Part shown: one piece after another, positions 1 through 5,457 of the stretch
Position numbering within the stretch: position 1 is the stretch's first letter
Layout: every line of letters starts with the position of its first letter
Source: a virus
Lineage: Duplodnaviria > Heunggongvirae > Uroviricota > Caudoviricetes
IMG/VR virus record: IMGVR_UViG_2778261154_000004
Strand: one strand, 5' to 3'
Length of the DNA: 5,457 nucleotides
Program-made: the position numbers and the translations under genes
The notes under the pieces: generated by a model
The model's input: only the letters and a program-made list of their open reading frames with translations
Databases searched by the model: none
Told to the model about the DNA's origin: nothing

Positions 1-13
1 TTTTTCTGCTCAT
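1..13 (-). CDS. 5' end of a leftward gene that continues beyond the window (product unknown)
   Basis: Minus strand reads AAGGAG (complement of 20-25), a 6-nt spacer, then ATG (complement of 11-13) followed by AGC AGA AAA running off the left edge. Strong SD plus start, but only 4 codons are visible. Confidence 0.3.
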
Positions 14-142
14 TATTAGCTCCTTCTGATGCCATTCTATTTCAGGAAGGAGTGTCCGTTAAACTCAGGCTACCTCATACCTATATCGCTAGGTAAATTT
101 AGTGGTGATCATCCTGCCAGTAAAGCTGTTATTTCTACTGAC

Positions 143-316
143 ATGAAAACTGGTGAGGAGGTTTATTATGAAGCAGCTATGGATGCTGTCAGAGAAGGAT
201 TTGATAGTTCGTCAATTAGTCGTTGCTGTAATGGCGAAAGCTCATATCACAAAGGAAGATTCTGGCGATTTGCAAATGAAACAATGAAAGCGCGATGGGG
301 AGACAGGGCGGCATGA
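143..316 (+). CDS. NinD-like small protein (57 aa)
   Basis: ORF ends in an ATGA stop/start overlap with the NinE start at 313, the lambda nin-region coupling style. The 57-aa length from ATG 143 matches lambda NinD as I recall it. No SD precedes 143 and the frame stays open back to ATG 29, so the start is uncertain. Confidence 0.45.
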
Positions 317-489
317 GACGACAGCGACGAAGTATCACCGACATCATCTGCGAAAACTGCAAATACCTTCCAACGAAACGCTCCAGAAATAAACGCAAGC
401 CAATCCCAAAAGAATCTGACGTAAAAACCTTCAACTACACGGCTCACCTGTGGGATATCCGGTGGCTAAGACATCGTGCGAGGAAATGA
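313..489 (+). CDS. ninE: NinE family protein
   Basis: Translation [58 protein letters not shown] matches my recollection of lambda NinE almost residue for residue. Start 313 chosen over 295 because of the ATGA overlap with the upstream ORF. Confidence 0.85.
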
Positions 490-530
490 CTATTTATCCG
501 GTGCGCCGCCAGAATGACGGCGCGGTGTGG

Positions 531-839
531 TTAAACGAAGCGGATCTGGAGTTTTTTTCCAGTAGCGCGGGCGAATTTTTTTAGTGTGGCAAATGATGGG
601 CCGCTGATACCTGATGCGAGATTACTTTCCATTCTGGTGATCGCGGTCGCTTTTGTTCCCATTCGCTCGGCAACTTCAGCCTGAGTTAAGCCAGCTTCTT
701 TGCGTGCTGCCAGCATTTCATCAAGCAGTGCGAATTCGTCAGCGATAGCGTCGTATTCTGCTTTAAAAGCCGGGTCTTCCATCCATTTGGCTGCCATTTC
801 GTCGTGTGTCATGGTGGGGAGAGTGCGTTTACCAGTCAT
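531..839 (-). CDS. XRE-family HTH antitoxin (HigA-like)
   Basis: 102 aa with an HTH motif (GLTQAEVAERMGTKATAITRME) and C-terminal ATLKKFARATGKKLQIRFV. On the minus strand AAGGAGGT (complement of 846-853) lies 5 nt upstream of ATG 839-837. The start overlaps the upstream toxin stop by 11 nt. Confidence 0.8.
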   Translation of the reverse strand: MTGKRTLPTMTHDEMAAKWMEDPAFKAEYDAIADEFALLDEMLAARKEAGLTQAEVAERMGTKATAITRMESNLASGISGPSFATLKKFARATGKKLQIRFV

Positions 840-1158
840 GCTTAACCTCCTTCATTCTGGTTTCAGCTTTCTTGCGTTCGGCTGGCGGTGTTTTCTGCGT
901 TTTCTTTACAAAACTATGCAGCATGATGATGCGTTTCCCTGTCAGAGTGCAGTAAAAAACACGCGCGATCCCATCGTTGCCTTTAATTCTGAGTTCGAAA
1001 AGCCCGTCACCAAAGGCGCTGGTGTGAGGTTCTCCGAGATTGCTGCCATATATCTTCATACGTTCAACGAGATGTTGGTATCGGGCACGCATACTCAATG
1101 GAAGCCGATCGACTTCCAGCCTTACATCTTCACTGTAGTATTCGATAGTGTAGTTCAT
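829..1158 (-). CDS. RelE/ParE-superfamily toxin (HigB / phage Gp49-like, DUF891-type)
   Basis: 109 aa from MNYTIEYY; motif GDGLFELRIKGNDGIARVFYCTLTGKRIIMLHSFVKKTQKTPPAE is typical of the Gp49/HigB-2-type toxin fold. Toxin-first order with overlap into the HTH antitoxin. Start 1158 chosen; in-frame ATGs at 1170 and 1293 also exist. Confidence 0.75.
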   Translation of the reverse strand: MNYTIEYYSEDVRLEVDRLPLSMRARYQHLVERMKIYGSNLGEPHTSAFGDGLFELRIKGNDGIARVFYCTLTGKRIIMLHSFVKKTQKTPPAERKKAETRMKEVKHDW

Positions 1159-1203
1159 AGGTATCAACATAACAAAATCGTTATATGCATTCAAGGCCTG
1201 TAG

Positions 1204-1233
1204 TTGACGACAACACATATCCGGGGCTATATT
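1204..1233 (+). promoter_or_regulatory. Candidate sigma70 promoter (TTGACG - 18 nt - TATATT) facing rightward
   Basis: -35 TTGACG at 1204-1209, 18-nt spacer, -10 TATATT at 1228-1233. Predicted start near 1240, exactly where the first hairpin begins. Judged by eye only. Confidence 0.35.
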
Positions 1234-1239
1234 CCTCAT

Positions 1240-1316
1240 ACGCCAGCAAAATCTGGCGTCGGGATTGGCGTCCCGGATATCGAAACGGTGCATAACCGCG
1301 CTGGCGGTTTTTTTAT
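1240..1316 (+). ncRNA. Candidate small structured RNA or terminated leader (about 75 nt, three stem-loops)
   Basis: Hairpin 1 at 1240-1259 (ACGCCAG/CTGGCGT, perfect 7 bp, 6-nt loop); hairpin 2 at 1260-1275 (CGGGA/TCCCG); terminator hairpin 1294-1309 followed by a T-run. The CUGGCG motif recurs three times. No ORF with an RBS on this strand. Confidence 0.35.
1294..1316 (+). terminator. Rho-independent terminator (plus strand)
   Basis: AACCGC-GCTG-GCGGTT stem-loop (6 bp, 4-nt loop) followed by T7 (1308-1314). On the minus strand the hairpin is not followed by a U-tract, so it is unidirectional. Confidence 0.55.
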
Positions 1317-1476
1317 GCGCTAAGCACAGTCACATTCGCGATTTATGGTGGGCTGTGTGGGGGAGTTGAGAGACTCGCCGGATGTTTCGACCGGTTACGC
1401 CAACCCTGCACAGTTCACCACCCAGCGATTGGCGTCGCAGGTGGTGAGTTAAAAACCATCGAAACGCGAGGTCGTT

Positions 1477-2163
1477 ATGACTGTTCAGATTTCTGTCAAA
1501 AACCTTTCCCCTGTTACCTATAACCAGATTCCGGTAATCACAACTGAGTTGCTTGCCCGCCTTTATGGAACAGAAACAATCCGTATACAGCAGAATCACC
1601 ATGAAAATAAATCTCGGTTTATTGAGGGAAAGCACTTCTTTAAAGCTGTTGGTGATGAACTCAGAAATTTGCGACTAGTTTTAAACGAGTCGCAAAATGA
1701 GGTGAAAATCTCTCCCAAAACCCGCTCGCTCATCCTCTGGACAGAACGAGGCGCAGCCCGCCACGCAAAAATGCTCGAAACCGATCAGGCGTGGGAAGTG
1801 TTCGAAAAACTGGAAGACTGCTATTTCAGCCAGACTTCGAAAAGCGCAGGTCATCACGAGAAGAAAACCAGCGAGCTTTCTGCAAAAGATGCAAACAGTC
1901 TGGTATGGTTGTGGGATTATGCCAACCGCTCACAGGCATTATTCCGCGAACTGTATCCGGCATTAAAACAAATTCAATCGAACTATTCCGGCAGATGCTA
2001 CGACTACGGTCATGAGTTCTCGTATGTTATCGGAATGGCGAGAGACGTTTTAATCAATCACACACGAGATGTTGATATTAATGAGCCAGACGGACCAACG
2101 AATCTTTCTGCATGGGTAAGACTTAAGAACAAAGAATTACCTCCTTCACTACATCACTACTGA
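1477..2163 (+). CDS. ORF6N-domain phage protein (Roi / antirepressor-like), 228 aa
   Basis: RBS GCGAGG at 1466-1471, 5 nt before ATG 1477. N-terminal region ([48 protein letters not shown] ... [31 protein letters not shown]) fits the ORF6N pattern seen in lambdoid Roi/Ant-like proteins. C-terminal half unassigned. Confidence 0.7.
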
Positions 2164-2181
2164 CAGATTGCCAACGCAACG

Positions 2182-2204
2182 ACCCAGCTTCGGCTGGGTT
2201 TTTT
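2182..2204 (+). terminator. Rho-independent terminator (plus strand)
   Basis: ACCCAGC-TTCG-GCTGGGT: perfect 7-bp stem with a TTCG tetraloop (2182-2199), followed by a T-run to 2204. Lies 19 nt after the stop of the upstream gene. Confidence 0.7.
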
Positions 2205-2237
2205 ATTGCTGAATTTTCAATATGAGAGGACATGACA

Positions 2238-2960
2238 ATGAACGAGCTGATAAATAGCAACGCCATCAAAATGACCAGCATTGAAATCGCTGAGTTGGTG
2301 GGTAAGCGTCATGACAATGTGAAACGTACCATCGAAACGCTGGCTAAAAATGGTGTTATCCGGCTTCCTCAAATTGAGGATTGTGGAAGAATCAATGGGT
2401 TAGGCTTAAATCAAAGTTTTTGTGTGTATGTATTCGAAGGCGAACAAGGAAAGCGAGACAGTATTGTCGTTGTAGCCCAGTTGTCGCCGGAATTCACCGC
2501 TCGTCTTGTTGACCGTTGGCGAGAGCTTGAAGAAACTGCGGTTAATATCCCCAAAACGCTACCAGAAGCGTTGCGCCTTGCTGCTGATCTTGCTGAGCAG
2601 AAAATGCAACTGGAAAACCAGCTCGCAATTGCCGCACCTAAAGTTGAGTTTGCCGATCGCGTTGGCGAGGCCAGCGGAATTTTGATTGGAAACTTTGCAA
2701 AGGTTGTTGGTATTGGTCCAAACAAACTGTTTGCGTGGATGCGCGATCACAAAATCCTTATTGCTTCAGGTTCCCGGCGCAATGTGCCAATGCAGGAATA
2801 TATGGATCGTGGCTATTTCGCAGTGAAAGAAACAGCGGTCAACACAAATCACGGAATACAGATATCGTTCACCACAAAAATCACCGGGCGTGGTCAACAG
2901 TGGCTGACCAGAAAGCTGCTCGATAACGGAATGCTGAAAGTAACCGGGGAGGCTGCTTAA
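2238..2960 (+). CDS. Phage regulatory protein Rha N-domain with KilA-C/ANT C-domain (antirepressor-like)
   Basis: N-terminus MTSIEIAELVGKRHDNVKRTIETLAKNGVI is a classic Rha signature; the C-terminal half resembles antirepressor KilAC/ANT domains. SD AGAGGA at 2225-2230 gives 7-nt spacing to ATG 2238 (ATG 2232 is only 1 nt from the SD). Stop overlaps the next start (TAATG). Confidence 0.8.
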   Translation: MNELINSNAIKMTSIEIAELVGKRHDNVKRTIETLAKNGVIRLPQIEDCGRINGLGLNQSFCVYVFEGEQGKRDSIVVVAQLSPEFTARLVDRWRELEETAVNIPKTLPEALRLAADLAEQKMQLENQLAIAAPKVEFADRVGEASGILIGNFAKVVGIGPNKLFAWMRDHKILIASGSRRNVPMQEYMDRGYFAVKETAVNTNHGIQISFTTKITGRGQQWLTRKLLDNGMLKVTGEAA

Positions 2961-3250
2961 TGGCTAACCTACGCAAAGAAGCACGCGGCAGAGAATGCCA
3001 GGTACGTATTTACGGCGTATGCAATGGCAACCCTGAAACTACAGTTCTGGCACATTACCGGATGGCTGGAATTTGCGGAACGGGAATGAAGCCTGACGAC
3101 CTGATCGGCGCATGGGCTTGTAGCGCGTGTCACGATGAAATCGACCGACGCACCCATAATCTCGACAACAAAGACGCCAGGCTTTACCACCTCGAAGGCG
3201 TGATCAGGACGCAGGCGATACTGCTGAAGGAGGGGAAGATTAAGCCATGA
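2960..3250 (+). CDS. DUF1364 family Cys-rich protein (YbcO-like)
   Basis: 96 aa with conserved cysteines and an ACSACHDEIDRRTH motif; resembles my recollection of E. coli DLP12 YbcO, which also sits just upstream of rusA. SD GGGGAGG at 2946-2952. ATGA overlap with the rusA start. Confidence 0.75.
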   Translation: MANLRKEARGRECQVRIYGVCNGNPETTVLAHYRMAGICGTGMKPDDLIGAWACSACHDEIDRRTHNLDNKDARLYHLEGVIRTQAILLKEGKIKP

Positions 3251-3609
3251 ACGAATATCAGTTTGTGCTTCCATACCCGCCGTCGCTGAACACCTACTGG
3301 CGAAGACGGGGAAGCCGATACTACATCAGCGATAAAGGCCAGAAATACCGAAAAGACGTTCAGCAAATCATCCGCCAACTCAAGTTAGATATTTTCACCA
3401 AAGCACGACTCCGCATCAAAGTCATCGCAGACGTTCCAGACTCCCGCCGCCGCGACCTCGATAACATCCTGAAGGGGCTACTCGACTCTCTTATCCACGC
3501 CGGATTTGCGGAAGACGACGAGCAATTCGATGACATTCGCGTAATTCGTGGTGTGAAAGTACCAGGCGGAAGGCTTGGAATAAAAATCACCGAACTGGAG
3601 AACGTATGA
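3247..3609 (+). CDS. rusA: Crossover junction endodeoxyribonuclease RusA (Holliday junction resolvase)
   Basis: 120 aa; N-terminus and the RRRDLDN, AGF..DD and GGRL motifs match the RusA family (cf. E. coli RusA, 120 aa). SD GGAGG at 3229-3233; ATGA overlaps at both ends. Confidence 0.9.
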   Translation: MNEYQFVLPYPPSLNTYWRRRGSRYYISDKGQKYRKDVQQIIRQLKLDIFTKARLRIKVIADVPDSRRRDLDNILKGLLDSLIHAGFAEDDEQFDDIRVIRGVKVPGGRLGIKITELENV

Positions 3610-3794
3610 ACGCCACAATTCAAACGATACCAGAGCTTCTTATCCAGACACGAGGCAATCAGACCGAAGTGGCGAGGATGCTTTCCTGCGCAAGAGGAAC
3701 AGTGCTCAAGTACAACCGAGACAGCAAAGGCGAGCGTCACGTAATAGTTAACGGCGTCCTGATGGTCAAACAGGGCAAGAGGGGAAGACGATGA
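3606..3794 (+). CDS. ninH: NinH-like small HTH protein
   Basis: 62 aa; GNQTEVARMLSCARGTVLKY ... HVIVNGVLMV closely resembles lambda NinH as recalled. ATGA overlaps with rusA upstream and Q downstream. Confidence 0.75.
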   Translation: MNATIQTIPELLIQTRGNQTEVARMLSCARGTVLKYNRDSKGERHVIVNGVLMVKQGKRGRR

Positions 3795-4414
3795 GACTCG
3801 AAAGCGTAGCTAAATTTCATTCGCCAAAAAGCCCGATGATGAGCGACTCACCACGGGCTACGGCTTCTGACTCTCTTTCCGGTACTGATGTGATGGCTGC
3901 TATGGGGATGGCGCAATCACAAGCCGGATTCGGAATGGCTGCATTTTGCGGTAAGCATGAACTCAGCCAGAACGACAAACAAAAGGCTATCAACTATCTG
4001 ATGCAATTTGCACACAAGGTATCGGGGAAATACCGTGGTGTGGCAAAGCTCGAAGGAAACACTAAGGCAAAGGTACTGCAAGTGCTCGCAACATTCGCTT
4101 ATGCGGATTATTGTCGTAGTGCCGCGACGCCGGGCGCAAGATGCAGAGATTGCCACGGTACAGGCCGGGCAGTTGATATAGCAAAAACAGAGCAGTGGGG
4201 GAGAGTTGTTGAGAAAGAGTGCGGAAGATGTAAAGGCGTCGGTTATTCAAGGATGCCAGCAAGCGCAGCATATCGCGCTGTAACGATGCTAATCCCAAAC
4301 CTTACTCAACCCACCTGGTCACGCACTGTTAAGCCGCTGTATGACGCCCTGGTGGTGCAATGCCACAAAGAAGAGTCAATCGCAGACAACATTTTGAATG
4401 CGGTCACACGTTAG
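3791..4414 (+). CDS. Q: Late-gene antiterminator Q (lambda type)
   Basis: 207 aa beginning MRLESVAKFHSPKSPMMSDSPRATASDSL and including the CRDCHGTGR...CGRCKG zinc-binding region; essentially identical over its length to lambda Q as I recall it. SD AGAGGGGAAG precedes the start. Confidence 0.95.
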   Translation: MRLESVAKFHSPKSPMMSDSPRATASDSLSGTDVMAAMGMAQSQAGFGMAAFCGKHELSQNDKQKAINYLMQFAHKVSGKYRGVAKLEGNTKAKVLQVLATFAYADYCRSAATPGARCRDCHGTGRAVDIAKTEQWGRVVEKECGRCKGVGYSRMPASAAYRAVTMLIPNLTQPTWSRTVKPLYDALVVQCHKEESIADNILNAVTR

Positions 4415-4456
4415 CAGCATGATTGCCACGGATGGCAACATATTAACGGCATGATA

Positions 4457-4500
4457 TTGACTTTTTGAATAAAGTTGGGTAAATTTGACTCAAGAATGGC
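4457..4500 (+). promoter_or_regulatory. Late promoter pR' with the promoter-proximal part of the qut site
   Basis: -35 TTGACT (4457-4462), 17-nt spacer, -10 TAAATT (4480-4485), as in lambda pR'. Sequence from the Q stop to about +9 is near-identical to lambda, including a -10-like element in the initial transcribed region (AAGAAT here, AACGAT in lambda). Confidence 0.8.
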
Positions 4501-4628
4501 AGATTTATATCCGTTCACATTCTTTCGGTTTTTTACCCACCTCATCTTTAAGTTGTGACTGCTCCCCGCCCTGTCGGGCGAGGGTTTACGGCGTTTTTCG
4601 CTAAGCGCACTGACATGCGCATCATAAA

Positions 4629-4674
4629 CTCGGGAGCACATAGGAATAGAGCCTGCTTTCGGGATTTTTTATTT
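4629..4674 (+). terminator. tR'-like Rho-independent terminator
   Basis: CTCGGGAGCA (4629-4638) pairs with TGCTTTCGGG (4654-4663): 10 bp including 3 G-U wobbles, followed by A T6 A TTT. The 3' side AGAGCCTGC...TTTCGGGATTTTTTAT resembles the lambda tR' region. Confidence 0.45.
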
Positions 4675-4749
4675 GGGTCAGTCGTATAAAGGTCATTACG
4701 GAAGGCTGTTAACCTTCTTATCGTGGTTCGAGTCCACGCTGTCCCGCCA
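4675..4749 (+). tRNA. tRNA-Asn-like, anticodon GUU (possibly degenerate)
   Basis: Cloverleaf traced by hand: acceptor GGGTCAG/CTGTCCC (6 bp plus a T-T mismatch at 4:69), U8, D-arm with A14/G18G19/A21, perfect anticodon stem GAAGG/CCTTC with loop CTGTTAA, perfect T-arm CGTGG-TTCGAGT-CCACG, discriminator G, encoded CCA. Confidence 0.55.
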
Positions 4750-4754
4750 AACAT

Positions 4755-4830
4755 GCTGGTTTAGCTCCAATGGTAGAGCAGTCGCCTTGTAAGCGAATGG
4801 GTAGCGGTTCAAGTCCGTTAACCAGCACCA
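4755..4830 (+). tRNA. tRNA-Thr, anticodon UGU
   Basis: Perfect 7-bp acceptor stem GCTGGTT/AACCAGC, D-arm GCTC-CAATGGTA-GAGC, anticodon loop CTTGTAA (U33, UGU, A37), T-arm AGCGG-TTCAAGT-CCGTT, discriminator A, encoded CCA. Minor deviations: C at position 14 and a G-A closing pair in the anticodon stem. Confidence 0.75.
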
Positions 4831-4946
4831 TAACTGAGCCGTAGCCACTGGCTATCCTGAATTCATCAGTGACAGTTACGCTGCGGCCTTCTTTTTCCCT
4901 TCCCAATATAAGAACTACGCCATCCGTTATTTGCGGAGGTGAGGCT

Positions 4947-5162
4947 ATGAAATCCATGGACAAAATATCAACGGGCATTGCCTACGGCACCTCCGCAGGC
5001 AGTGCCGGCTACTGGTTTTTACAGTGGCTTGATCAGGTCAGTCCATCACAGTGGGCTGCGATTGGTGTGCTGGGAAGTCTGCTTCTGGGGCTTCTGACTT
5101 ATCTGACGAATCTGTATTTCAAAATAAGAGAAGATAAGCGTAAGGCTGCGAGAGGTGAATAA
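4947..5162 (+). CDS. S: Class II holin / pinholin (phage 21 S-type) with dual-start motif
   Basis: 71 aa starting [28 protein letters not shown] with two hydrophobic segments and C-terminal [13 protein letters not shown], matching the phage 21 pinholin as recalled. SD GGAGGTGAGG at 4935-4944. Met1 (4947) and Met4 (4956) give the antiholin/holin dual start. Upstream in-frame ATG 4869 lacks an SD. Confidence 0.9.
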
Positions 5163-5457
5163 TGTCGCCATCATTACGCAAGGCTGTTGCAGTTGCTATT
5201 GGTGGCGGGGCTGTTGCTATAGCATCTGTGTTAATCACTGGCCCAGGTGGTAACGATGGTCTGGAAGGTGTCAGCTACATACCATACAAAGATATCATTG
5301 GTGTATGGACTGTATGTCACGGACACACCGGAAAAGACATCATGCCTGGTAAAACGTATACCGAAGCAGAATGCAAAGCTCTCCTGAATAAAGACCTTGC
5401 CACTGTCGCCAGACAAATTAACCCGTACATCAAAGTCGATATACCGGAAACAACGCG
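5162..5457 (+). CDS. R: SAR endolysin (phage 21 R-type lysozyme, T4-lysozyme-like), 3' end truncated by the window
   Basis: Start overlaps the holin stop (TAATG). Translation [59 protein letters not shown]... has a Gly/Ala-rich signal-anchor-release segment then the lysozyme catalytic region. Runs to the window end with no stop. Confidence 0.9.

Follow-up and report, generated by a model that had tools for sequence, protein, structure and literature searches.

A predicted toxin-first Gp49-class toxin-antitoxin cassette between ninE and an isrK/C4-antirepressor module in a lambda-like prophage of Escherichia coli

We found that a lambda-like prophage of Escherichia coli, represented by a window of 5,457 nucleotides (the whole stretch of DNA that was analysed), carries a two-gene toxin-antitoxin (TA) cassette on its minus strand, with ninE on one side and antirepressor (ant) genes on the other. 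Judged from its sequence, the cassette is a self-contained, toxin-first type II TA system of the Gp49/Tad-Ata ("HigBA-like") class, and it is real, probably functional and of an ordinary, well-known kind. The explanation that best accounts for the locus as a whole, and that we consider quite probable, is a Gp49-class TA moron with an RNase toxin, an autorepressing antitoxin and a role in the exclusion of other phages. The two coding sequences occupy 531-1158, and with its hairpin and promoter the whole cassette extends over approximately 503-1200, with the following features:

829-1158, minus strand: higB-like toxin gene (109 aa; ATG at 1158, TAA at 831-829), Gp49/DUF891 family, RelE/ParE superfamily
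531-839, minus strand: higA-like antitoxin gene (102 aa; ATG at 839, TAA at 533-531)
846-852, minus strand: Shine-Dalgarno (SD) sequence AAGGAGG of the antitoxin gene, within toxin codons K103-E104 and 6 nt ahead of the ATG at 839
1166-1194, minus strand: predicted sigma-70 promoter of the cassette, with -35 box TTGAAT (1194-1189), 17-nt spacer and TG-extended -10 box TATGTT (1171-1166)
1169-1184, minus strand: palindrome ATAACGATTTTGTTAT, overlapping the spacer and the -10 box, candidate HigA/HigBA operator
503-523, minus strand: GC-rich hairpin GCGCCGTCA-TTC-TGGCGGCGC, 8 nt past the antitoxin stop codon

A first-pass annotation of the locus had described an opposite-strand gene pair with an 11-nt overlap and a strong SD before the second gene, and this was exact: the open reading frame list and the translations place 829-839 in both frames. 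It had also named the proteins a Gp49/HigB-like toxin of the RelE superfamily and an XRE-HTH antitoxin, and the domain search it proposed placed them in these predicted families, Gp49/DUF891 (PF05973) and HTH_XRE (HTH_3, PF01381), and not in unrelated ones. The best PDB matches of the two proteins are the two chains, A (HigB) and B (HigA), of one TA complex, 6AF3. That the family was already known is borne out by RefSeq, which labels an identical pair "type II toxin-antitoxin system RelE/ParE family toxin" and "helix-turn-helix domain-containing protein". As the same annotation had noted, the pair runs against a rightward operon, all other recognisable genes of the window (by Pfam) being on the opposite strand:

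Plus strand: NUMOD-like fragment, NinE, ORF6N/P22AR_C Ant, Rha/KilAC Ant, YbcO, RusA, NinH, Q and holin

The toxin matched PF05973 with an E-value of 7.4e-26 and a score of 90.5 bits (cut-off 23.9), covering positions 3-90 of the 90-position profile; this was the only family reported for it, while the classical HigB families of Pfam gave no match at E <= 0.01. It aligned end to end with PHROG 2523 (E 2.6e-45), and its best PDB sequence match was 6af3_A, Streptococcus pneumoniae HigB (SpHigB; E 1.5e-5). The AF2 model (pLDDT 90) has the order beta-alpha-alpha-beta4-long alpha3, with a helix at residues 92-108 following the four-stranded sheet. Foldseek ranked SpHigB (TM 0.75-0.78) and ribosome-bound Mycobacterium tuberculosis (Mtb) HigB1 (TM 0.70), both with probability 1.00, ahead of RelE, VcHigB2, YoeB and ParE. 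According to this model, the protein adopts the HigB/RelE fold and ends in the long helix that characterises Gp49-like toxins. A ParE-type gyrase poison found no support in these searches, with ParE2 at TM 0.44-0.46 and E > 0.1, compared with TM 0.70-0.78 and E 2e-5 for HigB, and no ParE match in Pfam.

Residues proposed as catalytic in this RNase family include E66, R68, R73, F90 and K92 of SpHigB and Q98 and K99 of the Mtb protein (PMC7984235, PMC9098466). We compared these and the Mtb set K58/E66/R68/N73/R77/K95/Q98/K99 with the toxin by pairwise HMMER alignment and residue spacing, not by inspected structural superposition, and assigned as counterparts E55, R57, R66, F83, K85, Q88 and K89. 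Across 48 homologs, E55, R57, R66, F83 and K85 were invariant and K89 nearly so. The equivalents of SpHigB K58 and D61 were not conserved, nor were those of Mtb K58 and N73, which are S47 (variable) and D62. On this alignment, the toxin appears to keep most of the residues proposed as catalytic, at low overall identity to the biochemically characterised toxins (∼25% for both SpHigB and Mtb HigB1).

The start of the toxin gene was called differently among gene callers (76, 87, 109, 113, 125 or 129 aa) because it has no SD. A 154-aa open reading frame (829..1293) was rejected as an artefact because the family begins with M-x-Y-T-I and the extension overruns isrK, the adjacent RNA gene. We also discarded the 113-aa start at 1170, as that ATG falls within the predicted -10 box and related loci have a TAA in frame behind it. 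In one sub-lineage (PhiR5_2 and 2/12 related loci), ATA replaces the start ATG.

The antitoxin matched PF01381 over residues 44-98 (E 3.4e-11, 43.5 bits, cut-off 23). Helices are predicted at residues 12-19 and 23-49, followed by the XRE helix-turn-helix, and the C-terminus, ...LQIRFV, comes immediately after this domain. Its best PDB sequence match, 6af3_B HigA, had an E-value of 0.001. The AF2 monomer was of low confidence (pLDDT 68), and a fold search with this model returned generic XRE proteins only, none at E <= 1e-3. Purifying selection was indicated for both genes, with dN/dS of 0.01–0.11 for the antitoxin and 0.02–0.17 for the toxin.

The cassette promoter scored 8/12, under the threshold of the promoter scan, and yet the arrangement TTGnnn-17-TAnnnT-7-AT(G/A) was present in 50/50 enterobacterial loci, the sequence of the 7-nt linker being variable. 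Given that the toxin ATG at 1158 lies 7 nt downstream of this conserved -10 box and has no SD, a leaderless or almost leaderless toxin mRNA is predicted. The palindrome is a candidate operator for autorepression of the cassette: TAAC-N6/7-GTTA was found in all 50 of these loci despite differing flanks, and a similar palindrome occurs in relatives of 41% identity. At the other end, the hairpin (RNA fold -16.9 kcal/mol, z -3.15) is conserved in POCJ13 and PhiR5_2, and every match to the cassette starts at window position 503, so the hairpin marks a left edge that is conserved across contexts. The terminator scan gave no canonical intrinsic terminator for the cassette, and the stable hairpin, which is not followed by a U tract, may act as a 3' mRNA stabiliser or a weak terminator.

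Because ninE adjoins ant in relatives such as phi24B, the segment that holds the cassette is an accessory insert, as the first-pass annotation had proposed from orientation and position:

487-1200: inserted segment of ∼710 bp relative to ninE-ant "empty-site" phages, its junctions uncertain by a few bases (phi24B alignment)

In phi24B and many Stx phages, both flanks of the insert were matched in two pieces, and ninE there continues directly into the sequence upstream of ant. The insertion changes the end of NinE from ...RARKTR* to ...RARK*. The cassette occupies at least three prophage positions, and its TA region is 100% identical in E. coli VL40, where the remainder of the prophage is different; the best matches to the whole window reached 85–88% coverage at ∼95% identity. 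Published Stx-phage genomes (POCJ13, 75/02 Stx and PhiR5_2) contain it, and among 5426 complete E. coli genomes it is rare (31). Related viral loci almost always keep the two genes together (79 of 80 have an antitoxin homolog after the toxin gene), and the pair is also kept in an Acinetobacter plasmid and in the chromosome of the methanotroph Methylospira, where the genes likewise overlap by 11 nt. With respect to what is expected of a phage moron, the cassette is absent from collinear relatives, lies in opposite orientation and has a conserved predicted promoter, and its 3' end is a hairpin without a U tract. We conclude from these sequence comparisons that it is an accessory gene cassette ("moron") of a lambdoid prophage. 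Our literature search returned no study on this specific pair or on TA cassettes at the ninE/ant junction.

The position between ninE and antirepressor-type genes was also correct in the first-pass annotation, but the right-hand neighbour is fuller than it had described, as it is a complete isrK/C4 antisense-RNA and antirepressor module with its own divergent promoter:

1204-1233, plus strand: promoter of the isrK/C4-ant operon, TTGACG-18-TATATT (promoter scan 10/12), outside the insert and divergent from the cassette
1227-1425, plus strand: neighbouring RNAs, namely c4-a1b1 sites (1227-1279), isrK sRNA with terminator (1240-1314) and C4 antisense RNA (1341-1425)
1477-2163, plus strand: antirepressor gene (ORF6N and P22_AR_C by Pfam; "phage antirepressor Ant" in RefSeq), served by the isrK/C4 leader

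All three RNA elements scored above the Rfam gathering thresholds (c4-a1b1, 49.6 bits; isrK, 77 bits; C4, 68.7 bits), and the isrK terminator at 1294-1309 is followed by a T run. The -35 box of this promoter is 9 bp from that of the cassette. Across the enterobacterial prophage loci that we examined, the cassette points away from such an isrK/C4-type RNA-antirepressor module; this orientation and the predicted leaderless toxin mRNA may be new details.

The known class to which the pair belongs includes gp49/gp48 of phage N15 and Tad-Ata (Paracoccus pAMI2 and SXT), with Pfam Gp49/DUF891 and COG4679 as its family designations. N15 gp49, the namesake of the Pfam family, is 46% identical to the toxin over residues 15-105, the first 14 residues of the toxin being unaligned. 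In both cases the toxin gene comes first, an XRE-HTH antitoxin gene follows directly and the carrier is a temperate phage. The N15 genes, however, abut with one shared base instead of overlapping by 11 nt, and by annotation N15 has neither a TA-C4 linkage nor an ant module adjoining the pair. N15 is also a linear plasmid-prophage, for which plasmid stabilisation is sensible, whereas the cassette here resides in an integrated lambdoid prophage. By its title, Dziewit et al. (2007; cited in PMC2701414) reports a stabilising system in N15 with homology to tad-ata.

Among solved structures, S. pneumoniae HigBA (6AF3/6AF4) is the best match for both proteins. The pair shares with it the RelE fold with the long C-terminal helix and an antitoxin in which an N-terminal helix precedes the HTH, and by alignment the toxin has apparent counterparts of E66, R68, R73, F90 and K92. 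Sequence identity is ∼20–27%, and SpHigB differs in being ∼10 residues longer and from a Gram-positive host, and relatives in that lineage have ordinary SDs. Cleavage of mRNA in the ribosomal A site has been demonstrated for Mtb HigB1 of TAC (7AWK/7NBU), which has the Gp49-like fold (TM 0.70 to the toxin) and whose E66, R68, R77, F93, K95, Q98 and K99 have apparent counterparts in the toxin. TAC requires a SecB-like chaperone and a C-terminal chaperone-addiction (ChAD) tail on the antitoxin; the ∼710-bp insert has no chaperone gene and the antitoxin no such tail, which rules out membership of TAC. Acinetobacter baumannii HigBA2 (pAB120-type plasmids) is likewise a toxin-first operon with a Gp49-domain toxin, for which RNase activity, autorepression by HigA with HigB as co-repressor, and plasmid stabilisation are experimental findings (PMC5906591). 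It is nevertheless not a close relative, given that two candidate Gp49-type toxin genes of p3ABAYE, a plasmid listed as carrying higBA2Ab (PMC5906591), were 28% identical over 47 aa; at 66%, a separate and uncharacterised lineage of Acinetobacter plasmids is closer, though its leader differs in sequence. Classical HigB systems (Proteus vulgaris Rts1 and E. coli K-12) also place the toxin first, pair it with an XRE antitoxin and belong by fold to the RelE superfamily, but classical HigB proteins are missing the long alpha3 helix (PMC9098466). The name "HigB" here denotes operon architecture and not family membership.

Extrapolating from SpHigB and Mtb HigB1, we propose that the toxin would be a RelE-type, probably ribosome-dependent, mRNA endonuclease that halts translation. 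As in characterised relatives, the antitoxin would bind it via its N-terminal helices, and the XRE HTH would probably bind the ATAAC-N6-GTTAT palindrome over the -10 box and repress the operon, for which HigA autorepression with HigB as co-repressor is a precedent in a Gp49-type system (PMC5906591). Expression in a lysogen would be possible, since the predicted promoter of the operon is its own and points away from the phage early-right operon. The leaderless AUG would make toxin translation inefficient and the strong SD in the last codons of the toxin gene would promote that of the antitoxin, so that antitoxin would stay in excess despite the toxin-first order. Upon host shut-off by an infecting phage or upon prophage loss, the presumably labile antitoxin would no longer be made and free toxin would cut mRNAs. 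The payoff, a guess and the weakest step of the proposal, would be that other phages are excluded in the manner of abortive infection, the module being stabilised as a by-product. HigB-type toxins occur in anti-phage systems. To date, every HigB-type system described as a defence depends on a third component (a chaperone, or else a peptidase with a partner), and the two-gene insert of ∼710 bp has none. The PADLOC-DB v2 defence models gave no full-length match, the toxin covering 51 residues of the 293-position NsnC profile and the antitoxin giving weak generic HTH matches; a catalogued defence system was ruled out on this partial NsnC domain match. We propose a defence role for the cassette purely by inference.

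The same molecular machine could instead serve mainly addiction or stabilisation, with loss of the prophage or segment leading to poisoning by the longer-lived toxin, a selfish persistence without phage protection. We regard this as the less probable payoff. Replicons are stabilised by characterised Gp49-class relatives, such as A. baumannii higBA2 (PMC5906591) and tad-ata with its homologs in N15 and SXT (Dziewit et al., 2007, again by its citation in PMC2701414). The cassette moves among prophage positions as a small unit that brings its promoter and hairpin along, and its rarity is more in keeping with selfish hitch-hiking than with a defence of broad use. However, integrated prophages are lost far less often than plasmids, and therefore post-segregational killing has little to act on, while phage defence has been shown for prophage-borne TA systems and for HigB-type toxins in particular. 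A further alternative concerns the activity of the toxin. Mtb HigB2 and HigB3, Gp49-family paralogs that lack several of the proposed catalytic residues, were non-toxic in M. smegmatis, and by comparison the locus might be a decaying TA system in which an XRE regulator accompanies an attenuated or inactive, harmless RelE-fold partner. The missing equivalent of Mtb HigB1 K58, the ATA start in the PhiR5_2 sub-lineage and the low toxin output predicted from a leaderless start without SD are compatible with this. Such a loss of activity nonetheless seems improbable to us, because a dead toxin would not be expected to retain the invariant E55, R57, R66, F83 and K85 and nearly invariant K89, the low dN/dS, a reading frame intact in 50/50 full-length related loci (one further locus, L057, covers toxin residues 1-68 only) and the tight overlap with a conserved antitoxin gene.

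The close association with the antirepressor module raises another alternative, in which the pair is not an independent TA system but functionally part of an immI-like isrK/C4-ant module. The cassette and the divergent operon would then form one functional unit, with the XRE protein (with or without Gp49 as co-repressor) regulating the ant promoter, or with toxin activation tied to antirepressor expression and prophage induction, and their linkage would reflect this coupling of the antitoxin/toxin state to antirepressor expression. In immI of phage P22, the repressor gene mnt is divergently transcribed beside arc-ant, which offers an analogy for such coupling. In every enterobacterial locus checked, an isrK/C4 or sRNA-Xcc1 RNA lies divergently upstream of the toxin gene, in most of them ∼75–80 nt away; the divergent -35 boxes are just 4–9 bp apart and the two start points 76–82 bp apart, and the linkage spans several sequence-distinct intergenic classes and three genome positions. 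This linkage is, however, equally explained by common ancestry of a composite block or by a preferred recombination site. We searched 1201-1240, including the ant-operon promoter (1204-1233), for an ATAAC/GTTAT half-site and found none, and hence no second HigA operator. In phi24B, and in E. coli genomes numbering well above a thousand, the ant-operon promoter works with no cassette present; in POCJ13, the cassette and the RNA-ant unit lie 2 kb apart, with other genes in between. Homologous pairs also occur without such an RNA in N15 (by annotation), the Acinetobacter plasmid and the Methylospira chromosome, three replicons to which Rfam was not applied. We therefore give functional coupling little credence, and the combination of a leaderless toxin and a strong-SD antitoxin, a smaller novelty, is more likely.

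As a TA system, the cassette adds little, given that the family has been described since 2007 and the pair is named by NCBI's pipeline. If coupling to ant were true, it would bear on prophage induction or heteroimmune cross-talk, and the link to isrK/C4-antirepressor modules is of specialist interest because such modules influence prophage induction. The conserved -10 box, 7-nt linker and AUG without SD provide a hypothesis for stoichiometry control in toxin-first operons, which is described as not understood (PMC5906591). The cassette is also a clean natural example of a ∼0.7-kb TA unit that travels between lambdoid and Stx prophages and whose empty sites are defined, and these empty sites would make it easier to distinguish defence of the lysogen from mere self-stabilisation.

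The first-pass annotation had described an overlapping toxin-antitoxin-like gene pair on the opposite strand of the nin region, and this description was accurate in every particular, including the open reading frames, their 11-nt overlap, the Shine-Dalgarno (SD) sequence and the Pfam families. The domain search that it had proposed for both proteins returned Gp49 for the first (PF05973; E = 7.4e-26, 90.5 bits against a cut-off of 23.9) and HTH_3 for the second (E = 3.4e-11). The remaining recognisable genes of the window are on the plus strand without exception. The features are arranged as follows:

829..1158, minus strand: toxin gene, 109 aa, ATG at 1158, TAA at 831-829
531..839, minus strand: antitoxin gene, 102 aa, ATG at 839, TAA at 533-531
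852-846, minus strand: antitoxin SD AAGGAGG, 6 nt 5' of the antitoxin ATG, within toxin codons K103-E104
4675-4830, plus strand: tRNA-Asn(GTT) and tRNA-Thr(TGT), between the Q antiterminator gene and the holin gene
4869-5162, plus strand: P21-type holin S gene
other genes, plus strand: NUMOD-like endonuclease fragment, NinE, two antirepressors, YbcO, RusA, NinH and Q

In Stx phages, the site between Q and holin S houses tRNAs and stx.

Both proteins have their best PDB sequence match in a single entry, 6AF3, the S. pneumoniae HigB-HigA complex (toxin to chain A, E = 1.5e-5; antitoxin to chain B, E = 0.001). The AlphaFold2 model of the toxin, built with 48 homologs (pLDDT 90, pTM 0.83), has the order beta1-alpha1-alpha2-beta2-5-long alpha3, with the long C-terminal helix typical of Gp49-like toxins (PMC9098466). 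Foldseek against the PDB placed SpHigB, the toxin of 6AF3, at the top (TM 0.75-0.78), M. tuberculosis (Mtb) HigB1, ribosome-bound and free, in second rank (TM 0.70), and RelE, V. cholerae HigB2, YoeB and ParE well behind. The proposed catalytic residues of SpHigB (E66, R68, R73, F90, K92; PMC7984235) have counterparts in Mtb HigB1 (E66, R68, R77, F93, K95, with Q98 and K99; PMC9098466), and HMMER alignment and residue spacing map these to E55, R57, R66, F83, K85, Q88 and K89 of the window toxin. Across the 48 aligned sequences, E55, R57, R66, F83 and K85 never vary and K89 hardly does; a variable serine stands at the position of K58 in Mtb HigB1. Mtb HigB2 and HigB3, without several of these residues, are non-toxic in M. 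smegmatis (PMC9098466). In the antitoxin, predicted helices at residues 12-19 and 23-49 precede the XRE helix-turn-helix; its monomer model is of moderate confidence (pLDDT 68) and its fold matches are generic XRE proteins, so we read from the model only an XRE helix-turn-helix protein with an N-terminal extension.

The toxin family is large and tightly conserved: 2875 proteins came back from a word-indexed search, among them many beta- and gammaproteobacterial homologs of the same length at 64-70% identity. With the toxin as query, 80 IMG/VR loci were retrieved, and in 79 of these an antitoxin homolog comes directly after the toxin; every close locus, and also a Methylospira chromosome, has the 11-nt overlap. 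Compared with nine diverged copies, the toxin gene has dN/dS of 0.02-0.17 and the antitoxin gene of 0.01-0.11, with dS up to saturation, and both reading frames were intact in every full-length copy examined. Phage N15 gp49, namesake of the Pfam Gp49 family, is 46% identical to the toxin over residues 15-105; a 2007 article by Dziewit et al., by its title as cited in PMC2701414, concerns an N15 stabilising system homologous to tad-ata. An uncharacterised Acinetobacter plasmid lineage carries a 66% identical toxin. Two candidate Gp49-type toxin genes on p3ABAYE, listed as a carrier of the experimentally studied higBA2Ab (PMC5906591), are distant (28% over 47 aa). The two genes diverge unequally, with no synonymous differences in the antitoxin gene and nine in the toxin gene between window 531-1158 and locus L018, and with 72% toxin and 91% antitoxin identity to the PhiR5_2 clade, which makes the cassette internally mosaic and places recombination breakpoints within the operon. 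A prophage fragment with a HigBA-like cassette also gave an Rfam match to sok, the hok/sok type I antitoxin RNA (L042 1-85).

The pair had also been read as an accessory insertion, which empty sites in Stx phages bear out. Megablast of 450-1480 against phage genomes matched both flanks in two pieces, with the middle absent, in many Stx phages, including phi24B, Min27 and YYZ-2008. Alignment to phi24B shows identity to the end of ninE, resuming from about 1200, with some 710 bp present only in the window; NinE ends in ...RARK* with the insertion and ...RARKTR* without it. Of 5426 complete E. coli genomes, only 31 carry the cassette (503 to about 1200), in each case on the chromosome. It occupies at least three different prophage settings. 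In the window and in strain VL40 (TA region 100% identical) it lies between ninE and ant; in Shigella Stx phage POCJ13 and in PhiR5_2 it follows a ren-like gene and precedes ant and ninB; and in strain TUM9812, near the immunity region, it is flanked by a DUF4222 gene and Rha-type genes. RefSeq names the pair 'type II toxin-antitoxin system RelE/ParE family toxin' and 'helix-turn-helix domain-containing protein', and the PhiR5_2 record names the genes HigB and HigA. Given that the VL40 carrier prophage (L001 9284-11669, 17493-18613) is degraded by IS600, IS2 and IS1 insertions truncating its antA/antB, replication and terminase genes, the cassette persists in a defective prophage. The frame 5' of ninE (29-316, plus strand) represents the 3' portion of a homing-endonuclease-like gene of the NUMOD4/HNH type, with a weak I-HmuI NUMOD match and the VL40 annotation 'NUMOD4 domain-containing protein'; phi24B has a Dam-like methyltransferase at this position.

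We infer the expression signals of the cassette from its conserved anatomy:

1194-1189 and 1171-1166, minus strand: predicted cassette promoter, -35 TTGAAT, 17-nt spacer, TG-extended -10 TATGTT
1184-1169, minus strand: palindrome ATAAC-N6-GTTAT, in the spacer and -10 box
503-523, minus strand: GC-rich 9-bp hairpin 3' of the antitoxin gene (-16.9 kcal/mol, z -3.15)

The promoter (8/12) was not called by the promoter scan. Exactly 7 nt separate the -10 box from the toxin ATG, upstream of which no SD was found, whereas Firmicute-type relatives have AGGAGG leaders. The pattern TTGnnn-17-TAnnnT-7-AT(G/A) was present in 50/50 enterobacterial loci, the 7-nt linker and sequences further upstream varying among lineages and -10 box variation being confined to less critical positions (TATGTT, TATCTT, TATATT; TATTAT in a 53%-identical relative). 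Because this geometry is conserved, we predict that transcription starts at or beside the A of the AUG, which would yield a leaderless toxin mRNA. Since there is no SD, gene callers pick differing toxin starts; public annotations of the same intact frame (829-1170; L003, L005, L006) give 76, 87, 109, 113, 125 and 129 aa. In PhiR5_2 (L005 3659-3661), L053 and L054, toxin codon 1 is ATA, vs. ATG in 10 sister loci, and the only alternative start would be an in-frame ATG four codons upstream, within the -10 box; this sub-lineage may represent a toxin knock-down variant. The palindrome, also found in 50/50 loci and replaced by another at the same place in 41%-identical relatives, is the obvious candidate operator. 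In a Gp49-type system of A. baumannii, the promoter is repressed by HigA with HigB as co-repressor, and the paper on it points out that how toxin-first operons set the toxin:antitoxin ratio is not known (PMC5906591); a poorly translated leaderless toxin followed by a strong-SD antitoxin is one plausible answer. The hairpin is part of the conserved cassette and has no U tract.

The right edge of the insert adjoins a complete unit (1204-2163, plus strand) of the P1 immI-like, Gifsy-1 IsrK-like kind (PMC4825925):

1204-1233, plus strand: good promoter before isrK, TTGACG-18-TATATT
1227-1279, plus strand: c4-a1b1 target sites (Rfam, above gathering threshold)
1240-1314, plus strand: isrK sRNA with terminator (Rfam, above gathering threshold)
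1341-1425, plus strand: C4 antisense RNA (Rfam, above gathering threshold)
1477-2163, plus strand: ORF6N/P22AR_C antirepressor (Pfam), after the C4 RNA

In every enterobacterial locus of this toxin lineage that was checked (blastn and Rfam), such an RNA lies divergently upstream of the toxin, either the isrK/C4 pair or an sRNA-Xcc1 match at the equivalent place before ant, at about 75-80 nt from the toxin start in most loci. This linkage holds at each of the three genome positions and in several intergenic classes that differ in sequence; in POCJ13, 2 kb of other genes lie between the cassette and the RNA-ant unit. Between the two -35 boxes lie 9 bp in the window and 4 bp in a second class. 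The unit also occurs without the cassette in phi24B, and the flanks of the insert have matches in over a thousand E. coli genomes. No HigA half-site was found over the ant-operon promoter in the window, and such an RNA partner is not annotated in N15, on the Acinetobacter plasmid or at the Methylospira locus. Functional coupling is therefore no more likely than shared descent of a composite block or a hot spot of recombination in the conserved TTGACG junction. Far outside the enterobacteria, the toxin in the Methylospira mobilis chromosome (L088 289-1353) is 68% identical, its gene again overlaps the antitoxin gene by 11 nt, and a gene pointing in the divergent direction about 1.6 kb away encodes a P22_AR_N (antirepressor) domain. 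Some prophages have two tandem isrK-C4 units beside the cassette (L006 4237-4425 and 5226-5414; L019 3081-3269 and 3737-3925), and in L006 each of the two coincides with the beginning of a gene annotated as a Rha-family regulator. The RefSeq Rha CDS of TUM9812, which overlaps the RNA genes and toxin start, is probably over-extended.

A conventional type II TA system is the best-supported model for this sequence. The RelE-fold toxin would be an mRNA endonuclease, probably ribosome-dependent, that the XRE antitoxin would keep inactive while repressing the operon, and the cassette would be expressed in the lysogen from its own promoter. During lytic growth, antiterminated rightward pR transcription would cross it in antisense. 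Regarding its role for the prophage, we lean slightly toward exclusion of superinfecting phages. Stabilisation is the main rival, as relatives stabilise plasmids (PMC5906591; Dziewit et al., 2007, by title in PMC2701414); however, HigB-type toxins occur in anti-phage systems, although those carry extra components, and PADLOC has no model for this pair. The pair is real and was correctly interpreted, and its interest is low to moderate given that its kind is known and already annotated. Two points alone go beyond routine annotation: that the toxin mRNA is predicted to be leaderless, and that the cassette is constantly linked to isrK/C4-ant modules.

Follow-up and report, generated by a model that had tools for sequence, protein, structure and literature searches.

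Between a leftward toxin gene and a rightward antirepressor-type gene, the window (the whole stretch of 5,457 nucleotides that was analyzed) carries a compact series of RNA features, for which the original prediction had proposed a unit made of a promoter, hairpins, and a terminator. The unit proved to be real, with all of its parts located at 1204–1314 and an isrK covariance match. Its position was also as predicted, as a Gp49/RelE-family toxin gene is found on the minus strand at one side and a gene with ORF6N and P22AR_C domains on the plus strand at the other. The features of the locus are the following.

829–1158, minus strand: Gp49/RelE-family toxin gene of 109 aa, a neighbor outside the unit (RefSeq/PGAP start, domain search)
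1204–1233, plus strand: isrK promoter-like site, −35 TTGACG (1204–1209), 18-nt spacer, −10 TATATT (1228–1233), 10 of 12 consensus matches
1240–1314, plus strand: IsrK small RNA of 75 nt, putatively also serving read-through transcripts as 5′ leader (RF01394)
1240–1246 with 1253–1259, plus strand: hairpin 1, seven perfect pairs (ACGCCAG/CUGGCGU), loop CAAAAU (covariance model, fold)
1260–1264 with 1271–1275, plus strand: hairpin 2, five pairs (covariance model, fold)
1279–1287, plus strand: site b1 (AUCGAAACG), single-stranded linker complementary to the hairpin 2 loop in the C4-like RNA
1294–1314, plus strand: intrinsic terminator AACCGC-GCUG-GCGGUU, stem 1294–1299 with 1304–1309, loop GCUG, U7 at 1308–1314
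1341–1425, plus strand: C4-type antisense RNA, counterpart of Gifsy-1 STnc1160/"orf45" (RF01695, 68.7 bits, gathering score 45)
1384–1390, plus strand: C4 site b′, GUUUCGA, complementary to b1 and b2
1397–1403, plus strand: C4 site a′, ACGCCAA, complementary to a1 and a2
1429–1435, plus strand: site a2, UUGGCGU, a second copy of a1 in the antirepressor leader (sequence)
1459–1465, plus strand: site b2, UCGAAAC, 2 nt 5′ of the Shine-Dalgarno GAGG (1468–1471)
1477–2163, plus strand: antirepressor-type gene with ORF6N and P22AR_C domains, the regulated cargo (domain search; RefSeq "phage antirepressor Ant")
2181–2210, plus strand: terminator-like hairpin with a T-run, 3′ of the antirepressor gene (pattern scan)

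The identity of the unit was given by the Rfam covariance-model search that had been suggested as a check. Positions 1240–1314 of the plus strand reached 77 bits with RF01394 (isrK), whose gathering score is 50 (E 8.4e-16), and the alignment takes in the whole model, positions 1–77 of 77. Only the isrK and c4-a1b1 families were assigned to this site by Rfam (E 8e-16 and 1e-10, respectively), the latter (RF03163) with 49.6 bits against a threshold of 46.7. In the window, isrK, c4-a1b1, and C4 each score above their own gathering thresholds and follow one another in the expected order; the first 38 nt of IsrK are identical to those of Gifsy-1 IsrK. Judged by its sequence, 1204–1316 is almost certainly the isrK gene of an E. 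coli lambdoid prophage. The 75-nt unit belongs to the previously described IsrK family and is not a new kind of element. Rfam places isrK outside the C4 clan, and in the Rfam scan isrJ was not found downstream of the antirepressor cassette in the window.

A sigma70-type promoter with its start exactly at hairpin 1 had been predicted, and at the sequence level this was borne out by TTGACG-18-TATATT and A1240. Because of the spacing from the −35/−10 site, +1 is expected at about A1240, from which the isrK promoter would drive transcription. Gifsy-1 has the same promoter arrangement (TTGAC-N18-TATATT), TTGAC and TATAnT-like hexamers stand at matching offsets in most of 107 related loci, and conservation between loci starts at the −35. 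In Gifsy-1 itself, PisrK drives transcription, and its deletion abolishes stationary-phase phage release (PMC4825925).

Fold and scan confirmed the perfect 7-bp hairpin, the second 5-bp hairpin, and the terminator with a U7 tract. Among 61 distinct sequences, hairpin 1 shows compensatory changes at six of its seven pairs, with 98.8% of the cells paired. Hairpin 2, which reaches six pairs in the minimum free energy (MFE) fold when a U-G pair is added, displays site a1 (UUGGCGU, 1265–1271) in its loop and 3′ arm. The invariance of hairpin 2 and of the CAAAAU loop is uninformative, because both were fixed by the search pattern. At the terminator, a U-run is present in 92 of the 107 loci and missing in 15, which means that not all family members have a short RNA; its length in the family ranges from 73 to 89 nt (median 77). 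Among the distinct IsrK sequences, 77 have a U-run, and in 75 of these it is adjoined by a hairpin with 5 bp or more, 49 different hairpins being used.

Some details of the original prediction had to be amended. The motif CUGGCG, said to occur three times, is found twice inside the unit on the plus strand (as CTGGCG at 1253 and 1301), the supposed third copy being either UUGGCG (1266–1271) or the complement at 1241–1246. The unit is also not free of open reading frames, since mechanical ORFs overlap it on the plus strand (1185–1295, 1204–1323, and 1265–1369) and on the minus strand (829–1293); what held of that claim is that none of them has a Shine-Dalgarno sequence. A 9-bp inverted repeat, ATATCCGGG (1217–1225) and CCCGGATAT (1272–1280), was considered as an operator or alternative stem and rejected, as its arms do not change together in relatives; only the second arm, 1272–1280, falls inside the IsrK transcript.

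By pattern scan, the window has four promoter-like sites (7.3 expected), which is not above chance, and eight terminator-like sites (5.6 expected), which alone are not above chance either. The fold z-score of the single sequence is only −1.98 and does not by itself exceed chance. The evidential weight lies in the covariance-model match and in the conservation and covariation across about 107 related loci, not in the pattern scans.

Downstream of the terminator, the C4-like RNA has the ends AU/GGUGGG (5′) and CACCACC (3′), in sequence like those of P1, and by analogy with P1 the mature C4 RNA would be cut from its precursor by RNase P, repress Ant synthesis, and span approximately 1347–1422. 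The match of a1 (UUGGCGU) with a′ (ACGCCAA) is the same pairing as that of G28–C162 and G31–C159 in Gifsy-1, both validated there by compensatory mutation (PMC4825925). The predicted extended IsrK:C4 duplex has 25 pairs and −33.1 kcal/mol, and in the MFE structure of 1240–1500 a1/b1 are paired with a′/b′, which resembles the "structure A" of Gifsy-1. As b2 is followed at once by the Shine-Dalgarno and by the ATG at 1477, the downstream target site abuts the antirepressor ribosome-binding site; across loci, the matched b2-type site mostly ends 7–16 nt 5′ of the start codon. Whole-RNA comparisons of IsrK, the C4-like RNA, and the leader with RNAduplex were uninformative, 43 of 500 and 97 of 500 mononucleotide shuffles being equally good, because long weak duplexes dominate. 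Comparisons at the level of sites and segments were used in their place.

In the window ORF list, the interval from the C4-like RNA to ant contains no ORF. The equivalent of orf45, ORF 1345–1452, lacks a Shine-Dalgarno, and its stop lies 24 nt before the ant ATG at 1477. An orf45-type stop overlapping the antirepressor start was found at one of 96 loci, namely Gifsy-1; it belongs to the mechanism of that prophage rather than to the RNA family. These sequences suggest that "orf45" is conserved as an RNA, the C4-type antisense, and not as a protein; they also suggest, as a correction to the annotation, that isrK, c4-a1b1, and C4 belong together in a single cassette.

The pairing sites were then compared across related loci, after discarding about 10 of 86 genome-scan hits as chance matches without hairpin 1 or C4. 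Of 120 unique loci, about 110 of which are real, 107 carry an exact triple of a1, its reverse complement, and a2, which falls into 14 classes; in the non-cognate control, a match occurred in 2.6% of cases. The b sites are more diverse, with 60 distinct strings among the 107 loci, and complementarity of at least 7 nt was found between cognate pairs for b1 in 64 and for b2 in 83 of the 107 (about 1% and 4%, respectively, for non-cognate pairs). The a and b modules reassort between loci and remain matched within each, the variants (at least 14 for a, 60 for b) being seen in 68 combinations. With intramolecular folding left out of the energies, the predicted IsrK:C4 duplex is stronger than the leader:C4 duplex in 88 of the 107 loci (means of −31.9 vs. 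−27.2 kcal/mol), and the non-cognate duplexes reach about −20.7 and −18.0 kcal/mol, respectively. Because loop and linker co-vary with complementary sites in the adjacent C4-like RNA, the unit is read as an RNA–RNA pairing element.

The cassette is located in the nin region, between the ninE/toxin–antitoxin pair and ant, approximately 2.3 kb upstream of Q. The N-terminal 123 aa of the antirepressor have 65% identity to Gifsy-1 AnrP, and the read-through transcript probably ends at the hairpin at 2181–2210. With the toxin start at 1158, positions 1159–1476 are intergenic.

The closest described relative is IsrK of Gifsy-1 (Padalon-Brauch 2008, PMC2330248; Hershko-Shalev 2016, PMC4825925), which is both a short terminated sRNA and the leader of a read-through antirepressor mRNA, its short form acting in trans as a translational activator of the long one (PMC4825925). 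Supplied in trans, it raises anrP translation 139-fold, and its overexpression leads to lethal Q-type antitermination; in the published model, orf45, which has a stop overlapping the anrP start, must be translated (PMC4825925). Lysogens of Salmonella transcribe both IsrK and STnc1160 at high levels, and it is from Salmonella that the evidence on IsrK as a stable short RNA and on its association with Hfq comes. A plain decoy model leaves unexplained that the cis mutations G28A and G31A in a1 of Gifsy-1 raised basal translation, and also that constitutive STnc1160 strengthened, rather than weakened, IsrK toxicity there.

Gifsy-1 and the window share the isrK, c4-a1b1, and C4 matches in the same order, as well as a terminator giving an RNA of 75–77 nt, then a C4-like region with ACGCCAA, and then an ORF6N antirepressor-type gene. 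They differ in the linker, b1, and terminator stem, b being UCGAAAC here and UCACCG in Gifsy-1, with b′ and b2 changed in step with b1. The C-terminal domain of the antirepressor is also different (P22AR_C in the window gene), and so is the location, since the Gifsy-1 cassette lies just downstream of antQ, whereas here it occupies the nin region beside a toxin–antitoxin pair. Moreover, the window has no orf45-type ORF overlapping the ant start. Because that stop/start overlap and the Shine-Dalgarno are absent here, the published Gifsy-1 mechanism cannot be transferred unchanged.

The immI region of phages P1 and P7, from the 1990 work of Citron and Schuster, reportedly consists of promoter P1c4 (P51b), a1, b1, the C4 antisense RNA, a2, b2, icd, and ant. 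The P1 record NC_005856 annotates promoter, a1, b1, C4, a2, b2, and icd in that order. As in the window, two short target sites precede the antisense RNA and two follow it, and the last one adjoins the ribosome-binding site of the first downstream ORF, as P1 b2 does relative to icd. C4 and c4-a1b1 score above threshold in both (P1 C4 with 68.8 bits), and the P1 leader shares hairpins 1 and 2 as well as a terminator-like hairpin, after which comes AUUUUUG. Its match to isrK extends along the entire model and reaches 35 bits, under the gathering threshold of 50. In P1, however, icd stands between C4 and ant, whereas here b2 directly adjoins the ant Shine-Dalgarno, and P1 has a second, C1-controlled promoter and operator annotated. 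By BLASTP, the window Ant and P1 Ant1 are unrelated (E 14). The P1 sites a1 and b1 are annotated as putative only, with no role assigned.

Two further systems are comparable. The immunity region of P4 (seqA, the CI RNA or seqB, and seqC) has been cited as a structural homologue of IsrK (PMC4825925). By its description, it has a processed antisense RNA flanked upstream and downstream by complementary sites in one transcript; there, pairing leads to premature transcription termination, whereas here, as in P1, the last site lies at a ribosome-binding site. In the APSE phages of Hamiltonella, isrK and C4 are annotated in tandem (PMC7313666; LR794147), and an isrK ncRNA and a C4-family ncRNA are followed by a gene for a DNA-binding regulatory protein (BRO-N). 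Host clade and cargo gene are different, and the a′ and b′ regions match the leader upstream of the BRO-N gene. The authors treat IsrK and C4 as two separate sRNAs and do not connect IsrK with a1/b1 (PMC7313666).

Taken as a whole, the best explanation is that the unit is isrK as the promoter-proximal a1-b1 leader, closed by an intrinsic terminator, of a c4-antirepressor cassette of the P1 immI type, acting as set out below, and we consider it probable. RNA started at A1240 would fold into hairpin 1, hairpin 2 showing a1, the b1 linker, and the terminator, giving the 75-nt product. By analogy with P1 and Gifsy-1, most transcripts would end at 1314 and release free IsrK, while some would read through into an IsrK-C4-ant RNA that yields no translation. 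The C4 domain, in cis or processed, may prevent it by pairing with a2/b2 and covering the ribosome-binding site, and/or the leader may adopt an inactive fold in which a1/b1 are paired with a′/b′. Free IsrK, as a close copy of the target with better-spaced sites, would pair with the C4 domain in trans and free the leader, and translation of the antirepressor would then push the prophage toward induction. From the comparison with the known systems, IsrK and the leader are most likely competitors for the C4-like RNA, so that IsrK lifts the block on antirepressor translation. As in Gifsy-1, the regulation would be an activation, and the structural path is the one we infer for this locus. The original prediction had proposed either a free-standing sRNA or a regulated leader, and both readings find support, the former in the IsrK family match and, by analogy, in the terminated short sRNA made by the Gifsy-1 copy, the latter in that same copy also leading the read-through antirepressor mRNA.

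More tentatively, and with slightly less than even confidence, IsrK may not be a free-standing sRNA family at all but a terminated a1-b1 leader that serves as a target mimic (an anti-antisense RNA) of the adjacent C4, with specificity encoded in the a and b sites. If this is true, the combinatorial a/b code would keep the antirepressor switch of each prophage private in hosts with several such prophages, Stx-converting phages included. The pieces of the mimic model are already in the literature, in a1/b1 of P1, the Gifsy-1 pairing, and the P4 analogy. In the literature, we found no explicit statement of the mimic model or the specificity code, nor one that places a2/b2 at the ribosome-binding site of lambdoid prophage antirepressor genes.

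Two other explanations of the unit assign no function to the short RNA. It could be an inert by-product of a pure cis attenuator, in which the terminator at 1294–1314 meters transcription into c4-ant. A terminator does stand between promoter and operon, ant expression needs read-through, and the 15 of 107 relatives without a U-run imply that the short RNA is dispensable in some lineages. However, Gifsy-1 IsrK, identical over nt 1–38, works in trans from a plasmid, with mutant and compensatory pairs mapped, and the changes in a1 and b1 follow those in a′ (14 variants) and b′ (60 variants), a correspondence for which a bare attenuator has no need; we regard this explanation as unlikely. The short RNA would also be without a role if a1/b1 acted only in cis, pairing with a′/b′ in the precursor to mask C4 or guide RNase P. 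Such pairing is found in the MFE structure of 1240–1500, it constitutes the Gifsy-1 "structure A," dominant in vitro, and the P1 record labels a1 and b1 merely as "putative" targets. Against it stand the trans activity shown in Gifsy-1 and the terminator, whose conservation in 92 of 107 loci with 49 covarying stems indicates that release of the short RNA is selected, and a purely cis-acting guide is accordingly quite improbable.

An antitermination RNA of the HK022 put type, whose two 5′ hairpins bind RNA polymerase in cis and give resistance to downstream terminators, had also been suggested. The likeness is superficial, namely two adjacent 5′ stem-loops of a phage transcript followed by a terminator, while the site falls to isrK and c4-a1b1 at the E values given above with other families unmatched, the exposed loop and linker co-vary with complementary sites in the C4-like RNA, and transcription of the unit would start from a promoter of its own in a nin-region insert, not just downstream of pL/pR. 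This reading was ruled out on context and covariation, without an alignment to put sequences, and is very improbable. Hardly any credence can be given to there being no RNA element at all, with the region being either the N-terminal coding part of the toxin (829–1293, minus strand) or motifs clustered by chance in a toxin–antitoxin control region. The minus-strand frame is indeed open to 1293, a toxin start that the original prediction had named as contrary evidence, and the pattern scans do not exceed chance. Nevertheless, PGAP starts the toxin at 1158, with the Gp49 domain (PF05973) covering residues 16–103 of the 109-aa protein. Furthermore, the block 1204–1316 is kept in loci without the upstream toxin gene, beside unrelated neighbors (antQ in Gifsy-1, ninE-side sequence in Stx phages), and the pairs of hairpin 1 covary.

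With the isrK–C4–antirepressor cassette, a known induction switch is now located in an E. coli lambdoid prophage; by controlling the antirepressor, such a switch helps to decide when a prophage wakes. By analogy, the switch would be of the phage P1 type, in which an antisense RNA controls an antirepressor gene, with IsrK as one component. Blast matches over 1218–1451, which covers IsrK and most of the C4-like RNA, were obtained in 755 of 5,426 complete E. coli genomes and also in the majority of matching Stx1- and Stx2-converting phage records. Given this distribution, the cassette could bear on spontaneous induction and toxin release.

All the structural elements that the original prediction had described in the unit (window 1204–1316) were found where it had placed them: a promoter-like site (1204–1233; TTGACG, an 18-nt spacer and TATATT), hairpin 1 with a perfect 7-bp stem (1240–1259), hairpin 2 with a 5-bp stem (1260–1275), and a terminator composed of a hairpin (1294–1309) and U7. 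Two details were inexact: CTGGCG, counted three times, occurs only twice on the + strand of the unit, and mechanical ORFs cross the region said to contain none. Because simple scans did not rise above chance (4 promoter-like sites observed in the window versus 7.3 expected) and the fold z-score was only −1.98, the case for the unit rests on family and comparative evidence. In the covariance search that had been proposed, the window was scanned against all Rfam families under curated thresholds, and three adjacent families exceeded them:

1240–1314, + strand: isrK (RF01394), 77 bits against a threshold of 50, full model
1227–1279: c4-a1b1 (RF03163), above its curated threshold
1341–1425: C4 antisense RNA (RF01695), 68.7 bits against a threshold of 45

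The reading of the unit as a small RNA or regulated leader was correct, and the element is an RNA family already described, with an experimentally studied homologue. The isrK (no clan) and c4-a1b1 (clan CL00128) matches share bases in the window (1227–1314), in the Salmonella prophage Gifsy-1 and in P1. Judging by sequence, the two Rfam entries seem to describe one element. The only content that may be new, with comparative support, is the view that IsrK, c4-a1b1 and C4 belong to a single cassette, with IsrK as its putative target mimic and carrier of a combinatorial specificity code.

The window belongs to a lambdoid prophage, of which it forms a part, and has the following features:

295–489: NinE
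531–839: HTH antitoxin, in a leftward pair with the toxin
829–1158, − strand: Gp49/RelE toxin
1477–2163, rightward: antirepressor-type gene (ORF6N and P22AR_C)
2232–2960: Rha/KilAC antirepressor-type gene
3791–4414: lambda-type Q, after YbcO, RusA and NinH
4457–4485: pR′-like promoter (TTGACT-17-TAAATT), 3′ of Q
4675–4749: tRNA Asn-GTT, between the pR′-like promoter and the holin gene
4755–4830: tRNA Thr-TGT, between tRNA Asn-GTT and the holin gene
3′ of the two tRNAs: lysis genes

An identical copy of window 1150–1480 is present in the E. coli VL40 chromosome, where RefSeq annotates a 109-aa toxin starting at window 1158 and names the rightward gene "phage antirepressor Ant". Only 45 bp (1159–1203) separate the toxin start, on the − strand, from the isrK −35. 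On the − strand, no sigma-70-like promoter for the toxin-antitoxin operon turned up in a pattern scan; ATAAC-N6-GTTAT (1169–1184), a short palindrome, might be an antitoxin operator.

The GenBank record of P1 annotates, in order, the promoter P1c4, a1, b1, the C4 RNA, a2, b2, icd and ant, and labels a2 and b2 as the sites of C4 repression of icd-ant translation. As in IsrK, the P1 leader has hairpins 1 and 2, with a1 in the hairpin 2 loop, and 3′ of hairpin 2 come a linker with b1, a terminator-like hairpin and AUUUUUG. The leader matches the isrK model from end to end, at a below-threshold 35 bits, and P1 is above threshold for c4-a1b1 and C4. IsrK thus corresponds, in lambdoid prophages, to the a1-b1 leader of P1, and the window sites, under the P1 names, are:

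1265–1271: a1, UUGGCGU
1280–1286: b1, UCGAAAC
1384–1390: b′, GUUUCGA
1397–1403: a′, ACGCCAA
1429–1435: a2, UUGGCGU
1459–1465: b2, UCGAAAC
1468–1471: Shine-Dalgarno GAGG of the antirepressor gene, 3′ of b2, with the ATG at 1477

Just 3′ of a2, GGUGGUGA (1440–1447) is complementary to CACCACC (1416–1422) in the 3′ arm of the C4-like RNA. The local MFE of 1416–1447 forms this helix and places a2 in a hairpin loop, like a1 in IsrK hairpin 2; so folded, it and the C4 outer stem would be in competition.

For the comparative analysis, 80 viral loci encoding antirepressor relatives were pooled with 86 loci that a single pattern scan had picked out in species-representative genomes, giving 120 unique sequences, about 110 of them real. 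The exact site-a triple (the hairpin 2 loop site, its downstream reverse complement and then a second direct copy) was found in 107 loci, in 14 sequence classes, while a non-cognate control matched in only 2.6% of trials. Site b was represented by 60 different matched strings in these 107 loci, and a stretch of 7 nt or more complementary to the C4 loop was observed in 64 of the 107 linkers (non-cognate, about 1%) and 83 of the 107 leaders (about 4%). The a and b modules have reassorted, with UCGAAAC, for example, combined with GGCGU, GGAAC or AGCAC, and the three copies nevertheless stay matched inside each locus. Because one of the three is a reverse complement, duplication or gene conversion is ruled out; the matched triples can be explained, as far as sequence comparison goes, by base pairing under selection. 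Compensatory changes were seen at six of the seven pairs of hairpin 1 which, together with the RefSeq toxin start at 1158, exclude a coding or chance reading. A U-run lies 3′ of the linker in 92 of the 107 loci, and 75 of the 77 distinct U-run sequences have a hairpin abutting it (49 different hairpins). The search pattern itself required hairpin 2 and the CAAAAU loop, so the locus set is no test of either.

In the species-representative genomes, the element is distributed across Enterobacterales and extends to some other Gammaproteobacteria. It is present in 755 of 5,426 complete E. coli genomes and in many records of Stx1- and Stx2-converting phages. Contigs labelled Xanthomonas, Thiothrix, Methylococcaceae, Cellvibrionaceae, Terasakiispira, Gilvimarinus and Desulfopila likewise carry complete a/b triples, and so do MAG contigs assigned to Parabacteroides and Solirubrobacteraceae, where binning errors may be involved (loci L083, L089, L092, L096, L097, L101, L104, L129, L140 and L157 of the set).

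The Gifsy-1 isrK locus has the same three Rfam matches in the same order, with nt 1–38 of IsrK identical to those of the window, a common promoter layout, and downstream proteins sharing 65% identity across the ORF6N domain. There, transcription from the isrK promoter either terminates to give the short IsrK or reads through into an isrK-orf45-anrP mRNA, which is made yet not translated; supplying IsrK in trans increases anrP translation 139-fold, AnrP in turn increases expression of the Q-type antiterminator AntQ, and deletion of the promoter abolishes stationary-phase phage release (PMC4825925). Mutant and compensatory mutant analysis backs the pairs G28-C162, G31-C159 and C18-G173, and the authors liken IsrK structurally to the P4 seqA/CI system (PMC4825925). 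Mapped onto the sequence, G28 and G31 fall in the UUGGCGU of the hairpin 2 loop, and C159 and C162 in ACGCCAA, within the Rfam C4 region; the window carries both motifs unaltered. The "orf45" region gives a stable processed RNA, STnc1160 (PMC4825925), and in Salmonella lysogens IsrK and STnc1160 were highly transcribed in 17 of 17 conditions tested (PMC7067206).

The orf45 stop overlaps the anrP start in Gifsy-1, alone among 96 loci, whereas the equivalent ORF in the window (1345–1452) lacks a Shine-Dalgarno and stops 24 nt short of the ATG; the Gifsy-1 mechanism is therefore not transferable unchanged. Across the family this ORF encodes 8 to 37 aa or runs on, and a Shine-Dalgarno was found for it in 0 of the 96 loci. 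On these sequences the region is conserved as RNA, in agreement with the authors' remark that nucleotides, not amino acids, are conserved (PMC4825925).

The window itself shows the parts, the order in which they lie and how they complement one another. By analogy with Gifsy-1, the short IsrK would act in trans, positively. The read-through RNA would be silent through one or both of two pairings: that of the C4 domain with a2/b2 at the ribosome-binding site, as in P1, and that of a1/b1 with a′/b′ in cis, as in "structure A" of Gifsy-1, which the MFE of 1240–1500 reproduces. Free IsrK would then compete for the C4 domain. The a1-b1 spacing (8 nt) suits that of b′-a′ (6 nt; a2-b2, 23 nt), making a nearly continuous IsrK:C4 duplex possible, and this duplex is predicted to be stronger than leader:C4 in 88 of the 107 loci; for both reasons, IsrK is expected to be a good competitor. 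A plain decoy model conflicts, however, with two Gifsy-1 results, as cis mutations in a1 raise basal translation and extra STnc1160 increases IsrK toxicity (PMC4825925). That the leader is an inert attenuator, or guides folding only in cis, is less likely, given the trans activity seen in Gifsy-1 and the conservation of the terminator, and the HK022 put-type antitermination RNA of the original prediction found no support.

In 15 loci (e.g., L085, L087, L091, L094, L113 and L116), the hairpin 3′ of the linker has no U-run, so the short IsrK may not be made there; such relatives, in Enterobacter, Leclercia, Rahnella and Yersinia, retain a1/b1, C4 and a2/b2. A natural deletion variant in a Leclercia MAG (L100, around 4089–4200) lacks the terminator and C4 RNA, and its IsrK hairpins 1 and 2 and b1 are fused straight to the Shine-Dalgarno and start codon of the downstream gene. 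In the window, GCAUAA (1290–1295) could pair with UUAUGC (1313–1318) around the terminator hairpin and U-tract, in the read-through RNA only. The terminator flanks of relatives are different yet complementary (e.g., CGACA...UGUCG and CGAUAUGA...UCAUAUCG), which suggests that an extended helix is conserved in the long transcript. A 9-bp inverted repeat joins ATATCCGGG (1217–1225), in the conserved promoter spacer, and CCCGGATAT (1272–1280), overlapping hairpin 2; it is probably incidental, since its arms do not change jointly in relatives. At one locus (L017, 1653–2462), about 530 nt separate the IsrK-C4 cassette (1666–1851) from an sRNA-Xcc1 family RNA (2379–2462, 73.5 bits) that lies 3′ of it and directly 5′ of the antirepressor homologue, an arrangement that L026 and L060 resemble; this antirepressor gene family thus sits behind at least two different RNA leaders.

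Follow-up and report, generated by a model that had tools for sequence, protein, structure and literature searches.

In phage P1, C4 RNA and Icd govern expression of the antirepressor Ant (PMC8201110). In Gifsy-1, anrP is transcribed from the isrK promoter, its translation rises more than 100-fold when IsrK is provided in trans, and AnrP induces the prophage (PMC4825925). The published models differ in emphasis, since C4 acts as a repressor in P1, whereas IsrK of Gifsy-1 activates by way of a coupled upstream ORF (PMC8201110, PMC4825925). That specificity in these systems resides in the pairing sites is a principle known since the work on P1 and P7. In phage phi24B, uninduced lysogens show weak expression of ant, and after norfloxacin an ant knockout reaches 27–56% of the pR' reporter activity of the wild type and can be complemented (PMC3064807); the knockout effect was partial, and an action of Ant on CI is worded there as 'may well, but not necessarily'.

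Here we analysed a window of 5,457 nt, i.e. the whole stretch of phage DNA under study, in which an initial annotation had placed two consecutive plus-strand genes, each with its own ribosome-binding site, separated by a strong terminator and encoding an ORF6N protein (ORF1) and a Rha plus KilAC protein (ORF2). These elements were all recovered (Table 1), and Pfam profile search of both proteins agreed with the domain calls. The further view that the two are accessory genes of generally unknown target did not hold, as both correspond to lambdoid genes already named in the literature, Ant and Roi, and the phi24B record annotates the same ninE-ant-roi tandem. We read the region, with a probability of roughly 70%, as two independent, previously described lambdoid-prophage modules, an RNA-switched ant operon (1204–2208) and roi (2238–2960). 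Since both genes have been described before, the ant-roi locus is already known and the finding is an ordinary one.

Table 1. Features of the ant and roi region; positions count from the first nucleotide of the window
Feature	Position	Strand	Details
Promoter-like site of ant operon	1204–1233	+	TTGACG, 18 nt spacer, TATATT; 10/12 consensus matches
c4-a1b1 target motif, overlapping IsrK	1227–1279	+	Rfam RF03163, 49.6 bits (gathering 46.7)
IsrK-type sRNA	1240–1314	+	Rfam RF01394, 77 bits (gathering 50)
b1 site	1264–1272	+	ATTGGCGTC; loop of IsrK hairpin 2
a1 site	1279–1287	+	ATCGAAACG; linker of IsrK-type sRNA
Intrinsic terminator of IsrK-type sRNA	1294–1314	+	Terminator scan
C4-type antisense RNA	1341–1425	+	Rfam RF01695, 68.7 bits (gathering 45), full-length model
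35-codon leader ORF	1345–1452	+	Overlaps C4; position as Gifsy-1 orf45 and P1 icd; translation uncertain
C4 a' loop	1382–1390	+	ATGTTTCGA; complementary to a sites
C4 b' segment	1395–1404	+	TTACGCCAAC; complementary to b sites
b2 target copy	1428–1436	+	ATTGGCGTC; exact 9-mer repeat of b1
a2 target copy	1458–1466	+	ATCGAAACG; exact 9-mer repeat of a1
ant (ORF1)	1477–2163	+	228 aa; antirepressor-type chimera, ORF6N N-terminal and P22_AR_C C-terminal domain
Intrinsic terminator, end of ant operon	2181–2208	+	GACCCAGC-TTCG-GCTGGGTTTTTT, hairpin then T-run
roi (ORF2)	2238–2960	+	240 aa; Rha-type N-terminal helix-turn-helix and KilAC/ANT C-terminal domain
IHF consensus match in roi	2390–2402	+	AATCAATGGGTTA; single WATCAANNNNTTR match in the window

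The start codon of ant is preceded at a spacing of 5 nt by the Shine–Dalgarno sequence GAGG (1468–1471). Pfam models place ORF6N at residues 12–99 of ORF1 (75.3 bits against a cut-off of 27.8) and P22_AR_C at residues 128–200 (98.9 bits against 22.4). The C-terminal half, for which no recognisable domain had been claimed, thus has one, and the last 104 residues are 88% identical to residues 197–300 of P22 Ant. P22_AR_N, with which P22 Ant begins, is absent from ORF1 and its place is taken by ORF6N; hence ORF1 is a chimera sharing half of P22 Ant and not a full-length orthologue. Gifsy-1 AnrP is 65% identical to the ORF6N half (residues 1–123), and phi24B Ant is 71% identical to the whole of ORF1. 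Moreover, ORF1 matches PHROG 377, 'anti-repressor Ant', with E = 2.5e-80, and an NCBI protein 100% identical to it carries the name 'phage antirepressor Ant'; the complete genome GCA_900450175.1 encodes exactly this protein. Sequence searches of the Protein Data Bank with ORF1 and ORF2 returned no relevant match, and NCBIfam held no model matching either protein. The predicted fold of ORF1 was of low confidence (mean pLDDT 39, pTM 0.30), from an alignment of 22 sequences whose listed homologues were all at least 78% identical.

The shared C-terminal domain alone does not prove that ORF1 has the activity of P22 Ant, and a direct transcriptional role of ORF1 would account for the same phenotypes. 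ORF6N is among the domains proposed to bind DNA and is a member of the domain-swapping 'Bro network' found in regulators (PMC10111431); ORF1 might accordingly be a DNA-binding transcription factor in which ORF6N directly switches on lytic or late promoters, with no binding of a repressor. The known phenotypes of homologues are promoter outputs, i.e. the pR' reporter in phi24B (PMC3064807) and antQ expression after AnrP (PMC4825925), repressor binding is demonstrated in neither of these papers as far as their available text goes, and AnrP, which has only the ORF6N half in common with ORF1, still induces its prophage. However, the C-terminal 104 residues resemble those of P22 Ant, the classical repressor-binding antirepressor, the same C4 switch governs the repressor-binding P1 Ant (PMC8201110), and the N-terminal domains are interchangeable among cargo genes, which would be easier to explain by a common 'anti-immunity' role than by a common DNA target. 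We consider direct promoter activation unlikely. In the antirepressor reading, which we prefer, Ant most likely inactivates the prophage repressor through non-covalent binding, by which induction would be sped or triggered. The window itself contains no immunity region. The role in lysogeny control suggested by the initial annotation fits the published phenotypes of close homologues of ORF1, as loss of phi24B ant weakens activation of the late promoter upon induction (PMC3064807) and Gifsy-1 AnrP causes its prophage to be induced (PMC4825925).

The initial annotation passed over the IsrK/C4 control region (1204–1476) ahead of ant. The IsrK, C4 and c4-a1b1 models all matched this leader at full length and in the order expected of an immI-type leader. 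The IsrK-type sRNA consists of two hairpins, and the minimum-free-energy fold of the C4 segment agrees with the structure of the Rfam model. Transcription from the promoter-like site is predicted to start at ∼1240, where the IsrK match begins; its −35 and −10 blocks are kept in E. coli Z1323, PA28 and Gifsy-1, and the site is probably active. A single base lies between the end of a2 and the ant Shine–Dalgarno sequence. With this control region upstream, ORF1 forms an operon of its own that is closed by the terminator, and module 1 (1204–2208) belongs among the self-contained antirepressor operons of which P1/P7 immI and Gifsy-1 isrK-anrP are examples. The ATG of the 35-codon leader ORF is ∼106 nt from the predicted transcription start, and the first AUG of Gifsy-1 orf45 is at +107. 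Because this ORF ends 24 nt ahead of the ant ATG and its reading frame is not kept in PA28, translational coupling to ant is doubtful.

Two other modes of control were considered for the leader. Gifsy antirepressor genes are controlled by LexA, for which reason the ant promoter was inspected for a LexA box; this was rejected since no exact CTGT-N8-ACAG match occurs there. A one-mismatch match at 1198–1213 is at chance level (3 found, 1.8 expected), and it sits where the alignment with relatives breaks down, the relatives being without it. A match to sar RNA was found in P22 alone and nowhere in the window, even in a permissive Rfam scan.

For the RNA steps, pairing control of translation and C4 processing are assigned by homology, and the activation by IsrK, like the induction phenotypes, is taken from papers on homologues. 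Transcription would begin at ∼1240 from a promoter that is probably repressor-independent, and most transcripts would end at the first terminator, giving a short IsrK-like RNA which bears a1 and b1. Read-through transcripts would include the C4-type RNA, whose a' and b' could pair with a2 and b2 just ahead of the ribosome-binding site, and translation of ant would thus be kept off. Surplus short IsrK RNA, whose target sequences are identical, would titrate C4 away and make the message accessible.

The layout of leader plus cargo gene is shared with Gifsy-1, PA28, E. coli Z1323 and phi24B, and six further phages have the same leader layout, with ORF6N, Bro-N, AntA or Rha as cargo domains. A search with the leader DNA matched 278 phage records, mostly of Stx phages and usually with no feature annotated at that place; in the phi24B and PA28 records, the leader upstream of ant is present and unannotated. 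Across 10 loci, the a1/a'/a2 and b1/b'/b2 sites co-vary three ways. The a':a2 duplex in these loci has a mean energy of −10.4 kcal/mol for cognate and −5.9 kcal/mol for non-cognate pairs, and the corresponding values for b':b2 are −9.8 and −7.0 kcal/mol. At least eight a-types and at least five b-types are present among 11 loci. For instance, phi24B and the window have the same a-type and differ in b-type (ATTAGCAC versus ATTGGCGT), whereas the a-type of Gifsy-1 is TCACCG and that of the window TCGAAAC. The three-way co-variation of pairing sites provides a handy natural data set on RNA–RNA specificity.

One may speculate that the a and b sites make up a combinatorial immunity type, and that IsrK of one prophage titrates C4 of another with which it has a site in common, so that the induction of co-resident prophages, Stx prophages included, is coupled; we hold this to be distinctly unlikely. 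If true, titration by a foreign RNA would release the antirepressor of the other prophage, which amounts to cross-talk at the RNA level, and a chimeric Ant with the C-terminal domain of P22 Ant could carry this cross-talk on to the level of proteins. Within roi, at 2331–2339, the a-site sequence ATCGAAACG occurs a third time, and this copy was considered as a C4 target linking ant and roi. PA28 roi has the identical a-site sequence, yet the a' loop of PA28 C4 differs, and phi24B shares the a' loop of the window while its roi is without the a-site. As the third site does not co-vary in these two phages, we treat it as a coincidence and the link was rejected.

The terminator between the two genes has a folding energy of −16 kcal/mol. 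P22, PA28 and E. coli Z1323 have exactly the same stem-loop and T-run, and the matching position in P22 (16012–16035) is annotated as the ant terminator in the P22 record. No promoter-like site was found in the interval from the terminator to roi. The terminator likely keeps transcripts from the ant promoter out of roi, rusA and the late-gene activator Q, and N-antiterminated pR transcripts should pass it.

For roi, the Shine–Dalgarno sequence GAGAGGA (2224–2230) lies 1 nt from an alternative ATG at 2232, which would give 242 aa, and 7 nt from the ATG at 2238; based on this spacing, 2238 is the better start. The same start is used by the gene calls on the same contig and by RefSeq, and HK022 roi has no upstream ATG. 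Pfam assigns residues 14–101 of ORF2 to Phage_pRha, barely above the cut-off (33.4 versus 29.9 bits), and residues 128–230 to ANT/KilAC (112.7 bits). HK022 Roi is 87% identical to ORF2 over 240 residues and near-identical from residue 76 to the end; the PA28 'DNA binding protein Roi' is 94% and phi24B Roi 82% identical, and P1 KilA is 57% identical to residues 73–234. Judged by these identities, ORF2 is the orthologue of HK022 Roi and an ordinary nin-region gene, for which 'antirepressor' is a mere domain name (KilAC/ANT).

HK022 Roi, in work attributed to Clerget and Boccard (1996), is reportedly a site-specific DNA-binding protein that acts with IHF in lytic growth. Lytic growth of HK022 is said to depend on IHF, with roi mutations relieving the dependence, and a Roi-binding site is said to adjoin an IHF site, both within the roi gene. 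HK022 roi keeps an IHF consensus (AATCAATGATTTA) despite diverged surroundings, and the match at 2390–2402 is a candidate for the IHF site reported there. Two papers that cite the Roi work disagree as to whether its effect on lytic growth is favourable or adverse.

The surroundings of the two genes bear on whether they belong together. The earlier placement of the pair where lambda carries ninF and ninG is only roughly right: the Stx phage PA28 has ant, an orf, ninF, roi and ninG together. The window, like HK022, has ybcO-rusA in place of ninG, and the genes after roi (ybcO, rusA, ninH and Q) follow the HK022 order and are nearly identical to it. Gifsy-1 anrP adjoins Q. Relatives of ORF2 occur in 1630 phage records, about four times the 409 with relatives of ORF1, and the former include ICP1 and Salmonella phages of roughly 43 kb, which we take to be strictly lytic.

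Ant and Roi could nevertheless be imagined as one two-gene system, either of cooperating antirepressors or of an antirepressor and a protein that assists or modulates it. They are neighbours here and in phi24B, as well as in several hundred genomes of E. coli (483 contain at least 80% of the stretch 1300–3000), and both proteins fall within one domain-swapping network (PMC10111431). However, a strong terminator conserved with P22 intervenes, HK022 has roi with neither ant nor a C4 or IsrK match, Gifsy-1 has anrP with no roi annotated, and PA28 places the orf and ninF between the two. Neither do the counts of phage records correspond, nor is there meaningful sequence similarity between the proteins. 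We regard a two-gene system as most improbable, and the label of a tandem antirepressor pair falls with it: ant and roi are not a functional pair but two independent modules adjacent by chance.

A toxin–antitoxin pair lies immediately upstream of the leader in the window, and neither mnt nor arc is present there. As the pair is missing from otherwise collinear relatives, it is a separate insertion.

Alternatively, the chief targets of one or both genes might be other phages or the defences of the host, by way of superinfection exclusion, anti-defence or cross-induction of co-resident prophages, instead of the phage's own lysis–lysogeny switch. Heterologous repressors are acted on by P22 Ant, and antirepressors of Salmonella are said to act across prophages, so activity beyond the own prophage would have precedents, and the toxin–antitoxin neighbour could be taken in the same sense, but its separate insertion speaks against this. 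PADLOC gave weak matches of ORF1 to models of the candidate system PDC-S05 (E about 5e-7) and nothing for ORF2. These matches cover a single shared domain, ORF6N, and the models represent candidate, unvalidated systems; a defence role for ORF1 was thus dropped, and the suggestion of anti-defence is left with no pointer beyond the domain level. The suggestion of a superinfection role was refuted for the homologue, as phi24B Ant had no effect on superinfection (PMC3064807). A role mainly directed at other phages or defences is therefore very unlikely.

Within the reading as two independent modules, the fitting labels are ant (ORF6N/P22_AR_C antirepressor, IsrK/C4-controlled) and roi, instead of 'tandem antirepressors'. 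The unannotated 270 bases ahead of ant hold the control logic, namely promoter, IsrK, C4 and duplicated targets, and anyone who studies how such phages are spontaneously induced or release toxin should reckon with this RNA switch. Outside correct annotation, the importance of the locus is small.

Compared with known systems, phi24B (vB_EcoP_24B, HM208303) is alike in the order of ninE, RNA leader, ant, terminator and roi, in the domain make-up of Ant and Roi, and in an IsrK/C4 leader detected by Rfam, which its record leaves unannotated and the available sections of PMC3064807 do not mention. It differs in having ninG after roi, where the window has ybcO-rusA, and the toxin–antitoxin insertion upstream is found only in the window. 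Gifsy-1 shares a1b1/IsrK, C4, an ORF6N protein and a terminator in the same order, its C4 being probably the stable RNA named STnc1160 by the authors (PMC4825925). Unlike ORF1, AnrP has no P22_AR_C and a different C-terminus; the Gifsy-1 locus is just downstream of Q, outside the nin region, and its terminator is IsrJ and not the P22 ant terminator.

In immI of P1/P7 (c4-icd-ant), as in the window, C4 and the antirepressor message come from one transcript, and specificity differences define the immunity types (PMC8201110). Duplicated a and b targets flank C4 in both, and of these the downstream copies sit at the ribosome-binding site. In contrast to P1/P7, the window has no icd homologue but only the doubtful 35-codon ORF, a cargo protein of another domain type, and a first target pair contained in a separately terminated sRNA, IsrK. 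P22 Ant resembles ORF1 in the C-terminal 104 residues and is followed by the identical terminator, whereas its control by Mnt, Arc and sar RNA differs from C4/IsrK in the window, and P22 ant is beside the tailspike gene while ant of the window is in the nin region. HK022 shares Roi, the downstream ybcO, rusA, ninH and Q, and an IHF consensus within roi; it has ninF upstream of roi and no ant operon. The first ∼75 residues of HK022 Roi, i.e. the Rha-type helix-turn-helix, are mosaic and diverged from those of ORF2, and the DNA-site specificity of ORF2 may thus differ from that of HK022 Roi.

ORF1 (ant) and ORF2 (roi), which the initial annotation had called tandem antirepressor-type genes, are present as described in this lambdoid prophage nin-to-lysis segment of the E. 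coli/Shigella group (contig NJNE01000141.1 of assembly GCA_002467185.1; see table). Each has its own Shine–Dalgarno sequence (GAGG, 5 nt 5′ of ATG 1477, and GAGAGGA, 2224-2230), and Pfam searches returned the domains named for them, ORF6N in ORF1 (residues 12-99, 75.3 bits) and Rha plus KilAC in ORF2 (Phage_pRha, 33.4 bits, just over the cut-off of 29.9; ANT/KilAC, 112.7 bits). The C-terminal half of ORF1, previously left without a domain, is P22_AR_C (residues 128-200, 98.9 bits, cut-off 22.4). By alignment, ORF1 is chimeric: over residues 125-228 it shares 88% identity with the final 104 residues of the Salmonella phage P22 antirepressor Ant, whose N-terminal domain is P22_AR_N instead of ORF6N, and residues 1-123 are 65% identical to Gifsy-1 prophage AnrP, which shares ORF6N but has a different C-terminus. 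Over its full length, ORF1 has 74% identity with the Stx phage PA28 ‘antirepressor’ and 71% with Ant of Stx phage phi24B; a 100% identical NCBI protein is named ‘phage antirepressor Ant’, and the family has >6500 relatives in the protein collection.

A control region 5′ of ant, consisting of IsrK, C4 RNA and their targets, had been overlooked. In an Rfam scan of the window, three plus-strand matches, each exceeding its gathering score, lie immediately 5′ of ORF1, and the start predicted from the preceding promoter-like site (∼1240) is where the IsrK match begins. Two 9-mers are each present twice within this leader, as first target sites (a1, b1) and as second copies (a2, b2), with a2 ending one base before the ant Shine–Dalgarno sequence, and the C4 RNA carries complements of both (a′, b′). 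ATCGAAACG is found exactly a third time, inside roi at 2331-2339, within 13 nt (ACCATCGAAACGC) that are repeated from 1455-1467; neither in PA28 nor in phi24B does this roi site follow the C4 type, and it is probably a coincidence.

Features of the window and of the leader upstream of ant
Feature	Position	Strand	Source
ninE	313-489	+	
HigA-like helix-turn-helix antitoxin (HTH_3)	531-839	-	
Gp49/HigB-like toxin	829-1158	-	
Promoter-like site (TTGACG, 18 nt spacer, TATATT)	1204-1233		
c4-a1b1 (RF03163)	1227-1279	+	Rfam
IsrK (RF01394)	1240-1314	+	Rfam
b1, ATTGGCGTC, in IsrK hairpin loop	1264-1272		
a1, ATCGAAACG	1279-1287		
IsrK own terminator	1294-1314		
C4 antisense RNA (RF01695)	1341-1425	+	Rfam
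a′ loop, ATGTTTCGA, in C4 RNA	1382-1390		
b′ segment, TTACGCCAAC, in C4 RNA	1395-1404		
b2, ATTGGCGTC	1428-1436		
a2, ATCGAAACG	1458-1466		
ORF1 (ant)	1477-2163	+	
Terminator	2181-2208		
ORF2 (roi)	2238-2960	+	
ybcO	2960-3250	+	
rusA	3247-3609	+	
ninH	3606-3794	+	
Q	3791-4414	+	
tRNA-Asn	4675-4749	+	
tRNA-Thr	4755-4830	+	
Holin	4947-5162	+	
Lysozyme, incomplete	5162 to window end	+	

The leader was compared with nine other loci, all with Rfam IsrK and C4 matches followed by a gene (E. coli Z1323, PA28, Gifsy-1, an Actinobacillus phage, Enterobacter phage Tyrion, Salmonella phage 118970_sal3, VT2phi_272, O157 typing phage 9 and phiv142-3); phi24B, read separately, has the same pairing scheme. 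The a and b sites vary among loci, and within each locus a1, a′ and a2 shift together, as do b1, b′ and b2. The a site and a′ loop are TCGAAAC and GTTTCGA in the window, GAAAAAGG and CCTTTTTC in PA28, TCACCG and CGGTGA in Gifsy-1, and CTAAGTGG and CCACTTAG in phiv142-3; b-site pairings include TTGGCGT/ACGCCAA, TTGGAAC/GTTCCAA and TTAGCAC/GTGCTAA. Predicted C4 duplexes are clearly stronger with their own targets than with those of other loci (mean a′:a2 energy −10.4 versus −5.9 kcal/mol; mean b′:b2 −9.8 versus −7.0 kcal/mol), predicted values for a1 and b1 are similar, and in several loci a2 overlaps the Shine–Dalgarno sequence itself.

Between the two genes lies the strong terminator reported at the outset, with an 8-bp GC-rich stem, a TTCG loop, a T-run and a folding energy of −16 kcal/mol. 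In the DNA alignment, P22 homology begins within ORF1 and continues past its stop codon into this element; the stem-loop and T-run are the same in P22, PA28 and an E. coli prophage, and the P22 record labels the corresponding element ant terminator. Thus, the terminator is the conserved end of the ant cassette.

In a lysogen, the promoter upstream of IsrK, whose activity we infer, would yield mainly the short IsrK RNA. Read-through RNA would carry C4, and pairing of its a′ and b′ with the a2 and b2 copies at the ribosome-binding site of ant would keep translation off; since IsrK carries the same target sequences, it could compete for C4 and open the ant message. Ant would then antagonise the prophage repressor, presumably by binding it, resulting in faster induction. 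PMC3064807 describes weak phi24B ant expression in uninduced lysogens, which fits a promoter that is probably outside repressor control; it also describes an ant knockout in which late-promoter activity after norfloxacin was only 27–56% of wild type, was restored by complementation, and superinfection was unaffected. The terminator would block ant-promoter transcripts from roi, rusA and Q. Between this terminator and roi, no promoter-like site was found, so roi, as with other nin genes, presumably relies for its expression on pR transcription antiterminated by N.

For ORF2, the position of GAGAGGA favours ATG 2238 over ATG 2232; gene calls on the window's contig and RefSeq use ATG 2238, and HK022 roi does not have the upstream ATG. 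Sequence comparison identifies ORF2 as a Roi orthologue, with 87% identity to the HK022 Roi ORF (241 residues), near-identical from residue 76 on with a mosaic N-terminal helix-turn-helix part, 94% to PA28 ‘DNA binding protein Roi’ and 82% to phi24B Roi; over its C-terminal part, identity with P1 KilA is 57%. Downstream of roi, HK022 ybcO, rusA, ninH and Q are collinear with and nearly identical to those of the window. Roi, the subject of Clerget and Boccard 1996, is reportedly a DNA-binding protein that binds within its own gene beside an IHF site, and is said to make HK022 lytic growth IHF-dependent; later papers cite that work for a role in lytic growth. The single IHF consensus match across the whole window, at 2390-2402 within roi, is kept in HK022 roi despite differing flanking bases and is suggestive as a candidate for that site. 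ORF2 relatives occur in 1630 phage records, including Vibrio ICP1 and roughly 43-kb Salmonella phages, which we take to be strictly lytic; given this range, ‘antirepressor’ is a domain label for ORF2 and putative as a function.

Could ant and roi work as a pair? In phi24B, too, the genes are direct neighbours and their annotated domains are the same, and among 5426 complete E. coli genomes, 483 contain at least 80% of the 1300-3000 stretch. However, HK022 has roi and no ant, with neither C4 nor IsrK match in the Rfam scan; in Gifsy-1 the isrK-anrP unit lies just downstream of Q with roi not annotated; and in PA28 an orf and ninF separate the two. Moreover, ORF1 relatives are in 409 phage records versus 1630 for ORF2, and the two proteins have no similarity to each other. 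The evidence argues against a functional pair, and the adjacency is ordinary nin-region mosaicism.

Elsewhere in the window, the minus-strand toxin and antitoxin genes share 11 nt and form an insertion (531-1158) with ninE on one side and the ant promoter on the other; a 154-aa toxin ORF reaching 1293 is probably an over-call. The pair is not present in the E. coli Z1323 and phi24B regions, otherwise collinear with the window, and VT2phi_272 has an opposite-strand ‘addiction module antidote’ gene just 5′ of its IsrK/C4 leader. Downstream of Q, a promoter-like site (4457-4485; TTGACT, 17 nt spacer, TAAATT) precedes the tRNA genes and holin; 4457-4830 is the slot of pR′ and tRNA or stx cargo in Stx phages, and no toxin gene was found there in the window. 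An ORF at 29-316, with a weak NUMOD-like match, is the counterpart of the 3′ part of a 200-aa NUMOD4/HNH endonuclease gene, intact 5′ of ninE on a sister contig. Its frame reads as broken by the first ∼28 bases, suggesting that the contig stops at a repeat or an insertion sequence; several IS elements lie nearby in the complete genome with the identical ant protein.

The tandem is thus real, correctly located and already known, with published counterparts for all its elements; the only useful addition is that the feature includes the control region 5′ of ant. The leader carries no annotation in the records examined for phi24B and PA28, and other phage records matching it likewise mostly have no annotated feature beneath the match. 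In Salmonella phage 118970_sal3, a 380-aa ‘putative antirepressor’ CDS (1138-2280) spans the IsrK and C4 matches (1492-1680), with its Rha domain beginning only at residue 220; the true start is probably after the C4 RNA, and the deposited annotation looks over-extended.

The ant-roi tandem is published for phi24B (PMC3430580; PMC3064807). The leader follows the same logic as the P1/P7 immI operon, whose antirepressor, Ant, is made under the control of C4 RNA and Icd (PMC8201110), and with ant has the same anatomy as the Gifsy-1 isrK-orf45-anrP locus. There, according to PMC4825925, anrP is transcribed from the isrK promoter as a long untranslated RNA, anrP translation increases >100-fold when short IsrK is supplied in trans, the isrK promoter is needed for a stable RNA (STnc1160) 3′ of IsrK, and AnrP induces the prophage. 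The orf45/STnc1160 region (34131-34214, minus strand) gave a full-length Rfam C4 antisense RNA match (69 bits); the available part of PMC4825925 likens it to P4 seqA/CI without naming P1-type C4. Behind the leader, genes have an exchangeable N-terminal domain, which is ORF6N, Bro-N, AntA or Rha, in agreement with the ‘Bro network’ of domain swapping, and the C4/isrK ‘immunity RNAs’ that go with it, described in PMC10111431. The known counterparts are P1/P7, Gifsy-1 and the Rfam families for the RNA switch, that network for domain shuffling, and HK022 for Roi.

What the first reader, a model, noticed from the sequence alone, without database searches (positions are those of the whole stretch)
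2960..3250. Cys-rich DUF1364 (YbcO-like) gene translationally coupled to rusA
A 96-aa protein with cysteines arranged as C-x7-C ... C ... C-x2-C-H-D-E is tightly coupled by ATGA to the RusA resolvase gene. The family is poorly characterised; the pattern suggests metal binding, and the conserved partnership with rusA hints at a role in DNA processing.
Basis: partly seen in the sequence, partly recalled or inferred. Interest (0 to 1): 0.4.

Follow-up and report, generated by a model that had tools for sequence, protein, structure and literature searches.

The report
Small phage HNH nuclease beside RusA
This is an ordinary, already catalogued gene of lambda-like prophages: a 96-residue zinc-stabilised HNH-type nuclease (YbcO/DUF1364, called HkbD in phage HK620) that usually sits just upstream of the RusA Holliday-junction resolvase gene, and whose real substrate has never been tested.

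Summary
A 96-aa ORF lies at 2960..3250 (+) with the stated Cys pattern, and it overlaps rusA (3247..3609) by ATGA.

It is a clear member of Pfam PF07102 "Putative nuclease YbcO" (E 1.8e-44) and about 70% identical to the solved structure 3G27. The same ybcO-rusA DNA occurs in 1093 of 5426 complete E. coli genomes and in HK620/HK022-type phages.

Across 75-130 diverse homologues, C13, C21, C54, C57, H32, H58, G40 and K44 are invariant, and D47 and D62 nearly so.

In 80 loci from GTDB species-representative genomes, RusA is immediately downstream in 57 and one gene away in 2. Other junction nucleases replace it in 5. The upstream gene varies.

However, the ATGA overlap is shared by every junction in this operon, RusA works alone, and RusA often occurs without YbcO.

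The nuclease prediction and the RusA neighbourhood were both published in 2016-2017. Best reading: a core-only, Ref-like HNH nickase acting in phage recombination. Novelty: already known. Interest is low.

The parts
2960..3250 (+). ybcO/hkbD-like gene: 96-aa DUF1364 (PF07102) small HNH/His-Me finger protein
2946..2952 (+). Shine-Dalgarno-like GGGGAGG, 7 nt before the ybcO ATG, inside the end of the upstream gene
   Evidence: Read directly from the sequence. Function inferred.
2958..2962 (+). TAATG overlap: stop codon of the Rha/KilAC antirepressor gene and start codon of ybcO share one base
2996..3022 (+). first zinc knuckle: codons for C13 (2996-2998) and C21 (3020-3022), spaced C-x7-C
   Evidence: Both invariant in 75 diverse homologues, and 125/128 and 127/127 in 130 representatives. 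Zinc ligation is inferred from the treble-clef classification of 3G27 (PMC4999995).
3053..3055 (+). codon for H32, the candidate general-base His at the end of beta-strand 1 (29-32)
   Evidence: Invariant. Lies at the end of strand 29-32 in the model. PMC4999995 superimposes it on the catalytic His of His-Me nucleases.
3077..3100 (+). conserved loop G40-x-G-x-K44-P-x-D47 between the two strands
   Evidence: G40 and K44 invariant, D47 121/130. A similar G.GM..K motif is present in PhiNM1 Gp16 and the Vibrio Ref-core protein. Role inferred.
3119..3145 (+). second zinc knuckle and helix: C54-x2-C57-H58-x3-D62 (helix 55-61)
   Evidence: C54, C57 and H58 invariant; D62 124/130; D59 86/130; E60 not conserved. 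Helix 55-61 in the model. H58/D62 as ligands of the catalytic metal is inferred.
3227..3235 (+). Shine-Dalgarno-like AAGGAGGGG for rusA, inside the 3' end of ybcO
   Evidence: Read directly from the sequence. Function inferred.
3247..3250 (+). ATGA overlap of the rusA start codon and the ybcO stop codon
   Evidence: The same 4-nt overlap is present in 53 of 57 loci where RusA follows directly.
3247..3609 (+). rusA: 120-aa RusA Holliday-junction resolvase
   Evidence: Pfam PF05866 E 2.6e-16. phrog_34 E 1.4e-53. PDB 1Q8R/2H8C E 1e-26.
2232..2960 (+). upstream gene of the same operon: Rha/KilAC antirepressor-like (Roi-like) protein. This position is variable in related loci.
   Evidence: Pfam ANT E 1.3e-32 and Phage_pRha. 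The upstream neighbour varies across 65 loci.
3606..4414 (+). downstream genes of the same overlapping operon: ninH (3606-3794) and the Q antiterminator (3791-4414)
   Evidence: Pfam Phage_NinH E 2e-24 and Antiterm E 1.3e-57. Both junctions are ATGA overlaps.

Best explanation
The ORF is the ybcO/hkbD gene of a lambdoid prophage nin region. It is transcribed with the delayed-early right operon and translated from its own Shine-Dalgarno site, in an unbroken run of overlapping genes: Roi-like, YbcO, RusA, NinH, Q.

**What the protein is.** It is a minimal, core-only member of the HNH / His-Me finger nucleases. Four invariant cysteines (C13, C21, C54, C57) most likely hold a structural zinc in a treble-clef knuckle. 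That knuckle scaffolds a beta-beta-alpha-metal site. H32 at the end of strand 1 would be the general base. H58 and D62 on the helix, perhaps with D47, would hold the catalytic divalent metal.

**What it most likely does.** I think it nicks DNA in recombination or replication intermediates during lytic growth, such as D-loops, RecA- or annealase-bound joints, and forks. It would act in the same pathway as the junction resolvase encoded next to it. Its nearest characterised relatives are P1 Ref and staphylococcal phage PhiNM1 Gp16. Both are RecA-dependent or RecA-stimulated nickases.

**The targeting problem.** YbcO has only the catalytic core. It lacks Ref's basic tail and the NinB-like domain of Gp16. 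It therefore probably needs a partner to reach its substrate: RecA, a branched DNA structure, or another nin protein.

**Shown versus inferred.**
- Shown here: family membership, fold, the conserved residues, and gene-order statistics.
- Inferred: zinc binding, nuclease activity, substrate, and any RecA or RusA dependence.
For: **Family and fold.**
- PF07102 at 150 bits; phrog_131 'HNH endonuclease'; 3G27 E 2.6e-40.
- The AF2 model has pLDDT 95.5, with strands 29-32 and 50-53 and helix 55-61.

**Conserved residues.** C13, C21, H32, G40, K44, C54, C57 and H58 are invariant in 75 sequences down to 41% identity. D47 and D62 are at least 90% conserved.

**Literature.**
- FFAS links YbcO to Ref (3PLW) and to PF16784, with the catalytic His superimposed (PMC4999995).
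- YbcO is classed as a His-Me finger in group 7 together with DUF968 (PMC5714182).
- PhiNM1 Gp16, which I confirmed to be PF16784, is a RecA-interacting nickase (PMC12817073).
- Ref is a RecA-dependent HNH nickase (PMC4330346, PMC3973344).
- A motif-level alignment shows collinear C..C, LAH(Y/H), G.G(M).K and C-x2-(C/H)-H in YbcO, Gp16, Ref and a Vibrio Ref-core protein.

**Gene context, downstream of YbcO (80 loci from GTDB species representatives; a few genomes contribute 2-3 loci).**
- RusA follows directly in 57 loci and after one inserted gene in 2.
- VRR-NUC follows in 4, and a DUF1064/phrog_190 'Holliday junction resolvase' in 1.
- The upstream neighbour is heterogeneous: DUF1367 13, NinB 8, Dam 4, and others.
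- YbcO stays at a median 73% pairwise identity, while its RusA partner falls to a median 42% and splits into two clades below 35%.
- A 42%-identical YbcO in Vibrio phage 1.236.O still overlaps a very divergent RusA.

**Gene context, upstream of RusA.** Other His-Me nucleases occupy the slot immediately upstream of RusA:
- DUF968/YdfU
- NinG
- a 93-aa RecA_dep_nuc core
- a small sub-threshold YbcO/DUF968 protein

.
Against: **No experimental data.** No biochemical or genetic result exists for any DUF1364 protein in the literature I could search.

**Homology to Ref is not shown by sequence here.**
- Profile-versus-sequence hhalign to Ref, NinG, Gp16 and the Vibrio Ref-core gave probabilities below 2%.
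- Foldseek found nothing significant beyond 3G27.

**The active site is atypical.**
- Ala precedes the catalytic His, where D or H is usual.
- The first knuckle is C-x7-C rather than C-x2-C.
- In Gp16 the equivalent His (H157A) was dispensable for toxicity (PMC12817073).

**No evident DNA-binding element.** The Ref core alone (deltaN76) does not bind DNA and is about 100-fold less active (PMC4330346).

**The link to RusA could be inherited gene order.**
- The ATGA overlap is operon-wide.
- RusA resolves junctions on its own and works in E. coli when switched on by IS insertions upstream (PMC1636454, PMC10956419).
- 9 of 13 sampled RusA contexts outside the close YbcO lineage have no recognisable HNH upstream.
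- About 100 Vibrio-phage records carry a YbcO-like gene with no detectable RusA.
- 7 of 80 loci have YbcO followed directly by Q or a DUF1133 protein, with no resolvase within 4 kb.
Confidence: 0.45

Rival explanations
1. YbcO is an active HNH nuclease, but its adjacency to rusA is only inherited gene order in the tightly packed nin operon. Its real job would be unrelated to junction resolution: attacking host DNA or host replication (host takeover, as shown for PhiNM1 Gp16), or excluding or countering other mobile elements.
For: - All junctions in the operon overlap, so overlap says nothing specific.
- RusA is autonomous (PMC1636454, PMC10956419).
- RusA is frequently found without YbcO, and YbcO-like genes occur without RusA.
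- Gp16 inhibits host replication (PMC12817073).
- P1 Ref's defined phenotype is enhanced antibiotic lethality rather than a need in phage recombination (PMC4713147 abstract).
Against: - The upstream neighbour is very variable while the downstream one is RusA in about 75% of loci.
- RusA is swapped for deeply divergent RusA clades and for the unrelated junction nucleases VRR-NUC and DUF1064.
- Four different His-Me families sit immediately upstream of RusA in other phages.
- This two-sided replacement is hard to explain by descent alone.
Confidence: 0.3
2. YbcO and RusA form a physical complex. RusA, a junction-binding dimer, would recruit the core-only HNH nickase to branched DNA. Translational coupling would set their stoichiometry.
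For: - YbcO lacks any DNA-binding extension, unlike Ref, Gp16/DUF968 and NinG (PMC4330346).
- Adjacency with a 4-nt overlap holds in 53 of 57 RusA-adjacent loci.
- DUF968-RusA fusions are reported in the literature (PMC4118853).
Against: - YbcO at about 70-80% identity is paired with RusA proteins below 35% identical to each other, and with unrelated VRR-NUC/DUF1064 nucleases. Pairwise identities correlate only weakly (rho 0.30).
- The YbcO-RusA 'fusions' in the databases are deletion chimeras or frameshifts that remove parts of both proteins.
- RusA needs no partner in vitro or in vivo (PMC10956419).
Confidence: 0.1
3. YbcO is a selfish free-standing homing endonuclease, or a terminase-associated HNH used for cos cleavage.
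For: - Free-standing HNH genes are common in phage genomes.
- One locus (L008) has a true HNH_3+AP2 homing-type gene inserted right after ybcO.
- One locus (L076) has a small terminase subunit gene downstream.
Against: - The gene holds a fixed position in the early nin operon, upstream of Q.
- It has high conservation (median 73%) and no NUMOD, AP2 or other target-recognition domain.
- It is present in about 20% of E. coli genomes as part of a conserved block.
- Terminase-linked HNH genes lie beside the terminase genes in the late operon, not here.
Confidence: 0.05
4. YbcO is a catalytically dead zinc-finger protein that only binds DNA or protein, in a regulatory or structural role.
For: - The active site is atypical: Ala precedes the His, and there is no canonical Asn.
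- In Gp16 the zinc-finger residues mattered more than the nuclease-centre residues for toxicity (PMC12817073).
Against: H32, H58 and D62 are invariant or nearly so across sequences as low as 41% identical. That degree of conservation is expected for catalytic residues rather than for residues with a purely structural role.
Confidence: 0.1

Closest known systems
YbcO of E. coli K-12 prophage DLP12 / phage 82 (PDB 3G27; Pfam PF07102 DUF1364); HkbD of phage HK620
   Same: - Same position directly upstream of rusA.
- It is 97-100% identical to the HK620/HK633/HK542/Kapi1 proteins.
   Different: Nothing of substance. It is an allele. The upstream neighbour differs: NinE in DLP12-type phages, a Roi-like antirepressor here.
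Bacteriophage P1 Ref (PF16786 RecA_dep_nuc; PDB 3PLW), a RecA-dependent HNH nickase
   Same: - HNH core with a zinc knuckle and a collinear C..C / xH / C-x2-x-H motif.
- A 93-aa Ref-core homologue sits in the YbcO position upstream of RusA in Vibrio phage 1.082.O.
   Different: - There is no PF16786 match for YbcO, and hhalign is not significant.
- YbcO lacks the 76-residue basic disordered N-terminal DNA-binding segment.
- Its first knuckle is C-x7-C rather than C-x2-C, and its fourth ligand is Cys rather than His.
- RecA dependence is untested.
Staphylococcus phage PhiNM1 Gp16 (PF16784 HNHc_6 / DUF968-like) and E. coli YdfU (PF06147 DUF968)
   Same: - Placed with DUF1364 in His-Me group 7 (PMC5714182).
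- Shares a local LAHY..G.GM..K motif and the C-x2-x-H helix.
- Gp16 is a RecA-interacting nickase (PMC12817073).
- A DUF968 protein lies directly upstream of RusA in phage vB_EcoS-689R5.
   Different: - These proteins are 220-350 aa, with an N-terminal NinB/Orf-like domain that YbcO lacks.
- Their zinc site is CxxC...CxxH.
- hhalign against single sequences is not significant.
Lambda NinG/Rap (PF05766), a branch-specific HNH endonuclease of the nin region
   Same: - A His-Me-type nuclease in the nin operon just upstream of ninH.
- In phage mEp013, NinG sits immediately upstream of RusA with a 4-nt overlap.
- NinG was found near only 1 of 80 YbcO loci.
   Different: - NinG is 204 aa, with an N-terminal basic/zinc region.
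- It shows no significant sequence match to YbcO.
- NinG has demonstrated activity on D-loops and junctions; YbcO has none demonstrated.

Membership tests
Pfam PF07102 YbcO / DUF1364 | Scores above the curated Pfam gathering threshold over the full domain | tested here: met
   150.1 bits against a cut-off of 29.9, covering residues 3-92 of 96 and profile positions 2-91 of 92.
Pfam PF07102 YbcO / DUF1364 | Single-domain protein of about 95 residues with four conserved Cys and the conserved His | tested here: met
   96 aa. C13, C21, C54, C57, H32 and H58 are invariant in alignment A2 and at least 97% conserved in 130 representatives.
Pfam PF07102 YbcO / DUF1364 | Same three-dimensional fold as the solved member 3G27 | tested here: met
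   [not shown]
His-Me finger (HNH, beta-beta-alpha-metal) nuclease superfamily | Two antiparallel strands followed by a helix, with a His at the end of strand 1 | tested here: met
   Strands 29-32 and 50-53, helix 55-61. H32 ends strand 1 and is invariant.
His-Me finger (HNH, beta-beta-alpha-metal) nuclease superfamily | Metal-binding residue(s) on the helix and/or next to the catalytic His | tested here: inconclusive
   H58 is invariant and D62 124/130 on the helix; D47 121/130 in the loop. The residue before H32 is Ala, not Asp or His.
His-Me finger (HNH, beta-beta-alpha-metal) nuclease superfamily | Significant structural similarity to proven HNH nucleases | tested here: inconclusive
   [not shown]
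His-Me finger (HNH, beta-beta-alpha-metal) nuclease superfamily | Divalent-metal-dependent nuclease activity | not testable with these tools
Treble-clef zinc finger | Four ligands, from a knuckle and from the start of a helix, binding one zinc | not testable with these tools
   Ligand candidates C13/C21 and C54/C57 are invariant. 3G27 is listed among treble-clef zinc fingers (PMC4999995). Metal occupancy was not checked here.
Ref / RecA-dependent nuclease (Pfam PF16786) | Match to the PF16786 profile | tested here: not met
   The window protein has no PF16786 hit at E<=0.01. P1 Ref scores E 2.3e-51 and the Vibrio 93-aa protein E 2.8e-14.
Ref / RecA-dependent nuclease (Pfam PF16786) | Basic, disordered N-terminal segment needed for DNA binding | tested here: not met
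   Only 12 residues precede the first Cys. The whole protein is the core. For the Ref requirement see PMC4330346.
Ref / RecA-dependent nuclease (Pfam PF16786) | Cleavage only of RecA-bound DNA | not testable with these tools
   This is a biochemical property.
Translationally coupled gene pair | Overlapping stop and start codons, with the downstream ribosome-binding site inside the upstream gene | tested here: met
   ATGA at 3247-3250 and AAGGAGGGG at 3227-3235. Actual coupling of translation was not tested, and the same layout holds for the neighbouring junctions.

The most novel reading that the evidence does not exclude
'Small His-Me nickase followed by a junction resolvase' may be a general two-gene phage recombination cassette with interchangeable parts.
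- Upstream options: YbcO, the DUF968 HNH, a Ref-core protein, or NinG.
- Downstream options: RusA, VRR-NUC or DUF1064.

Within this cassette, core-only YbcO would be a RecA-filament- or D-loop-directed nickase whose cuts feed the resolvase. That would give lambdoid phages a Ref-like, host-RecA-exploiting step in replication or recombination that has gone unnoticed.
Probability: 0.2. Interest if true: 0.5.

Novelty: already known. Interest (0 to 1): 0.2.

Why it matters
It matters only modestly.

**Prevalence.** The gene is carried by about a fifth of complete E. coli genomes (1093 of 5426) and by many model lambdoid phages. Yet no DUF1364 protein has ever been assayed.

**Why a test is now timely.** YbcO's two nearest profile relatives have both turned out to be RecA-dependent or RecA-stimulated nickases. 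These are Ref, and the PF16784 family represented by PhiNM1 Gp16 (shown in 2026).

**What a positive result would add.** If YbcO behaves the same way, it would:
- add a host-RecA-exploiting nuclease to the classic nin recombination genes (Orf, Rap, RusA);
- explain why RusA phages carry it;
- supply a very small (96 aa) HNH nickase core for engineering.

As a scan finding it is a correct call on an already catalogued gene.

Tried and rejected
**Structure and homology searches.**
1. The first structure prediction used a shallow alignment (38 sequences, at least 71% identical) and gave pLDDT 62. I discarded it. A 75-sequence diverse alignment gave 95.5.
3. NCBIfam has no model for the protein.

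**Locus retrieval.**
5. The single-protein RusA scan of viral contigs returned 80 nearly identical loci. They were useless for independent statistics, so I sampled RusA contexts by hand from the phage collection instead.

**Ideas rejected.**
6. Rosetta-stone fusions. The four database proteins that match both YbcO and RusA are deletion chimeras joined at an NLDN/DLDN microhomology, or frameshifted reads.
7. A hidden gene on the opposite strand. The antisense ORF 2969-3274 is not conserved.
8. Unknown genes downstream of YbcO as cryptic RusA relatives. L062, L071 and Vibrio phage D53 showed no similarity.
9. 'YbcO+RusA replaces NinG' as a simple alternative cassette. NinG is almost absent near YbcO. 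However, phage mEp013 has NinG directly upstream of RusA. NinG therefore parallels YbcO rather than the pair.
Full report
**1. What is in the sequence**

The window is the nin (delayed-early right) region of a lambdoid prophage. Reading along the + strand it contains:

| Coordinates | Feature |
|---|---|
| 295-489 | NinE |
| 531-1293 (reverse strand) | Gp49/HigB-like toxin plus HTH antitoxin pair |
| 1477-2163 | ORF6N/P22_AR_C antirepressor-like gene |
| 2181-2200 | Strong terminator-like hairpin |
| 2232-2960 | Rha/KilAC (Roi-like) gene |
| 2960-3250 | The finding |
| 3247-3609 | rusA |
| 3606-3794 | ninH |
| 3791-4414 | Q |
| 4457-4485 | pR'-like promoter |
| 4675-4830 | tRNA-Asn and tRNA-Thr |
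| 4869-5162 | P21-type holin |

The DNA is 94-98% identical to HK620, HK022, HK140, Kapi1 and mEp506-type phages. The ybcO-rusA block occurs in 1093 of 5426 complete E. coli genomes.

**2. Identity of the protein**

- Pfam PF07102 'Putative nuclease YbcO' matches at E 1.8e-44.
- PHROG 131 'HNH endonuclease' matches at E 7.5e-50.
- The crystal structure 3G27, which is YbcO of phage 82/DLP12, matches at E 2.6e-40 and about 70% identity.
- The gene is HkbD in HK620. RefSeq labels it 'HNH endonuclease' in phages and 'DUF1364 domain-containing protein' in E. coli.
- An exhaustive search finds 1205 cluster representatives at E<=0.001.

**3. Which residues matter**

I aligned 130 representatives and a curated set of 75 full-length sequences down to 41% identity.

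- Invariant positions are C13, C21, H32, G40, K44, C54, C57 and H58.
- D47, D62, T27, V29, A8 and T84 are at least 90% conserved.
- C39 is Cys in only 36 of 123 sequences. D59 is conserved in 66%. E60 is not conserved.

**4. Fold**

- A shallow alignment gave an unusable model with pLDDT 62.
- The diverse alignment gave pLDDT 95.5, with strands 29-32 and 50-53, helix 55-61 and a long C-terminal helix 70-90. This is a beta-beta-alpha-metal core with H32 at the end of strand 1.
- Profile-versus-single-sequence hhalign to Ref, NinG, Gp16 or a Vibrio Ref-core protein is not significant.
- A motif-level alignment is nevertheless collinear: C..C, (L)AH(Y), G.G(M).K, C-x2-(C/H)-H.
- It also shows how YbcO differs. 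Its first knuckle is C-x7-C where the others have C-x2-C. Its fourth zinc ligand is Cys where the others have His.

**5. What the literature already says**

- Kaur and Subramanian (PMC4999995, 2016) classed 3G27 as a treble-clef zinc finger. They linked it by FFAS to P1 Ref (3PLW) and to PF16784, superimposed its His on the catalytic His of His-Me nucleases, and predicted a nuclease.
- Jablonska et al. (PMC5714182, 2017) placed DUF1364 with DUF968 in His-Me group 7. [quoted passage not shown]

I found no experimental work on any DUF1364 protein.

**6. Co-occurrence with rusA, given YbcO**

A scan of one genome per bacterial species returned 232 confirmed loci. The best 80 were kept. Their YbcO is 67-100% identical to the window protein, and they come from Enterobacterales, Pasteurellales, Pseudomonas and others. 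A few genomes contribute two or three loci.

| Gene downstream of YbcO | Loci (of 80) |
|---|---|
| RusA, immediately downstream | 57 |
| RusA, after one inserted gene (an HNH_3+AP2 gene in L008; a NinI-like phosphoesterase in L079) | 2 |
| Cut by a contig end | 2 |
| VRR-NUC nuclease (four Pseudomonas-group loci) | 4 |
| DUF1064 / phrog_190 'Holliday junction resolvase' | 1 |
| Q antiterminator | 5 |
| DUF1133 | 2 |
| Integrase-like | 1 |
| Small terminase subunit | 1 |
| Unknown | 5 |

Of the 57 immediately adjacent RusA genes, 53 overlap ybcO by 4 nt.

- The upstream neighbour is heterogeneous: DUF1367 13, NinB 8, Dam 4, NinF 2, ANT 1, DnaB, lambda-P and others. About half have no Pfam family.
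- YbcO is much better conserved than its partner. Median pairwise identity is 73% for YbcO against 42% for RusA. The RusA proteins fall into two clades below 35% identity. The correlation between the two sets of identities is weak (rho 0.30).
- A YbcO only 42% identical, in Vibrio phage 1.236.O, still overlaps a very divergent RusA (PF05866 E 1.2e-5; phrog_1682 E 3e-40).

**7. The reverse direction, given RusA**

In the phage collection, YbcO-like genes occur in 278 records and RusA in 413.

- Acinetobacter, Xanthomonas and Ralstonia phages are prominent among the RusA hits but not among the leading YbcO-hit groups.
- About 100 Vibrio phages have a roughly 32%-identical YbcO-like gene without detectable RusA.

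I then read 13 RusA contexts taken across the identity range. One of them, Vibrio phage 1.082.O, was chosen because of its annotation.

| Gene immediately upstream of RusA | Phage |
|---|---|
| DUF968/YdfU | vB_EcoS-689R5 |
| NinG (4-nt overlap) | mEp013 |
| 93-aa protein with sub-threshold YbcO/DUF968 matches | SEN22 |
| 93-aa RecA_dep_nuc (Ref-core) protein, overlapping RusA by 8 nt | Vibrio 1.082.O |
| DNA methylase | ST64B, KpF5 |
| LexA-like protein | cdtI |
| NinX plus a 64-aa unknown ORF | Lambda_ev245 |
| Unknown | WCHABP1, Jenny, XPP1, Pm34 |
| (RusA domain embedded in a 406-aa protein) | Mx4 |

The partnership is therefore strong from YbcO's side within the gamma-proteobacterial lambdoid lineage, and weak from RusA's side. 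The more general pattern is a small His-Me nuclease of one of four families immediately upstream of a junction resolvase.

**8. What the coupling does and does not show**

Every junction from the Roi-like gene to Q overlaps, by 1, 4, 4 and 4 nt. In related loci, 14 of 21 non-RusA downstream genes also overlap ybcO by 4 nt. The ATGA is therefore a property of the operon, not of the pair.

RusA cuts junctions on its own. It suppresses ruv mutants when switched on by IS2 or IS10 insertions upstream of its coding sequence (PMC1636454, PMC10956419). YbcO is therefore not an obligatory RusA subunit.

The database 'fusions' of YbcO and RusA are deletion chimeras or frameshifts.

**9. Most likely mechanism**

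*Shown:* family, fold, conserved residues and gene order.

*Inferred:*
- A structural zinc is held by C13, C21, C54 and C57.
- H32 acts as general base.
- H58 and D62, possibly with D47, hold the catalytic metal.
- The enzyme has nicking activity.

The two nearest profile relatives named in PMC4999995 are both experimentally characterised.
- P1 Ref is a RecA-dependent nickase that cuts within D-loops (PMC3973344, PMC4330346).
- PhiNM1 Gp16, which I confirmed to be PF16784, is a RecA-interacting, RecA-stimulated nickase needed for efficient phage replication (PMC12817073).

The Ref core without its basic tail no longer binds DNA and is about 100-fold less active. YbcO consists of the core alone (96 aa, pI 8.7). 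It probably needs a partner or a special DNA structure to find its substrate.

My best reading is a core-only Ref-like nickase acting on recombination or replication intermediates in the same pathway as the adjacent resolvase (confidence about 0.45). Sub-claims:

| Sub-claim | Confidence |
|---|---|
| HNH-fold zinc protein | about 0.9 |
| Active nuclease | about 0.7 |
| RecA dependence | about 0.25 |
| Physical complex with RusA | about 0.1 |

The swapping of RusA clades and of unrelated resolvases argues against a specific protein-protein interface.

**10. Verdict**

- What I add is the exact conserved-residue set.
- I also add counts for the association. These show that the coupling is operon-wide. 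They also show two-sided replacement: four His-Me families upstream, and RusA, VRR-NUC or DUF1064 downstream.
- The last addition is the link to the 2026 Gp16 result.
- Interest is low (0.2).
- The most novel reading not excluded is a general 'nickase plus resolvase' cassette with a RecA-directed YbcO. I give it about 0.2 probability.

Noticed in passing
window 531-1293 (- strand): A Gp49/HigB-like toxin gene (829-1293, PF05973 E 1.9e-25) overlaps an HTH_3 antitoxin-like gene (531-839) by 11 nt. The pair is inserted in reverse orientation between ninE and the antirepressor genes. It looks like a toxin-antitoxin moron in the nin region.
   Followed up: partly
window 4675-4830: Two tRNA genes, tRNA-Asn(GTT) and tRNA-Thr(TGT), lie between the Q gene/pR'-like promoter (4457-4485) and the P21-type holin gene (4869-5162). 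This is the position where Stx and related lambdoid phages carry tRNAs.
   Followed up: no
window 2181-2200: A strong terminator-like hairpin (GACCCAGC-TTCG-GCTGGGTT followed by TTTTATT) sits between two tandem antirepressor-like genes: ORF6N/P22_AR_C at 1477-2163 and Rha/KilAC at 2232-2960. Transcription of ybcO-rusA-ninH-Q presumably depends on antitermination.
   Followed up: no
window 29-316: A 95-aa ORF has weak matches to the NUMOD-like DNA-binding domain of I-HmuI (Pfam E 3.6e-4, below threshold) and to phrog_20162 'HNH endonuclease' (E 8e-13). It is possibly the 3' remnant of a homing endonuclease gene. It overlaps the start of ninE (295-489).
   Followed up: partly
L008 4288-4815 (Cedecea sp. 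prophage): An HNH_3 + AP2 homing-endonuclease-type gene is inserted exactly between ybcO and rusA. It keeps the ATGA overlap with ybcO, and RusA follows at about 4706-5167.
   Followed up: partly
L162 2227-2860 (Vibrio phage 1.082.O): A 93-aa protein matching the Ref family core (PF16786 E 2.8e-14; also DUF968) lacks Ref's basic N-terminal tail. It overlaps the start of a RusA gene by 8 nt. It is a second core-only HNH family in the YbcO position.
   Followed up: partly
L168 479-1608 (phage mEp013); L167 130-1551 (phage vB_EcoS-689R5): NinG (PF05766) lies immediately upstream of RusA with a 4-nt overlap in mEp013. A 351-aa DUF968/YdfU protein lies immediately upstream of RusA, one base before its start, in vB_EcoS-689R5. 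NinG and RusA are therefore not simply alternatives.
   Followed up: partly
L178 616-1836 (Myxococcus phage Mx4): A RusA domain (PF05866 E 4.9e-17, residues 202-303) is embedded in a 406-aa protein whose flanking regions match no Pfam family.
   Followed up: no
proteins P0085 and P0133: These are YbcO-RusA chimeras of 117 and 160 aa. P0085 is joined at an NLDN/DLDN microhomology. Both lose the C-terminal helix of YbcO and the N-terminus of RusA, so they look like deletion pseudogenes rather than functional fusions.
   Followed up: yes
L001, L003, L004, L007, L031: Four contigs with 94-100% identical YbcO (E. coli-phage-like) are labelled as Cellvibrionaceae (L001), Bacillota (L003, L004) and Collinsella (L007) metagenome-assembled genomes. 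L031, labelled Bacteroides, carries a 76%-identical (Proteus-like) copy. These are probably mis-binned phage contigs.
   Followed up: no
L050, L053, L056, L060 (Pseudomonas-group prophages); L075 (Gilliamella): Where RusA is absent downstream of YbcO, an unrelated junction-type nuclease takes its place: VRR-NUC (PF08774) in the four Pseudomonas-group loci, or DUF1064/phrog_190 'Holliday junction resolvase' in Gilliamella.
   Followed up: partly
window 3791-4414: The Q antiterminator (PF03589) carries a DnaJ-like CxxCxGxG zinc-finger match (PF00684, E 1.3e-4, below threshold) at residues 113-152.
   Followed up: no

Follow-up and report, generated by a model that had tools for sequence, protein, structure and literature searches.

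[quoted passage not shown] We consider it probable that the pair travels in a compact cassette moving among lambdoid and P22-like phages, and that its main value lies in replacing host isoacceptors cut by tRNA-cutting defence nucleases. The Thr half of the cassette is, through identical copies, already a published example of counter-defence.

As a sequence feature the pair is routine, annotated in phage records by the dozen and in E. coli genomes by the hundred, and the small tRNA sets of temperate phages are now being reinterpreted as counter-defence against immune systems that cut tRNA. The companion tRNA-Asn has been overlooked: it is unannotated in the HK446 record, and a 2026 preprint speaks of a "single" tRNA. 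The most useful residue of the present analysis may be the prediction that this tRNA-Asn would be the nuclease-resistant partner of the characterised tRNA-Thr. A preliminary description, made from the letters of the window, was essentially right in its overall interpretation and did not recognise the cassette, which has long been known from phage 21, Sf6 and SfI (phage records, PMC3636060).

The tRNA genes and their surroundings

The features of the late region are as follows (window coordinates, strand).

3791-4414, +: Q antiterminator gene of the lambda type, matching lambda Q at 206 of 207 residues
4457-4485, +: late promoter pR' (-35 TTGACT, 17-nt spacer, -10 TAAATT), aligning with the lambda and HK446 pR'
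4494-4628, +: late leader, by alignment a variant that differs from those of lambda and HK446
4629-4674, +: putative tR'-like intrinsic terminator, its 10-bp stem pairing 4629-4638 to 4654-4663, followed by A and UUUUUUAUUU
4675-4749, +: tRNA-Asn(GUU), 75 nt, encoded CCA, G73 (ARAGORN, Rfam and cloverleaf segmentation)
4755-4830, +: tRNA-Thr(UGU), 76 nt, encoded CCA, A73 (ARAGORN, Rfam and segmentation)
4831-4893, +: conserved 3' segment of the cassette, a predicted 50-nt hairpin (4838-4887) followed by CUUCUUUUU, aligning closely upstream of lambda S
4947-5162, +: pinholin/antiholin S21 of the phage 21 type, 71 aa, matching phage 21 S21-71 at 68 of 71 residues
5162-5457, +: start of an endolysin gene running past the window end, presumably of the SAR endolysin type, judged from its synteny with phage 21

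ARAGORN called exactly two tRNA genes in the 5,457-nt window, both on the + strand. A scan with all Rfam covariance models matched both to the tRNA model RF00005 over its full length (model positions 1-71 of 71), with 55.3 bits (E=2.9e-10) for tRNA-Asn and 61.5 bits (E=5.9e-12) for tRNA-Thr against a gathering score of 29, and these scores are far above chance. The genes are separated by a 5-nt spacer, AACAT, at 4750-4754. The preliminary description had placed an Asn(GUU)-like and a Thr(UGU) gene 5 nt apart between tR' and the lysis genes, and would have abandoned both had tRNA predictors scored them at pseudogene level; ARAGORN and Rfam agree with it on both genes, and neither score is pseudo-level.

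Cloverleaf segmentation showed both the regular and the odd features of the two molecules. The acceptor stem of tRNA-Asn is GGGUCAG/CUGUCCC with a U4·U69 mismatch, and the same tRNA has a U13·U22 mismatch, C9 and a 4-nt variable loop. The D-loop of tRNA-Thr opens with C14, and its anticodon stem, GUCGC/GCGAA, leaves G27·A43 unpaired at the top. Both oddities named in the preliminary description, a T-T mismatch in the Asn acceptor stem (U4·U69) and C14 in tRNA-Thr, were thus seen again. The anticodon loops, CUGUUAA (Asn) and CUUGUAA (Thr), are both 7 nt long with U33 and a purine at 37; the T-loops, compared with the GTTCRA pattern, are TTCGAGT (Asn) and TTCAAGT (Thr), each D-loop contains the GG expected at 18 and 19, and each gene encodes its own CCA. 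The elongator-tRNA hallmarks of RF00005 are therefore all present except at C14 in tRNA-Thr and at U13·U22, U4·U69 and C9 in tRNA-Asn. Over its length tRNA-Thr is identical to the host thrU at 55 of 76 positions.

A promoter scan found pR' at 4457-4485 as the sole sigma-70-like site in 4300-5000, with no second promoter-like site in that interval, and the tRNAs have no promoter of their own; the HK446 record annotates the equivalent site as pR'. The leader departs from that of lambda after about +10 of the transcript. Only 2 of the 5,426 complete E. coli genomes contain the window leader (4494-4662) at full length, and it is essentially absent from phage records.

The tR' assignment rests on folding and on homology to lambda and phage 21. 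The hairpin occupies the position of lambda tR' and folds with a dG of -12.5 kcal/mol (z -2.4), and its 3' arm and U-tract (4665-4674, made up of T4665-T4670, A4671 and T4672-4674) are homologous to lambda tR'. A simple terminator scan of 4300-5000 reported no terminator, because the hairpin loop is longer than the scan permits. The hairpin is weaker than that of phage 21 (-12.5 vs -19.8 kcal/mol), so that dependence of the tRNAs on Q is an assumption. G1 of tRNA-Asn, at 4675, directly follows the U-tract, which ends at 4674, exactly as the preliminary description had it when it let the first tRNA begin at the terminator U-tract; transcripts that stop at tR' would therefore lack the tRNAs. The resulting order, Q (3791-4414), pR' (4457-4485), U-tract (4665-4674), tRNAs (4675-4830) and holin (4947-5162), is a layout common to phage 21, Sf6, mEp506 and phage L.

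On the 3' side, the 4831-4893 segment follows the tRNA pair in 88 of 88 examinable IMG/VR loci and is also present in lambda. Its strongly predicted hairpin (4838-4887) has a dG of -23.4 kcal/mol (z -4.5) as a single-sequence fold and -25.7 kcal/mol as a consensus fold with zero compensatory pairs, and it might act as a second terminator or as a processing site. From 4894 on, the sequence follows phage 21, not lambda, and the TAATG stop/start overlap at the endolysin as well as the gene order are as in phage 21. The statement that lambda-like S-upstream sequence returns immediately after 4830 is right for 4831-4893; beyond that the holin is of the S21 type (68 of 71 residues), not lambda S.

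The open reading frames between the tRNAs and the holin gave no Pfam match, in agreement with the claim that the slot carries no protein cargo: from the tRNAs to the holin no Pfam-recognisable ORF is present. The mechanical ORFs at 4721-4978 (-), 4551-4754 (-), 4414-4641 (-) and 4555-4686 (+) had no Pfam match and were rejected as genes.

Distribution and mobility of the cassette

The late region of phage 21 was reportedly characterised by Guo, Kainz and Roberts in 1991. In the phage 21 record OL657228 a terminator (39543-39590; the record cites PMID 1704887 for it) is followed by tRNA-Asn (39591-39665, CPT_21_64), tRNA-Thr (39671-39746, CPT_21_65) and then S21. The Sf6 record has a like layout, annotated "similar to phage 21", and in both phages the annotated terminator ends 1-2 nt 5' of tRNA-Asn. 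SfI has two tRNAs 3' of Q, and one or both of these are also found in Sf6, ST64T, PS3 and p21 (PMC3636060).

A megablast of 4400-4950 against 50,697 phage records matched 187 records. The tRNA pair is annotated and 99-100% identical in phage 21, Sf6, SfI, mEp506 and Kapi1, and BTP1 and others likewise carry tRNA-Asn and tRNA-Thr annotations on this part. Used alone, the 156-nt pair was found in 60 phage records at a coverage of at least 80% and in 369 of the 5,426 complete E. coli genomes; the RefSeq annotation by PGAP lists both genes there as tRNAs. The 156 nt, spacer included, are 100% identical to phage 21 and Sf6. Taken singly, the tRNA-Asn sequence recurs unchanged in phage 21, Sf6, HK446, mEp506 and phage L, and the tRNA-Thr sequence matches the copies of phage 21 and HK446 at every position.

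A five-way alignment of the window with mEp506, HK446, phage 21 and Sf6 showed an invariant core from TTTTTTATTT to CTGCGGCCTTCT, at about 4665-4893 of the window, with flanks on either side that are unrelated among the five phages. Lambda has about 160 nt of unrelated, non-tRNA filler in the equivalent slot; considered as a possible decayed tRNA pair, it gave no tRNA call with ARAGORN. Among the 88 IMG/VR loci in which both tRNAs and sufficient flanks were available, the upstream terminator is of the phage 21 type in most, of the lambda type in about 16 and of the window type in 2; the downstream holin leader comes in two types, lambda-S or S21. The cassette thus behaves as a mobile unit of about 230 bp with mosaic flanks, made up of the tR' U-tract, both tRNAs and the conserved tail of about 60 nt.

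The closest known system is phage 21, with which the window shares both tRNAs at 100% identity, the AACAT spacer, the junction with the U-tract, the 3' tail and the S21 pinholin downstream. The two differ upstream: phage 21 has Q21, a pR' of its own and a strong leader terminator of 48 nt, whereas the window combines lambda Q (99%) and a pR' of the lambda type with a leader of about 180 nt and a tR' that resembles that of lambda and is weaker. In Sf6, SfI, HK446, mEp506, Kapi1 and the P22-like phages (Lederbergvirus) the tRNAs are identical or 99% identical and lie in the slot between Q (gp23) and the holin, but mostly with a holin leader of the lambda-S type downstream. Phage L and ST64T have kept the Asn gene, but their second tRNA is degenerate.

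Stx phages carry tRNA genes of the ileZ/argN/argO type between pR'/tR' and stx or the lysis genes, where their expression depends on Q, and Schmidt et al. (1997, cited in PMC3636060) are said to have described such genes in this late-leader slot. The likeness to the window is the slot 3' of a late promoter and terminator; the difference is that the Stx phages have rare-codon Ile and Arg tRNAs together with toxin cargo, and the slot in the window is free of protein cargo. The P1 trnA (Asn)/trnT (Thr) pair and the Asn-Thr tandem of Cyrano resemble the window in order and anticodons, their genes being 2 nt apart and their tRNA-Thr about 80% identical to that of the window. Their tRNA-Asn is of another lineage (acceptor stem GAUGGUG), their genomic contexts differ, and P1 tRNA-Thr, unlike that of the window, keeps the CUG/CAG motif and A14.

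Structural conservation of the two tRNAs

Natural variation shows the cloverleaf of tRNA-Thr to be maintained. Across 29 distinct natural variants, pairing is kept in 94.7% of the stem cells, and both sides have changed at 11 of the 21 pairs; none of 500 shuffles attained the observed values, and slid controls collapsed. The compensatory changes include 3:70 U-A to C-G, 6:67 U-A to C-G and 5:68 G-C to U-A, and some variants have wholly different yet paired T and acceptor arms. C14 is present in nearly all Thr variants, with U14 in a few and A14 in two. The search anchors for the loci fixed part of each anticodon arm.

For tRNA-Asn, compensatory changes occurred at 6:67, 7:66 and 28:42 in a sublineage that retains U4·U69; this covariation comes from one sublineage and so counts few events. 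U4·U69 is present in 21 of 23 distinct Asn variants and U13·U22 in all 23. The tRNA-Asn of a T4-like Mosigvirus and that of an Erwinia jumbo phage have the D-arm (UC GUAU AAAGGUYA UUAC), the 4-nt variable loop, C39 and G73 in common with the window tRNA-Asn; in these relatives the acceptor, anticodon and T stems are different and fully paired and 4:69 is U·G. U4·U69 and C14 are thus conserved lineage traits and not signs of decay.

In E. coli, AsnRS recognises G34, U35, U36 and G73, and ThrRS recognises G1-C72, C2-G71, G35 and U36. By segmentation, tRNA-Asn keeps G34, U35, U36 and G73, and tRNA-Thr keeps G1-C72, C2-G71, G35, U36 and A73.

The tRNA-Thr and P2 OLD

P2 OLD is lethal because it cleaves host tRNA-Thr(UGU) within the anticodon stem, at paired CNG motifs, and the tRNA-Thr(UGU) of phage 21, "tRNA-Thr21", protects cells from P2 OLD, resists purified OLD in vitro and has a shortened anticodon stem with C28U/G42A (PMC12445682). 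That tRNA-Thr21 is the window tRNA-Thr follows from the naming of the phage 21 tRNA-Thr(UGU) in that paper and from alignment to the phage 21 genome. Since tRNA-Thr21 rescued ACA decoding and growth (PMC12445682), function is implied for the identical sequence in the window. Similarly, the tRNA-Thr(UGU) of HK446, called a "single" tRNA in the preprint, brought the plaquing of OLD-sensitive phages back near wild type, and extra host thrU did not restore it (bioRxiv 10.64898/2026.07.10.737580). The failure of thrU and the success of the phage tRNA-Thr against OLD argue that sequence differences matter, not dose alone. The same study reports that the OLD targets include Gly(UCC) and that HK446 also encodes a protein inhibitor of OLD (bioRxiv 10.64898/2026.07.10.737580). 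In HK446, ARAGORN placed a tRNA-Asn next to the tRNA-Thr; neither is annotated in the HK446 record. In the published OLD rescues the tRNA was expressed from a plasmid, outside its natural late-leader context.

Compared with the anticodon stem of host thrU, ACUGA/UCAGU, the window stem has U28-A42 in place of C28-G42 and leaves G27·A43 unpaired. The window tRNA-Thr thus shows the sequence features by which PMC12445682 describes an OLD-resistant tRNA, namely a UGU anticodon, an altered CNG motif and a shortened stem, and in the last two it resembles the phage tRNA-Thr(UGU) used against P2 OLD.

A possible role against PARIS

[quoted passage not shown] At the three positions the host thrU has U39, A41 and U16 and asnT has U39 and C41, whereas the window tRNA-Thr has G39, G41 and A16 and the window tRNA-Asn has C39, U41 and A16. 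T5 tRNA-Thr and tRNA-Asn likewise have a non-U at 39. The cassette therefore supplies two of the three main host targets of PARIS, each altered at AriB determinants, and both tRNAs may on that basis resist the nuclease. A literature search for a published test of these lambdoid tRNAs against PARIS found none.

The window resembles T5 (against PARIS) and the phages whose tRNA-Thr(UGU) acts against OLD in its Thr-UGU and Asn-GUU isoacceptors, in the non-U at 39 and in the changes at 41. It differs from T5, a virulent phage with about 24 tRNAs including Lys(UUU), in that it would belong to a temperate phage with two tRNAs under late control. The cassette phages have no tRNA-Lys(UUU), so that the pair alone should not defeat the characterised B185 PARIS. 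P1 tRNA-Asn retains the AriB-optimal UAAUCA, and the P1 tandem therefore does not fit a simple anti-AriB reading.

These observations bear on a more specific proposal, which we advance tentatively and regard as more probably wrong than right in its full form. It holds that Asn(GUU) and Thr(UGU) are no arbitrary combination and make up a minimal counter-defence kit against the Toprim tRNases carried by P2 and P4-family elements, OLD and PARIS AriB, with tRNA-Asn made AriB-resistant by C39, U41 and A16. The tR' terminator and the 4838-4887 hairpin would bracket the pair, leak-through in the lysogen would supply the tRNAs without lysis, and the P1 and Cyrano tandems and the slot variants with Gly(UCC) would reflect the same pressure.

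Alternative explanations

That the U·U mismatch in tRNA-Asn and C14 in tRNA-Thr make one or both genes non-functional passengers, pseudogenes or relics, is very improbable. The idea draws on the U4·U69 and U13·U22 mismatches and 4-nt variable loop of tRNA-Asn, on C14 and G27·A43 in tRNA-Thr, on the second tRNA of phage L, which is degenerate and not called by ARAGORN, and on disruptive changes in a few IMG/VR singletons. Against it stand Rfam scores far over the threshold, sequences that are near-invariant across mosaic phages, compensatory changes in both genes, the retention of the odd features across divergent lineages, a functional T5 tRNA-Thr that likewise has no A14, and the activity of identical Thr copies in vivo. 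The preliminary description had held that function was not assured; the oddities behind that caution are real, but conservation, compensatory changes and the in vivo activity of the identical Thr copies largely settle the doubt towards function. Just as little probability attaches to the explanation that the tRNAs make up for the loss of, or arose from, host tRNA genes into which prophages integrate. The authors of the preprint suggest an adaptation to temperate life for HK446 (bioRxiv 10.64898/2026.07.10.737580), and some IMG/VR variants have a hybrid Thr gene with a 3' half like host thrU, which shows recombination with host tRNA genes. However, the genes occupy the late leader, with Q on one side and the holin on the other, away from int/att; SfI has its integration site in thrW (anticodon CGU), but the tRNA-Thr that it carries is Thr(UGU) (PMC3636060); the tRNA-Asn is akin to that of virulent, non-integrating T4-like and jumbo phages; and tRNA-Thr has only its 55 of 76 positions in common with thrU. 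We rejected the integration-site reading on this evidence of position and lineage.

Codon supply deserves more weight, although we think it unlikely that the tRNAs serve only codons used more by the phage than by the host, above all ACA (read by the single-copy minor thrU), with no role in defence. In the window and in the ORFs of cassette-bearing IMG/VR loci, 12.4-14.3 of every 1000 codons are ACA, which amounts to 23-29% of Thr codons. Ordinary E. coli genes use ACA at 6.2 per 1000 (12.9%), and the genes for ribosomal proteins and elongation factors at 3.0 per 1000 (5.5%). The late genes of lambda, where the cassette is absent, have a host-like ACA usage of 8.2 per 1000 (11.4%), but lambda is a single control, and ACA enrichment could follow from carriage of the tRNA instead of causing it. 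The SfI paper finds a like ACA bias; its authors saw no Asn bias (PMC3636060), the host has four asn genes, and in our counts the Asn codons are barely enriched (41-46 vs 34-39 per 1000). The preliminary description had looked to both AAC/AAU and ACA for enrichment, and only the latter, at about twice the frequency, was found to be clearly enriched. Moreover, an extra host thrU gives no protection from OLD and the phage copy does, a contrast that codon supply does not explain. ACA is thus about twice as frequent in cassette phages, and codon supplementation, plausible for tRNA-Thr only, may contribute.

Proposed mechanism

For the preferred reading, replacement of isoacceptors cut by defence nucleases, the anatomy suggests that the tRNAs would be transcribed from pR' once Q lets the polymerase pass tR', with some leak-through possible in lysogens. 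Host RNase P and 3' processing enzymes would then free the tRNAs, whose CCA ends are already encoded. Charging by host AsnRS and ThrRS is predicted from the presence of all known E. coli identity elements and, for tRNA-Thr, is also suggested by the published rescue of ACA decoding. The main benefit would be the replacement of host isoacceptors destroyed by defence nucleases, as published for tRNA-Thr against P2 OLD with the identical sequence, and the G27·A43 mismatch and the U28-A42 pair are the resistance features described in that work. An equivalent role is suggested for tRNA-Asn, and for both tRNAs against AriB, by the substitutions at AriB determinants. An extra minor ACA-decoding tRNA for ACA-rich phage genes would be a compatible second benefit.

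A minor observation concerns the content of the slot. Among the IMG/VR loci some variants add Gly(UCC), and others add Phe, Arg(UCU), Tyr or Ser; with Gly(UCC) being a further OLD target, these additions are suggestive but not specific.

tRNA genes in the late-leader slot

ARAGORN called both a tRNA-Asn and a tRNA-Thr in phage HK446 (positions 1490-1645 of comparison locus L004, JQ086372), and alignment showed that the two genes are identical to those of the window. The GenBank record of HK446 annotates no tRNA at L004 1490-1645, and a 2026 preprint describes the phage as encoding a single tRNA (bioRxiv 10.64898/2026.07.10.737580). The Asn-Thr order of the window also occurs in the unrelated phages P1 and Cyrano:

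L010 1425-1578, phage P1: tRNA-Asn(GUU) followed by tRNA-Thr(UGU), genes 2 nt apart
L009 1473-1625, phage Cyrano: tRNA-Asn(GUU) followed by tRNA-Thr(UGU), genes 2 nt apart

The Thr genes of P1 and Cyrano are approximately 80% identical to the Thr gene of the window, and their Asn genes and the window Asn are of separate lineages.

Salmonella phage L (locus L008) carries an Asn gene identical to that of the window, together with a second, diverged gene:

L008 781-852, phage L: second tRNA-like gene, 72 nt, diverged, annotated as tRNA-Leu(TAA)

ARAGORN made no call on this second sequence, whose anticodon arm reads CCUUC-CUAA-GAAGG with a loop of 4 nt. The tRNA slot of lambda (about 975-1135 of L007; lambda 44775-44935) differs in being filled by approximately 160 nt of non-tRNA sequence of nearly equal length, which overlaps the annotated orf-64. 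The flanks of this filler are common to lambda and the window, with the tR' U-tract on one side and the AACTGAGCCGTAGCC segment on the other.

Variant and expanded arrays

Among the IMG/VR loci, L019, L040, L085, L086, L096, L104 and L116 carry an array in the order Asn, hybrid Thr(UGU), tRNA-Gly(UCC) and terminator:

About +80 to +235 from the Asn start (L019, L040, L085, L086, L096, L104, L116): hybrid-Thr array region

The 5' part of the hybrid Thr(UGU) gene is of the phage type, the anticodon arm and 3' part resemble the host tRNA-Thr(UGU) gene thrU, and positions 42-43 are altered relative to thrU (UCAUC, not UCAGU); the gene received no ARAGORN call. The composition of the hybrid points to recombination with the host thrU, again combined with a weaker anticodon stem. 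A different array, Asn, Phe(GAA), Thr(UGU) and Arg(UCU), was found in L132, L133, L143, L151, L152, L156 and L168, where the Asn genes form a sublineage with compensatory changes in the acceptor and anticodon stems. Further IMG/VR loci have the order Asn, Tyr, Thr and Ser.

Predicted structured elements flanking the tRNA pair

A predicted hairpin lies immediately 3' of tRNA-Thr:

4838-4887, plus strand: 50-nt hairpin, fold dG -23.4 kcal/mol, z -4.5

The segment harboring this hairpin is located 3' of the tRNA pair in all examinable IMG/VR cassette loci (88/88) and is also present in lambda. Its consensus fold has an energy of -25.7 kcal/mol and contained no compensatory pairs. The hairpin is followed by CUUCUUUUU in both the window and phage 21. 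The hairpin may act as a second terminator within the leader; alternatively, it may bracket the tRNAs as an element for processing or stability.

On the 5' side, the late leader of the window (4494-4662, lambda-type pR' to tR') differs in alignment from the leaders of lambda and HK446, and at full length it was found in only 2 of 5,426 E. coli genomes. Within it, CCCCGCCCUGUCGGGCGAGGG folds as a hairpin (dG -19.7 kcal/mol, z -2.2). The approximately 45-60-nt leader piece containing this hairpin occurs in about 385 E. coli chromosomes, in a single copy each, and in three copies in Klebsiella phage phiKp_30.

C4 antisense RNA module

Rfam models matched three elements of the window, each over its gathering score:

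1227-1279, plus strand: a1b1 target of C4 antisense RNA, 49.6 bits
1240-1314, plus strand: isrK Hfq-binding RNA, 77 bits
1341-1425, plus strand: C4 antisense RNA, 68.7 bits

The plus strand of 1227-1425 is a C4 antisense RNA module of the P1/P7 style. Genes of the nin region lie downstream of this module.
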